Shown here one piece after another: positions 1 to 64,000 of a stretch of 64,000 bases of DNA. Source of the stretch: Carpediemonas membranifera BICM (lineage: Eukaryota; Protista; Fornicata); contig JAHDYR010000007.1 of assembly GCA_019828565.1 (NCBI GenBank), positions 382,373 to 446,372 on the forward strand, in the 5' to 3' direction. Each line of letters opens with the position of its first letter. The first letter of the stretch is position 1. Under the pieces are notes generated by a model. That model was not told where the DNA came from. It saw only the letters and a program-made list of their open reading frames with translations, and did no database searches. The position numbers were made by a program, and so were the translations under genes.

Positions 1-150
1 CGGTGGGAAAATGTGCAGAGACCCGGGAAAGACGTACCTCAGCCTCGTACGACAACGCTTCACGTTCAGAGGGCTCACAACGTCATTGTCATGGTTCCGC
101 AGTTTTGCCCCTAATGCCACGCGAAACGCACGCGAGCAACCGAAAAGAAG

Positions 151-2094
151 ATGGGTGTTGCTGGTTTGAACGGCTTCATCAGGTATGAAGTGGTGAAGGA
201 CGAAGAAATGCTCGCGAGGGACTCTAACTTCAAATCCACACTTATCGGCGATTTACCGCTGGACGAAAGCGTTGCCTTCCTCATTGACTGGCCCAATGCA
301 ATATTTTCCTTCTTAGACAATCTTTCAGCCATCACTAAGCTCGCTAATCGCCCCAGCTTCCCGTGTTTTACTCTGTCCGAGCTGGTATCAGAGACAAAAG
401 CGATGCTTGCACAGCTCGCAGGGCTTCCAAGCACCGTTATATTGTTCGATGACGGCTCAGCCAAGCCGCTGAAGTCTGTACTGAAGGACGCTGACGGCAA
501 CCTGGTCTCCAACAATCTGTTGTTCCCCTTCACCGAAGACGTCGTCGCCAACGGGGACCTCCTCACGCCCCTCCCCGGTACGGGCGAGAGGGGCCGACTA
601 CTGCACTCCGGGACGTTCCCCATCCGCTCCTACCTGATGGACATGACCCCCGAGCTGTGCATCGAGGCGGGCCTCGTCTACCGCTGCGACATCCTCCAGG
701 AGGCCGACACGATGATATGTCGGGCTGTGAAGGAGCTGATAGGTGAGGGAAAGACGCCCGTCATCGTCAGCGCCGACACGGACATGCATCTGGTGCACAC
801 TAAGGCCCACGTCATCGCCCAGGCGACCGATGTTTTCAGCCTCACCGCGGACACTGCCACCGTTCGCACTGTGCGGTTCATGAACTATCTCTTCATGTCC
901 AGGGTCGGCAAGAACGGGAGAAGTCCGAACTACAAGAGGCCAGCGGGATTCATGAACCTTAAGCTGCAAGCTGCCGTCGCTGCTGTTGTCGCGGGCAACG
1001 ACCAGAGCAAGACGATCGTCCGGGGCAAGAGATTCCTCAGCCCCGAACTGACTCGGCACAAGCAGCGGCCGTACGAGGTCATCGACCGCCCCACTGTACA
1101 CGAGGGGGCACAGTACAAGCGGCCCTTCATCACTGTGTTCCGGAGCCTGACCACCTGCAACTGGCTGGACATCGTGCGGGCCGAGGGGGTCGAGCAGGCC
1201 CTGCGGGACACCCTCCTCCTCAGCGGGTTCGACTGCCCCCCGCAGCTGACCGAGACCCGCAGTCTGAAGACCACCGAGGACCTGGTCAACTCGCTCAGTC
1301 CGCCCCTGTTCGCCCTGTTCGGCGGGGGCATCGAAGACTGCATGCTGGGCGATAGTCCCATCCGCTTCCACCCCACCGTCTGCACCCTCGCCAGGAACTT
1401 CGTCAGGGTGCTCTCAGGGGAGGCACCCGACTGCGGCAGGCACATTCGACTGTTCCAGACTCCTGTGCTGAGCTACCTCGGCGGGGCTGTGGATGACAAC
1501 GGCGCGACAGTCGACCGGGCATCCGTGGTCCGGGACTTCGCCGCTGCCGTGGGGCGTGTGGGCGGTCGGTTTGAGTCGTTTGACGACTCGGCCCATGACA
1601 AGAACCGGCTCTTCTCCGAGGACATGCCGTGGGCAGGCAGCTGCTCCATCGCCCGGGACGCCATCCTCGGCCTCATTATTACCAGTCACCTGACCGGCCA
1701 CGCCGAGGTGCTGGGATGGATCTGGGACGTCCTCGACTACGAGCTGCGAGACACGGTCGACCTGCTCGGGTGGGTCATGACTGTGGCGTTCCAGGCCGAC
1801 ACCATGTGCGCCAGTAAGGAAGCATTGACTGACAGCGAGACGAAGCTGGTGTCCGCGGCCGTCAGGAGGGCACGCCCCGGTATGCTCGAGGCGCGAGATC
1901 ACCTGACGAACGAGAACAAGCTGACCTTTGCTCTCGTCGAGGCTTCTTTCTGGGGGCTCGACCAGGTCGTCCACAATGTCCTGCAGGCCATGGTCGTTGC
2001 CGTGAACGCCATGAGGTGGCAGGGATACCCCGACGCCGTCCCGCAGTTCAACGAGGTCGCTGCAATCGTTGATGCTGTCGTGAGAACATTCTGA
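151..2094 (+). CDS. PIN-domain (XPG/FEN1/Asteroid/FAM120-like) nuclease-family protein
   Basis: N-terminal MGVAGL followed by acidic motifs FLIDW, LFDDG, EADTMI, SADTD and GND, in the order expected for the FEN/XPG-type PIN fold. Confidence 0.6.
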   Translation: MGVAGLNGFIRYEVVKDEEMLARDSNFKSTLIGDLPLDESVAFLIDWPNAIFSFLDNLSAITKLANRPSFPCFTLSELVSETKAMLAQLAGLPSTVILFDDGSAKPLKSVLKDADGNLVSNNLLFPFTEDVVANGDLLTPLPGTGERGRLLHSGTFPIRSYLMDMTPELCIEAGLVYRCDILQEADTMICRAVKELIGEGKTPVIVSADTDMHLVHTKAHVIAQATDVFSLTADTATVRTVRFMNYLFMSRVGKNGRSPNYKRPAGFMNLKLQAAVAAVVAGNDQSKTIVRGKRFLSPELTRHKQRPYEVIDRPTVHEGAQYKRPFITVFRSLTTCNWLDIVRAEGVEQALRDTLLLSGFDCPPQLTETRSLKTTEDLVNSLSPPLFALFGGGIEDCMLGDSPIRFHPTVCTLARNFVRVLSGEAPDCGRHIRLFQTPVLSYLGGAVDDNGATVDRASVVRDFAAAVGRVGGRFESFDDSAHDKNRLFSEDMPWAGSCSIARDAILGLIITSHLTGHAEVLGWIWDVLDYELRDTVDLLGWVMTVAFQADTMCASKEALTDSETKLVSAAVRRARPGMLEARDHLTNENKLTFALVEASFWGLDQVVHNVLQAMVVAVNAMRWQGYPDAVPQFNEVAAIVDAVVRTF

Positions 2095-2138
2095 CGTGAC
2101 TGCCGACTGTGTCACGAATTCTGCTCGACAATGCGGCC

Positions 2139-3928
2139 TCATTCAGCATTTACCACCTCTGGCCCGGGAACGGGGTCCTCCATCGTCCGCTCCAGAAGCA
2201 CCGCCAGCCCTTCCACGAGTAACGTCCTCCACCGCTCTGGGACGTTATCGGCGATCTTCCGGGCAATGGCCGAGAGCAACGGGCCGCGGACCTTCTCCCA
2301 CATCCTCCGCTGGAGCTCCCAGGCGTCTGAGACGAGGTCGGTGATGTCAGGGTCCTTTCTCGGGTTGTAAAGAGTGTCACCGAGGGCCCAGTCGACCTTG
2401 CCCTTGATCTCGTCAAGCTGCTTTACGAGGTCGTTGATGGTCTCCGTGATGAGGGGCGGGTAGATATGGATCGCGGTGAAGACGGCAGTCGCCCGGGTCC
2501 TCTTGCCCCAGCAGTCCCGCCGGAACTTCTGGTAGAACATGCTGTGGGCGACGCTCACGCTCAGATCCTTCCTCTGCTGCGGGGTCAGCCAGAGGTGGGC
2601 GGCCACCGCCTCGCGGTCCACGCCCTGGGGCGGCCTATACTGCGTGGAGTAGAACTCGTGACATTCGCCGGCCAGGCGAACAAACGTCTCCTGGTCCCAC
2701 CAGCGATAGTTCAAGGTCTGCAGGTCGTATAGCATCGCCTGCTGAACGTTGGCCAGCGTGTTGTTGAGCGCCAGGGCAATGCTGAGCATCTCGCTCATGA
2801 GCGTCTGACGCTCCTCGTCGCGGAGCTTGGGGAGGTAGGACTGGGTCAGGTCATTGAAGCGTCTGACGGTGCTGTCTCTGGCGTCCTTTGCATCGTGCTC
2901 CAGCGACGTGTGGCTGAGGCAAAGATCGCTCCTGAACTGCCGAATGCACACATTTCTCACGGACTCGACGACCGGCTTCTGCACGACGTAGCTGACCACC
3001 CGACTGTCAAGCTTGTTGATCTCGGCGAGCAGGTCGTCTGGGTCGAATTCAGCCAGGCTCTCGTGCTGGAAGCTGTAGCCCTCGGCGGTGCGGCAGTGGT
3101 CGAACAGAGGGCCCAGCTCATGCGGACTCGCCATGAACAGAGGCAGTAGGTCCTCGCGGATACTTCTGTTATACGCCGAGTTGTCTGCACCGGCGCCGTT
3201 GTTATACCTCGGTAGGAACGCAACGTCGACGATGAAGAAGTCGGCCAGCGTGGAGTTGCCGTTGGTGTCGTTGATCTCGGCCCAAAGTCTGTCAATGCGC
3301 GCTCTGACTTCGACGGCAACCTCCGCCTTCGCGTCTTCCCCGTCGAGGGAGTCGTGGAGCACGACGAGCAGTCGGGTTTTGCCAAGGTGGCCACCGGCAA
3401 CCCGGTTCTCGTGGAGGGACTCGCGAGTGATGGTGCGGAGGTTGGCGAAGAGCTGGCGGAGAAGCGGGTCGCCGTAGTTAGTGGCAACGTTGTGGGTATA
3501 CATGGAGAGCACGACGACAGAGGAGAGGAGGAAGGCCAGCAGGCCGTGTTGAAGGTCGGCGTTGAGGACGTCCCCGACGCCGGAGTTGGAGCCCTGGAAG
3601 TCCAAGAGCCGGAAGCCTCTGCCTTTCTGCTTCTTCCAAACAGGACATCTGCGTCTGCATGCCCTTGGTGGGATGATTGCGATCACAGTTCACATTGAAC
3701 CTGGATCCGAAGAGATTATTCGCCAGGAGGGAGGATCCGGTGCCGCGGGCGCCATAGAAGGAGACCACTGGAATGTCTCCAGCGAGGATCTTCTTGAGCT
3801 TTCGCTTGGAATCATTGTTTTCACTGAGTAACTGAGAGTGGTTGGACAAACAAATACACCTCGTTGCGCCCTTCCGCGTTTCTCTTAACGTTCGTAACGC
3901 GTATGCTGTGTTTGTGTAGGACTCTCAT
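2139..3928 (-). CDS. Divergent Sey1/RHD3/atlastin-like large GTPase (degenerate P-loop)
   Basis: ATG at 3928; 28-nt GT-AG intron at 3832-3859; motifs VVSFYGARGTGSSLLANNLF, TKG, LLDFQG, VLHD, then a helical C-terminus. The frame changes near 3619-3650 (a possible 28-nt intron at 3619-3646, or an indel). Confidence 0.6.
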
Positions 3929-4297
3929 CTGCTTTCACACATGTCACTTGGCCCCAGCTCCTGTGACATTACATGAGTTATGTCCGCCCATGAATAACAA
4001 ATCAGAGCACCCACACTGCACTGGCCAGCCGCGGGGTGTCTCTGAGGCTATGAGAGCAGCGCCTTCAGGGGCAGGCTGGGCAACGGTCTCGAGCTGTGAC
4101 CTGGTCGCAAGATGGCGTGTCCCTCGAGTTGAAGAGAATTTGGCCGGAGCATGAGAACTCGGCCTTCGACTGGCAACACTGACGTCCACTTGGACGTCAG
4201 TACGATGGGGTGAGACCGTCGCTGTGGGAAGCACGTTGAGTGCGTGGCTAAGCTGCACCTCACACTTAAAAGAGCACCACTTCTCCAATCACTTCTG

Positions 4298-4450
4298 ATG
4301 GGAAACGCAGCTCAGTACAACATCGCAGATCAGTCTCCGCGCCCTATTGAGAGCGGGCCTCCTCTTTCCAAGTTTGTAACCGCTGATGGCAAGAAACAAC
4401 AGTACAAGTTCAGCGCCAGTGTCACCAAGCACGTCTCCGGCGAGTTCTAA
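4298..4450 (+). CDS. 50-aa MG-start microprotein (MGNAAQ...HVSGEF)
   Basis: Host-like codon usage; ATAAA at 4457-4461; shares both ends with its neighbour at 4665-4820. Confidence 0.65.
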   Translation: MGNAAQYNIADQSPRPIESGPPLSKFVTADGKKQQYKFSASVTKHVSGEF

Positions 4451-4664
4451 CGAACCATAAAGCCTCTAGTTGCCACTGGCTGCAGATTCATGAGATTTCC
4501 AGCGAGCGTCTCATATTTGGATCCAATTTGGGTGGCGTCCGACAGCTTCACCATTGCTGCTGCGGGATCCTCCCCACACGGGCTAGCTCGTCACACGTGC
4601 CCGCGGTGGTGGTTATCTCAAAACGCAGTTTAGCCAGCATTACATTTTCAGACGCAGAAGACTC

Positions 4665-4820
4665 ATGGGCAACACAGCTGTTGGTGGAAATCCGTCGGCA
4701 ATGACTCCTACTAATCCTCCTAGCGAGCTCCCTGGTTGCCAGGGCAATCACACCGTCCAGGCTCGTGTGGATACGATCGGGGCTGGTATGGGCTTCATTA
4801 AGCGCTCCGGTGAGTTCTAA
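4665..4820 (+). CDS. 51-aa MG-start microprotein (MGNTAV...KRSGEF)
   Basis: Hand-translated ORF, absent from the track; identical SGEF* end with a synonymous Gly codon change relative to the 4298 gene; GTAAA at 4835-4839. Confidence 0.65.
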   Translation: MGNTAVGGNPSAMTPTNPPSELPGCQGNHTVQARVDTIGAGMGFIKRSGEF

Positions 4821-5160
4821 TTCGTAGTGAAGAGGTAAAGCACGATAGTTTGTGCGCAGTGGCAGCCTTTCCCGCCCTGTGACGACTGGCGTAGCACCGC
4901 TCTGCGCTGGGCTCCTCTCTCGGTCCTGCTCGGTCTCCCAGACGCCCCAGCCCAGCAGCGTCCCCGTCGCTCTCGCCCCCTCAAGTGTATCACCTGGCAT
5001 TTCCCGGCCTGCTCCGTGCTGCCTCTGCCGCACGCCTGGACAACTGCCAGTGCTCTCATGAGCCCACCTTGCAACGCCCATTGCGTCATGCGTAGGTGCA
5101 CAACGCCTGTGGTGCCGGCTTTGGGTCATCTGAACATCAATGGTCTTTACCTGGCTGCCA

Positions 5161-5373
5161 TCACTGGTGGGCGGCATATTCCTTCACAGCCGCCAATGCT
5201 GCCCTGCGTGCTATTTTCTCAACGTCATCGGCGGGATCGTGGCATGGCTCCCCCTTTTTACCCGCGGCATAGTCAAGAAGGCGATCAGCTCCGGTGCCGC
5301 ACGCTCTAATAATCATTTCGGCAGCAACTGCCGTGCCAATGATGGAAAGTATGCTCCTGTACGCTTGTGTCAT
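5161..5373 (-). CDS. 70-aa small protein with N-terminal hydrophobic segment and DVEKIARRAA helix
   Basis: Same layout as 5658-5927 and 37231-37497; GTAAA just after the stop on the minus strand. Confidence 0.5.
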   Translation of the reverse strand: MTQAYRSILSIIGTAVAAEMIIRACGTGADRLLDYAAGKKGEPCHDPADDVEKIARRAALAAVKEYAAHQ

Positions 5374-5657
5374 CGCCTGTTCGTTGTTTTCGTCAATAAG
5401 GCCAGTGTCACGGGCGCTGTCACAGAAACTGCAATCAGATGATTGGCTCCCAGTGCTGTTTCGCCGCACTGCAGCGGTCGCATGGCCCTGGTGACACGGC
5501 CTGTATAGCACTACGAGCACGAGCTAGCTTGCCATCACTCGGTGCGGGTCTGAGCGTCCGATGGAGAGTGACACCGCCACTCATTGAACCCACTAGAGGC
5601 CCGTCACACGTCACCCACTCCGTCGAAACAGTCTTTATCACGCAACCCCGCGCTGGC

Positions 5658-5927
5658 CTATCCCGTGGCCTCACGGTCATGCTCTGCCATCTCTGCTACT
5701 ATCTCAGCTGCTTTGTGCTTGGCGAACGCTCTAAGCTGGTCTTCCGTCATATCCTCGAGGTATTGTTTCCCTGGCGGCGATGTCACTTTCTCGTTCGCCT
5801 TTACGCTCTTCTTCTTGCGGGATGTGATGAAATTGAAGACAATGAGCATGTATTTCTCCGCAATTGAACCGACAACAAAACTAGCACTGAGCCCAACAAC
5901 CCACACAGCAACTCTCGAAGGAGACAT
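5658..5927 (-). CDS. 89-aa small single-pass membrane protein
   Basis: N-terminal TM (VAVWVVGLSASFVVGSIA), basic patch, C-terminal charged helix; ATAAA downstream. Confidence 0.55.
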   Translation of the reverse strand: MSPSRVAVWVVGLSASFVVGSIAEKYMLIVFNFITSRKKKSVKANEKVTSPPGKQYLEDMTEDQLRAFAKHKAAEIVAEMAEHDREATG

Positions 5928-6133
5928 TCCTCTTCTGCCCTCTGTTGGCGTGTCACAGGACCATGCTACTGTGACAATGAGCGAGATGACCACGGACTAC
6001 ACCACCTTACCTTACAGGACTACAGTGACATCGCCCCGGCACCGTTGTGCCCACTGACGTTGGATAAAGTGTGATGCTTGCTATTTATGGGACCGCGTTA
6101 TGTATATATGTATATCGTCCCAGTCCTGCCCCC

Positions 6134-7762
6134 CTATGTACACAAGACCAGCGGCTTGACGTCCTCAGCGACAAACCAGGCCGGCGTCTTCCTCCGCATC
6201 GGTGCGGGCGTTCTCACCTCCTTCTCATCACTGCCGAGCACGGTGTCGCCCGCTGCCGGGTCGTTTTGGCCCATCACGAGCCATGTGCCGTCCGCCAAGC
6301 CGAGCCACAGCGCGGCCATGAACCACCGCACGCGTGTGACCTCTCCCGGCACACTGGCCTCGAGTATGGCGTCCGACTCGGCCGCAGAGTCAAAGTTGCA
6401 CTCCGGCAGGAGGCAGAGGGACTCTGTCCGGTCGGCCCGGACGACGATGGTGAACTCGAAGACAGAGGCGAGCCCGATAAACAGACGCTTGCATGGGAAG
6501 GGCAGGGCCAGCTTCTCGGGGATCGGGCTCTCGCGTTGGGTTACGAGCAAGTGCCTGAGACTGTCGCTCGGTCGGCCCGATAGGTAGGTAGTCCCGTTCG
6601 CTGCGAACAGGGAGAAATCGTGGAAGATACGGACGTCGTCGACCGGGAGGCCGATCTTAGTAAACTTCTCGGCGAAAAAGCACGGGCCAATCCCGAGCCG
6701 CCCCGAAGTGTTGTCGCCGACGACGACCGCCACACGCCTATGCCTGAGCACAGTGGCGCCGGCCCTGTCGATGACATACTTGGGGACGAACCGGGGGGGC
6801 AGGGGCACCGGGATGAAGAGCTTCGCGTCGGACAACTTGGGCCTCATGCGGGGCGAGTCGACGCCCGCCCCGAGGGAGTTCGAGTAGTTGAGCCCGGCGA
6901 CGGCTACGCCAACCCTGGTGACGATGAACGTGTGGTACCGCCCCATTGCCACGTGGTGGATGGCCCTGCTCCGCTCCCACGGGCCGAATGTCCGCTCCAG
7001 GGCTGCGAGCTTGGGCGCCTCGGCGAACTCGACGCGGGTTGGGACGGAGGCGTCGGCATAGCCAATGCCCAGGGCGCCCGACGAGGAGTCGCCCCAAGCG
7101 TAGAGGCCCCGGGCTGTCTGGGCAATGACCCCTCCGACCTTGTTGGTGAAGATCTTCTGTACCGCGTGTACCTTGACTCTGCGGTATGTCGGGATCGTCT
7201 GCCCCAGACCGAGGCCCGTGAAGCCATACCAGTTGGCACCGCATGAAAAGACACGGCCGCCGTAGAGGCGGAGGGCGACGAGGCTGCGGAAAGTGGACCT
7301 CTCGGGGAATAGGTAGGTACACTTGCCGTTGCTGAGGGAGTCGGAGAGCGCCTTGAAGCACTGTCGCGAGAGGAACCAGAGGGGCCTCGTTTCAGCCGCG
7401 TAACCGGCCACGCCAGTGTTCGTGTCGTTGATGATGACCTCACTGGCGGCCAGGTCCGGGTCTGCTTCCGCTGCGAGGAGCAGGGCCCATATCGTATGGC
7501 TGGAAAGCTCAGGAAATGTGGGCGGTGGCGGAAGGAGAGGAGGGGCGGAAATCCTGTCCAGATCAACAACTTCAGATGAAATGGACGAAGAAAACGTGGA
7601 GCCCGTGCTGGAGAGATGGCATGAGAACTCGGCGGATGGAATCTCTCTCTTCTCGGCGACAATCTCCACCGACTGTGCAGCAGAAGAAACGGAGGACGGT
7701 GCACTTGAGGATGAATATCGGCGCTTAATGCGCTTTGGAATCAGCCTCGTTGCTATCACCAT
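6134..7762 (-). CDS. RCC1/BLIP-II-like beta-propeller repeat protein
   Basis: Repeats VFSCGANWYGFTGLG, LYAWGDSSSGALGIG, VAGLNYSNSLGAG, VVGDNTSGRLGIG. Confidence 0.75.
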   Translation of the reverse strand: MVIATRLIPKRIKRRYSSSSAPSSVSSAAQSVEIVAEKREIPSAEFSCHLSSTGSTFSSSISSEVVDLDRISAPPLLPPPPTFPELSSHTIWALLLAAEADPDLAASEVIINDTNTGVAGYAAETRPLWFLSRQCFKALSDSLSNGKCTYLFPERSTFRSLVALRLYGGRVFSCGANWYGFTGLGLGQTIPTYRRVKVHAVQKIFTNKVGGVIAQTARGLYAWGDSSSGALGIGYADASVPTRVEFAEAPKLAALERTFGPWERSRAIHHVAMGRYHTFIVTRVGVAVAGLNYSNSLGAGVDSPRMRPKLSDAKLFIPVPLPPRFVPKYVIDRAGATVLRHRRVAVVVGDNTSGRLGIGPCFFAEKFTKIGLPVDDVRIFHDFSLFAANGTTYLSGRPSDSLRHLLVTQRESPIPEKLALPFPCKRLFIGLASVFEFTIVVRADRTESLCLLPECNFDSAAESDAILEASVPGEVTRVRWFMAALWLGLADGTWLVMGQNDPAAGDTVLGSDEKEVRTPAPMRRKTPAWFVAEDVKPLVLCT

Positions 7763-7951
7763 CGGCTTTCCGAGGAGCCAAAGAAATGACGCAATCTTTT
7801 TTCCAGATCGCGCAGGATCCTGGAAGATTGTTTCATGCGAGATCTGTCTGTCACAAGAAGATCTATTCTCACAGTGCGGTGCGGCAAGTGTGCCGACCAG
7901 GGTGGGCCGGGGTGTGTCACGGGTCCGGGAACAACCATTTATAACACGGGA

Positions 7952-8746
7952 CTACCTCGAGAAAATGCTCATCAGCCGCTTTGCCCGCCTTACTGGACGC
8001 TGCGCCTTGATTACCCTGTTGAGCTGCCCCAGCCCGCCGAGCTGCTCCACGGTCTCCTTGAGGTGGGTCAGCTCGGTCGAGTACATCTCCTCCAGTGTCT
8101 TCGATGCTTCCTGCTCGGCATGGAGCTGCTGCTGGAGCAACTCGATGGTTTCTTTCGCAATAAGTGCCTGGCGTTTCCAGTCGGCGCCCGCGTCGGCCTC
8201 GTTCAACTGGTTTTGCAGGTCAAGGCTGCGTGTCAGCGTGTTCTTCCAAGCAGCGTGCATCTTCTCGGCCTCTTTCCTCGCCTCGTCGCGCTCGAGCTCC
8301 ATCTTCTTGTACCGCCCCTTGATTGACCGGAGCATCGACTCTGACTCCTGCACAGACGACAGCACGGACCTGTACTGGGCGATAAGGCTCGTCAGACGGT
8401 CCACCTGGCTCGTCTTGGCCCTCAGCTGGGTCGTCAAATCTTGGCAAATGGCATTGGCCGTGGCGGAAGCCTCACCGTTGGCGGCGGCCAGCTCTTCGGT
8501 TTTGCGGAGTTCGTTCGATAGGCGTTCGCGATCATCATCCATCGCCAATATCTCCTCCTCTAGTTGGGCAAGGCGCGCTTTGCGGACTGCACGGCGTACG
8601 CTCTTACTGCTGGAGCGCTTGTCGTTAAGAAATGCGATCAAATGTGCATGTGCTTCCTTTGGGGGAAGAGAAGAAAGCTCTTCAATGATCTGTTCGGACG
8701 CACGGACCATGAACAGTCTGGGCTTTGCATATTTCGCGTACTCCAC
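7952..8746 (-). CDS. Coiled-coil hypothetical protein
   Basis: 264-aa ORF with E/K/L/Q heptad-rich sequence. Confidence 0.7.
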   Translation of the reverse strand: MEYAKYAKPRLFMVRASEQIIEELSSLPPKEAHAHLIAFLNDKRSSSKSVRRAVRKARLAQLEEEILAMDDDRERLSNELRKTEELAAANGEASATANAICQDLTTQLRAKTSQVDRLTSLIAQYRSVLSSVQESESMLRSIKGRYKKMELERDEARKEAEKMHAAWKNTLTRSLDLQNQLNEADAGADWKRQALIAKETIELLQQQLHAEQEASKTLEEMYSTELTHLKETVEQLGGLGQLNRVIKAQRPVRRAKRLMSIFSR

Positions 8747-8921
8747 ATCTCACGAGATGTTGTGGCGTGGTCGGTGGAGTAACGTCTGAGATCCTACGCC
8801 GCGTTCCTGCAATTCACCTACATGTCGATTCAGTGCATGCCTAAACAAGACCTGTACTTGCCTCTCAGCAATCCAAGAGAGAGTTCGTAACAGTCGACTT
8901 TATCTAAAGCTCACTGGGTAT

Positions 8922-10044
8922 TCAGGCGGTGGGGCTGACCACGTCAACGACCGTCTCGATGGGTGGCACGCTCTCCTCGCCCTCCTCGCGGGTCTGCTTG
9001 TCGACCCACTCGGGCACGTCAGGCGTCGCGGGCGACCCGATCTCGAAGCTGTCCGCCGGTGGCGCCCTGAGCCCGGGTGTTGGGTGGGGCTGCTCGGGCT
9101 CCTGCAGCCGCATGCGCTCCTTCTTCGGGTAGTGCTTCAGGGCCGACTTGGCGATGCGGTGCACGCCGGTCAGCGGCCGATCGGGACACTCAACGCGCTT
9201 CCTCTCGGCAATGAACCGGTCGATATCGAGCACCTTTGACCCGCCGTATGTCGTGGGGATCTCGTCTGAGGTGAACAGCAGCCGGAACACATCGTACGAC
9301 CTCTTTCCGTCGATCTCGTCATACTGCCCGGGCTCTAGTGGTATGACGGCCTTGATGACGTACTTCAGCGATCGGCTCGGGTTACACACGATTACCGGAC
9401 CGCGGCCCCAGCGCGGGAACATGGTTTTCGTGACGGCGTGGTTACGGAACTCCGTGCGGATGGCCATGAGCAGGGCTGGCTTGGGCATGAACTGGCGCAG
9501 GTGTGCGTCCTTGCAGTCGAGGATGAGTGTGACAGGGGCGAGGCATGTGGGGTGCATCCTCTGGGTGATCTCGAGCAGGTATAGCCAGCTTATCTGTGTA
9601 AAGCAGCGGTACTGAACCTACCGTGCTGAAGTACATGCCGAGCTCCTTGTACTGAACGTCCTTGAGCCGGCACACGAACGTCGGAGACCCGTACTGGTTC
9701 ACACCGAGGGGGAGGAAGGCGAGCTGGCGCAGGCAGCTGGCGATCTTGTCAATGGTCAGGTCGTCCATCGCGTAGTCCTTGCGCATCGTGGCGGCACGAC
9801 GGAGGTGGTTGATCGTCTTCTTCAGCTTGAGCTTGTTGGCGCGGAGGTACCGTAGGAGGAAATAGTCAGGTTCGTCCGCGTAGTATGATGGGAGAAGGCT
9901 TGAAAGCTCGTCCCGGAGCTTGATCGTCAGGGAGGCCAGCTTCTCCTGCTCTGCGGGGGAAATATGGCTGAAGTTGCCGCTGTCCGTGCGATTCAGTGAC
10001 TTTTCGAGGCTTTCAAGCAAGCGCTGCTTCTCTTCGGTAAGCAT
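8922..10044 (-). CDS. Sec14/CRAL-TRIO lipid-binding protein
   Basis: CRAL-TRIO N motif DYFLLRYLRANK, then GVNQYGSP, ILDCKD and DEIPTTYGG; two ORFs joined by a 28-nt intron at 9594-9621 (GTAGGT...TTACACAG). Confidence 0.85.
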
Positions 10045-10540
10045 TCAGAGAGATTGTTTGCTCATTTCAGGTTCGCAGCTGAGTTGGGAGGATCTTGCTG
10101 CGAAGATGATGCATGAGATGACCGCCCTGGACTTGTCGACCCAAACGGAGCCAGGGCAGGTCATTGTCACGGCGGAAGGTACGTTGCTGACAGGGGCAAG
10201 CTCGGCAGGCCAGCCTTCAGGCTTCACGCGGCCAGCCGTTGGGCCGATGATGCGTTCCGGGGGGCGACTGCCTCGGGTTCTGAAGTGCTCGCCTGCAAGC
10301 CTCCTCTAGCGTCCTATCTCCGCCGCTGCCAACCATCCTCCATGTTTGGCTAACCTGCGAAAAGTGTCAGCATGATGAACTACGGTTGTAGGGGCAGAAA
10401 AAGCCTCAAAAGCGCAACAGGTGTTCACCCAGTTCGGATCCGGGACATTTCACCCCTGCATTCACCCAGCTTCGACCGGCCGAATCTCCCGGCAGCCTGA
10501 CAATCACAAACCATAACCCGGTCTTGGAGACATTTCCTCC

Positions 10541-11365
10541 ATGAACAAAACTAACTTCCTCGTCGATCCCAAGTGGGTATCTGAGCACAATGACGTCGTC
10601 ATTCTCGAGGCTTCTTGGGTTCTCGATCGCTCCAAGACGCCCACTGAACTTTTCGAGGAAGAGCATGTGCCAAACGCCTCCTGCATTGATCTTTTCTTCG
10701 TCAATGATGATAGCGAACTCCGCGACGTCTTCCCCCCGCGCTGTGACTTCTGCGACAAGATGAACCGTCTGAACCTCGGCCTCGACGGCACTGAGGATGT
10801 CGTCGTCTACGACAGGACGGGCGTCGCCTCGAGCGCTAGCCGCCTGTTCTCGTGCCTGCACCACTTTGGCCACCGCGGCAACGTCTACATCCTGAACGGC
10901 GGCATGCCTGCCTGGAAGGCTGCTGGCCTGCCCACCGCCCCTGGCCCTGCAGCGGTCCGTCCCTCAAAGACGTACGTCTGCGGCCCCCACACCACTGATA
11001 TCTACGTCGACACTATCGACGTCAAGAACCGCGGCGAAACCCAGCTGATCGATGTCCGCTTCGAGAAACTGTGGAAGGCCGGCCGTATCCCCGGCTCTCT
11101 GAACAAGGCGGGCTCATCTCTGCTCGATGAGAACAAGTGCTTCCTCCCCGCAGACCAGCTCAAGGCCGGTCTCGAGGGGGCGGGTGTCGACGTCTCCAAG
11201 GACCTCATCGCCTACTGCGGGTACGGCGTCGTCTCCTCCCTCATTTACCCGATCTCCCTCCTGCTCAAGGAGGCCGGCGAGACTGTCGGCAAGTGGCAGG
11301 TGTACGACAAGTCGATCGTGGGCTGGAAGGCTGAGGGGAACGCTGTGGACTCGGATGCTGAGTAA
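10541..11365 (+). CDS. Tandem-rhodanese sulfurtransferase (MPST/TST-like)
   Basis: EHVPNA, VVVYD, VYILNGGMPAW, GRIPGS; active-site loop YCGYGVVS; VYDKSIVGW. Confidence 0.9.
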   Translation: MNKTNFLVDPKWVSEHNDVVILEASWVLDRSKTPTELFEEEHVPNASCIDLFFVNDDSELRDVFPPRCDFCDKMNRLNLGLDGTEDVVVYDRTGVASSASRLFSCLHHFGHRGNVYILNGGMPAWKAAGLPTAPGPAAVRPSKTYVCGPHTTDIYVDTIDVKNRGETQLIDVRFEKLWKAGRIPGSLNKAGSSLLDENKCFLPADQLKAGLEGAGVDVSKDLIAYCGYGVVSSLIYPISLLLKEAGETVGKWQVYDKSIVGWKAEGNAVDSDAE

Positions 11366-12597
11366 ACTACTGGCCAGTGCAGTGATTTGCCGCTGTTCGA
11401 GGTGTTGGCTCGATGGGCGCCCCATCAGAACAGCTTTTGATTGTTTCGCGATTTTCCCGGGTCGCCCCTTGACGTTGTCCGAGCGGTGTCAGGCCGGTTA
11501 ACAGGGACGGTGGGCAGCAACAAGCACCTGGTCAGGTGGGCGGGTGGCGGGCTTCGGGCGCTAGATAAGAACAACCAACCAATCGACATTTTGGAATTGT
11601 GGAAAATGACGGGAATTACGGCAAAGCTTGGGTGTATAGGTGAAATGGGGGCGTCTGCTGCCGTTTTAGGGTGGGAGCCATCCGAAATTTGGAGGAAATT
11701 TTGTTCTTGGGTAGCGGTCCTGGCGGAAGATGCTTCAAGTATAGCCATCGAAGAAGCTACAAAGCTACAAACAAGCGTAAATGGACGAAAAGAACAGCTA
11801 GATAGTTTACAAAAGGAACTGAGAGAAGATCTAGAAGAGTCTGGAGATGAAAGTGATGATTATGCCTATAAGAGTGACTGTTGCCACACTAATGACTGGT
11901 GCTGCTGTTACTAGGTAAAGAGATGGCTGTAGGAAGCTACAAACTAATGCTAAAGATCAGGAAGCAAGAGCAGGATGCTACTCCACAGCATAAGCAGCCG
12001 CACATGATCAGAAAGTCGCTAATAGATCTGTGATTTTTCATAGAACCCTTCGTGTAGCCAAGCATTGGTGACATGAGTGGGCTTTGCATGTTTGTGATGG
12101 AATTCTCGAATGAGAGTGTTGTGGTCTCGAAGCTGTCGGAAAAAAGTCTGATCTTTGGCGACTGATCTCCGATTGTTTCAGAACATCACCCTCGATGGGC
12201 CCTCAGACCATGCCAGTTGGCTGGGTGAGTCGTCAGGGGGCACTTTTTCCGCGACCCTTTTTTTGCGCAATAGTCCGAAGCGGTCACGCAGCCGGCGATC
12301 TCGCGCACTAATTTTGTCGCTGGCTAAGAACTGAGCAGAATCATGTAGACCGACGCCTAGCGCTCTCCCGAGCCCCGAGCAAGATTTTTTCCCAAGGATC
12401 CGCAGGGCAAGCACAAGATCTTGTCCACTCCTGATCAAGACACGCAAAAATGAACAATGCCGCAAATGACTAGTTTGCTGGTATAGAGCACTTGTAGCCC
12501 ATGTTCTGTTGCTTCAGATTTGTGACACGTCTTCGGTTTTCAACCGGAGTCGTCAAAGTGGTCTTGACTGGTCGTCATCTTGCACTGTCTTTCACGA

Positions 12598-13714
12598 ATG
12601 AGCGATAGAGTGTTCAACGTATGTTCTAATAGCGATTTTTACGTAGTTCTCTGCTGGCCCCGCCGTCCTTCCCCTTGAAGTCCTCAAGGAGGCTCAGTCT
12701 AACTTCCTTAACCACCAGGGCACTGGTGCCAACATCATGGAGCAGTCCCACCGTGGCCCCGTCTTCGACAAGATCATCCAGGAGGCTGAGGCCGATCTCC
12801 GCACCCTTATCGGCATCCCCGACGACTATGCCGTCCTCTTTGTCTCTGGCGGCGCCTCTTTCCAGTTCTCCGCCATCCCCCTGAACCTCTGCAAGGACAA
12901 CAAGAAGGTCCAGTACATCCAGACCGGCACCTGGTCCAAGACCGCCGCCGAGGAGGCCAAGCGCCTCGGCATCTGCGATGTTGACGTGATCTTCAACGAC
13001 ACCAAGCGCGTCCCCACCGCCGAGGAGATCAAGGCCAAGGTCGACCCCGAGGCCGCCTACCTCTACTACTGCGACAACGAGACCATCCAGGGCGTCGAGT
13101 TCCAGGAGGTCCCCGAGGCCCCCATCCCCGTCATCGCCGACATGTCCTCCAACTTCCTGTCCCGCCCCATCGACATCAAGAAGTACGGCATGGTCTACGC
13201 CTGCGCCCAGAAGAACTTCGGCCCCGCCGGCCTGACCGTTGTTGTCATCCGTAAGGACCTCATCAAGGAGACCTTCCCCTTCTGCCCCAACCTCCTCCGC
13301 TACTCCGTGCTCGAGGCTAACCGGTCGATGAAGAACACTCCCCCCACCTACGCCATCTACATCGCTGGCCTCGTCTTCAAGTGGATCATGTCCAAGGGCG
13401 GCCTCCCCGGCATCGGTGAGCTCAACCGCACGAAGGCTATGATGATCTATGACACCATCGCCCAGTCCAACGGCTTCTGGAACGTCCCCGCTGAGGAGAC
13501 CTGCCGCTCCATGATGAACATCCCGTTCACCAACACCCTGGGCCAGGACCGCGCCAAGGAGTTCATGGCCTTCGCCAAGGAGCGCAACTGCGTCACCCTC
13601 GCTGGCCACCGCAGCATCGGCGGCTTCCGTGCGTCCATCTACAACTCGATGCCCGTCGAGGGTGTTGAGGCGCTCGTCCAGGCGATGAAGGACTACCAGC
13701 AGGCCAACCAGTAA
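12598..13714 (+). CDS. serC: Phosphoserine aminotransferase
   Basis: MSDRVFN|FSAGPA across a 28-nt intron at 12619-12646; SHRG, GGASFQF, DMSSNFLSR, AQKNFGPAG (PLP lysine), GHRSIGGFRASIYN. Confidence 0.96.
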
Positions 13715-13763
13715 GGCTTATCACGTAAATAGTATCGATACCGATGGTCAGGTCAGTGTTTTA

Positions 13764-14520
13764 TCACGCTAGCCCTAGAATTGGGTGCTGGAGCCACTCC
13801 TCGCGGGTCCAGACGCGGCTGTTGTTGATGCAGGGCTGGCCGCAGGTGCACTTATCGGGGTTGAACTTGACCTAACGAACAGACGCCATCAATGGTCCTC
13901 ATGGGCCGTGTGACGGCTGAGGGCCAGCTGTGCTTCCAGTTCCTGCGCTGCATCTGGGACTTGAAGCCAATGATCTTAGGGCTGGTCGACTTGTTGTGAA
14001 TGTAGTCGCGGTAGAGACGCATGCTGTACTTGGCATCCTCGTCGGGGTCGTGCTTCTGGCCTTCCGCGTGCATGATGACGCCATAGGCGGCGTACACCTC
14101 CTTGGCGAGACTGAAGAAGTCGAAGTTGTTGTACTTGGGGTTGCGGAGCTTGAACTCTTCGGCGATGTCGATGCTGTGGTAGTCGACCCCCTTCGTCAGC
14201 TTCATTGCCTCGATGTCGTTCATGACACTCTGACCGACGATGACGGCGTCAGAGCCCAGGTAAGGTAACCTTACCTTACCTTACAGGTGGGCGACAAGCT
14301 TCTCCTTGGCGGCAGCAAAGGGCATGCCCTGCTTGATGTCCTCCATCGTCATTCCCGTGATAGGCGTCATGGCTGAGTGGACGGGCCCTTCGATCGCGAT
14401 GGCCGTGTTGAAGAGCGTCTTGCCGTCGAAATCAACGAGGGAGGCGGAGCAAGGGGCCCTGTCATTGTGGCCGCGGCCAGTAGCAGCGCTTTCGACGTCT
14501 AAACAGAAATATCTCACCAT
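13764..14520 (-). CDS. DEDDh RNA exonuclease (REX4/ISG20-like), interrupted by a 27-nt insertion and a frameshift
   Basis: ExoI LDVES, ExoII VGQSVMND, ExoIII HDPDEDA. Removing 14260-14286 gives AHLGSDAVIVGQ. The Cys-rich tail (DGVCS-VKFNPDKCTCGQP...LA*) requires a frame change near 13872-13875. Confidence 0.75.
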
Positions 14521-14615
14521 TGTCTTGTTTTTGATGACAACGACTCGTCACAGTTTCGCAGTCTTAGGTCCAGTGCTGCGGCTTCCCGTAAATCACTGAA
14601 TAGAATAAAAACCGT

Positions 14616-16163
14616 TTACTCGAGGAGGCCATCGTTCGACTCCTCGTGGTAGGCCACGCCGCTGTCGAGCAGCTCACCCTCCTCGGCGTCGGTCGCGGTA
14701 AGAAGAGCCTCCTCCTCATCGCCGATCTGGCTGGCAGTCGGGGGCTTCTTGAAGAGGATGGACAGCAGGCAGAGGGTGCCGATGATGGCCATGGGGATCA
14801 TGGCGGCGGCGTAGAGGCGGTAGCCCCAATGCTCGTAGTGGAAGACCTTCACGTACTTGTTGCCGTACTTGATGATCTCAGGCAGGATAATGGCCTGGAA
14901 CCCCGAGCCAAACTTCTGGATACCGTCAAGCAGACCGACGGCGAGACCCGTCGACCCGGACCCGGCGAAGTCCATGGCGCACGTGGACAAGGTGATACCG
15001 TGGACGGCGCTGAAGAAGATGGACGAGATACCGACGAGGAAAGCCATGATCCAGACCTCGGGGCAGATCATGATGAGGAAGATCGACACAATGAGGCCGG
15101 CCATGAAGATGAAGGCGACAGGGGGGCGACGGGACTTGAAGAGCGTGTCGGAGATGACACCGGCGCCGAGGGAGCCGAACATGGCACCGATGGTGACGAT
15201 GCCCGAGGCGAGCTGGAGCTGAGCGGACGACTTGTTGATGTTGAAGACGTCGAGCATCATGCCAGTGTACCAGGTCAGGACGCCGTCACGGCACCAGCCC
15301 AGGCAGAACTCGAGAGGGGCGAGGACGAGGAAGATCTTCTGGGTGACGACGTGCTTGAGGGAGACGACGAATGACTGGCCGGTGGCCTCATGGTGGACCT
15401 TCTCGCCGGTCTTGGCGTCAACCTCCTCGATGGCGGGGAAGCCGGCGTCCTCCGGGGTGGCGCGGACGATGAAGTAGTCCGCGGTGGCCATGACGAGGTT
15501 AGCGGCGCCGGGGATGATGAAACACCACTGCCAGGGGATGTAGGCGCTGATCATCTGGTTGACGTTGAAGGCAAGGAAAAAGCCGAAGCCGACGATAACA
15601 CCGAAGCAGCCGCTGTACACGCCGCGCTCACGGACGTGGTACCAGTACGCGCCGATCTTAACAATGGCGAGAGAGCCGAAGGACTGGAAGATGTTGTTGA
15701 TGGACACGAGGACCCAGTAGAGAGGGAGCCAGTAGGGGCCCTTGGGGTGGAAGAAGAACATGATGCCGATGATGACGTTGAGAGCGCCACTGCCGAAGCA
15801 GCCGATCATGATGCCCTTGCGGACACCGATCTTGTCGACAACAGAGCCGTTAACGATGGCGGCAAGGGCGTAGGACCACAGGCCGGCGGTGATGATGGTA
15901 CCGTACTGGCTCTTGGAGATGTCGAGAGCAGCATGAACTGGGGCGATGTTGATGGCAGACCAGTTGTATCTAGCGAAGAACAAGCACGCATAGGACATGC
16001 CCATCGTCAGCCAGTTGAAGGTACGGAAGAAAATGAACTTGCGCTTGTGTCCCATCACATTGCGCGAGAGATCGATGCCAACGGCCATTGCTACAATGGC
16101 AAAAACTAAAACGAAGACCGTGGCTTTCACACCAGTCTGAAAAACGCTGTTAACTGAAAGCAT
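14616..16163 (-). CDS. MFS transporter, organophosphate:Pi antiporter (GlpT/UhpC/PgtP/SLC37) family
   Basis: About 12-13 TM segments; YACLFFARYN, ERGVYSG, AGVISDTLFKSRRPP, GLAVGLLDG. Confidence 0.85.
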   Translation of the reverse strand: MLSVNSVFQTGVKATVFVLVFAIVAMAVGIDLSRNVMGHKRKFIFFRTFNWLTMGMSYACLFFARYNWSAINIAPVHAALDISKSQYGTIITAGLWSYALAAIVNGSVVDKIGVRKGIMIGCFGSGALNVIIGIMFFFHPKGPYWLPLYWVLVSINNIFQSFGSLAIVKIGAYWYHVRERGVYSGCFGVIVGFGFFLAFNVNQMISAYIPWQWCFIIPGAANLVMATADYFIVRATPEDAGFPAIEEVDAKTGEKVHHEATGQSFVVSLKHVVTQKIFLVLAPLEFCLGWCRDGVLTWYTGMMLDVFNINKSSAQLQLASGIVTIGAMFGSLGAGVISDTLFKSRRPPVAFIFMAGLIVSIFLIMICPEVWIMAFLVGISSIFFSAVHGITLSTCAMDFAGSGSTGLAVGLLDGIQKFGSGFQAIILPEIIKYGNKYVKVFHYEHWGYRLYAAAMIPMAIIGTLCLLSILFKKPPTASQIGDEEEALLTATDAEEGELLDSGVAYHEESNDGLLE

Positions 16164-16257
16164 TGGCGTTCTCGAAGTCTTCCTCAGTTTTCTCGCTGCT
16201 AAAGCTGCGTGATCGCGGAGAGCACTGGAGTCTCACTAACTCACTTGATCGGGGATT

Positions 16258-16548
16258 ATGAGACGGCCTCAAAGACGACCCATGGACATGTTGGCACCTG
16301 TAGAACCATCTCTTATTCGGTCAAGGTCAGTTGATTCTGTCGGATCGGCAAAATCAACCTTACTCAATATTCGAGAAACAAATCTTGGATCTTTGTCTCA
16401 CCACCCCAGAGAGTCAGTAATACTGACTTTTGAGGCCCCTGTGACATCGGCATCGTCCCTCAATCACTTGAAGGGTGTGGATATCGGTCGAGATTTGCTG
16501 GTCGACCAACCACATCCTATCCAAACATCGAAGAGGCTTCTCCTGTAA
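16258..16548 (+). CDS. Possible small hypothetical protein
   Basis: 96-aa ATG ORF filling an intergenic gap; no recognisable motif. Confidence 0.3.
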   Translation: MRRPQRRPMDMLAPVEPSLIRSRSVDSVGSAKSTLLNIRETNLGSLSHHPRESVILTFEAPVTSASSLNHLKGVDIGRDLLVDQPHPIQTSKRLLL

Positions 16549-16670
16549 TGCAGGCGATCATGGAGACCATAATCCGCAATATGAGCGCTGCCGGGAGCAG
16601 ATTGAGTCAGTGCAGTTTATGTCATTTTCAATCATCGTCAATTTGACAGTAGCGACCAAACGTAGAACCT

Positions 16671-18143
16671 ATGGCCACCAACAACAACCTTCTCACTTCT
16701 CTTCCCCCTTGCGGCACTGTTTGGGAGCGTTTCTTTGACGTATGCGCAATCCCTCACGGATCCGGCAACGTGGAGACTATTTCCAAGTGGATTATAGATT
16801 TCGCCACTAAGAACGGCCTCGAGGCCAAGCAGGATAGTGCCAAGAACGTCCTTGTGACTAAGGCCGCCGATTCCGGCTGCGAGAACAAGCCCACGATCCT
16901 CCTCCAGTGCCACATGGATATGGTGTGCGAGAGCAACGACGCGTCCTTCGACTTCGCCACTCGTGGCATTGAGTGCGAGATTGCCGAACTGAACGGCAAG
17001 AAGATCCTCACGGCCAAGGGAACCACCCTCGGTGCCGATGACGGCATCGGGATCGCCGCTGGCCTCGCCCTTCTCACCGACAAGGACCTCAAGTCCGGCA
17101 AGCTCGAGCTCCTCTGCACTGTGGACGAGGAAACCACTATGGCCGGTGCTGAGGGCATCGACGCGGGCTTCTTCACCGCGAAGTACCTCGTCAATATCGA
17201 TTCCGAGGACGAGGGCGTTGTTACCCTCGGCTCGGCCGGTGGCTTTGACGTCTCCGCCTCCACCAAGGTCGCCCTTGTCGAGACGACCGACACGGCCCTG
17301 GAGCTGTCCCTGTCCGGCTGCGTCGGCGGCCACAGCGGCGTCGAAATCCACCAACCTCGCGCCAACGCCGTAGTCGCCCTCTTCGACGTCCTCAAGACGC
17401 TCCTGATGATCCCCGGCGTCCGCCTCGCTTCCTTTGCCGGCGGCAAGGCCACCAACGCCATCCCCCGCTCCGCCAAGGCCGTCATCACCGCCCCCACGGC
17501 ATCCCATCCCGCCATCCGCGAGGCCTGTGACAGGGCCCTGGCCGGCCTGAAGGCGAACCACCCGATGGACGTCGACATGGCGCTCACCATGACCCTCGCC
17601 GACGCCACAGTCAAGACGACGTCGCTCGACGACTCCGCCCGCATCATCGGCGGCACCCTCGCGATGCCCTGCGGTGTCATCCGCATGGACGGAGCGATCG
17701 AGGGCCTCGTGCAGACGTCTTGTAACGTCGGCAACGTCTCCCTAACCGAGGAGGGCGACTTCAAGTGCGAGATGTTCGCCCGGTCCTCCGTGAACGACTC
17801 TATGGACCTCGTTCACAACATGGTGAAGGCGACCGGCCTCATCTACGGCCTCGACGTCTCCGAACAGGAGGGACGGTTCAGTGGCTGGAAGCCCAACCCC
17901 GACACGAAGATTGCTCACGTGACCATCGATGCCGTGAAGAAGGTGCTCGGCTACGAGCCCAAGGAAGAGGCAATACACGCAGGTCTCGAGTGTGGGCTGT
18001 TGATGGACAAATACCACGACCTCGAGGCTGTCTCGATCGGAGCAACGATTTGCCAGCCCCATTGCCCCGACGAATACATGGAAATCGACACAGTGGCGCC
18101 CTTCTACGAGATCCTCAAGGTCATCTGCACCGAGATGGAGTAA
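16671..18143 (+). CDS. pepD: Aminoacyl-histidine dipeptidase (M20C)
   Basis: LQCHMDMV, TTLGADDGIG, DEET, NIDSE, GGHSGVEIH, IHAGLECG, HCPDE. Confidence 0.93.
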   Translation: MATNNNLLTSLPPCGTVWERFFDVCAIPHGSGNVETISKWIIDFATKNGLEAKQDSAKNVLVTKAADSGCENKPTILLQCHMDMVCESNDASFDFATRGIECEIAELNGKKILTAKGTTLGADDGIGIAAGLALLTDKDLKSGKLELLCTVDEETTMAGAEGIDAGFFTAKYLVNIDSEDEGVVTLGSAGGFDVSASTKVALVETTDTALELSLSGCVGGHSGVEIHQPRANAVVALFDVLKTLLMIPGVRLASFAGGKATNAIPRSAKAVITAPTASHPAIREACDRALAGLKANHPMDVDMALTMTLADATVKTTSLDDSARIIGGTLAMPCGVIRMDGAIEGLVQTSCNVGNVSLTEEGDFKCEMFARSSVNDSMDLVHNMVKATGLIYGLDVSEQEGRFSGWKPNPDTKIAHVTIDAVKKVLGYEPKEEAIHAGLECGLLMDKYHDLEAVSIGATICQPHCPDEYMEIDTVAPFYEILKVICTEME

Positions 18144-18643
18144 ACCTATCGTCTAGCCCTGGATTGAGTTGCTTGGTAGAGACGTTGAATGTCACAGCTT
18201 TACACATGACAGCTGAGCACATGGCTGACGGCAGAGCTTGAATCCTCTGTTCTTGTAGAGCTCGCCATCCAGGTTAAAGTGTCGGCGTCGGGCCGGGGTC
18301 GGCGTGTCTGAGGCTGACTGCCCCCTTGGAAAGTGACCTCTCAGGTCCACACGTCTGACCATTGGCAGTGGGGCACATATCGTCGTGCTCGTCAGCACAT
18401 TCTCTGTCAGGCCAACTTTCTAGCACCCCCTCTTGCACTTGCCAGCTGACATCCCCGTCTCTGCCCACGCCTTGCCCTCACTGATCGGGCAGCCCAGTGC
18501 TTGTACCACATCAATAGGATTGGCATTACCAAGGTGTCATTTATTCGTGTCAAGTCAATGCGGGTCTGATTTGATTCCACGCGACACACGCACGCGTGTC
18601 TTGATACGATTATGTGGTGCAGAACTCTCACAACAGCAATAAT

Positions 18644-18793
18644 ATGAACGATTACCGACTCTACTGCAATAACCCCTCATGCGGTGCCCCTTATGGATGC
18701 ACAGGCCCCTCTGGCGGCAAGGGCGGTGTCGACACCTGCAACGGCAACGGCAGCGCTACTCCGAACCCTCCTGGCACCGGCAAGGGCAAGTAA
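18644..18793 (+). CDS. 49-aa Cys/Gly-rich microprotein (MNDYRLYCNNPSCGAPYGC...GKGK)
   Basis: Hand-translated; strong C/G-ending codon bias; AATAAA at 18797-18802. Confidence 0.55.
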   Translation: MNDYRLYCNNPSCGAPYGCTGPSGGKGGVDTCNGNGSATPNPPGTGKGK

Positions 18794-18896
18794 GCCAATA
18801 AACAACGCCATGTGAAGTCTTCTCACCTCATCACCGCTCTCAGCGCGATAGTTTATGGACAGCAAGGTGTGGACAAGAAGAAGAAGAAGTCCACAA

Positions 18897-19427
18897 TCAC
18901 CTCTGGGCAGCCAGCGCCGCCTTCTTCTTGGCCTTGTCGTTCGCCGCCCTGAGTGCGATCTCGGACCTCCATTCGGCATGGTCGGCCTTCTGAAGGAAAG
19001 CCTGTTGCTGCAGGAAACCTCCCTCGAGCGCCTTCTCAAGATCCTTCTCCTTGCCTGCCTTCTTCTTGTACTCGGCCCAGGCCTTCTTGGAGGCCTCTGT
19101 GACGGTCTCTTCGCGCTTGGCGGCGAAGGACGACGTGCCCCCGCTTCGGAACTTCCGCATGAGGGCAGCAATATTGGGCTTCTCGCGCTTATCTATAGTG
19201 CCACTTGTAGATTTGGGGGTCTTCTTACGCATTGAGACGGTTTCACGGGCCTCGCGCTTTTCCTTCAGACGCATAGAAGCAACTTTCGTGCCCTTCTTCG
19301 CTGTCTCATCATCCTCATCTACATTCGCCTCCATATCGATATCAAGGTCCTCTTCGGGCGAAGGGGCATAGTCTTCGTCCTCCGAGCTATCATAGTCGAG
19401 CTCTGCCGCTGACATCGTCGTCTCCAT
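18897..19427 (-). CDS. BCNT-domain protein (Swc5/CFDP1-like)
   Basis: Acidic N-terminus DSSEDEDYAP; C-terminal ASKKAWAEYK...GGFLQQQAFLQKAD matches the BCNT-C pattern. Confidence 0.85.
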   Translation of the reverse strand: METTMSAAELDYDSSEDEDYAPSPEEDLDIDMEANVDEDDETAKKGTKVASMRLKEKREARETVSMRKKTPKSTSGTIDKREKPNIAALMRKFRSGGTSSFAAKREETVTEASKKAWAEYKKKAGKEKDLEKALEGGFLQQQAFLQKADHAEWRSEIALRAANDKAKKKAALAAQR

Positions 19428-19575
19428 CTTTTTTCCGACATCGCGAGCGAGTGGCCACGCGCCATCCATCTATGGGGGGCACTGATCTACAGTCGCCCAG
19501 CCTCTTGCCTGCACTGTCTGTTAAAATTGAGAACGCACTTTAGGCCGAAAAATCTCGCAGTAACAACGAACACGA

Positions 19576-22089
19576 ATGAGCGCAGTTCCTGAGCGTCCAA
19601 TCTCACTGCTAGACAGTGTTATGTATACATTCACCGATAGGATCTGCGCCAACGATTACGACCGCCAAATTGCGGCGTTAACGCGGTACTTAGGCACATT
19701 CGATCCGCAGATTGGCTGCTTGCACATACGCGAACTTGATGGCTTGTGTAACATCATCGGCTGTGTTTGCAAGCAGATCGAACGCATCAAAACAGACAAT
19801 GATGCCCCAGCGAGCATCAGCGACGCTTTCGAGAGCTTTGTGAAGGATCTCTTCGGCATAGCCACCCGGCCATACCAGAAGGCGGCCAGCACGGACGGCA
19901 TCATCTACTTCAAGCAGATCACCCACCTCTTCGACGCGCTGACCTCGCTCGTCTGCGCGGCCCCGACTGTGAGCAGCAACACAGTCTTCTCGAGTATGAT
20001 CACAGCGATATCCAAGTGGCCTGACGCCCAGGGGTCGCACCCCTTCGTCACACGCAGCGAGGCGATCCAGGCCCTGTGCGCCTCCCCCAACGCGGTCATT
20101 GCCCTCCTGAACAGCCTCGACTCGGTATTCGAGGGCAAGCTCACTGCCACGTTCCGCAACCACGAGGACGACGAGCAGGAGTCAGACTCCTCTGACGAGG
20201 ATGAGGACGACATGATGTTCAAGCAGCGGGGCCGGGAGCCCTTCCTGCACCCCTCGGTCACGCCCCTCACTGCTGAGGGGGAGAGCACGTGCCTGCTGGC
20301 CTTGGAGGCTCTCAACGCCATCATTGAGACTGCACCGCACGCCACGGCGATTGTGCTGGAGAGCAACGCCAACGTCGTCGTCCACTGCATCCAGATACGG
20401 GACGACACGCCCCTCGCCATCGCCGCGCACCATCTGCTCGCCCGCATGGTCGGCCTGGCCGTGGCCGAGGACGCGCGCATCGACGACTTCCTCGACGTCA
20501 ACCAACTCGTCGAGACTCTGGCCGGCATCCTCGCCTGGCTGACGGGGACGGGGTACAGGGCGCAGGACCTGTCGTTCAGGAACGCCATCATCCGCACGCT
20601 GCACACCCTGGCCCAGCTGCCCCACGTCACGCCCCTGCTCACGAGGCGGGACTCGGCTGTCGCTGCCCTCGTGCTGGGCATGCCTGGTCTGGCCCGCACC
20701 AACGCCCCCCACCTCCCGCCCAGACCCAGGTTCGCGGCAGCCCAGCTGTCGCCCGGTGTGGCGAACCACACGGGCTTTATGGGTGTGCTCCGTCTCGTCA
20801 CGGCCCTGACGGTACACGACGAGGCATTCGTCCCCGACGCCTTGGACGCCGGCATTGTCGGCCTGCTGCTCGACATCGTCTCGTTCCGCGCGGACCTGCC
20901 ATTCAAGTGGTCCCGGGTGCTGTACGGGACGGCTAGGATCGTTGCCCTCGAGTGCATCGCCCAAATCATCGCCATCCCCGCCGTGTCGGACCAGGTGCTC
21001 GCCCAGGACGGCGTCCGTGTTATCCTTGGCCTCTTCGCCAACAGCGTCAACACGCCCACTGCTACGGCGGCGCTAAACTGCGTCGTGACTTCCCCCCAGT
21101 CGCTGTGCCACGAGTTCGTGCGGGCTGGTGGCATTTCCGCGCTCACCAAGGCGGCCCAGGACCCCGAGTTGGCTGGGCCCGTCGCGTCGTCTGCCCTGGC
21201 GGCGTGTGGGATCATCTCGGGCGCCATCCCACCAGAAGACCCCGAGGCGGTGGAGGCCCGCGAGCAGCTTTGCGGTCACATACCGGCTACTGCGATCGAC
21301 GGTCTGCTCACTGCGCCGCCCGCTGAGGCCGCGGGCACCCTGCTCGCCGTGGCCGGTGCGATTGAGCCCACCTCTGGCCGAGTGGGCGCCGACCTCATCA
21401 GCGGGCCCCTGCTGACCAACATGCTGGAGGTCCTCGAGTCCGGCCAGAGCTCACTGCGGCCCCTCGTGCTTTCAGTGCTGGCTGACATGGCCGCCGACCC
21501 CACGGTAGCCGGCCACCTCGCGATGCTGCGGACCATCCGCATCCTGGCCGACCTGGCCATCAAGGAGGACGAGATCTGCAACGCGGTGGACACTGAGGGC
21601 AACACGCTGGACCCTGCCCGGCCCCTCGGCGTGAGGGAGGCTGTGGGGCCAGTCGACCCCATGCAGCCAGAGCCAGTCGACCTCAGGCTGCAGCTGCACG
21701 TGCTCCTGGACACCCTGGAGAGCAATGGGGCCGTGGCGCATGGGGTGAGCAAGCGGCAGGCGGTTGCCCTGCACAGGCTCAGGCAGTACCCCCACCTGCG
21801 GGCTATCGAGATCAGGGAGGCGAACAGGGCCGGACTTGAGGCCATCGGGGTCAGGCCGACCACACCTGACAGGGAGTTCGCGACCGCAGCGGCGGACAGG
21901 GCGGCGACTGTCGTCAGTGACCTCCGCGAGGCATGCGAGACAACGAAAGCCCAGTATGAGGCTGAGGAGCAGCGCCAGGAGACAGATTTCTACCAGGGCA
22001 TCATCGACAGCTTCGAGCAGACAGCAGAGGCGCTTCGGCACAAGGTAACTCCGACACACCGGCCTGTCGCGACAGTGGTGGCTCCCTAG
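19576..22089 (+). CDS. ARM-repeat protein, CFAP69-like
   Basis: Long helical repeats; N-terminal FTD...YDRQ and C-terminal GVRPTTPD recall CFAP69. Confidence 0.65.
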   Translation: MSAVPERPISLLDSVMYTFTDRICANDYDRQIAALTRYLGTFDPQIGCLHIRELDGLCNIIGCVCKQIERIKTDNDAPASISDAFESFVKDLFGIATRPYQKAASTDGIIYFKQITHLFDALTSLVCAAPTVSSNTVFSSMITAISKWPDAQGSHPFVTRSEAIQALCASPNAVIALLNSLDSVFEGKLTATFRNHEDDEQESDSSDEDEDDMMFKQRGREPFLHPSVTPLTAEGESTCLLALEALNAIIETAPHATAIVLESNANVVVHCIQIRDDTPLAIAAHHLLARMVGLAVAEDARIDDFLDVNQLVETLAGILAWLTGTGYRAQDLSFRNAIIRTLHTLAQLPHVTPLLTRRDSAVAALVLGMPGLARTNAPHLPPRPRFAAAQLSPGVANHTGFMGVLRLVTALTVHDEAFVPDALDAGIVGLLLDIVSFRADLPFKWSRVLYGTARIVALECIAQIIAIPAVSDQVLAQDGVRVILGLFANSVNTPTATAALNCVVTSPQSLCHEFVRAGGISALTKAAQDPELAGPVASSALAACGIISGAIPPEDPEAVEAREQLCGHIPATAIDGLLTAPPAEAAGTLLAVAGAIEPTSGRVGADLISGPLLTNMLEVLESGQSSLRPLVLSVLADMAADPTVAGHLAMLRTIRILADLAIKEDEICNAVDTEGNTLDPARPLGVREAVGPVDPMQPEPVDLRLQLHVLLDTLESNGAVAHGVSKRQAVALHRLRQYPHLRAIEIREANRAGLEAIGVRPTTPDREFATAAADRAATVVSDLREACETTKAQYEAEEQRQETDFYQGIIDSFEQTAEALRHKVTPTHRPVATVVAP

Positions 22090-22198
22090 AGATGTATTTA
22101 TGATTACTCGATAAAGATCACCGTGTGGCTGGGCTGGGGCGAGTCCCTGTACTGTGATTGACTCGCGTCGGGTCATCAATTCGGTGACACTTAGAACG

Positions 22199-24745
22199 AT
22201 GATCCAAGAATTGGAAGCAAAGCTTCAGGACATCGAAACAACATGGTTCCTACTTTCTGATGAGGAATTGAAGACTATTAAGGCGGCCACGCAGTCAGAT
22301 GACAAGCAGCTCGCCGAGATCGCTGCTCATGTCCTCTCAATCGTCGCCTACTTCAACAGCAACATCGATGAGGCAGTCGAATACGCTGTTATTGCCTTCT
22401 CACGCCTCTTCGCCGTCCATGGCGGCATCGAGCACGGCATCCTCAGTGCAGTGATCACCAAGTACCTCGCTACCCGCGACGCCGCCCTGCAGCCCGTGTT
22501 CGACCGCATGTTCGCCGACTCCATCGTCCACGAGTCTCAGTGGTTCAGCAGCCTCGGCATGGCGATCGAAGTCGGCCGCGTCGACCTGATCACCACCGTC
22601 CTCGACCGGATGCAGCCCGACAGAGCCATCGCAGCCCTCAAGTTCGCCACCGAGCAGGCCCTAGCCGAGTCCGACCCCGAGCGCCGCGTTGTCCTCCTGC
22701 GCACGATCCACGGCGAGCTGTCGTCCCGGGCCCATGACACGACCGCTCGAGAGCGTCTCTCCGTCCTCATTCACCTCAGAGACCTCGAGAAGTACTGCGA
22801 GGAGCTATTGGAGTGCGCCATGACCGACTCCCCGCTCGCACTCGCCATTGCGTACGACACGACCCAGCTGGTTGAGCCCTCCGTGCTCGAGGAGATGTCT
22901 GGCGTCTTCGAGGCGCTCGCCCTCTCCTGCCCTGACATGGCGATCGGCCCGGCCATCGTGGACGTCCTCAAGCCCGAGACGACCGAGGGGCTGGTGAAGA
23001 AGCACCTCTTCGTCGACCGGGCACACGTCGACCCGAACCTCGTGCCCCGCCTCTTCTCCTCCGTCCCCAGCAAGCGCAGTCTCTTCCAGACCGGCCTTGT
23101 TGTCGCCAACGCCCTCCAGTGCGGCCGTACGGGCAACGATGGCTTCCTCCGGGAGAAGCTGGGCTGGCTGGCCAGCGTCAAGTTCAGAGCCCGGTTCGCG
23201 GCCATCGCGTCCCTCGGCGCCATCCACGCTGGCGACACGGCGCGGGGCATGGGCATCCTGAAGTCTCACCTGCCGGCCCTCGGGGAGACGTCGTTCGACC
23301 AGGACCGCGAGCACAACAGCGGCGGCGCCCTCGTCGCCCTCGGCATGGTCTACTTCCAGGCGCCCAACAACGACGTCCTTGACACCGTCATCGGCGTCAT
23401 GGACTCGTGCGGCGGCAACACCACCGTCCTGCAGGGCGCGGTGACCGGGCTCGGCCTGATGATGATGGGGACGGCCGACACGACCCTCGTCGAGCGCATC
23501 AAGGACTACCTCAACCTCGGCGACGCGCTGCTCGGTGAGGCAGCGGGCATGGCTATCGGCCTGGTCATGATGGGCCACTTCGACGCCGACCTCGCACGGT
23601 GGATGGCGGACTTCATCGGCAACACCTCCCACACCCGCATCGCCCGCGCCCTGGCCCTCGCCCTCGGCCTGATGTCGTTCGACGCCCGGACCACGCCTGA
23701 GCCCGTCATCGCGGACCTGCTCGAATCCCCCCACGCCCTCGCCCGCGAGGCCGCCGCCTGGATGATTGGGCTGGCCCACGCCTGCACCGGCAACCTCGCC
23801 CAGACCCGGCGCCTGCTGCACATCACGGTGTCGGACAACAGCGACGACACCCGCCGGGCCGCCGTGACGGCCATGGCGTTCATCCTCACCCCCGACAACG
23901 TGGTCGACACGGTCTCGCCCCTCGCGCGGTCCTACAACTCACACACCAGGGCCGGGGCCGCGATGGTGCTCGGGCTGACCAAGGCGGGCACGGCGGACGA
24001 TGAGGTGCTGAAGCTGCTCGCCGTGCTCGGGGCCGACAGCGCGGACCACGTCAGACAGGCCGCACTGGTCGCCCAGAGCATGGTGCTCATGCAGGCGCCC
24101 GAATCGAAGCTGACGGCCGACAGGGGCATCAACAAGCTGCTCGACATCGCCAAGGACCGCTACGAGGAGCGCCTCACGCGGTACGGCGCCATCATCTCCT
24201 GCGGCATCATCAACGCCGGCGGATGTAACGCGTCGTTCAGCCTCCAGCGGGAGAACGGCCGCCCGTCATCCCGCGGGTTCGCGGCGGCGATGCTCTTCGC
24301 CCAGTACCCAGACAACCACATGAACGCGATGTTCCTGACGCTCGGCTACACACCCCGCATGGCCCTCCCCGTCACGGTCACCGGTGACGTGCCCGAGGGG
24401 ACTCTCAGGGTCGACCTGCCGCCCGCTGCCGTCGCATACCCCAAGTTCGTCGAGCTGGAGGTCAAGAAGAAGCTCACCAAGCGGGTCAGGGCGACGCTGT
24501 CCGTTGCTAGGAACGAGGCTGGTGAGGAGGCTAAGGAGGAGGACGCCAAGCCCGAGGAGGAGGCCGACGTCGACATGACGGGCCCAGAACCGGACGCCAA
24601 GGAGTTCAAGGACAAGCTCCCCGCCCGCATCCCCCCGCATGTTGCCGATGGGCAGTTCCACGTCGAGGTCGAGGGCTTCGAGGTCGTCCGCGGGCTGTCA
24701 AGCCACGGCTTCGTCGTCGTGAAGAAGCCCGACTTGCTCGAGTAA
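22199..24745 (+). CDS. RPN2: 26S proteasome regulatory subunit Rpn2/PSMD1
   Basis: DGFLREKLGWL, AIASLGAIH, PC repeats, LLHITVSDNSDDTRRAAV, SYNSHTRAG, DHVRQAA, GIINAGGCN. Confidence 0.92.
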   Translation: MIQELEAKLQDIETTWFLLSDEELKTIKAATQSDDKQLAEIAAHVLSIVAYFNSNIDEAVEYAVIAFSRLFAVHGGIEHGILSAVITKYLATRDAALQPVFDRMFADSIVHESQWFSSLGMAIEVGRVDLITTVLDRMQPDRAIAALKFATEQALAESDPERRVVLLRTIHGELSSRAHDTTARERLSVLIHLRDLEKYCEELLECAMTDSPLALAIAYDTTQLVEPSVLEEMSGVFEALALSCPDMAIGPAIVDVLKPETTEGLVKKHLFVDRAHVDPNLVPRLFSSVPSKRSLFQTGLVVANALQCGRTGNDGFLREKLGWLASVKFRARFAAIASLGAIHAGDTARGMGILKSHLPALGETSFDQDREHNSGGALVALGMVYFQAPNNDVLDTVIGVMDSCGGNTTVLQGAVTGLGLMMMGTADTTLVERIKDYLNLGDALLGEAAGMAIGLVMMGHFDADLARWMADFIGNTSHTRIARALALALGLMSFDARTTPEPVIADLLESPHALAREAAAWMIGLAHACTGNLAQTRRLLHITVSDNSDDTRRAAVTAMAFILTPDNVVDTVSPLARSYNSHTRAGAAMVLGLTKAGTADDEVLKLLAVLGADSADHVRQAALVAQSMVLMQAPESKLTADRGINKLLDIAKDRYEERLTRYGAIISCGIINAGGCNASFSLQRENGRPSSRGFAAAMLFAQYPDNHMNAMFLTLGYTPRMALPVTVTGDVPEGTLRVDLPPAAVAYPKFVELEVKKKLTKRVRATLSVARNEAGEEAKEEDAKPEEEADVDMTGPEPDAKEFKDKLPARIPPHVADGQFHVEVEGFEVVRGLSSHGFVVVKKPDLLE

Positions 24746-24871
24746 AGGATGGTGTTGCGTCTGTATATAGGATAGAGAGGATAGACCTCTATCAGTATCT
24801 CGATTGAGGTACTCGACGCGCGACACAGTCGTTGAGTCAGTGTCGCGTTACAGAAGCCCACTGGTTGATTA

Positions 24872-25072
24872 ATGTTCTTCACTAGCGCCATTACCGGTAT
24901 TACTGTTGCTGGTCTATCTGCAATTGGTTTCACGACCAGCGGTGTTGCCGCTGGATCCGTCGCAGCCGCTATCCACGGTTCCATCGGCATTGTTGGTGCT
25001 GGTTCCTTCTTTGCCGCTCTCCAGGCGGTCGGAGCTACCGCTAGCCTTGCTCCTCTTCTCCTTCTCCTGTAA
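24872..25072 (+). CDS. 66-aa IFI6/IFI27 (ISG12-motif)-like hydrophobic protein
   Basis: IGFTTSGVAAGSVAAAIHGSIGIVGAGSFFAALQAVGA matches the ISG12 consensus GFTxxGIxAGSxAA...GxVxAGSxFAxLQSxGA. Confidence 0.8.
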   Translation: MFFTSAITGITVAGLSAIGFTTSGVAAGSVAAAIHGSIGIVGAGSFFAALQAVGATASLAPLLLLL

Positions 25073-25654
25073 AGATATCGGAATGCCGACATGGTGATGC
25101 CGTGTTATCTGCGGATTCCTGACACCGTCCCATCATTTCGCGGATGGACAACCGGCAAAACGGCACTGACTCCTTCCCTATGCCGGTTGCGTTTCATGCT
25201 GGACTGTACCTGCGGTACCGGAGAATCACCGGGTATGTATACGCGTAAATCGGCAGTTTAATCCTCTGTCAGATATGAGGGTCAGGAGGCCTCGGCCAGC
25301 TCGAGCAGGAAGTAAAATGATGTGATCGAGCGGATATATGGGCAGAGTAGACCATGTTGACTCTTGTGGCCGATTTCCCCTTGAATTACTCAATCCAGCT
25401 TTTTTTATGCCACGAAAAAAGACACTCGGACGACTGGCTGCGTTTGTTCGGTTTTCGACTTCTGTGGCTGTATTGGTTCAAGCCTATTGCTCGCTTGAAG
25501 CTTAAAATGCGTCCTATAGCAATAACCAGCCTGATCACTGTCTGGGCGTCAAACCGTGCTTGCGGTTTCATAGCTGGTTGAGAGCTCCCTTTCTAACAAT
25601 ATCAATGCCCGATTTCTACAGTGCTAGGTAGTTAACGGATATTAGCTTTCTCTT

Positions 25655-25987
25655 TCATTGAAACCATGACCTCGGCGAGGGAGAGTTGGTGGTTGCCTCA
25701 CTGAATGCGGTGAACACGGTGAAGAAGAGGGCCACGATCGCACTGAGACATACAGGTCCTTCCACATACCATCTGATTCTCATTGTCCCGTGACAAATTT
25801 CATGACACATTTCATCTGGTGCCCACTCTGTAGATGTCCAGCTTCGTTCGCATACTTCAAGGCAGGGGCTGTGCTGATCCCGACAATCAGTCCCACCTCC
25901 GCCATGCCACATCACTTCCGCGGCAGTTACATGAACATAAACCGCAGCCAGATTCCATATCATTGCCCGCAAAATCGCCTTCACCAT
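25655..25987 (-). CDS. Possible small Cys-rich membrane protein
   Basis: Hydrophobic N-terminus, Cys-rich middle, C-terminal TM-like segment; codon usage only weakly host-like. Confidence 0.3.
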   Translation of the reverse strand: MVKAILRAMIWNLAAVYVHVTAAEVMWHGGGGTDCRDQHSPCLEVCERSWTSTEWAPDEMCHEICHGTMRIRWYVEGPVCLSAIVALFFTVFTAFSEATTNSPSPRSWFQ

Positions 25988-26154
25988 GGCTGATGCCTCA
26001 TGTCCGCTACCCTCCTGGTGCATGACAAGTGGAGCGTCAAGCTGGGACTGTTCAGCCCCCTGGAGCTTCTGCCAGTCGAGCTGTCGGCCTGAGCCAGCTG
26101 TTTACATGAGATAAAACGTAAACCATAAACGGATCACACAGAAAGAACAAGAAC

Positions 26155-26301
26155 ATGGGTCAGGGTAGTTCGAATACTTCTTCTGGTGCTGATAACTTCG
26201 TCGACAGCGGTAACGGTGTTTCATGCTGCGGCATTGACGACGGCACCAAGATCCTCGACGGCGTCGATAACAAGCTTACCATCGCCATTGGCCACTTCTA
26301 A
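26155..26301 (+). CDS. 48-aa putatively N-myristoylated microprotein (MGQGSS...IAIGHF)
   Basis: Hand-translated; MGxxxS motif; host codon usage; A-rich 5' context; ATAAA at 26317-26321. Confidence 0.65.
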   Translation: MGQGSSNTSSGADNFVDSGNGVSCCGIDDGTKILDGVDNKLTIAIGHF

Positions 26302-26700
26302 ACGGCGTGAGCAAGCATAAACGGACTAATGCTATAGTTGATGAGCTTGTAGTTGAAATGCGCAATGTCGTCAAGGCACTTGCACAAATTGATCTGTCCC
26401 CAACTGGTGGACGGAATTCGCGGGGGGCGATATCAGATGCTGACCCCAAAAGAAGCGCCAGAAGTGACCGGGGCGAGACAATGCATAGTTGCCCGGACCT
26501 TTTGGTTTCATTGTTCCGACGACATGTGGTGGAATACCACCCCGCCGCCGTGCCTGCGTCGCTCGCGGGCAGCGGCTGGCCGAGACACCAACCAGCATTT
26601 CCACCACGCCACACCACGCCACATGTGCTGATCTGATCATGATTCACTCAACTTGCATTCAGCTACGAGCATGTCATGATGGATTCGCCCAGCTGGCCCA

Positions 26701-28974
26701 ATGTCGCACGACATGGAAGACCTGCCGGCATTAAGCCCAATACCGCCAATCAAACCTCGAGAGCACCGGTTACCGAGCGTCCACTCCTTGAGCGGCAACT
26801 GGGAGCCCTGCGGCAAGGTTGTTCAGCCGCTTAAGGATCTGAGGGGCGATATGGACCCATTTCCGTCCATTGATGAGGTGGAATTCACCGATATATTCGA
26901 GCTAAGCCTCCTCCAGGACGTCCAAGACTGTCTCAGCGAAGCGCTCACGATTACCACCCAAATTGTCACACCCGGCGGCAAGCCCATCACCAGCGTCTCG
27001 AATGCCAGCGACATGTGCAAGATTCTCTGGTCCAAGCGCCAGGCGACCCCCGAGTACAACCCCGAGGAGGACTTCGGCGCCTGGCTCTTCAAGCAGTGCG
27101 CCCTATCCGGCCTGCTCGTCGCCTCGACCACCGTCCGTCTCTCGAAGCGTGTCATTGCCCGCTGGAACATAGGCCACGTCCGGTCTCCCGGCATGGGCAT
27201 GCCCGCCTCCGTCCGAGACTTTGTCGTGAGTCAAGGGCTGCAGGGTGATGAGATGGCCGAGATGTGGTCGCAGATACCACAGATGACGTCGGCTCAGTTC
27301 TCGGATAAGGTCAGCTTTGTGCGTCTCTTCGCACTTCAGATGTCAAACTTGGCGTACAAGTCCTTCCGCGCGAACCAATACGCTGTCGAGCTGAAGCAGA
27401 AGAACCGTCTCCTGAAAGAGCGGGCCGTATTCCTCGAGGCACTCTTCCAGGAGCGGGGGGAAGACCTCATTGCCGCGAACCGCCAGCTGAAAGACTCCCT
27501 CCAGACCCGCCGCCTGTTCCTCAGCCGGGTGAGCCACGACATGCGGAGTCCGCTGCTCGGCGTGGTCGGGACGGCCCAGCTGTTGAAGGAGGACTCCCGC
27601 ACGAACTTCATGTCCGACGAGGAGCGGGCGTCGAGCCTAAGCATCATGGGGTCGTCGTGCGAGATGCTGCTCGGGTTCGTCGATAATCTGCTCGATTTCA
27701 CGAAACTCGAGCTGGAAGAGGAGACGCGCACGGGGTTCATACTCGACGAGAAGGCGGTCGACCTCGGGTCGTTCGCCCGGAGCGTGGTCAGTCTCTTCCA
27801 CGGCATGGTGACCCAGAAACAGCTCCATGTGCAGGTCAGGGTGTCTGATAGAGTTCCCAAGGCGGTCGTGGTCGATCCGCTGAGGGTTGCCCAGCTTATC
27901 AGTAACTTTGCTGGAAACTCTATCAAATTCACTCCTGTTGGGGGCAGCATCGAGGTGGCGATTGATCGGTTAGAGCCAGACACTCTTCCAGCTGACCTGC
28001 CTGACACGTCATACGCCGTCGTCGCCTACAAGAGCCACGCCCGGCAGCAGACGATGACGTGTGTCCTCGGGCTATCTGACAGCTGTTACCTGCACAGCAG
28101 GACGACCATGTTTGAACGGGAGGAAATAATCAAACAGCTCCCCCGGCCTGAGCCCGGCAAGGTGCTCATCAGCGTCGTCTTTACGGACACGGGGCTGGGG
28201 GTCGAGCGGTCGCAGCTCTACACCATCTTCAGTGCATTCTCCCAGGAAAAGGTCAGCACGCTTAGGAAGTTCGGTGGGTCGGGACTGGGACTGTCTATGT
28301 GCCGGTCGGTGTGCGTCGACATGTACGGCGGCATCATCATCGCAGCCAACAGGCCCACGGGCGGCGCGTTGTTCGCAGCCTTCCTGCCCTTGCAGGTCAC
28401 AGAGGAGGCGACATTTGATCCTTTCAAATCGATGTCCGCCGTCCACCCCGTCTTCAAGCGGAGGGGCGTGACGTACCACTCGACACGACCGCACACCCAG
28501 GGCAAGCCGCCCAGGCCGCCAAAGGCCGAGAGAACGGCGAGGCCAGCGTCAGTGGACCCGAATGAGATCAGGATCCTGGTGGTTGATGATCTCGAGGTGA
28601 ACCGCATCATAGTGGGGAGACTTCTGAAGCTCGCACTGGGAAAGACGGGTCGACCCTTCAACATCTCATATGCCAGCGACGGTACTGAGTGCCTCGCCCT
28701 CACTGAGACCAACACGTACGATGTGGTCCTGCTCGATCTTCAGATGCCCGACATGAGCGGGAACGAGGTGGTTCAGCGCATCAGGGAGCGTGAGAACGCC
28801 GTGCTCGGAGCCTCTAGACACCAGGTGGTCCTCGCCCTCAGCGGCAGCGACGCGCATGTGATGGCAGCCCTGGTCTCGGACGGCGGGTTCGACGGCTTCC
28901 TGACCAAGCCGTTCAAGCAGACGGAGCTGACCGCCATTCTTAGCCGATACTGCGCTCTTCGTGACCAGCCATAG
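26701..28974 (+). CDS. Soluble hybrid histidine kinase: PocR sensor - HisKA - HATPase_c - receiver
   Basis: PocR-like N-domain (FTDIFELSLLQDVQD...SNASDMC...CALSGL...WNIGHV); H-box SHDMRSPL; N-box NFAGNSIKFT; DTGLG; GGSGLGL; receiver VVDD/LLDLQMP/LTKP. Confidence 0.9.
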   Translation: MSHDMEDLPALSPIPPIKPREHRLPSVHSLSGNWEPCGKVVQPLKDLRGDMDPFPSIDEVEFTDIFELSLLQDVQDCLSEALTITTQIVTPGGKPITSVSNASDMCKILWSKRQATPEYNPEEDFGAWLFKQCALSGLLVASTTVRLSKRVIARWNIGHVRSPGMGMPASVRDFVVSQGLQGDEMAEMWSQIPQMTSAQFSDKVSFVRLFALQMSNLAYKSFRANQYAVELKQKNRLLKERAVFLEALFQERGEDLIAANRQLKDSLQTRRLFLSRVSHDMRSPLLGVVGTAQLLKEDSRTNFMSDEERASSLSIMGSSCEMLLGFVDNLLDFTKLELEEETRTGFILDEKAVDLGSFARSVVSLFHGMVTQKQLHVQVRVSDRVPKAVVVDPLRVAQLISNFAGNSIKFTPVGGSIEVAIDRLEPDTLPADLPDTSYAVVAYKSHARQQTMTCVLGLSDSCYLHSRTTMFEREEIIKQLPRPEPGKVLISVVFTDTGLGVERSQLYTIFSAFSQEKVSTLRKFGGSGLGLSMCRSVCVDMYGGIIIAANRPTGGALFAAFLPLQVTEEATFDPFKSMSAVHPVFKRRGVTYHSTRPHTQGKPPRPPKAERTARPASVDPNEIRILVVDDLEVNRIIVGRLLKLALGKTGRPFNISYASDGTECLALTETNTYDVVLLDLQMPDMSGNEVVQRIRERENAVLGASRHQVVLALSGSDAHVMAALVSDGGFDGFLTKPFKQTELTAILSRYCALRDQP

Positions 28975-29017
28975 CCGTCTCTTGCCGCCATCCTCGCCCC
29001 TTTACTACTAAACAGTG

Positions 29018-30251
29018 TCAGTCGTTAATGGTCGCAGGGCCATCCTCAGAATCGAAATCAAGCGCCCGGACCCTCTCTATCAGCTTCTGCGCCGCGTCGA
29101 TGGCATACCGTTCATGCTCAGGCGTCCGGTCTGGCCGGTTCCGCATCCATTCGCGGTAGAACGTGGTGTAGTCCTTAAAGCGCGTGCAGTCGCTCTCCAG
29201 CATGATCCGCGTGCGGTAGTAACCCGCGTGTGCCCGCTCCCGGATGAGTCCGAGCCACACGGTGTCCTGCAGACCAGGGGGGAACTGGCCGCCATCCGGG
29301 AGCTCGCTGGGGGGACAGATCAGGTCGCGGTACATCTCCCCGTTCTCACCGGTGGTCAGCTCGTCCAGTAGGGCCGCTGACACCTGCCTAACCCGCTCCA
29401 GCCGGGCCTCGTCCATCTCGGGGACCATCTCTGGTCGAGCGGTGACGAGCCCGTCGACCACAGCCTGGCGGTGGGCCACGGCGAGCTCGCCGCTCTCCCC
29501 GCTGTGTGATATGGGTGAGACCCCCGCCCTGGATAGTATGAGGGCCCTGCAGACCTTAAGGTGCGTGCCGACGTGGAGGTAGTCTACATGATCGTAGAGG
29601 TCGCACTGCATCAGCACAGCCTCGTCGTAGTGCTTGATGCGGCCCTCGTGGCGGTCAGTGTCCATCGTCAGACGCTTAAAGAAACCCTGTTTCTGGAAAT
29701 ACCCCACGGCGAAGTTATCAGCGTACGTGAGGATGTTCTTGATAACGAACTTGGGGTCCACGCCACTCGCCTCGTCCTCTCTGGCGATGTGCTTGAGATG
29801 CTCCTTCAGCAGCGCCATCATGAGGCGCCCAACGCCCGTCGAGCGCTTTTCAGTGTGGACGGCGCAGAAGGCGATCTCAATGAAGTTTCTCTCGGGGAAG
29901 GAGCGGAAGCTGATGGCGCCAACGAGGTTCTCGACACTGCGGAGGACGTCTGGGTCTGCGCCCTTGGCAAGAAGTTCTTGCTCTTCCTCCTCAGTGCGTT
30001 TCCTGTAGATACAGAATGAATGGTGGTGGCTGTGTGAGAAAGCTGACGATTACAAACTGATCAAAGACTAATCTGGCAATATATGGCGCTGGCATCTTCG
30101 GGAGAGCAAGTTTGAAGAGTTCTTTGACGTTCAGAAGCCTGATCAGCTCTAGCGGATCGCTTTTGCCGTCATTATGTATTACATCGTAGTAGATCCCTTG
30201 ATCTACCCACTTTTGATCAAGGGGCAAGCGGTAAGTGGTATCGATGCCCAT
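29018..30251 (-). CDS. GCN5: GCN5/PCAF-like histone acetyltransferase with degenerate bromodomain
   Basis: LPKMPAPYIARLVFD, FIEIAFCAV, TYADNFAVGYFQKQGF, GRIKHYDEAVLMQC; 28-nt intron at 30030-30057. Confidence 0.88.
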
Positions 30252-30383
30252 CCGCCAAGCAAGATACCTAAAACTGCGCGCGGTAGAAACGGGGGCAACT
30301 AGATCTAGTCAGCACTCCAGAGTGAATATAAGAGAGTGACCGGCTCTAATTTCTGGAATATGTCCATTGACATATTCTGCACA

Positions 30384-31130
30384 ATGTCGAAGCGACAGGA
30401 GCTGGCCAGAATCCAGCACAGGCTACAGAATGTGAACATCCCCGTGCTAGAGTTCCTATGTAGTTTCCAAAGTAGTTTCCGGAAATACGAGGAGAGTCGC
30501 AAGGAGGCTCAGACCGAAGTTAATACCAAAATTGAGAGTCTGAAGACGGAAATTGCCTCAGTGGACGAGAAAATCGCCACAGTGAGTGAAGAAATAGCGG
30601 CCAAGAAGAAGGAACGCGAATCCAAGTGCGAGGCGTCGAAGCAGAAACTTGCATCTCTCCAGAAGGAGGTCGAGACGCTCCGGAAAGCCCAGCAGCAGGC
30701 AGACGAGGCCAGCCGCACAGCCATCACCCAGTTCCAAGCCCCAGCCATGGCCACGCCCGGTCTTGCCAGCCAGCCGCTTGACAGTCAGCAGCTACTTGCA
30801 TCCGTGGCACAGCTCCTCAGCGGCAGGTTTGGACCAGTCCAGGGCCGTGCTGTGGACGTGACGCCCGAGGACAAGCGGCACCGGCACCGTGGCCGGTATG
30901 TGCCGCAGTTCAGCTCGGTCGACGAGGACGAGTACGACGAGGGCGAGAGCCTGGGGTCCTACGACACGGAGGAGACCCCACCGCCCAAGCCGACCCGGGC
31001 CGTGACCAAGAGAGCAAACCCGAGGAAGGCGCCCAGGAAGCTCAATAGGCCCGCGCCTGCGAGGAGGACGGCGACTCCGCTCCCGGCACAGTTCATGCCC
31101 GGCATCTTCGACAACTACCGGTACAGATAG
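30384..31130 (+). CDS. Coiled-coil hypothetical protein
   Basis: N-terminal coiled coil and low-complexity acidic/basic tail. Confidence 0.7.
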   Translation: MSKRQELARIQHRLQNVNIPVLEFLCSFQSSFRKYEESRKEAQTEVNTKIESLKTEIASVDEKIATVSEEIAAKKKERESKCEASKQKLASLQKEVETLRKAQQQADEASRTAITQFQAPAMATPGLASQPLDSQQLLASVAQLLSGRFGPVQGRAVDVTPEDKRHRHRGRYVPQFSSVDEDEYDEGESLGSYDTEETPPPKPTRAVTKRANPRKAPRKLNRPAPARRTATPLPAQFMPGIFDNYRYR

Positions 31131-31313
31131 CCCGGGCGTGTGACGGTGCAAGGACTGTGGCCCGGGCTCTGCGGTTGGACTGCAGAGCACTGAATGGACT
31201 TATAATGATGTGTAAATGCTGGCGCAGATCAGTTGCTGGCCGTAGCCGAGCATCTGTTACCAGAGCTTAGATTCGCATTTTAAGGACAGCTTCTGCGTGC
31301 TATTGAAGGGTCA

Positions 31314-31570
31314 AACAATGTGTTTATACTGCGCAACACTGCCCTGCTGCAGAGAACATCCTGTGGCGTTCTCTTGCCACGGAAGATGAGCTCAGTGGCT
31401 CTCCGTTCAGTCGCACATCGATCCCGCGCCTTCCAACATCATTCCAGTATCATCAATTGGCTAACCGCCAACATTCGTCTACGGACGGATGATGTTGTGC
31501 AGTTTGGCACTTTGATCGTTCCTTTCAGGCCCTGTCTGGAGGTTCGAACAATGTGTTTATACTGCGCAAC
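31314..31570 (+). repeat. Exact 24-nt direct repeat AACAATGTGTTTATACTGCGCAAC (31314-31337 and 31547-31570)
   Basis: Read directly from the sequence. Confidence 0.95.
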
Positions 31571-31599
31571 TCTCTGCAGCGTTAAAGTATTGTGTCGAC

Positions 31600-32256
31600 A
31601 TGGCTGAAAACGGCAAGATAGAGAGAAGTACAAGGGTATATTCCAAATCGATTCTATTTGGTAATGTAACGCGCCGCTTGGACACCTCAGTAGAGCCAGA
31701 GGCATTCACTCACGAATTCACAGTTTTTGTTCGGGGATTTGACAATCAGGATCTTTCATACCTGCTTAAAAGCGTGGAGGTCCTTTTACACGACTCTATG
31801 GACCGTCCCCATCGTGTTCTACGCAAGCCACCTTTCGAGACGTCATGCATGTGCTTTGCCGAGTCAGAAATCGCGGTAACACTCAATTTTGTGGACGAAG
31901 CGATGTGTGCGCCGGTGACCATCCGCTTTGTCTGTTTCCTCCACCCTCAAGTGAGCACCATCCGCCCCGACTTCTTCGTGAACCAGCTGGCCGACACACT
32001 GATCTTCCCATTCCCCCCCGTGCAGTTTGAACGTATCTTACTGGGTGGGCCGACCAGCAAGGTGACAAATAGCGAGCTGGACAAGCGTATGAGAGAGCAC
32101 AGCAAGCGGGCGAACCGGTCAGGCCACGAGGATCCGTCGCTCGGCTTCTGCAGCATGGCAGACCTCATCGCCATGGAGAAGGCGGACGGGGCGGCCATGG
32201 GGAAGACCATAGTGCGGTTGACGAAGGAGCTCGAGACCAAGAAGACCAAGGGATGA
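31600..32256 (+). CDS. YEATS-domain protein (Yaf9/GAS41-like)
   Basis: ILFGN, THEFTVFVRG, DLSYLLKSVEVLLHDSMDRPHRVLRKPPFE. Confidence 0.88.
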   Translation: MAENGKIERSTRVYSKSILFGNVTRRLDTSVEPEAFTHEFTVFVRGFDNQDLSYLLKSVEVLLHDSMDRPHRVLRKPPFETSCMCFAESEIAVTLNFVDEAMCAPVTIRFVCFLHPQVSTIRPDFFVNQLADTLIFPFPPVQFERILLGGPTSKVTNSELDKRMREHSKRANRSGHEDPSLGFCSMADLIAMEKADGAAMGKTIVRLTKELETKKTKG

Positions 32257-32401
32257 ACGAAGGCGGCTGTTGTTGGTTGACGGTAGCCTTGGATAAATGG
32301 GCCGATGGGCCACGACGACGTGGGAGTAGGGCAGAGTCGAGGGTTGGGGGCATTGGTTGATGGCCTCATTTTCATTCACACGAGAGCGTCGTCTCAACGC
32401 A

Positions 32402-34648
32402 ATGGGTGACGAAGGAGACGTGGTTCTTATCCAAAACTCATTATACTCACGGCCTTTCAGCCTGGATGACGAAAAACCCACAAGAGTGGACTTCCGTTCC
32501 AAGCAATTCGATGTTGACCTCTATATGCGCGAAAAGCTGGCGGAATACTCTGTAGAGAAGCTCCAGGGCGTCATTCAGACCATACGCGACGAGCTATCTT
32601 CCTCTACTGGCCAGCAACGGAACCTCATTGTCGCCGAGTTCGCTGGCTTCGTCGACTCGGTCATTGCACAGAAACGACTGGGTACAGAGATCGAAGAGTC
32701 CAAGTTCCACTCCCCCGCGTACAATAAGACCATCACCACGACCCTGGACAGCCTCCAGGGCCAGTGGGAGGTCGTGTTCCGACCGGTGCTCGACACGCGC
32801 CACCGTTGCGGGGATATTGAGCTCCTCATCGAGGCGATACGGTCGCACTCTGAGTACTTCAACCTCGTGCCGAAACTTCACGCCGCCATCGCCTCCGAGT
32901 CCTTCAGCCAGGTGACTGCGGTCCACCGCAGGGCACGGGGTCTCCTGAAGGCTACGAACTCACCCGCCCTCAAGGCTGCAGTCCAACCGGCCCTCAAGCT
33001 CCTCGAGACACACGCCGAGACCCTGAAGCAGGAGCTGCTGTGCCCTTTCAAGGCCAGCGACCGGGGCCGGCGTGACGACATCATCGCCCTGCTGACCGAC
33101 CTGGGCGTTCAGGAGGACCCGGTGCCCGCCTTCCTCCGCTCGGCCCACCAGCACCTCAGGCGGGCCATGGAACTGGCCGACGGCGACGTCTCCGCGGCTC
33201 CCGAGTGGTGTGCGGCGATCGAGTCCCTCCACCGGGCCGCATCCATGCACGGGCCGGGCAAGATGTCGCAGAGATCCGCCGCCACAGTCCGCAGGGAGGG
33301 CCTGCCGCTGTACCCGCCCCTGGACGAGGGCATGATGGAGGAGCTCGAGGTGGAGACCGCGAGGGCGATGATGGAGGTCATCGACGAGTGCCCAGAGGTC
33401 GACGTCGCCCTCCGCACCGCCATAGCTGCCCAGACTGTCATCGGCTGCCTCCCCGCCCCCGTCCCGGCCGAGCTGGAGACCCTGCGGCATAGGCTGACTG
33501 GTGTCGTCGTCCAGAACTCTATCGAGCGTGAGGTCGGCAAGATTGAGACACGACTGGGGGCGGACTTCAGCGACTGGCGTGTGGGCGATATGTACCGCAA
33601 GATCTTCTACACCATCGCTGATACGATCCCACCCGCGGCAGCAGACGACATCTGCCGGTCAGCGTTCGTACAGACAGTGGACAAGCTCGCGGCCACGATC
33701 GAGCGAGTGTCCCTCGGCGTGCAATCCGAGGCCGACGACGAGGTGCTCTCCTCCGCGGCCTCCACCTTCAGCTCGGTGGCCAGCAGCGCCAGCGGCCTTA
33801 GCTGGGACGGCCCGGCCGACACACACCTGCTCCCCGGGGTTGTCATGCTGACGGACATCAGGCAGACCGTGGTTCCAGAGGCCTGCCGCGTCCTATCCCG
33901 CCAGTTCAAGCTCACAGTCAGGAACAAGAAGGTCGCCAAGGAGCTGGAGCCCGCCGCCGGCCCTGGCCTTGTGTTGTCACCGTCCTTCATGACGGTGGGC
34001 ACGCCTACAGGCAAGCAGACGCACCGGTCACACCAGAGCCGTATGAACCTGCCCCGCGTGTCCCAGGGCCCCGAGTTCGAGGAGGAGGACGTCGCCACGG
34101 CCGCCCTGTACGAGGCTGAGGCGCGGCTTCTCGCCAGGTTCATCTCCTCCCGCGCCGTGGCGGTCCATACGGTCGTGTCCGAGGCCCTTAGACCCACTGC
34201 CATCGACACCACCGTCGCCGTGGTCGACGGGACCGCGGAGATACCAGGGTACGCGGCGGACACGCTCCTGACCATCTCAGTGGCCGCCGCCGAGTGCGAG
34301 ACGGAGGGCCTGTCCGCTGGGGTCGGGGCCGCCATCGCCGCCCAGCTCATCGCGGCCGCACTCCGGTCGATGCTGTCGTGTGTGACTCAGCGCCACATCA
34401 ACCGGAGGGAGGCCGTCGACATCTACCTGGTGGCGACGTTCTTCGCCCGGCTGGCCACCACCGGCAGCATCGTCGTCAGAGATCTGCACGCCCGGCTGGC
34501 ATGCTTTATCGCCGACGCCACGGGCCTTGCGGGAGTGCCTGAGCTGGAGCGGGAGTGCAAGGCGCTGCACAGCCAGCCGTGTGACGGCATCATCGACGCC
34601 ATGATGACCGCGACCAAGCTGTATTGCCAGTGTCTCGGGGCCGCGTGA
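32402..34648 (+). CDS. SEC5: Exocyst component Sec5/EXOC2-like
   Basis: FDVDLYM...LIVAEFAGFV...VFRPVLD...YFNL...HRRARGL follows the Sec5 N-terminal pattern; related CATCHR subunits such as Vps51 are not fully excluded. Confidence 0.7.
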   Translation: MGDEGDVVLIQNSLYSRPFSLDDEKPTRVDFRSKQFDVDLYMREKLAEYSVEKLQGVIQTIRDELSSSTGQQRNLIVAEFAGFVDSVIAQKRLGTEIEESKFHSPAYNKTITTTLDSLQGQWEVVFRPVLDTRHRCGDIELLIEAIRSHSEYFNLVPKLHAAIASESFSQVTAVHRRARGLLKATNSPALKAAVQPALKLLETHAETLKQELLCPFKASDRGRRDDIIALLTDLGVQEDPVPAFLRSAHQHLRRAMELADGDVSAAPEWCAAIESLHRAASMHGPGKMSQRSAATVRREGLPLYPPLDEGMMEELEVETARAMMEVIDECPEVDVALRTAIAAQTVIGCLPAPVPAELETLRHRLTGVVVQNSIEREVGKIETRLGADFSDWRVGDMYRKIFYTIADTIPPAAADDICRSAFVQTVDKLAATIERVSLGVQSEADDEVLSSAASTFSSVASSASGLSWDGPADTHLLPGVVMLTDIRQTVVPEACRVLSRQFKLTVRNKKVAKELEPAAGPGLVLSPSFMTVGTPTGKQTHRSHQSRMNLPRVSQGPEFEEEDVATAALYEAEARLLARFISSRAVAVHTVVSEALRPTAIDTTVAVVDGTAEIPGYAADTLLTISVAAAECETEGLSAGVGAAIAAQLIAAALRSMLSCVTQRHINRREAVDIYLVATFFARLATTGSIVVRDLHARLACFIADATGLAGVPELERECKALHSQPCDGIIDAMMTATKLYCQCLGAA

Positions 34649-34758
34649 GGCGTCTGTTCAGTATAAAGTAGCTTGGTTTGGCATAGGACCACTGACGACA
34701 GAGTGTGCTCCGCCCTAATCAACTGAAAATTTTGATCGTACGGGAAATCGAGTCCAGT

Positions 34759-35856
34759 ATGTCGCTCTATGAGGAGGCTGGAGACGAGTTGGATGAGTTG
34801 AATGGGCTTGAAAAAGCGTTGGGAATGAATAGCATCGGACTGGACGATAGCCATGAGCAAGAAGCCATAGTTCGCTCCATGAAGGCATATGCGTCTAATT
34901 CTGAGGGCCTTGTTGCGCCCAGAGGGCACAAGGGTATGTACTCTTCTTCTACAATGGAGGAGGACAGGCAACGTGCATCTGACGAGTACGATCTCGCCGC
35001 CCAGGCTCGGGCCCGCTTCCTGCGTCGCAAGCAAACGCTCGATGATGAGTACGATCGTGCTCGCAAGGCCGCTGAGGAGTCAATCCAGAAGGAGGAGAGG
35101 GCTACCCGTGACCAAATCGGCAAGATCAAGGCCCTTGAGGCACAGCTTAGTACTCTCCTCGGCAAGACGGAGGAGGCCGAGAACCAGCTCGAAAAGCTGG
35201 AGACACAGGCCCGCAAGGCAGACGGAAGCACACAAAAGGAGGTTGGCGCGCTTAAGGCAGAGATTGCTGACGTCGAGGCCGAGACAGCCCGGGTGGAGGG
35301 CCGCATCGAGAGCCAAGAGGCCGAGCTCGACCGGCTCCGGCAAATAGTAGAGATGCGGGCGGTCGAGCAGAGGGAGGCGCACACTAGGACACGGGAGCCG
35401 CCCGCCCACGCCGGGCAGCAGTCGGCGGTGTCGGACGAGTACAGGGCAGTGCTCGCGACCCTGCCCTTCCCCAGCGCCGAGGACCTGGCGCGGGCCATAG
35501 AGGACGACGCGAGGCACTACTGCATGGGCCGCGAGACTGTGGTGAAGAACACGAACGACCGGACGGGCATCAAATACGACAGCGGCGCCAGGTCCGTGAG
35601 ATTCAGCAATAATACGGTGAAGCACATCCTGCCCGACGGCACAGAGGACGTGCAGTTCTACAACGGGGACCTGAAGCGGACGATGCCTGATGGCATCCAG
35701 GTCTACCTATACGCCGACGTCGGGACCTTGATGACGACGATGCCAGACGGTGTAGAGGTCTACCGGTTCAAGGCGGGGCAGGTAGAGAAGCACCTGACGA
35801 ACGGCCAGGTCGAGATCATCGATGTCACCGGGGAGAAGAAGATTGTGACCAAGTAG
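34759..35856 (+). CDS. Centriolar SAS-4/CPAP (TCP10 G-box) protein
   Basis: Coiled coil plus C-terminal repeats FSNNTVK..LPDG, FYNGDLKRTMPDG, MPDGVEVYRF..GQVEKH. Confidence 0.85.
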   Translation: MSLYEEAGDELDELNGLEKALGMNSIGLDDSHEQEAIVRSMKAYASNSEGLVAPRGHKGMYSSSTMEEDRQRASDEYDLAAQARARFLRRKQTLDDEYDRARKAAEESIQKEERATRDQIGKIKALEAQLSTLLGKTEEAENQLEKLETQARKADGSTQKEVGALKAEIADVEAETARVEGRIESQEAELDRLRQIVEMRAVEQREAHTRTREPPAHAGQQSAVSDEYRAVLATLPFPSAEDLARAIEDDARHYCMGRETVVKNTNDRTGIKYDSGARSVRFSNNTVKHILPDGTEDVQFYNGDLKRTMPDGIQVYLYADVGTLMTTMPDGVEVYRFKAGQVEKHLTNGQVEIIDVTGEKKIVTK

Positions 35857-36060
35857 ACCGGGTCGGTGTTGATACGTATATAAAGAGCCCGCCTGTGGTA
35901 AACACGGGTAAATGCGTAAAGCCGACTACAAGCATGTCACACCCGCTGAAGGTGAGACGTGCTTGACAGGTCTCGCCCCCCGGTTGCACATCTACCTCGG
36001 CAGCGTCAACCATAAATCGCATGGTTTCCCACTATATACAGGTTTATGAACATTTACCGT

Positions 36061-36816
36061 TTATATCCGCTTAACGACCATGGCGCCGCCCTTGACCGCA
36101 GTGAATACCCCGCCGAGCAGCAGGAAGAGGAGCGGTGTGATCACGTACGAATACCAGTCGAAGTAGTGCCCCACGGCGGACAGTGCGAAGACAGAGATGA
36201 CGACGGCAGCCAGGCTGGCATGGAAGCCGAGCACTACAGGTAGGGATAGCCCAAATCTCCGCCACATGGCGAGGAACGAGAGGGGCACCGTGGCGAACCT
36301 CAGGGCGTACACGAAGATATGGGTCCACATACTGCTCGACTCGAAGTACATGATGCCCGGGATCGTGTACGCCAGCACCAGGAACAGGGCCACGTTCCAC
36401 TCCCGCTGGTCGGGCTTGGTGGGGCTCTTGACCAGGGATTGTGGGATGATAGACCATTCGGACTGGCCCGCACGGATGCGGTTCTGGGGCAGGATGTAGG
36501 GGATCTTGAAGATGGTGAGGACGTACATGGCCAGCACGGAGCCGAGGAAGAAGAGGACAGGCGTGCCGACGATGGTCAAGCCGAGGGGTTCGTGGTTCTC
36601 CCATCCGCCCTCGTTCTTGAATATAAGCTCTGCTCCAGTGAGAGTAAGCTGAACGAGTTGTAATAGCTCCCAAAGGAAAAGCGTACAGAGGCTGAAGAAG
36701 ATCTCCTGGAAGTAGAGCATGACGACGAAGCCCATGAAGAAGAAAGAGTACGGCTGGTAGCCTGTGGTCTCAATCCAGTCCCATGCTCCTTCTACTGGGT
36801 CCCAAAAGAACGCCAT
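36061..36816 (-). CDS. Multi-pass membrane protein
   Basis: About 6-7 hydrophobic segments in 251 aa. Confidence 0.7.
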   Translation of the reverse strand: MAFFWDPVEGAWDWIETTGYQPYSFFFMGFVVMLYFQEIFFSLCTLFLWELLQLVQLTLTGAELIFKNEGGWENHEPLGLTIVGTPVLFFLGSVLAMYVLTIFKIPYILPQNRIRAGQSEWSIIPQSLVKSPTKPDQREWNVALFLVLAYTIPGIMYFESSSMWTHIFVYALRFATVPLSFLAMWRRFGLSLPVVLGFHASLAAVVISVFALSAVGHYFDWYSYVITPLLFLLLGGVFTAVKGGAMVVKRI

Positions 36817-37230
36817 TCGTTTCAGGGGATGAATATTGCATGTCAGACCTGCTGCTTGTCATGAGGCGACAAACCTGCACCAGCGTGGCTGGGGATGAGT
36901 GAAGCAATGATGGTGGTAGTGTCTGCGCGATGAAGGTCGACCATCGAGCGGGCCATTGTGTTGAGAGGCCAGTCCTTGCCCCAGAGGCCCCCCTTCCGCA
37001 CAGTCGGGAAGTCAACCACGGCGAACCGAGTTGACAAGATCTCGGCTGGCGCTTAGATGTTCACTGCGAGGCGGGTCCGACCAACCCTGTGTGGTGTGCC
37101 TCGCCATTGTTCCGGCAACCACCAACACACTCGCCACGGTTTGCGGCATGACCCGCTCTCGTCCGCCTAGCCGGAGCTATGTGCATGATATCAGTGGTAA
37201 GTCGGCAGCATTCCATCAAACATGTCTTTA

Positions 37231-37497
37231 TCACTCGTGCTGCCTGCTTCCAATGCCTATTCCGACGTGACCAGCCATTTGGCGCTCGTATTGAGCCAGT
37301 GCCTCTCGAACAGCTTTTCTCACGATCTCATCCACATCTTCTTGCTCCTCCTGCGGCTGGACGCCTCTGACGCGGCGAACCCAGGCATAGCTGTTGAGCC
37401 ACCTGCTCTGCAGGACCATATCGAAGACATATGATGTAACACTTCCAGCAATGAATGTTCCTGCAGTAGCTGCTACCAGTTGTCCTTTTCCGCCCAT
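37231..37497 (-). CDS. 88-aa small membrane-anchored protein with DVDEIVRKAV helix
   Basis: Same layout as the 5161 and 5658 genes; TGATAAA at the stop. Confidence 0.55.
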   Translation of the reverse strand: MGGKGQLVAATAGTFIAGSVTSYVFDMVLQSRWLNSYAWVRRVRGVQPQEEQEDVDEIVRKAVREALAQYERQMAGHVGIGIGSRQHE

Positions 37498-37886
37498 TCT
37501 TTCGGTGTGATGCGTTCGTGGTGGTCCCCGTGACTTCTACAGTCGCCCTTTCAAAACACGGCCCCGCAGCGAGAGGGCGCTGGCAGGCACCTCTCTTTGC
37601 TCCGCGAGCCCTCCCCCGCTCATCCTGCTCACATGACATATTCTGCGTAATCGTGAGGACGACGTGTCCAACGCGCCACGGCCTACTTCCTCATGCATAC
37701 GTGCTCTACACGCGGGTTATCAGCGGATGTGGCTCTCCTCTGTCTCCACTGATGTACGACGCGCGAGCTAGGCACTCGAGCCTCAGAGTCGAATGGAGTC
37801 GGTCACAGGAGCGATCGTCACGGTGACCATGTCAGGCCCAGTGCGACGCGAGATCGCGATCCAGATCCATTTTGGTTCAGAAGAAC

Positions 37887-38720
37887 ATGAACAACCCAAG
37901 TTTCGCTGAACAGCTGGCAACGAGCCGCCAGTACTTTGAAACGTCGTCGCAATCGCTCCTGGCGCTCGTCCAGGAGATCAGTATGCGCATTCCGGACTCT
38001 AATGAGAAGCAGGTGCTCATGACCGCCGTCCAGGACAAGCTGCAGCAGCTGGAGGACACCGGCACACTCCTCGACGACTTCCCCGCTCTGGCCAAGGTTC
38101 TCTTCAACCTCCGCCGGGCCGAGCTGCAGGTCGTCCTCCCCGACAGCGTCTCTGTCCTCGTCAAGGCCACCTACGCGGCCTTCCGCACCATCAAGAAACT
38201 GCGGGGAGTCGTTCACGACGACGAGACCACCAACCCCGCCGCGGTCAACAACCACCTCGACAAGGCCGCGTGCGACCGGTTCCTTGACAACATGTGCACG
38301 ATCATCATCGCCGTCCGCGAGCTGCCTCTCATCCAGGAGGTCTGCGGCCGGTCCGAGGAGGACGAGGGGGCCCCTGCCGATGATGCCGTCGAAGGGTAAG
38401 AGGTTGTCCAGCCTATGGTCGAGAGCGAGCCCGTGCCCGAGCCCGTGGAGCGGGCCTGCCCCGTCGTCCAGGAGGCCACGCTGCCCGAAGACACCGCGGA
38501 GCCCGAGCAGCCCGCGGAGACGAACGTCACAGTGAACCCAGATCGTGACGCCTGGTGGCAGAGCTCTGTGCTCTGGAAGACGGTCGCCGCAGGCACCCTT
38601 ACTGTCGGCGGCGTCCTCATGGTCGTCGTGCTGAGTGCGAAGAAGGACCCGACGAGGGTCCGGGTGAAGAAGGGCCCGATGAGGTCGTTCCCTATGAAGA
38701 AGTTCCCGGCCCGCCGCTGA
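37887..38720 (+). CDS. Putative tail-anchored protein with an internal in-frame TAA (38397-38399)
   Basis: Two ORFs in the same frame separated only by TAA within GG|GTAAGA; C-terminal TM plus basic tail. Confidence 0.6.
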
Positions 38721-38998
38721 GTAAAATGAGCCTGTGAACTGAGCTTCCGATCGATCAGCAGCTCCAGATGGTGGTCGGCTGGAACGTGCATCATTGCCTG
38801 TGGCGGCCGAGCTTGGCTCTTCGCTGTATGCTTACAGTTCCGGCGAGAGTTACATATCATGTATATCGCCGAGGCTGACAATCGCATGGCCTGAACGGAC
38901 TCAGGCAGGCAACCAGGACACACATAGCTCGCAAATTCCATTCTTATGCTCTTGATGCCACGGCAGGCGTCCTATCGAGCGTCGGTATCCACCGCGTC

Positions 38999-39820
38999 GT
39001 GGACAACCTAAGAACGAAGCCCGAGCTCGCCGCCCGGATCACACGGTCCTTCATTGCTCACGCCACTGTCTTCATCGCGCTCTTTTTGCTGCTCCACATC
39101 CTCGTAATCCCGCTCATCGCCCGTCTGACGGCGGTGCCTGAGGCCGTCGTGGAGGACGAGCGCCGTTTCTCCTTCTACTCGATGTCCCACTCGACCAAGC
39201 GCCTCGTGGCATTCACCGCAGTGGCCGTGCTGAAGTCGCTGATTCTCCTGCCTGTGTACCAGGCGTCTGACGGCATTGCACGCGCCTACTACGCCGCCTT
39301 CGCCGCAGAGCCCTTCGAGCCGCCGCGCCGCGCCCCCCTCGCGCAGTTGGCACTCACGCTGATCAATGGCACGGTGCGCTTCATCGTCACCTTCTCGCTC
39401 GTGCTCATCGCGGTCGGTCTGTCATGGCTGCCGCTCGTTGGGACGGTCCTCTATGTCGCCGTGCTGTCGTGGCGCATGTCCTTCTTCTTCCACTCCGCCC
39501 TGTGGGACCTGACGCCCGCGGGCACGTCGCTGCACTACAAGACCATGCAGATCGAGACAAACTGGGCGTACCACCTCGGCTTCGGCGTCCTGGCGTCCAC
39601 CTTCATTTTCATCCTCCCCACCGAGGCCGGAGACCTCCTCTTCGGCCTGGGCCACCCCGTGCTGTGCCTCATCGCTGTGTCCACGCAGCTCAGTCCCCTC
39701 CCACCGGGGGACGGCTCGCCGCTGGCCCTGCCCATATTCAACCTGGGCAACCTCGCGGGGGATGCTGTGCTCGCGCATATGCCGAAGCCGGTCCGCGCGG
39801 CGCTGGCGGCGCTCGAGTGA
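38999..39820 (+). CDS. EI24/PIG8-like membrane protein (5' end unresolved; frame open back to ~38880 with no ATG)
   Basis: Multiple TMs; IETNWAYHLGFG resembles the EI24 ERNWPYYFGFG motif. Confidence 0.7.
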   Translation: MDNLRTKPELAARITRSFIAHATVFIALFLLLHILVIPLIARLTAVPEAVVEDERRFSFYSMSHSTKRLVAFTAVAVLKSLILLPVYQASDGIARAYYAAFAAEPFEPPRRAPLAQLALTLINGTVRFIVTFSLVLIAVGLSWLPLVGTVLYVAVLSWRMSFFFHSALWDLTPAGTSLHYKTMQIETNWAYHLGFGVLASTFIFILPTEAGDLLFGLGHPVLCLIAVSTQLSPLPPGDGSPLALPIFNLGNLAGDAVLAHMPKPVRAALAALE

Positions 39821-39881
39821 GGGCAGTCGTTGGATAAGTCGTGCCCGCAGGATATGGTCCAGAGATACGACCGGAACCCGA

Positions 39882-41034
39882 ATGCAGCAAGGAGTGAGCA
39901 AACTCGCAGCTCCATACGACTATTCGAACGGCGACCGTGTTCAGAAGAGAAACTGTGCAGTAGACATCATTTCATTCCTCCACCAAGAGCTTATCCGCGA
40001 GCGCGTTCCGATCCGCGAGAATAGCCACGTGAAACCGTATATTAACACCATAGAGAGCGACATGCGCACGCTTAACTCCCTCTTTGAGAATATCGATGAG
40101 CCTCCCGTCCACATCGCCGACTTTCAGGAGGAGATGGAGAAGGACGACGATTACGAGGGCGCCACGAGCACCGAGATGAACGTCCGCAACGTGTACCGAT
40201 TCATGGGCTTCAACAAGACCGTGGACATGCCCTCGATGTCGACCTCCGAGGAAATCCCCCGGCGCCGTATCTCCTGCATGTGCTCGCCCCTCCACGCCAC
40301 CGGCCTGTTCCTCGACCTCGCCAACCAGGCCAAACGGAGGTTGTACGCCCGCAACCACCGCCAGGAGGTGATCGTGCGGCACATGCCTGAGTGGGTTGGT
40401 TACTTCCTCGCCCTCGTCGAGCTCAAGAACGGCCTCATCGACACCGCCGCGGGCCTCGCCAAGGAACTCGGTCTCCATCTGCCTCCCCCGAGCGTCAGGA
40501 CGGCGTGGGGCCCGCTGGGTTACGACTCCGAGGCCGTCACGTCGCCCCCTAGTCGTCGAGCGCACGCTCCTCGACCCCGCGCGCAGGTCCAACCTCATCC
40601 AGACCATCCCGGTCGACCCCCGCATGTTCAAGCCCGTCCCCGCGGCCGCCCGCAAGACTGGCCGCGTGAAGACACCAAAGGCGTCCTCGGCGGCGGCCAT
40701 CCGGAAGAGGATCCCTGCGAAGAACCCCAAGATCACCTTCCAGCGGATGCCAGAGGCCACGCCCGACATCCCGATCACGCAGATGGCCGTCCCCAGCTGC
40801 TCCGCCTGGCCTGATGCCGGGGAGGGCGCGAACTCCATGTCCGGCCTGTCGTTCGGCCTCGGCACCCTCGACGTCGCGGCCAACCTCGGGCCGCCCGTGA
40901 CGCCGACCACGATCTTCACCCAGACGCCCGAGCGGATGGGCGCGTTCGGGCCGTCCTCCCAGAGCCAGCTGTACGTCGGCAGCCTCGAGCTCGACTGCTT
41001 CAACACGTCCATTGCGCATGCCGATTGTTTATAA
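39882..41034 (+). CDS. Hypothetical protein with a frameshift at the C5 run (~40545-40549)
   Basis: Coding-like codon usage switches frame at TCG CCC C CTA; removing one C gives EAVTSPLVVERTLL. Confidence 0.6.
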
Positions 41035-41492
41035 AACTCTAGCGAGACTGGTGTGGGTGGCAGTCGCGAAAGAACCGACGGTCGGCACATGAAATGCCAG
41101 GGGCCACCACTGTGTGGAGATCGCCGCGTATGTTCGATGACCCCGATGAACAGCCATGAACAGTTTGTACTTGATGATTCAACCGACCCATCAAATTGAC
41201 GCTCGCAGTGGCCGGTCGTCCCCCGTGTCAAGGCGACCGCCGATGGAACCGGGACTCCATCGTCTTGAAGTTGACCCTGTCACGCATTGCAAGTTCTCAT
41301 TCAGACCTTGTCCACTTGCAAGCGACCACTGTAGCCATACATCCCCGAACGACGATGCCGAGCTCAGAAGCATGGCAAAAAATTTTGAGACCCTCAGAGT
41401 ACCGAGTGCTCTCGCAGCAATCCCCCTCATTTCGCAGTCGCGCCATTTATGGTGACATATTCTACAGTAATAAATCGGCGGAGACACGACGC

Positions 41493-42878
41493 TCAGTCCC
41501 GCTTCACGAACGCCAGGAACTGCTCGGGCGAGCACGCCCTCTTGATGAACGGATGTGCGAGGACCTCGTCGCAGTTCAGCCGCCAGTCGACCTCCATATC
41601 CAGGCACTGCCGCAGGAACTGCTGGAACTCAGCACTCCACCGTCCGGGGTCGCGCAGGTCCGGTGCCCCCCTCGTGGCGATGATAAACACCGCCCTGAGT
41701 GGTGTGTAGTCGAGGTAGGGGGGCTCCGACTCGGCCATCTCCATCGCCATGATGCCCAGGGACCAGATGTCGACCTTCTCGCTGTACTCGAGGCCCCGCA
41801 CCACCTCCGGGCTCATCCAGTACGGCGTGCCGACAACACTGTTCCGCTTCCGCACCTCCATCGTAAGCTGGGTACAGTAGCCGAAGTCGGCCAGCTTCAC
41901 CTCGCCCTTGTCGCCAATCAGCAAGTTGTCACTCTTCAGGTCGCGGTGGACCCGGAACTTCGAATGGAGATACTGCAGCGCTTGGGCCGTCTCCCGCAGC
42001 ACGTACGCGATCATGGGCTCGGGGAATCCGTCCGGGTGCTTCTGGATGAGCGCCGTGAGGCTGCCCTCGGCTATGTACTCCATCGCGATCCAAATGTCGC
42101 CGGCGTCCGTCACGAACGAGTCCTCATACCGCACGATGTTCGGGTGCTTGGAGGTGTCCATCAGCGTGACCTCGTTCGCCAGGGCCTGCTTGCCTTGGGC
42201 CGTAGCCTTGTGGATTACCTTCAGTGCAACACGCTCACCGGTGGCATACGAGATGCCCAGGTAGACCCGACCCACACTGCCCTGTCCTACGAGGGTCAAC
42301 GCCGTGTACTCGGTCGGTTTCCCGCGGCGCCAGGACTGGTTCCGCATGACGGCCGTCTTGAACTCGTCATCCGTCGGTGGCTCGGGGATGTGCTGTTTCG
42401 CGCAGTCATTGAACAGCAGTGCATCGATGACAGCCTCACTGTTGGCCATGGCCTCGGTCCTATCGATCCCACTGTCCCTGAGCTTGTCCGCCCAGTCGTC
42501 GGGCAAGCCTGAGAAGCCGACGTCGCTCGCCTCGTCGACTCGGATGTGCATAAGGTGTCTGAATGTGCCTGCAAGTGGTCTGGAGACCAGAGGGATCTGA
42601 GAGATGGTGCGAGCGACCTTCTTTGGCGTCTTGCCTGGAACAAGGTTGGCAGGTAGTTCGGGAATAACTTCGTCGTCTTCCGCAGCTGGGAAGAACTTCT
42701 TCCACTGTTTTGGTAGTCCTTTCAATGTTCCTCTGTGCTCATCCATGGAAACATGCAAACCACGGGAGAACCCGGACGGGACGGAGACTTCCTCGACAGA
42801 CGCTGATATTCTGTCTGAATCGTCCGAGCTACTCTTCTTGGAACTGTTGCTTCCCTTCTTCTTCCTCAATGAAACCAT
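41493..42878 (-). CDS. PAK/STE20 serine/threonine kinase with two CRIB/PBD-like motifs
   Basis: GQGSVG, VALK, HRDLKSDN, DFG, SVVGTPYWMSPE; motifs VSVPSGFSRGLHV...GLPKQW and VSRPLAGTFRHLMHI...GLPDDW. Confidence 0.92.
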   Translation of the reverse strand: MVSLRKKKGSNSSKKSSSDDSDRISASVEEVSVPSGFSRGLHVSMDEHRGTLKGLPKQWKKFFPAAEDDEVIPELPANLVPGKTPKKVARTISQIPLVSRPLAGTFRHLMHIRVDEASDVGFSGLPDDWADKLRDSGIDRTEAMANSEAVIDALLFNDCAKQHIPEPPTDDEFKTAVMRNQSWRRGKPTEYTALTLVGQGSVGRVYLGISYATGERVALKVIHKATAQGKQALANEVTLMDTSKHPNIVRYEDSFVTDAGDIWIAMEYIAEGSLTALIQKHPDGFPEPMIAYVLRETAQALQYLHSKFRVHRDLKSDNLLIGDKGEVKLADFGYCTQLTMEVRKRNSVVGTPYWMSPEVVRGLEYSEKVDIWSLGIMAMEMAESEPPYLDYTPLRAVFIIATRGAPDLRDPGRWSAEFQQFLRQCLDMEVDWRLNCDEVLAHPFIKRACSPEQFLAFVKRD

Positions 42879-43275
42879 TCTGATGGTTCTTGTGGCAGCG
42901 TTCGCCTGGACGCCTGATTTGCTGTCGGGGTAAAGTGCGGAGTGAGTCGCCTGGCCCTGGACGGCTCCATTGAGCCAGGTGTGGTGCTCTGTGATGAATA
43001 CACGAGCATTTGTCGGGTTCAAGCCCTCTCGTGACCGTCGGTCGATGTGGATTCAGAGATCTTCACCATCACCATGGATCCATGGTTGAGAGAAGGAGAC
43101 GAGCCAGAGTCAGAGCACAGCACCGACAAGCATGGAGCACCACTATGCCACAGCGAACATCGGTAGTCTTGGCTGAATCGCGGAACTGGGCTATTTTCGG
43201 TCAAATATTTACGACCTCATCAAGGCACTGAACAGCTCCGCCATGGCAACAAACCCATTGGGGCTGCCCCGGCTC

Positions 43276-43980
43276 TCACTCCACCCGGGCCCGCTTCGCC
43301 ATGAGCCGCTTTTCAATGTCAGCCAAGGCAGCCTCGGCCTCCGCCTCCATCATCTTGGCCGGCGCCTCCACACTGGCCCTGAGCTGATCGTGGGAGACCA
43401 TAGGGAAGTCCCTGCCGCCGATAACGGACTCTGCCGGGATGATCTCAAACGGCCGATCCCCCAGCCAGTTCCCAGAGAGATGGTCGACCGCGAGCCGTGC
43501 ACTCTTGGGGTAGACGAACTCAATGAGGGCCGAGGCGGACTCCTGAGTCCTCTCTGGGACCAGCTTTCTCGCCCTGATCGGCCCGCAGACGGCGAAATAG
43601 TCTCCGATGTCATCGAGGGAAATGCGTTCATAGAGGTTTCCTATGTACACAGTGCGCTCCAGAGTCTCCCTTCGCGCCTTCTCGTGGTCAACGGTGACAT
43701 CCCGGTCCAGGTCCAGACGGCCGCGGCCTGGTAAGCGGCCAGTGAAGAGTTGAACCACTGGCCGTTCGTTTGGAAGCACCTCAATGCCATTTGCGTTTGT
43801 AGCCTTTGCTGCGGATGTAGGGTCCTTGTATTCGATGAGATAGCCGATGTGGTCCTCGTCTTCTCCTTGTGTAGGCCACAATTTGTTGATTTCCCCGTAA
43901 ATTCCAAATAGGTTCTCTACTACAGCTTTGGGGATGCTGGATGGATAGTTGTTAACTTGAATTGCCCGAGAATCAGCCAT
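43276..43980 (-). CDS. Two-RRM RNA-binding protein
   Basis: IQVNNYP/LFGIYGEI/YLIEY and TVYIGNL/FAVCGPI/ALIEF. Confidence 0.85.
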   Translation of the reverse strand: MADSRAIQVNNYPSSIPKAVVENLFGIYGEINKLWPTQGEDEDHIGYLIEYKDPTSAAKATNANGIEVLPNERPVVQLFTGRLPGRGRLDLDRDVTVDHEKARRETLERTVYIGNLYERISLDDIGDYFAVCGPIRARKLVPERTQESASALIEFVYPKSARLAVDHLSGNWLGDRPFEIIPAESVIGGRDFPMVSHDQLRASVEAPAKMMEAEAEAALADIEKRLMAKRARVE

Positions 43981-44157
43981 CACGTCTCCTGCATAAAATG
44001 CTCACGGATCGGGCCACGCCGAGCGGAGGGGGAGTACCTGGTTGGCCTGGATGGCGGGATGGACAGCCTGCGACCCTGCCAGATGCGCCAGTAGCGATCA
44101 ATCGGCAGTTCAATTTTTTCGCGCATCTTTTCTTGCAGAGCTTCTTCGGGGACACGC

Positions 44158-47100
44158 ATGGCTTCATTCCAAGGCCAAGCACCGCTGAAGCTCGCATCCG
44201 AGGTTCAATTCAGTATTCTTTCACCCGAGCAGATCGTCTGTCGACTAACCTTTGTTCGTTACACAGGAAGCCTTATCTGTTGGGGAAATCACACAACACG
44301 AGCGTTATAACAACGGCATTCCCTTGAAAGGAGGCCTTGCTGATAAGAGCCTGGGCTCTATCGACCGTGGTGTTGTTTGCGACCAGTGCCAAGGTGAAGA
44401 GGATTGCCCCGGGCATTTCGGCCACATACGCCTTGCCAAGCCCGTATACCACATCGGTCACCTTGACACCATCCACTCTGTCCTTAGATGCATCTGCCTC
44501 TCGTGCGGTAGCCTCCGTTTCGACCGTGGTAGCGACAAATTCGCCGCGATCGTGGACAGTTTGAACTCCTACTCCGACAGGACCGAACGACTCCGCGCCA
44601 TCGTCTCCGCGTGCAACTCATGCAAGACCTGCCCCGAGTGCGGCTGCACGCTCTTTGATGTGACCAAGAAGCGGGGTGAATCCAGCGACAAGCCACTGAC
44701 GAAGACGCCGCATTGGTTCGTCCGCAAGTACCGTCCCCCGGCCCTGAAGGACGACCCCACGCTCAAGGACTCCGATATCACCACCGAGGAGGCCCTCGCC
44801 GCTCTCACAAAGATGAAGGACGTCGACATCACCTTCCTCGGAATGGACCCCGTGTACGCACGGCCCGAGAACCTCATCATCAGATCCCTGCTCGTTCCCC
44901 CGCCCCACGTGCGGCCGTCTGTGAAGATGGACAACACATCCTCGGAGGACGACCTGACGTATATCCTGACGTCGATTGTTCGCAGCAACAACGAACTTAG
45001 AGAGTCAATTGAGCGCAACCAGGTTAACGCCATCGACGGCAGACACAACGCGCTCCAGTGTCTTGTTGTGAACTACTTCAACAACTCGCTTCCCTCGTTT
45101 GAGGCGGCGACACACACTACCTCCCGCCCCCTCAAAACCATCAAGGACCGCATCGACGGAAAGGCCGGCCGCATCAGACAGAACCTCATGGGCAAGCGTG
45201 TGAACTTCACCGCCCGCACAGTCATCACAGGCGACCCCCTGCTCGGCATAGACGAGGTCGGCGTGCCCATGAAGGCCGCCATGATTCTCACGTACCCTGA
45301 GCGCGTGACCCCCGCCAACATGGCCTGGCTCGAACGGCTCGTCGGCAACGGCCCCAAGACATATCCCGGGGCGAACTACATCATCCGTGACGACGGTGTG
45401 CGCATTGCACTCGGCGAGAGGTCGACTTCCTCGGTAACCATCGCGGTGGGGTACATCGTAGAGCGGCACATCCTCGACGGGGACTACGTGATGTTCAACA
45501 GACAGCCCTCGCTCCACAAAATGTCGCTCATGGGCCACAGGGCAAAGGTAATGCCGTACAGCACATTCAGACTCAACCTTTCGGTACGTTTCAACCCTTA
45601 ACAGACTAACCCATGTTACGACGCCGTACAATGCGGACTTTGACGGCGATGAGATGAACCTGCACGTGCCCCAGTCCCTTGAGGCCCGGGCGGAAGTCAA
45701 ACACATCATGGCGACGCCCAAGCAGATCATCACACCTCAGGGCAACAAGCCCGTCATCGGAATCGTCCAGGACACTCTCCTCGGGTCGAACCTGCTCACC
45801 AGACGGGACGAGTTCATCACGAAGAAGGAAATGATGAATCTCATGATGTGGCTGCCCGACTGGGACGGCGTGATGCCGTCCCCGGCCGTCGTCTTCCCCA
45901 CGCCACTGTGGACGGGCAAGCAGATCATCTCTGCCCTGTTGCCCAAGGTCAACCTCGTTGCGTTCCACGCGTCCCACGACAAGGCTGATACCAGCGTCGC
46001 GCCCATCGCCGACACCCGCGTCATCGTCCGCAACGGCACGCTCATCGCGGGCATGCTCTGCAAGAAGACGCTGGGCACCAGTGCGGGCGGTCTCGTCCAC
46101 ATTGTGTGGAAGGACATCGGACCCGAGGAGACCCGGGACATGCTCGGCGGCATCCAGCGCATCATTGCCGCCTGGTTCATCGGTCACGGCTTCTCGGTGG
46201 GCATCGGGGACTGTGTTGCGCACGAGGACACTCTCGGCAAGATCGAGCGCACCCTCGCCGAGCGCCACACGGCCTGTAACAACTACTTCACCCAGGCGTG
46301 CTCCGGCCAGCTGAGGTTGATGCCCGGGCAGACCATGCGGAGCGCCATGGAGGCGAAGATGAACAGCGAGCTGAACTCCCTCATCAACCTCTGCGGCAAG
46401 ATCGTCGAGAAGGACCTCAGCAAGCGGAACAACTTCAAGCGCATGGCCGGGGCGGGGTCCAAGGGTTCGCTCATCAACCTCTCCCAGATCATCGCCACCG
46501 TCGGCCAGCAGAACGTCGAGGGCCAGCGGCTCCCGTGTAACTTCAAGAACCGCACGCTGCCGTCGTACTCGCAGTTCGACTACGGCCCGCTGTCCCGCGG
46601 GTTCGTCAACAACTCGTACCTCAAGGGCCTGACCCCCACTGAGGTCTACTTCCACGCCATGGGCGGCCGCGAGGGGCTTATCGATACTAGTATCAAGACG
46701 TCATTCGTCGGGTACGCCCAGCGTCGTCTGATGAAGGCCATGGAAGACATCCGCGTCGAGTACGACCTCTCTGTCCGTGACTCCCAGGGCGAGGTCTACG
46801 AGTTCCTGTACGGCGAGGACGGCATCGACTCGACCCAGATCGAGTTTGAGCGGTTCCCCACCCTCACCGTCGGCGACAGGGAGCTGCAGCGGCGCTACAG
46901 GTTCACTGAGGACGAGCTCGTCTCCCAGTTCGGCCCTGGTGTCCGTCCTGAGATCCAGAGCGAGGCCGGGCAACGGATCCTCGAGCAGGAGTTCGAGCAG
47001 ATCATGATGGATCGGGACGAGCTCAGGGACATACTGTGTGACCCCATCACACATAAGCTCGAGTCCCGGTTCGCCATGGCCATCCCCATCCAGCGGCTGA

Positions 47101-49275
47101 TCCAGAACAGGGTCGTCGACATCAGCGCCGACCCACGGAAGGAGAGCGACCTCTCCCCCGTCGCTGTGGTCAGACTGGTTCGGGAGACGATCGACTCGCT
47201 CCGTCTCATCAGAGGCACCGGCGACCTCGCCCTCAACGCTGACAAGATGTCCCGCAAGCTGCTCGAGATCCTTCTCCGTTCCCACCTGGCGTCGAAGGAC
47301 GTCTGTCTCCGCCACAAGCTCACCGAGAGCGCAGTCAAGTCCATCATGAGCGAGATCATCAGCCGCTACAACCACGCCGCGGTCGCACCCGGCGAGTCTG
47401 TCGGTCCTGTAGCGGCCCAGTCGATTGGCGAGCCCGCCACCCAGATGACGCTGAACAGTTAGTTACCCCATGCAGTCTCACACAGCTTTCCATTTCGCCG
47501 GTTTCTCAGGCAAGAACGTCACGCTCGGTGTACCCCGGCTGACGGAGATCATCAACGTCAACAAGACCGAGCAGGTCAAGGCGCCCAGCCTCAGCATCGC
47601 CCTCAAGCCAGAATACGCCCAGAACGAGGCCCAGGCTAAGGAGGTCCAGGCGGAGCTCGAGTACACGCGGTTCAGCGACCTGGTCGAGACGTGCGACATC
47701 GTGTATGACCCGGACCCGTCGAACTCGACCATGGAGGAGGACCGGCCGTGGCTGCGGATGTACACGCTCATAGACGACCTCAGACCCGCCCAGGCGGACG
47801 CGTACAACCCATACACACTCCGGTACGTGCTCAAGATCGACAAGGTGCACGATAAGGCCATATTTATGCGAGAGATCGTCTCTACCTTCGAGGACGAGTT
47901 CGTCGAGGCGGACCAACACTGTCGCGTCTTCCATTCCGATGATAACGCCCGGAAGATGGTCATCCGCGTCCTCCTGCCCAGGGAGTCCGGATATGGCGTC
48001 GACCAGGTCGACGACATCGAGAACGACGACATCGACCAGACCATGATCGCAGCCGCCACTGAGGCGCACGACAGGCTGTCGGACGCCAAGTTTAGAGGCA
48101 TCCACGGCCTGAAGAAGGTGTTCATCGAGCAGGAAAAGGCCATCTACATCCTCAACAAGGAGACGGGCGTCATGGAGACGGGCGACACGATCACCGAGTG
48201 GAAGCTCGACACGGAGGGTACGGCGCTCAGAGAGGTGTTCAAGAACAACAAGGTTGACGCCAGCAAGACCGTGTCGAACTGCATCACCGAGGTCTACGAT
48301 GTGCTTGGCATTGAGGCTGCGAGAGGCGCCATCGTCAACGAGATCCGCATGGTGCTCGGCTTCGACGGCGCGTACACGAACTACCGACACTTCTCCCTCC
48401 TCGCCAACGTCATGTGCGCCAAGGGCTACATCATGAGCATCACGCGCCACGGCATCTCCAAGCGGTCATCGGGTCCCTTCATGCGGTCGTCATTCGAGCA
48501 GTCGACGGACATTCTCACCAAGGCTGCAGCGTTCGGCCTCAAGGACGATCTTCGGTCGAACTCGGCATCAGTGATGTTCGGCCGGCCGATGTCCACGGGC
48601 ACGGGCTCGATGAGCCTCTGCATCGACCCCCAGATGGTCGTGCAGGCACCACAAGTCCAGTCAACCGCCACAGCCCTTACTCTCGACAGAGACAACCTCA
48701 CGCCGGAACAGCAACTCGGCGACGACGGCGACCTCTCCATGGCCCAGGGCGCGAGCTATCAGAACCTGATCTTCTCGCCAGAGGCCGAGACGATGACGAC
48801 GACCGTGGGAGGAATGAACCCCCGCTCGCCCTGGATGACACCGATGACCGCGGGCACGGCAATGTCAGCCCTGGGCACCGTCGGACTCTCTGCGGGCTTC
48901 ACGGCCGGTGCAATGACGCCTGGCATGAGCATGGGCTTCGGTGCTTCTGGAGGCGGCGCCTCTATGAACTTCATGTCCGCCATGATGTCGGCGTCGCCCA
49001 ACTACAGCCCCGGCGGCCAGGCCGGGTCCCCCGTCTACAGCCCGACGTCGCCGCACGCCACGTCGGTCAATTACTCAGCGGCGGGAGGTGCGTCGAGCCA
49101 GATGTCGCCAGCCTACAGCCCCACGGGCGGCAGCGCCATGTCGCCGGCCTACTCCCCAGGGCAGGCTGGAGGGGCGTCGCCAGCGTACTCCCCCGGCGGG
49201 CAGATGAACTCGCCGGTGTCGCCAGCATACGGCGCGGCCAGCCCCGGTCAGATGTCGCCGGCCTACCATGATTGA
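44158..49275 (+). CDS. RPB1: RNA polymerase II largest subunit; join(44158..44235,44267..45583,45615..47457,47486..49275)
   Basis: CPGHFGH, GRIRQNLMGKRVNF, NRQPSLHKMS, YNADFDGDEMN, GGREGLIDT, SIGEPATQMTLNTFH, degenerate YSP CTD; introns of 31, 31 (GT-AT) and 28 nt. Confidence 0.97.
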
Positions 49276-49366
49276 TGAGCCTTGAAGGCAGTTGTATAAA
49301 GATGAACCAACACTGAAGCATGGGGAAGCGCCTTTATGTGTTATGGTGAGTCTGGCCGTCCGACAG

Positions 49367-50050
49367 TCATACGAAGAGCGTAGCCCGCGGCATCTGGTCA
49401 CGAGACACGCCCCAGAGCCTGGTGTTCAGTGGTGTCCGCTGCACGCTTTTCTCAATGGGCTCGATGTCCCCAAAGGATTCCCAGTCGACCCGGAGCACCT
49501 CAATGCCGACCTTCTCGAGGTCATCGAGGAGCATGGCGTGTGCCGCGTCCAGACCCCTGAGGTATTCAATGGGCATGCCCGCCTCGCACTCGCGCTTGCG
49601 GAGCTGTGTGATGCGGTAGAGGCACTGCTCGGGGCTGACGTCGAGGTAGATGCACATCGTGGGGAGGGGAAGTCCTCTCAGTGCGACCTCCCGCATCGTC
49701 TGGTACTCCTCGTACTGCTGCTCGGTGAAGAAGCCATCGACAAGGGACTGGTAAGCGAAGGCCCAGTCGCTGAAGACGGATCTGTCGAGGATTACGCCCT
49801 GGCCTGTTTCCTCGATGTGTAGGACGGCATCTTTGTAGGTAGCGAGGCGCTGCTCGAATAGCCAGCGCTGCATGATGGGTGCAATACGGTGGGGGTCCTT
49901 GTAGAAGTCCTCTAGGTACGGATTGCTCTTAACGGGTTCTTCGTATATTGTGTAGCCAAGAGTATTGCTCAGGGAAGTGCAGAGACTGCTCTTACCTGCT
50001 CCAATGTTCCCTTCTACCACAATAAGCTTTGATTGCATGGTTTTGCTCAT
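49367..50050 (-). CDS. Deoxynucleoside kinase family
   Basis: VEGNIGAGKSS, EEPV, LEDFY, DRSVFSD, RKRECE, EYLRGL. Confidence 0.9.
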   Translation of the reverse strand: MSKTMQSKLIVVEGNIGAGKSSLCTSLSNTLGYTIYEEPVKSNPYLEDFYKDPHRIAPIMQRWLFEQRLATYKDAVLHIEETGQGVILDRSVFSDWAFAYQSLVDGFFTEQQYEEYQTMREVALRGLPLPTMCIYLDVSPEQCLYRITQLRKRECEAGMPIEYLRGLDAAHAMLLDDLEKVGIEVLRVDWESFGDIEPIEKSVQRTPLNTRLWGVSRDQMPRATLFV

Positions 50051-50221
50051 TCTCTCGTGAGCTAATGCTTGCGCGCCACAACTTGCGCGCAGAAACGACT
50101 TCAGCCAAGTCGTGAGAAAACAGAGGCAAAAGTAGCAGAAGTAGGGCAAACTCACGCACATACACACGGTCACCCCCGCCGACGTCTACCAGCTCCATTA
50201 AGTTAAAATTTATCATGGCAT

Positions 50222-50887
50222 TCACGTCGCACCGGGAACCACAACATACGCCTCAATCGGTGTGCGACACAGCGGGCACGTTCCCATGCCCCTGCTCCTC
50301 ATGCCCCGCATGTCCTTGGTGCACAGGGCCAGATGGCGGCACGGAAGGACAATGACGGTCGCAGGGGCACACCGGCATATGGCGCAGCTCTCGTCGCTGG
50401 CGAAGAGGTCTTTGAGCTCCATGAAGGTGCTTGACCCCTTCAGCCTCACCTTAGAGCCTTCAAACTGCAGGATTTCTTCCTCATTGCACTCCTCGGCACC
50501 CTCGTCGAGCATGTGGATCGAATAGAAGCTGCAGAGCTCCTCAACCATTCCATCGCTCACGGTAGGGTGCAGAGACTTGATCACCAGCTGCGGGAATGTG
50601 GCAACGATCTCGCGGTCGACTGCCGCCTCGAACTCATGTGTGCCTGTCCCAACGGCGACGGGGGGCACCACAGAGGACGGGCGGCGGGTTGCAGTGTCCA
50701 CAAAGGCCGCCTGTATGGTTATCGGGGCCTCTGTCTTCGTATGGAGGATCATTTGAACCTGTGTGGGGGAGATGATCGAGAGCTGTGGTGAAACTGTGAA
50801 GGAGAGGCCCGCAAGGCCTGCCTTTCGATAGTGGTGGTGTTTGTGACCATGTCGCCGCTTCTTGAACGGCGTGTGAATGATATGCAT
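50222..50887 (-). CDS. RING-HC E3 ligase (MGRN1/LOG2-like)
   Basis: C-terminal CAIC...LPCRHLALC...CPLCR; start position uncertain. Confidence 0.75.
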   Translation of the reverse strand: MHIIHTPFKKRRHGHKHHHYRKAGLAGLSFTVSPQLSIISPTQVQMILHTKTEAPITIQAAFVDTATRRPSSVVPPVAVGTGTHEFEAAVDREIVATFPQLVIKSLHPTVSDGMVEELCSFYSIHMLDEGAEECNEEEILQFEGSKVRLKGSSTFMELKDLFASDESCAICRCAPATVIVLPCRHLALCTKDMRGMRSRGMGTCPLCRTPIEAYVVVPGAT

Positions 50888-50952
50888 GTTGAGTTTGGAT
50901 GTTTGCCCCTGCGAACTGTCGCGGGCTTCGCACTGTAAAGACAAGAAAGAAG

Positions 50953-51459
50953 TCAGGTCAAATAGCCCGCACTGGCGCGCATAAGGTCGAACTTCTTCAT
51001 GCTATTCTCTTGACTGGTCGCCTGGGCTGCAAGGTCCTGCTGCACGTTGTGGAATGCTTGCTCGGCCTGGTGGACCTTCCCCGTCAACTTCTGGGAGATG
51101 ATGTGGCTGGCATTAATGCACTCCTCCATCATCTTGCAGTCAGCTTGCAAGCTGGCGCCTTCCGCCTCGAGCTTTGCGTTCTGACGTCTCGTCTTACCGA
51201 GCTCCTGCTCGAGACCCTTGAGCTTGAACTTCAGATCCGCTATTTCGTCAACAGAAAGCAGTTGATGGTACTTGTTGCCAACATCCCCGCAGCGCTTAGG
51301 CGAAGGGCGGTTTGTTCGAGTAGATCTGGCGTACTCGTCGCGACTAGGCATCGTAGAGGCCCAAGAGGAGGACTGTTGGCGCCGATCCCTCATTCCAGTG
51401 GGAATATCTCTGCTGCGATGCATCACCGCCTGTCTATCGATCGAATAGCGATCACTCAT
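50953..51459 (-). CDS. Coiled-coil hypothetical protein
   Basis: Heptad-rich central region; the 3' end may be spliced. Confidence 0.55.
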   Translation of the reverse strand: MSDRYSIDRQAVMHRSRDIPTGMRDRRQQSSSWASTMPSRDEYARSTRTNRPSPKRCGDVGNKYHQLLSVDEIADLKFKLKGLEQELGKTRRQNAKLEAEGASLQADCKMMEECINASHIISQKLTGKVHQAEQAFHNVQQDLAAQATSQENSMKKFDLMRASAGYLT

Positions 51460-51711
51460 CACCCGCGCGTCAACGTGCATTACCCTGCTCCACAATCTTC
51501 GCTATTCTCGGAAGATTAACCGGCAGATTACCCAACGGATCGCATAGCGAAGAACCGCTTGGCTCGATAAGCTAAAGAAACCTTCTTCCAGGGTTTGTTC
51601 GGGACGGCTTCAGTCGAACATGACATCTGCCCGCCAAATTTCGAATCGCCTAGCGGCAAGAATTAGCGCACGGCATCGACCCACCAGCATTACCAACGAT
51701 GACTCCAGTCT

Positions 51712-53025
51712 TTACAACCCCAACGCGAACCCCGGGACCGTGCTCGGCATCGGGTCATCGGGCTGAAGGTCCAGCCGCCACGACTCGAAGCCGCCGTGAG
51801 ACATGTCTGGCGCCGGCATGATGGACCCGAACGTCCGCGGAGACCCGGGAACCCGCTCGAGCTCCTCCGACAAGGCCCGCTCGGCATCCTTACGGGCCGC
51901 GCGCTCCTTCTCGAGGTCTTCCCGCAGGGCCGACTGCTTCTTCCGCTCGGCTGCGAGGTCTGCCCGCACGAGCTCGAGGTCTGCGATCGCCTTGGCCTCT
52001 GCCGACTGAGCCTTAGCCAGGTCTGCCTCCAGGGCGTGGATGCGGTCGTTAGCCGACGCCAGCTGGTCCCCCTGCTCTGTGGCCATCCGCTTCAGGGCCG
52101 CCAGAGTTTCCTTCATCTCGGCTGACTCTCCCGCGTCGTCCTGGAGCCGCTTAGCTGCCCGCTCCGCCGCCGACCTCCGGAGCCTCTCCTGTGAAAGCTC
52201 CTTGTTGGCGGCGGCGAGGCTCTTCTCGAGCTTGGACGCCTTCTTCTCGGCCTCTGTGGCCTTCGTAGAGGCTGTCCGCGCGGTGCTCTCCGCGTTCTGG
52301 AGCTTCTTGCGTTGCTGCTTGAGCTCCGCGGCATGCTCCTGGTTCATCTCCTTCATGCGGTCATGCAGTTTCCCCTCCTTCCCCTCCGCTTCGACCTGCT
52401 TCTGTTCCGCCTCCTCTTTTAGCTGGGTGGCCACATCACGGGCTGCAGTGAGAGCTTCACGTTCTTTCTTCCTCTCTCGCCGCTCGGCAGTCAGGTTCGC
52501 AGTCGTCTGCGTGTGCTGTGTGAGCAGGGCCGAGTGCTTGGCCGTCAGAGACTCCAGCTTGGATGTGACGTCGGCGTGGTCGTGCTGGAGCTCCTCTAGC
52601 CTCCGTGTCTGGGTCGCATAGTCTTCCTTGAGGCTTTCCATCGAGAGTTTCAGCGTCTGTACTCGCCTGTGTGTGCGGCCAAGCTCCTGGCGCATCAGAG
52701 ATGTCTCCTGCTCGACTTTCTGGGATGCCATTTGGTTCAGGTATCCCGCGAATGTTTGAAGGAAGGAACTATGAGACATGGGCCCCGTAGTGCCCACTTG
52801 CGCACTGTATAGTGTTGTTAGAAGCTCTGCTAGCCACCCAACGTTGGCTTTGAACGTTCCTGGGTCGCCTAGGTTGTCTAAATCTTGTTCATCGTCTGTT
52901 AGAATGTCATCGTTGAATTCCAGAACATCTGGAGATGGATTATTGGCGTTCTCGTCCGGTGGGAACGAAAGGAATCGAAATATTAGGTCTCCAAGGTCTG
53001 AAACACCCGTCTCGGGATTGTTCAT
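51712..53025 (-). CDS. Long coiled-coil protein
   Basis: About 300 aa of E/K/A/R/L heptads. Confidence 0.75.
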   Translation of the reverse strand: MNNPETGVSDLGDLIFRFLSFPPDENANNPSPDVLEFNDDILTDDEQDLDNLGDPGTFKANVGWLAELLTTLYSAQVGTTGPMSHSSFLQTFAGYLNQMASQKVEQETSLMRQELGRTHRRVQTLKLSMESLKEDYATQTRRLEELQHDHADVTSKLESLTAKHSALLTQHTQTTANLTAERRERKKEREALTAARDVATQLKEEAEQKQVEAEGKEGKLHDRMKEMNQEHAAELKQQRKKLQNAESTARTASTKATEAEKKASKLEKSLAAANKELSQERLRRSAAERAAKRLQDDAGESAEMKETLAALKRMATEQGDQLASANDRIHALEADLAKAQSAEAKAIADLELVRADLAAERKKQSALREDLEKERAARKDAERALSEELERVPGSPRTFGSIMPAPDMSHGGFESWRLDLQPDDPMPSTVPGFALGL

Positions 53026-53303
53026 CCTTGCTTGCGTGAAAAAAAAACGGCGCTTAAAATGCTCATGCGGGGATGCGTTGGTTTGGCAGGCCAGTTGCGG
53101 CCCGAATATCGATCTGCACAGCATGTACACGCAGTCTCCTAATTTTAGTTTTCCAAAAAATCATATTCGATGACCACAATCGAATCGATTTTCAATGCCT
53201 GGCCCGGCAAATTTGCCGGAAACGAGCCTCAGCGTCTCAGTCTTGCACTTAACCCGTGCGCATACAGAGCTATCTAATTTATTATACACGAAGCGACCCT
53301 ACC

Positions 53304-55058
53304 CTACTGCCCCATCAGCACATCAGCGGGGTTCAGCAGCCTGGCGTCCAGCAGCGCACGCTGGATCACCCTCGCAGCAGGGACCGGAAGCTTGAATGCT
53401 TCGACCCCCGCCCTGAACACCGCCCCGCTGATTGTCTGCCGAGGCAAGTCTGCCAGTCTCGGGACCCCCGTCGCATCAATCTGTGCCCAGTCGTACTTCC
53501 TGACAACGTTGAGCAGCTTGGTGCTTTGGTTCCTGACCTCCGGGGTATACCAGCTCGAGGTGCATGTGTCAACCTCCTCCAGACCCTTCTCACGTCGGTG
53601 GTGATTCAGGTATATGCCGATCAGCTGCTTGTTGAGCTTGACCGATGAAGTCATCGACTTAAGCTTCACGACCTGAGTAGGGTTGGCCTTGGACGAACGC
53701 TGGCAGACCTTGGCGAACTCGAGCACGACCGTCGTCATGAGCTCGTGTGCCAGCTGCGGGGGGAGTCGCATGCTGACGCTGATCACCTCCCCGTCCCCCT
53801 CAACCTGGCTCCGGTTCGTGGGAATCTGCTTTGGGTCGAGCGGCATGCACGACCGCATCATTTGATTGCCGGTGTAGAGATCGTCGTCGAGCAGAAAGGC
53901 CCACATGAACGCTATGCTCACTGCCCTGCGGGAGTTCAGGACCAGGAAGCTGGACGACGGCTGCCTCTCGATATAGCCCTGCACACGGAGCAGGTTTGCC
54001 CCTATGTCCGTCGCTTGGATGCTCTGCCGGCACTGTGACTGGCGCTCGGGCCCACACTTAACCATGCGGTGCACCAGTTGGATCGAGACAACCCGGTCGG
54101 CGAGGCTCTGGTCGAGTGGAGCGAGGCGCTGGACCCATAACAGGCGGGCATGGATGGCCACCTCGAAGAGTGTGATGTCGCCGGCCATGAATCTGGAGTG
54201 GTACGCCTCGTGAAGCTCGGCCGCGAACTCGAAGACAGCCTCGTTGACAGCGTCAACAAGGGCCGACTGGATCCTCATGCCCAGTTTCTTTTGCATGCAC
54301 TCGCAAAAACTGCGTCTAAACATATGTGTGACGAAGTTCTGTGTCATCCGGTTGTTCTTGTCAGAAGGCGTCAGCATGAGGAAGACGCGGTTCACATGGT
54401 CGACCAATGGCCATTCCGACCCGGAAAGCAGCTCGGCCAGGCTGGGAACGTAGTCGCTCGTCCAATCGTCGGTCAGACGCATCCGGGGCAGGGACGGCGT
54501 CTCGATGTCGAAGAGACCGCACTGCTCGAAGCGGTCGTAGATGAGGCGGTATATCTGGCCAATGGTGCGGTTCTGGGTGAGTCGGATCGAAGCTGTGGGT
54601 TGAGCACATGGCTTCTCCAATGCTTGGACGACGGGCTTGGGCTGGTGCGAAGTCGGCCTGGCAGGGACAAATGTCCCTCTAGGTGCCATTTGCGGTCCCG
54701 GGAGAGACGTTTGGTGGTGCTCAGCTGCCTTTCTGGGGGGCGGTTGCAGGTCTACCATCGTGACATCGCCGACTGTATTGGCCTGAAGATCACCAAAAGC
54801 CGTGAGAGGACCTCCCACGCCCCGGGGTATGACGTCGCTCCCCGTCGTGATGGTCGGTGGGGACGAGACATCGACCATGTTGACGAGGCCCTCCACTGAC
54901 GGGGATACGACCGAACCAATGGAGGATCCGATCGGCTGGATATAGCTGATGAGCTGTTCATAAGAGCTACCAAGTGGCTTATCCCAATCTTCGGGAGGAC
55001 CGCATATCTGTGGAGATTGCGGAGATGCTTGCGTAATAGGCTTGGCATATCCCGACAT
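53304..55058 (-). CDS. Hypothetical protein
   Basis: Long ORF with host codon usage; Pro/Ser-rich N-terminus and globular C-terminus. Confidence 0.7.
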   Translation of the reverse strand: MSGYAKPITQASPQSPQICGPPEDWDKPLGSSYEQLISYIQPIGSSIGSVVSPSVEGLVNMVDVSSPPTITTGSDVIPRGVGGPLTAFGDLQANTVGDVTMVDLQPPPRKAAEHHQTSLPGPQMAPRGTFVPARPTSHQPKPVVQALEKPCAQPTASIRLTQNRTIGQIYRLIYDRFEQCGLFDIETPSLPRMRLTDDWTSDYVPSLAELLSGSEWPLVDHVNRVFLMLTPSDKNNRMTQNFVTHMFRRSFCECMQKKLGMRIQSALVDAVNEAVFEFAAELHEAYHSRFMAGDITLFEVAIHARLLWVQRLAPLDQSLADRVVSIQLVHRMVKCGPERQSQCRQSIQATDIGANLLRVQGYIERQPSSSFLVLNSRRAVSIAFMWAFLLDDDLYTGNQMMRSCMPLDPKQIPTNRSQVEGDGEVISVSMRLPPQLAHELMTTVVLEFAKVCQRSSKANPTQVVKLKSMTSSVKLNKQLIGIYLNHHRREKGLEEVDTCTSSWYTPEVRNQSTKLLNVVRKYDWAQIDATGVPRLADLPRQTISGAVFRAGVEAFKLPVPAARVIQRALLDARLLNPADVLMGQ

Positions 55059-55398
55059 TGGAATGTTACATCCACAGGATGCCGATGATAAATCGTTTGT
55101 CTGAGCTTGATTGTCGTTCTCACTTTCAGAGCTCCGCATTGTCAGGAGAATAGTGGTTCGTTCGCGGCAGTGTGCAGTTTTCAAAGAAAGTCGGGAGGAT
55201 CTCGTGACCATAATCTTGAGGCACCATCAGTTGGTAATATCGGGTTGCCCATGCGGGGTTATGGTCTACGAGATCCAATTAAAGCTTTTCTCATATTTCG
55301 GTTGTCTTCCCCAAGAATGTACGAAATGCGAGGTCGAGTCAAGGAAATCACATATCTCGGTGTTCCGAGCCAGTATCCATGAATACAGTTCTTTAAGC

Positions 55399-58300
55399 TC
55401 ACTTGAGTTTCTCCGTGACCCCAAGGTCCACCCTCCGGGCGGGGTCGAACTCCCCGAGAATCTCCCGATCCTGCTCCGTTGTGCCACCCAGAAGCAGCCT
55501 GGCCGTCACCTCGCCCAGTCCGGGGGCCATCATGAAGCCGTGGCCGGAGAGCCCGACGATGTGGGCGAGCCCGTTGATGTGGCTGTCCCATCCGACGTAC
55601 GGGTTGCCGTCAGCCGACTGCGGGTAGAGCCCGCGCCACACCCGCCGGACGTGGATGGGGCCGAGGCGGGGCAGCAGGGTGAGCATGCGCTGGGCGACGG
55701 CAGGGAGGAAGGACGATGTCTCCTGGGTCGCCCAGCCCTTCACAGGCGGGTCGGGCGTGGCGCAGAAGACGACCTGCCCGCGGGAGTTCTGGTAGAAGTA
55801 GTAAGAAGACGTGCCAGTCTCGGGCGAGGGCGTGTTGTCGATGACCATGGGCGAGAACAGGCCCCCGTGGACGGGCTCAGTGATGCCGGCCTCGTGGGAG
55901 TCGGGGACCATCGCCAGCTGACACTCGTCGGGCAGGATGAGGTTGGCGTTGGCGCCCAGGCAGTTGACGACGACGGGGGCGAGGTAGCGCTCGTTGTTGG
56001 CGGTAAGAACACCGACGACGTGCTTCTCGTCGTCCACGAGGATCTTGGCGACGGGCGTGTTGAAGATGAACTCGACGCCCTCAGCTTCATTGGCCACGCG
56101 GTGGGCGCTGGCTGCGAAGAGCAGGGGAGAGCAGCTGCCGTCCGCGGGGGAGTAGAGCCCGCCGAGCAGCTTAGCCACCTTGATGCCGGGGACGAGGGCC
56201 TGCACCTCCTTGGGCGCGATGAACGCCGTATCGTACCCGTAGCTGGCGTGCACGGCGCTCAGGTCGCGCAGGGTCTGTTCCTGCTCGGGCGTGTACGCCA
56301 CGAAGAGGTAGCCGCCCTGCTTCCACTCGATGTCGTCCTGGGTCTCGAAGCGCCAGTTGCGGAACATCTCGAGGGAGCGTTGCATCACGTGCATCTTGGC
56401 CAGCGAGGACATGCAGCCGCGGACACCGCCGATGGCGTGCTTGACGTCGCCCTGGCCTGGGCCGGGGTTGATGTCGAGGACGGTAACCCTCTTCTTGCCC
56501 GTCCGCACGTCGTCAGACTTGGAGAGGGCGAGGGCCAGACCCAGACCGACTGCGCCAGCCCCGAGGATGACGATGTCCGAGGCGTTCGTCGTGACGGGCT
56601 GCGTCCGGTCGACATGGAGCCGCAGGGGGGAGAAGAGGTGGCTGTTGGCGGCCGGGGCGACGGGGTGGGCCTGGGCGGTGGCGAGGGTCGAGAAGGGGAC
56701 CTCGACGAACAGGGGCCGCATGGTGGCTGGGGTCACGCGGTCAAAGGGCATGCCCTCAGATGCGAAGATGCGGGGGAGCAACACGCGGCAGGTCTTCGAG
56801 CCGCAGGCACCCATCCCCGCGCGGGTGATGGCCTTGACGAAGTTCTGGTCCCAAATACCGGCCTCCTTGGCCGTCCGGATCGCGTCCCGGAGCTCGTGCA
56901 CGGTGACCCGCTCGCACCGGCAGACGATGGCCGTGTCCTCGAGCGGGACGACGGACGAGACGCCGCTGGACAGCAGCTGTTTGGGCGAGGTCACCCTGAG
57001 CGAGGCGACGGACGGGGCGAGCGTCTTGGGCACCTTAACCCGCACCAGTCTCGTTCCAGGCGCACCGGGGGCGGGCTGGACGCGCTGGACCTCCCAAAGA
57101 CCCTCGGCGTCGTCCGGGTTGGATACAAGATCGCCCAGATCGGACAAAAGCTGCACCCTCATGCCCGCGGACACCTCAGTGCCCTTGGACGCGGCGTTTG
57201 AGTCGGCGAAGAGCTCGTGCGCCATGATGACAGTTGGGCAGTCAGCATCCTTGCGGGAGTCCACCAGGGTGATGGCCAGCCCGGGACAGAGAGAGACGCA
57301 CTTGAGGCAGCCGCGGCACGCGTTCTTGAAACCTTGGTCCACCGCGTACATCGGGATGCCCATGAGGCTCTGGTTCTGAAGACCGATGCAGCCGTCGGGG
57401 CAGGAGCTCTCGCACGCGTTACATGCGATCTCCTGGTTGCAGTGGAAGTACGGCCGGATCGTCCCAGCCTCCACTGGCGGGTGGACCCTCGTGTGCGTCT
57501 TGCCTGGCCGGGACTTGAGCACCTGGATCTTCTCGGCCCAACCGCTGCTGTCGACTGAGGAGGTGTCGACCCCGAGGTGCTTGGCGATGTCGAGTGCTGA
57601 GCTGCGGCCGGTGAGCATCGCTGCAGACGCCTCGGCGATCTCGTTGGAGTCACCGGCGCTGAATACGGCCAGACCGTACTCCTTGGCCTTGCCAAAGAAC
57701 TCGTCGACTGGGGAGAGTCCGATGGCGACGAGCACGGCGTCCACGTCCACCGTCCGCTTCGTGTCCATCTTCACCTTCCAGTTGTCGTCGAGCTCTGCGA
57801 TGGTGGCCGACCGGACCCGCGACTCGGAGTCCTGGTCGTCAAGGGGGATGACTCCGTGGGAGTCCTGGTCGTTGGCCGCGACGATCGTGTGTCGCGTGAG
57901 GATGGGGACGCCCAGCCGCTTGATGCGGTCAGCGTGGACCTTGTAGCCGCCGATCGTCGGGGCGGCCTCGACGACGGCGACGACTTCGATGCCGGCCTGG
58001 AGGGCCTGGTAGGCTGTGATGATACCGACGTTGCCGCCGCCGATGATGAGGATGCGGCGGGCAAACCGGGTCAGGTCCCTGTTGACGAGGGTCTGGAAGC
58101 CACCAGCGCCGTAGATGCCGGGGAGCGAGTTGCCGGGGAAGACGAGCATCTTCTCACGGGCACCAGTGGCGACGAGAAGGGTCTTGGGCTTGATCAGCTG
58201 GTAGACGTGCTTCGAGTGGCCCATCTGGCGGGTCACGCCGACCACGCCGTCCGAGAAGACACCGACTGCGGTCGACTCGAGCCAGACCTTAACGTGCTCG

Positions 58301-58971
58301 CACTTGTCGAGGTCAGCCTGGAGGATCTCGGCAATGGTGAAGCCGCGGGTGCCGGCATATGTCTCCTGCTTGGTCCCGAAGAACTTGTGGGTCTGCAGGG
58401 CGAGCTTGCCGCCGATACGGTCCTTGTCGTCGATGAGGACGCACTCGACCCCGACCTCGTCGAGCTGGATGGCTGCGGAGACGCCCGCCGGGCCCCCGCC
58501 GATGATAAGCACGGGGACCTCGATGACCTCGGTCTTCTCGGCGGGCGGGGGCACCTGGTCAGAGAGGAGCGTGTTGCCCGAGACGACGCGCATGCCCTCC
58601 TCGAGAGGGGTCACGCAGGACTTGCGGACGACCCCGTCGATCATCACACGGCACTGGGAGCACTGGCCGTTAACACAGAAGGGGGCGAGGGCACTCTGAT
58701 CCTTGTGGTGCTTGCCGAGGATGTTGATGCCCTCCGCAAGGAGTGCCGTGGAAACAGCTTCGCCTTCAAAGCCCGTCATGGAGGTTCCATTGAAGGAAAA
58801 GGGTACTCTCTTCCGCTCGGCGGGCGGATTAACGACAGGATGGTGGGTGATTCGAAGAGAGTTGGCGGAATCAGACGCATCGAACGGCGAAAGCACATCC
58901 TCCAGATCAGGGATGGTAACTGGACGTCTAAGAGGCGTTTTGGGCGTCGTATCCGCGTTTTCGCAGGTCAT
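55399..58971 (-). CDS. Fused Fe-S flavoprotein amine/imino-acid dehydrogenase: [2Fe-2S] - FAD/NAD(P) oxidoreductase - 2x[4Fe-4S] - BFD-like [2Fe-2S] - DAO/sarcosine-oxidase-beta
   Basis: FCVNGQCSQC..KSC; IIGGGPAG; ATGARE; GGGNVG; CNACESSCP and CRGCLKCVSLCP; VCRCERV..GMGACGSKTC; ILGAGAVG..RVWRG..SGHGFMMAP; no introns. Confidence 0.9.
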   Translation of the reverse strand: MTCENADTTPKTPLRRPVTIPDLEDVLSPFDASDSANSLRITHHPVVNPPAERKRVPFSFNGTSMTGFEGEAVSTALLAEGINILGKHHKDQSALAPFCVNGQCSQCRVMIDGVVRKSCVTPLEEGMRVVSGNTLLSDQVPPPAEKTEVIEVPVLIIGGGPAGVSAAIQLDEVGVECVLIDDKDRIGGKLALQTHKFFGTKQETYAGTRGFTIAEILQADLDKCEHVKVWLESTAVGVFSDGVVGVTRQMGHSKHVYQLIKPKTLLVATGAREKMLVFPGNSLPGIYGAGGFQTLVNRDLTRFARRILIIGGGNVGIITAYQALQAGIEVVAVVEAAPTIGGYKVHADRIKRLGVPILTRHTIVAANDQDSHGVIPLDDQDSESRVRSATIAELDDNWKVKMDTKRTVDVDAVLVAIGLSPVDEFFGKAKEYGLAVFSAGDSNEIAEASAAMLTGRSSALDIAKHLGVDTSSVDSSGWAEKIQVLKSRPGKTHTRVHPPVEAGTIRPYFHCNQEIACNACESSCPDGCIGLQNQSLMGIPMYAVDQGFKNACRGCLKCVSLCPGLAITLVDSRKDADCPTVIMAHELFADSNAASKGTEVSAGMRVQLLSDLGDLVSNPDDAEGLWEVQRVQPAPGAPGTRLVRVKVPKTLAPSVASLRVTSPKQLLSSGVSSVVPLEDTAIVCRCERVTVHELRDAIRTAKEAGIWDQNFVKAITRAGMGACGSKTCRVLLPRIFASEGMPFDRVTPATMRPLFVEVPFSTLATAQAHPVAPAANSHLFSPLRLHVDRTQPVTTNASDIVILGAGAVGLGLALALSKSDDVRTGKKRVTVLDINPGPGQGDVKHAIGGVRGCMSSLAKMHVMQRSLEMFRNWRFETQDDIEWKQGGYLFVAYTPEQEQTLRDLSAVHASYGYDTAFIAPKEVQALVPGIKVAKLLGGLYSPADGSCSPLLFAASAHRVANEAEGVEFIFNTPVAKILVDDEKHVVGVLTANNERYLAPVVVNCLGANANLILPDECQLAMVPDSHEAGITEPVHGGLFSPMVIDNTPSPETGTSSYYFYQNSRGQVVFCATPDPPVKGWATQETSSFLPAVAQRMLTLLPRLGPIHVRRVWRGLYPQSADGNPYVGWDSHINGLAHIVGLSGHGFMMAPGLGEVTARLLLGGTTEQDREILGEFDPARRVDLGVTEKLK

Positions 58972-59031
58972 TTAGGATGAAATTCGTGTTAGAATGTGTT
59001 CTGTTCCCTGACGACCAAATGAGACCGATAG

Positions 59032-59050
59032 TGACACGATATTCGTGTCA
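59032..59050. promoter_or_regulatory. Palindrome TGACACGA-tat-TCGTGTCA
   Basis: Perfect 8-bp inverted repeat about 60 nt upstream of the dehydrogenase ATG; regulatory role is inferred. Confidence 0.4.
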
Positions 59051-59273
59051 GTGAACCTTTTCTGCGCCACATTACCATTCTATCCCATCTTTCTGAGCTT
59101 CACAGCATTGTAGTCGTCCAAAATCAATATGGACCCTTTCGTATCGCCCCGATAGATCCGAATCGCGATCGGTACTGACTCAATCCGCCCGGATATAGAC
59201 CGTCAAACATCACTGGCCGACCGTACTTCAGCTCCAGACTCCCCTGACCATTTCTTTCCCTTTTTCGTTGTTG

Positions 59274-59305
59274 ACCGTTGTTGACCGAGACCAGTCAACA
59301 ACGGT
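59274..59305. promoter_or_regulatory. 12-bp inverted repeat ACCGTTGTTGAC-N8-GTCAACAACGGT with an extra tandem half-site from 59266
   Basis: Read directly from the sequence; regulatory role is inferred. Confidence 0.4.
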
Positions 59306-59565
59306 GTGAAATCTGAAAGAGAAAAGATAAAGCTGAAAGCGAAGAAGTATGATAAAACCTACAGTTGTGAGCCTCACGAAAGTCCGTTTCCACCTGAACC
59401 GCGCCTGAATTCTCGGAATGTGAGATATTCCAGATTACCATCGCCACGTCAAGATGGCCGAAGACAGCCCTGGTCGATGCCTATGCGTGTCCAACAGCTC
59501 ATTGGAGCATCCCGTGGCGAGGCGCCACCCGACTTCACTGTCGAGTCCATCAGAACCCGATCCCA

Positions 59566-62500
59566 ATGCACGAGCTTAAGAACCTCGAAGAGTGCATAGC
59601 TCTCGCAGCAGAGCCGCTACCACCACCAGAAACGCCCCCGTTGCGTCCTGGTGTTACAGAGTTTGTTCCATCATCGACAAATGATTATTCAGCTATTCCC
59701 AAGAGACGAGGACTCTGTACGGAGACCTTATGGATGCTTGTGATGACCTCTTTGTACATATAGACAATCCATCGACAATCCAGACGAATATCGCTGAACT
59801 CACTGATTTCCTCGCATTCAACCCGGATGAACAAGCCGTGCAACACACCAGCAAGACCATCGAGACGCTGTTCGACCTCGGAAAGCTGCAGGTTGTTATC
59901 GATAAGTTCACCGAATATGGCCGGTGTGGAGCTGCGCTCGTCACGCCCACCGGTGCCATTATCGGTGAGCCGTCCCGACTCTCGACGCTGTGCACCAACT
60001 ACGTCCGCTCGACCGAGCTCGGCGGCAGTCGCTGTGCCGTGTCAGATCAGCAGTTCGGCTCCTTGTCCTTCGACAGGGCCACGTTTGGGCCCTGCCACAC
60101 TGGGGCGCTAACCGACGGCGGGGGCGTTATCCAGCTCAACGGGGTCCAGCTGGCGTCATTTCTCATTGGCGGCGTGGCTACATCCATGCCCAACGCTGAG
60201 AACACGAAGACCATGGTCCGCATGGCCCAAGATTTGGGCCAGGACTCTGTCGACGTCGTCAAGGCATTCAGGAGGGCCAGACGAATGAACATGGGCGAGC
60301 TGCAGACTCTGGGAGAGAGCCTCCATGTGGTGTGCAAGTTCCTGTCCCAGATGGCCGCGAAGAATTTCGCGGCGCGGCAAAAGGCGAGACTAACCCTGCT
60401 ATCCGAGGAACGACGACACCACAGCTCCAAGGGGATCCTCGCAGCGCTTGCCTCGACCACCGCTGCCCGCCTGTACCACGCCTTCTCTGACGCACAGGAT
60501 AGGCCGCGGTCGAAGGCGACCAACCTCCTCAGGACTCCAACCAACGTCCAGATCCTGCTGCTCCCCCTTGTGGCGGCGTGGACCCTGTTCTCGGCGGACA
60601 GCACTGTCTCCCCCGTGAAGAAGGCCTTCCTCGCCATTGTCGCACCCGCCTCGACCCGGTCGCTGCACGACCCTATCGCCACGGCGGTGTGCGCGCTGGT
60701 GGTCCTGGCGATGTATGGGGTGGCCCTCCTATCGTACCAGGCGGCCAAACGGGACTTGGTCGGCTATAGGGCGGTCGTACGCCGCGGGGCCCGCCTGATG
60801 TCCGTCGCCGTCTCCATGGCAGCGTCATTTACCATACTGGGCGTCTTGGGTCAGTCTTCCATCGGGCTACTGTTCGAGATCGACCAGATCGGGGCCCGGT
60901 CGGCCGTCGGTGTGATCTGGAACTACCTGGTCAGCTGTGCAGCGGCGGCCGCCTTGGTCGCGGCTCTGATATTCTTCGTATTCACCCGCGCCGTCGTGCC
61001 CTGCATGCCTCCCACGGCCCAGTCGGTCCACCTCGGCCCCACCATCGGCCTGCACGCGGGCATCTACCTTTCTTTCGCAGCGACGGGGGCGTCGATCGGC
61101 GCGGTTAGCTTCACGGACCTCGCGTCGGAGGAGTCTAGGTCCTTCGTGCTGTCCGCCCAGCTGACAGTGGCATTCATTGCCGCGGCCATTAGTCTTGTCA
61201 CAACGGTTATGGCGGTCTTCATGGTCCCAGATCGCAGCTTCCCGCACTACTTCAGCATTTATACGGGCGTGATAGCCTTTTCGAACGTCGTAATCTTCAT
61301 TGGCGCCATGTGCCGGTTCGTTGCATGGGGCGAGTTCGAGGTGCACCATTCAGTGGTCATCGTGACCGGCGTGGTCCTGTGTGTCGCGTGCTTTGTCACA
61401 ACCATGGCCCTCCGCACGGTGACGCTTGTCCGTGTCGCGTTCTTCGAGCATGCCGTCTTCCGAGTCATCGCGGGCACGGGTGATCATGACGAGGTCAGGG
61501 TCCCCAGCCTACTCTGGGCCGCACTGACTGGCGAGAAGCAGCGCCGGGCGTTCATCCATCAGTTCGCGACCACCCCCGTCTACACGATCAAGCACCCCGA
61601 CCTTGCAAACCTATCGCCCCTCGCGATCGAGGTCGGCAGCCGGTGCCTCATGTGGCCCGACCGCAAGCTCTTCGGCAAGGTTGGCTTCCCCCCTTTGGGA
61701 CGATACAACCTCCACACCACCGCTTCCAACCTCATGCGCCGGGCGTTCACGCTCTACGGGCCGAAGCGGACGGCCCCGCTGCAGCTGGCCATCGCCTACA
61801 CGGCTGCCATGATACCAGAGGCGATCGACAACACGCGACAGGATCTCGACGCCCTCAGTCAGAAGTTCCTCGACCCGCACCGCTTCACCCACCAGATGCT
61901 TCTCCACGGTATGGGTCAGTGCCTCGAGTACAGGCGCTACGTCGTCGCCCTTGACGGGGATGACCAGGCCGAGGCGTTCATCGCGATGCACGTGCTGCTC
62001 GACCGGGCGAGGGCGTACCACTTCCAAGCATTGGCGCAGATCAGCAAGTTCTGGCCCATGCTCCTGAGGAAGCAGCCCGATCTGCCGCTAATCGTCCACA
62101 ACGCCAAGCTCATCGCCATGTCGACTGAGCAGGCCGGCCGACTGTACAACCGCCTCGTCAGTCGTTACGGGGACAACCCGACCGTCCGCGAGTGGTACAT
62201 CCTGTTCCTCGACTCCGTCATGCAGGACCACAGCCGCGCCCAGCAGCTGCGGACCGAGCGCGAGGAGCAGAACCTGGCTGCGGCGTCGGAGGGCACGGGC
62301 TCGATGTCGAGTCTCGACGCCTCGTCCGTGGGGAAAGAGTCTGCCATCCTTGCGGCCGACCCCGAGACCCGCGGCACGGCCACCGACTGGGCGATTTTCC
62401 TCTCATTCGCCCTCAACGCCCTCCTGGTCGGCCTGTCCGTCCTTCTCGTCTTCGGCTGCGTCGAGTACACGCGTGGTAAGGTTGACCTGGTCAACAGTCT

Positions 62501-64000
62501 CCACAACATCAACTTAGCCGTGGCTGACGGGGCTCTCGATACAATGTTGCTCAGCCTCTCCGACGAGGACCTCGAATCCCTCTCGCAGGGCCGCGGTGAC
62601 GTCGTGGCGAGGGTCATGAGCGCGTACACGGCGGTGGCGTCGTATGACAACTTCATGCTGACCATGGCTGACGCAGACCTCCTCTTCTTCGCACGGACGA
62701 CGCCAGTGGAGCTCCCACAACGGCATAAGTACCTCGTGGCCCACCCCTGGGAGATCTCGGCCATGATCGCCCAGGCCTTCGCCTCCTTGGCGTCCAACCC
62801 GGTCAGCACGGTCGTGAGTCGCACCGAGGCACTCTCTATCGCCACGCGGTCCCAGCTAGAGATCCGAGACAACGCGCTGGACGTATTCACTACAGTGGTG
62901 GAGGCGCTGTGCGGGTCAGCCCGCCTTGCCGTCGTCACAATGGTGCTTGTTGACGCGCTGTGCACCGTGGCGGTCGGCGTTGTCCAGCTCAGCGTCATCT
63001 GCATCATGGGATACTGGATCGTACTCCGCGGGTTCAGCACCGAGATCAGGGTGTGTGACGCGGCGCTGTCCGATTGTCTCGCCGTCTCCAGGGCCCAGGT
63101 CCGTCGCCAGATGCGGCTCATTGACGTCGCCAAGTCGAAGTTCAAAGATATCGACTTCGACCTCGGCTTTGCCGGGGAGATCATGGACAACGACGACTTC
63201 GAGGCCAACGCCCTGATCCTCCAGAGCCCCCGCGGCCAACAGTCTGACACGCCGCGGCGCGTGGCCCCGCAGGCGACGTTCCAGATCCCCGAGGAGACGA
63301 GCGACGTCGACCTCACTGAGGAGGGCCAGGACCTCGCCGAGTGCCTCCCCCGCCCCGCATACGACGACGTCGCGGACATCCCCGAGACGGATTCGGACCT
63401 TCACTTCGACGTCGTCCCGGTCGGCTTGATGGCGTCCTCGATGACGTCTTCATCAACTGATGACCTCCAGACGATCGGGGACGACTCTGACTCGGGTTGG
63501 GCGATGCCCTCGCTCGGCTTCAAGGGGATTCGGCACAGTGGGAGCAACAACAGCAACACGACGAGCTCGACGAGAACCACTCCCACCCCAACTGCGGCCC
63601 TGCAGGCGTTCCTGGCCATGATCGCCCAGCTCTCGGCCCGGGGCAAGCCCTCACTGCTGCCCAAGGGTAAGCGCCACAAAAAGAGGGGGCCAAAGCTTCC
63701 GACCACAGCGTCCAGAGCGATTGACCTTCTCAGTATGGCCGCGGGCGTGCTGCTGGTGCTCTGCCTGACAGGTCTCATCGTCATGAACCTCTACGGCCTG
63801 CAGACCTTCGTGTTCAACGATATCGTCGTTGAAAAGGACCTCCAGTTCAGCACGATGAGGTTCATCAAGGAACGCGGCTGTCTGTTGTACGACGCCACCA
63901 ACTTTGCTGTGACGGGGTCGCTCCAGAGCTTCGCGGAGTTCGACTCGGCCAATGTCGGAGACCTAGCAGCCGAGCCGCCCGCGGAGTTCCAGTACCTGCA
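59566..64000 (+). CDS. PocR-domain multi-pass membrane protein of the TmcB/TmcC-like family (3'-truncated; 5' end may extend to ~59454)
   Basis: 32-nt intron at 59661-59692 leads into a frame in which I found no stop before the window end; PocR motif TLFDLGKLQ...STLCTNYVRSTELGGSRCAVSD...PCHTGALTD...FLIGGV; TM bundle at ~60550-61430; helical region KFWPML...LYNRLVSRYGDNPTVREWYILFLDSV; further TMs follow. Confidence 0.8.

Follow-up and report, generated by a model that had tools for sequence, protein, structure and literature searches.

The ARF GTPases, recoverin and calcineurin B are classical substrates of N-myristoyltransferase (NMT), and Gly2 followed by Asn3 is the pattern that they display. 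In another group of acylated proteins, which includes BASP1/NAP-22, MARCKS and Leishmania HASPB, Gly2 is acylated as well. There, the body of the protein is hydrophilic, of low complexity and disordered, and association with the membrane relies on the lipid only. Here, we describe a family of very short genes whose predicted products recall both groups, in Carpediemonas membranifera, a free-living relative of Giardia. The genome of this organism measures 24.2 Mb in 69 contigs, with a GC content of 57.1%, and its published annotation lists about 8,300 proteins (PMC8516963).

The comparison with the described systems goes as follows. With the ARF GTPases, the recoverin/NCS proteins and calcineurin B, the microproteins have a Met-Gly-Asn start in common, frequently followed by Ser at position 6, and a myristoyl anchor added during translation would be expected. 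However, those proteins are folded, have masses of 15-25 kDa and are conserved across eukaryotes, whereas the microproteins are 30-51 aa long, have no predicted structure and gave no homologues in our searches. With BASP1/NAP-22, MARCKS and HASPB, the likeness consists of the disordered body and of an acylated Gly2, which is predicted in the present case. In contrast to the microproteins, these three are several times longer, contain basic effector domains or repeats and lack a conserved C-terminal G-x-Phe. No sequence similarity links them to the family.

Two family members stand in tandem on the plus strand of the window, the whole 64-kb stretch of DNA that was analysed, in which the GC content is 53-68%. 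ORF1 (positions 4298-4450) encodes 50 aa, MGNAA...SGEF, and ORF2 (4665-4820) encodes 51 aa, MGNTA...SGEF; both stop at TAA. Coordinates and translations are exactly those given in a first-pass annotation of this DNA, which had also pointed to synonymous codon differences at the shared ends. These differences are real. The Met-Gly start is written ATG GGA in ORF1 and ATG GGC in ORF2, and the C-terminal Gly GGC and GGT, respectively. The start DNA common to both ORFs, ATGGGNAACNCAGCT, is found at these two places only in the 64 kb, for an expectation of 0.05 in shuffled DNA. The same is true of the common end DNA, TCCGGYGAGTTCTAA, for which 0.2 occurrences are expected from shuffles. At the protein level, sharing within the pair is restricted to the MGN.A start and the SGEF-TAA end. 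BLASTP detects no similarity between the two cores at E <= 100, and a forced alignment yields 26% identity.

The genome (24,237,836 bases, 69 contigs) was scanned with the pattern ATGGG-(113-143 nt)-GGNNNNTTYTAA, corresponding to 43-52 codons and to an end in GGN-NNN-TTY-TAA, and the reversed pattern was used as a control. Such a genome-wide pattern count had been put forward in the first-pass annotation; it gave 18 matches versus 2 in the reversed control. Moreover, 14 of the 18 matches are in frame and open, where about one is expected. None of the four matches that fail in frame or openness has an MG[NQA] start, and all MG[NQA] matches pass. Once the second copies of ORF1 and ORF2, as well as the C-terminus of one long ORF, had been discarded, 11 distinct members were left. 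A scan with shorter spacing (23-42 codons) returned mostly noise (12 matches versus 10 in the control). Its three in-frame open matches all begin with MG[NQ], and they add three members of 30-39 aa. Allowing other stops brought four more members ending in TAG and none ending in TGA. In addition, a tandem trio of MGN/MGQ microprotein genes was found on the minus strand of contig C4 (230878-232062). One gene of the trio ends G-G-F and the other two GGM and SSFPK, so that the family is wider than its G-x-F definition.

Overall, at least 20 members of 30-51 aa were verified on at least 10 contigs, and 18 of the 20 end with G-x-F. Besides contig C8, members were found on C4, C5, C6, C26, C37, C39, C63, C67 and C68. 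The family is thus scattered over the genome, and tandem sets occur on C8 and C4. The Met-Gly start, the Gly at position -3 and the Phe at position -1 were fixed by the search pattern, and their invariance is therefore partly by construction. Among the 286 window ORFs of 30-90 aa that start with ATG, a G-x-F end is present in only three, and all three start with MG and measure 48-51 aa. The third window member lies on the plus strand at 26155-26301 (48 aa, MGQGSS...IGHF, stop TAA), and ATAAAC is found at 26317-26322. It is confirmed that ORF1 and ORF2 belong to an unannotated microprotein family, beyond coincidence. The existence of such a family had been proposed from this one locus, and the 20 members retrieved by the genome-wide scans bear it out.

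The cores of the members are highly divergent, since protein searches of the own genome with ORF1 or ORF2 singly matched only the queries and their duplicates. A profile search of the own genome recovered the training members and no new ones. The earlier statement that only the termini are shared holds for the ORF1/ORF2 pair, but it does not extend to the whole family. Indeed, a subset carries a weak C-terminal module, V-[ST]-[ST]-D-G...[RK]-x-x-G-x-F, in which V-[ST]-[ST]-D-G is located about 14 residues before the end. Because members of this subset have the module in the form V-[ST]-[ST]-D-G...R-x-x-G-G-F in common, common descent is pointed to.

Transcription of the locus was followed in contigs from four runs (X1-X4) of one 2017 study, presumed to represent RNA, in which strand and ends were read from adapter and poly(T) remnants. 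A 24-nt 5' tag, absent from the genome, was found in runs X2-X4 and includes GACCTTGGCTGTCACTCA. This stretch is the adapter that was trimmed off Vertis Biotechnologie 454 cDNA libraries (PMC4176332). As the tag contains the Vertis adapter and is absent from the genome, its junction with genomic DNA marks both the 5' end and the strand of an RNA. A spliced leader was considered as the source of the tag and rejected, on account of its absence from the genome, the variable join sites without a preceding AG and the Vertis 454 adapter that it contains.

Upstream of ORF1, the tag joins the genome at 4262 in X2, at 4264 in X3 and at 4257 in X4. These 5' ends of a sense RNA carrying ORF1 (4257-4264, plus strand, in gcACCTCACACTTAAAAG) are a likely transcription start. 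They are positioned 34-41 nt upstream of the ATG with no ATG in between, and the ATG at 4298 is the first one downstream. Contig depth over ORF1 reaches 53, 25 and 7 in the three tagged runs, in which the large genes on either side are covered less deeply. ORF2 is also covered by RNA contigs, and its only oriented end is antisense. In X2 and X4, the reverse-complemented tag directly follows position 4913, so that an RNA of the minus strand, antisense to ORF2, has its 5' end there. With regard to the RNA coverage check suggested earlier, ORF1 is carried by a sense RNA that begins about 35 nt ahead of its ATG, and for ORF2 no sense-oriented end was seen. An AT-rich element is absent upstream of the antisense end, and, up to ORF1, neither an evident ORF nor an [AG]TAAA signal is seen in the antisense transcript.

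Across the family, the 30 nt preceding the ATG are rich in A and C and poor in T and G, with a T-rich stretch further upstream. Words of the CACAAA/CAAAAC type recur upstream of the members. The segment CACCTCACAC, which holds the mapped ORF1 5' ends, appears to resemble these words. Similarly, CTCAAAACGCA, located 41-48 nt upstream of the ORF2 ATG, looks akin to the leader of the C63 member.

Two small genes are encoded on the minus strand next to the pair. For the 70-aa gene (5373-5161), the 5' adapter is found at 5430 and a poly(T) remnant near 5137; for the 89-aa gene (5927-5658), the corresponding positions are 6075 and near 5630. At these places, the longest ORFs begin with GTG (at 5520 and 5993) and extend beyond the RNA or beyond the first ATG. 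On the other side of the pair, a 28-nt intron, GTTTGT...CTCAG (3824-3851, minus strand), lies in the 5' part of a 515-aa gene. It is removed in an X1 contig and kept in X2, and the first exon of this gene would start near 3928.

At the 3' side, [AG]TAAA follows both stops, at 4457 and 4835, as the first-pass annotation had noticed. ATAAAG (4457-4462, plus strand), 6 nt after the ORF1 stop, and GTAAAG (4835-4840, plus strand), 14 nt after the ORF2 stop, are the probable polyadenylation signals of the two genes. In the window, 13 of the 29 [AG]TAAAG sites are located 0-29 nt past an ORF of at least 50 aa. For the family, [AG]TAAA is found within 35 nt past the stop in 17 of the 20 members (p ~1e-25). 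In addition, the cDNA contigs of the two neighbouring minus-strand small genes terminate in poly(T) stretches, some 10-20 nt past GTAAAG/ATAAAG. From this association with ORFs and from the poly(T)-ending cDNA contigs next door, [AG]TAAAG therefore behaves as a polyadenylation signal. However, RNA contigs overrun the ATAAAG of ORF1, extending beyond 4475 and as far as at least 4671, and its use as a cleavage signal is therefore only putative. In the other genomic copy of the locus, described below, the contigs that continue past the ORF1 signal enter the LTR of a retroelement. Two additional ORFs of the window have [AG]TAAAG at or overlapping their stop, one of 88 aa with an MGGKGQ start (37497-37231, minus strand) and one of 102 aa (11606-11914, plus strand). 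They may be further unannotated mini-genes.

The codons used at the fixed residues are varied: GGA, GGC or GGT for Gly2, AAC or AAT for Asn3, all four Gly codons at position -3, TTC or TTT for Phe, and TAA or TAG as stops. This synonymous variation argues for a constraint acting at the protein level. The in-frame codon log-likelihood of ORF1 is 0.315 per codon, within the range of coding chunks. The score of ORF2 (-0.04) is borderline, as is that of the expressed neighbouring 70-aa gene. In the family, GC3 is 0.57, compared with 0.82 in long genes; its codon preference is negative and its usage is not gene-like. The two expressed neighbouring small genes have a GC3 as low as that of the family. 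TGA is never used as a stop by the 20 members, which end in TAA or TAG only, versus 7 of 19 long ORFs. Long genes use the three stops about equally, unlike the microprotein family. Family members occupy the intervals, a few hundred bases long, that larger ORFs leave free. Protein profile searches and a metagenome scan found no orthologue in another species on which purifying selection could be based.

Position 3 is Asn in ORF1 and ORF2 and either Asn or Gln in 18 of the 20 members. At position 6, Ser or Thr is present in 9 of the 20, a 2.6-fold enrichment (p = 0.004) over the 17% that these two residues represent overall, and Gly or Asn is found in four more. In the two window ORFs, position 6 is occupied by Gln (ORF1) and Val (ORF2), and not by the preferred Ser/Thr. 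An NMT gene is present in the genome, as shown by an NMT_C match (PF02799, E = 3.6e-41) at C54:1210505-1211056, inside a 428-aa ORF. In outline, the N-terminus of the microproteins would thus fit that of an NMT substrate. A literature search returned no paper combining Carpediemonas with myristoylation.

The members contain 17% Gly and are rich in Ser, Thr, Asn, Pro and Asp. An AF2 model made with the family alignment has a pLDDT of 61 and a pTM of 0.14, without any secondary structure. At the C-terminus, about half of the members have a basic residue 2-3 positions ahead of the Gly. The end is G-G-F in 11 of the 20, some of which read R-x-R-x-x-G-G-F. Other ends are G-E-F, as in ORF1 and ORF2, G-H-F, G-N-F, G-A-F and G-S-F.

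The microproteins have no match in Pfam, and the exact sequences of ORF1 and ORF2 are absent from about 15 billion proteins. A word-index search with the family alignment against 5.8 billion clusters gave no match. The exhaustive profile search of 1.84 billion representatives returned a single match, P0001, an unrelated 483-aa repeat protein. Nothing was found in the ESM Atlas, a metagenome scan that used the neighbouring gene for synteny revealed no true relative, and Rfam gave nothing credible over positions 3700-6200. Of four neighbouring ORFs compared with Pfam, three had no match and the fourth contains RCC1 repeats. The suggestion of a RiPP-like precursor, made in the first-pass annotation, finds no support: no modifying enzyme was matched among the four neighbouring ORFs scanned, and the members are spread over at least 10 contigs.

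On balance, we lean towards the view that the locus consists of two mini-genes in tandem, each with signals of its own, from a lineage-restricted family that encodes myristoyl-anchored, disordered peptides with a C-terminal docking motif. Each gene would comprise a short A/C-rich leader, an ATG-GGN-AAY start and an unstructured core rich in Gly, Ser, Thr, Asn and Pro. Its 3' part would consist of the C-terminal G-x-F, then TAA or TAG, then [AG]TAAA within about 35 nt. After removal of the initiator Met, the N-myristoyltransferase of the organism would acylate Gly2; this lipid step is predicted from the sequence rule and from the presence of the enzyme gene. The disordered peptide, held on the membrane, could then expose a free [RK]-x(1-2)-G-x-Phe-COOH, which a shared candidate reader would recognise as a short docking motif. 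We propose that the core drifts fast because it is largely a spacer of constrained length. Translation, lipidation and a docking role of G-x-F are all inferred. A bolder version would have at least 20 myristoyl-anchored structureless peptides whose [RK]-x-x-G-x-Phe-COOH end is recognised by a single receptor or enzyme dedicated to it, the core serving as a specificity repertoire. We regard this version as decidedly doubtful.

The main rival to myristoyl-anchored docking peptides is that the loci are transcribed and that the peptides are young de novo ORFs, weakly constrained and with little or no function. Their ends would be tolerated or easily born, in the form of a Kozak-like ATGG and of an A-rich stop and poly(A) region. 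The intergenic-like GC3 and codon preference, which set the family apart from long genes, agree with this idea, as do the unalignable cores and the lack of relatives among 5.8 billion and 1.84 billion protein entries. In addition, the RNA start of ORF1 adjoins the probable divergent start of its minus-strand neighbour, so that the ORF1 RNA could be a by-product of a bidirectional promoter. Nevertheless, we consider such an origin unlikely, and the size and regularity of the family weaken it. Twenty independent births converging on MG[NQ], G-x-F and 30-51 aa are very improbable given the 18 matches versus 2 in the control. The module common to a subset points to common descent, the varied codons of the fixed residues indicate a constraint on the protein, and the low GC3 is found equally in the two expressed small genes next door. 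That the ORFs are not genes at all is scarcely credible. Chance ORFs are ruled out by the excess of the pattern over its control. The other way of not being genes would be as first exons, whose ends (G|GTGAGT, G|GCGAGT with TCTAAY) would be a splice donor and a branch point. In ORF2, the terminal sequence GGTGAGTTCTAAT combines a textbook donor with a branch-point-like CTAAT behind it, and the 28-nt intron at 3824-3851 shows that introns of this size exist in the genome. However, RNA contigs cross 4440-4480 and 4810-4850 without a gap, although the 28-nt intron is removed in the same data, and other members end in GGNGGNTTY without a GT donor. The splice-donor reading of GGTGAGT/GGCGAGT was therefore rejected, the contigs spanning 4262-4648 and 4642-4913 containing no gap.

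The remaining alternatives accept that the peptides are made and concern the fate of their two ends. They could be soluble, disordered and unmyristoylated, the MGN start and the G-x-F end having other roles, such as N-terminal acetylation or stability, or an R-x-x-G-type C-degron. R-x-x-G C-degrons do resemble the combination of basic residue and Gly at the end of about half of the members, and position 6 is not Ser/Thr in 11 of the 20, including both window ORFs. With Gly2-Asn3 being the classical NMT pattern, Ser/Thr enriched at position 6 and an NMT gene in the genome, we rate the absence of the lipid as rather unlikely. Alternatively, the peptides could be precursors of conjugatable or processed tags. 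The C-terminal residue would be cut off behind Gly-Gly, as happens with ubiquitin-like precursors or bacterial Pup, and the lipidated peptide would be attached to targets; alternatively, a peptide would be released as a signal. Ubiquitin-like precursors and Pup have a short tail of Gly-Gly plus one residue, which is also the end of the G-G-F members. The R-x-R-x-x-G-G-F ends recall the RLRGG tail of ubiquitin plus one extra residue, and Pup, like the microproteins, is disordered. Unlike in these systems, Gly-Gly is not conserved in the family, as the G-E-F, G-H-F, G-N-F, G-A-F and G-S-F ends attest. Furthermore, the AF2 model lacks a beta-grasp fold, the N-terminus bears a putative lipid motif, and genes for modifying or processing enzymes were not found among the four neighbouring ORFs compared with Pfam. 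A tag precursor thus seems very unlikely.

The ORFs are absent from about 15 billion proteins and profiles find no relatives, which suggests that a class of very short, probably lipid-anchored proteins has been missed. If made and acylated, they would provide a simple example, open to testing, of a protein pared down to lipid anchor, spacer and C-terminal motif. At the genome scale, mini-genes equipped with a start and a poly(A) signal of their own would fill apparent gene gaps of a compact genome. If one reader serves all members, a deep-branching eukaryote would possess a membrane-tethering or tagging system that has not been described before. What is new here is the mapping of RNA 5' ends, the link with a poly(A) signal and the duplication and retroelement context of this divergent S-G-E-F tandem couple.

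With regard to this context, window positions 1-4648 are an inverted copy of C8:360246-364938 (99.9% identity), and positions 4642-5641 an inverted copy of C8:348766-349762 (99.5% identity). As the surrounding segment is duplicated on C8, ORF1 and ORF2 each occur twice in the genome. The duplicated segment measures 5.6 kb and contains both microprotein genes and the 515-aa gene. Its two copies are inverted and about 17 kb apart on the same contig, which reflects either a very recent duplication or an assembly effect. In the other copy, ORF1 and ORF2 are 10,483 bp apart (C8:349763-360245). The intervening DNA is an LTR retroelement: its LTRs (TGTGG...CTACA) measure 43 bp, a duplicated 5-bp target, CATTT, flanks it on either side, and it has a chromodomain-like integrase end. 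In the window, the target site (CATTT at 4643-4647) is empty, whereas it is filled in the other copy; hence, the tandem order ORF1-ORF2 of the window is the uninterrupted one. In the interrupted copy, ORF2 is severed from its likely start region. RNA contigs support the uninterrupted junction as well as both junctions of the element. ORF2 was also considered as a part of the retroelement, and this was rejected: the 43-bp LTR and its 5-bp target duplication stop 17 nt short of the ATG, on its upstream side, and the site is empty in the window. Finally, the LTR element harbours a second element of 6.04 kb, whose terminal repeats measure 86 bp. At least 10 copies of this second element, at 100% identity, are found on other contigs, and these identical copies suggest that it transposed very recently.
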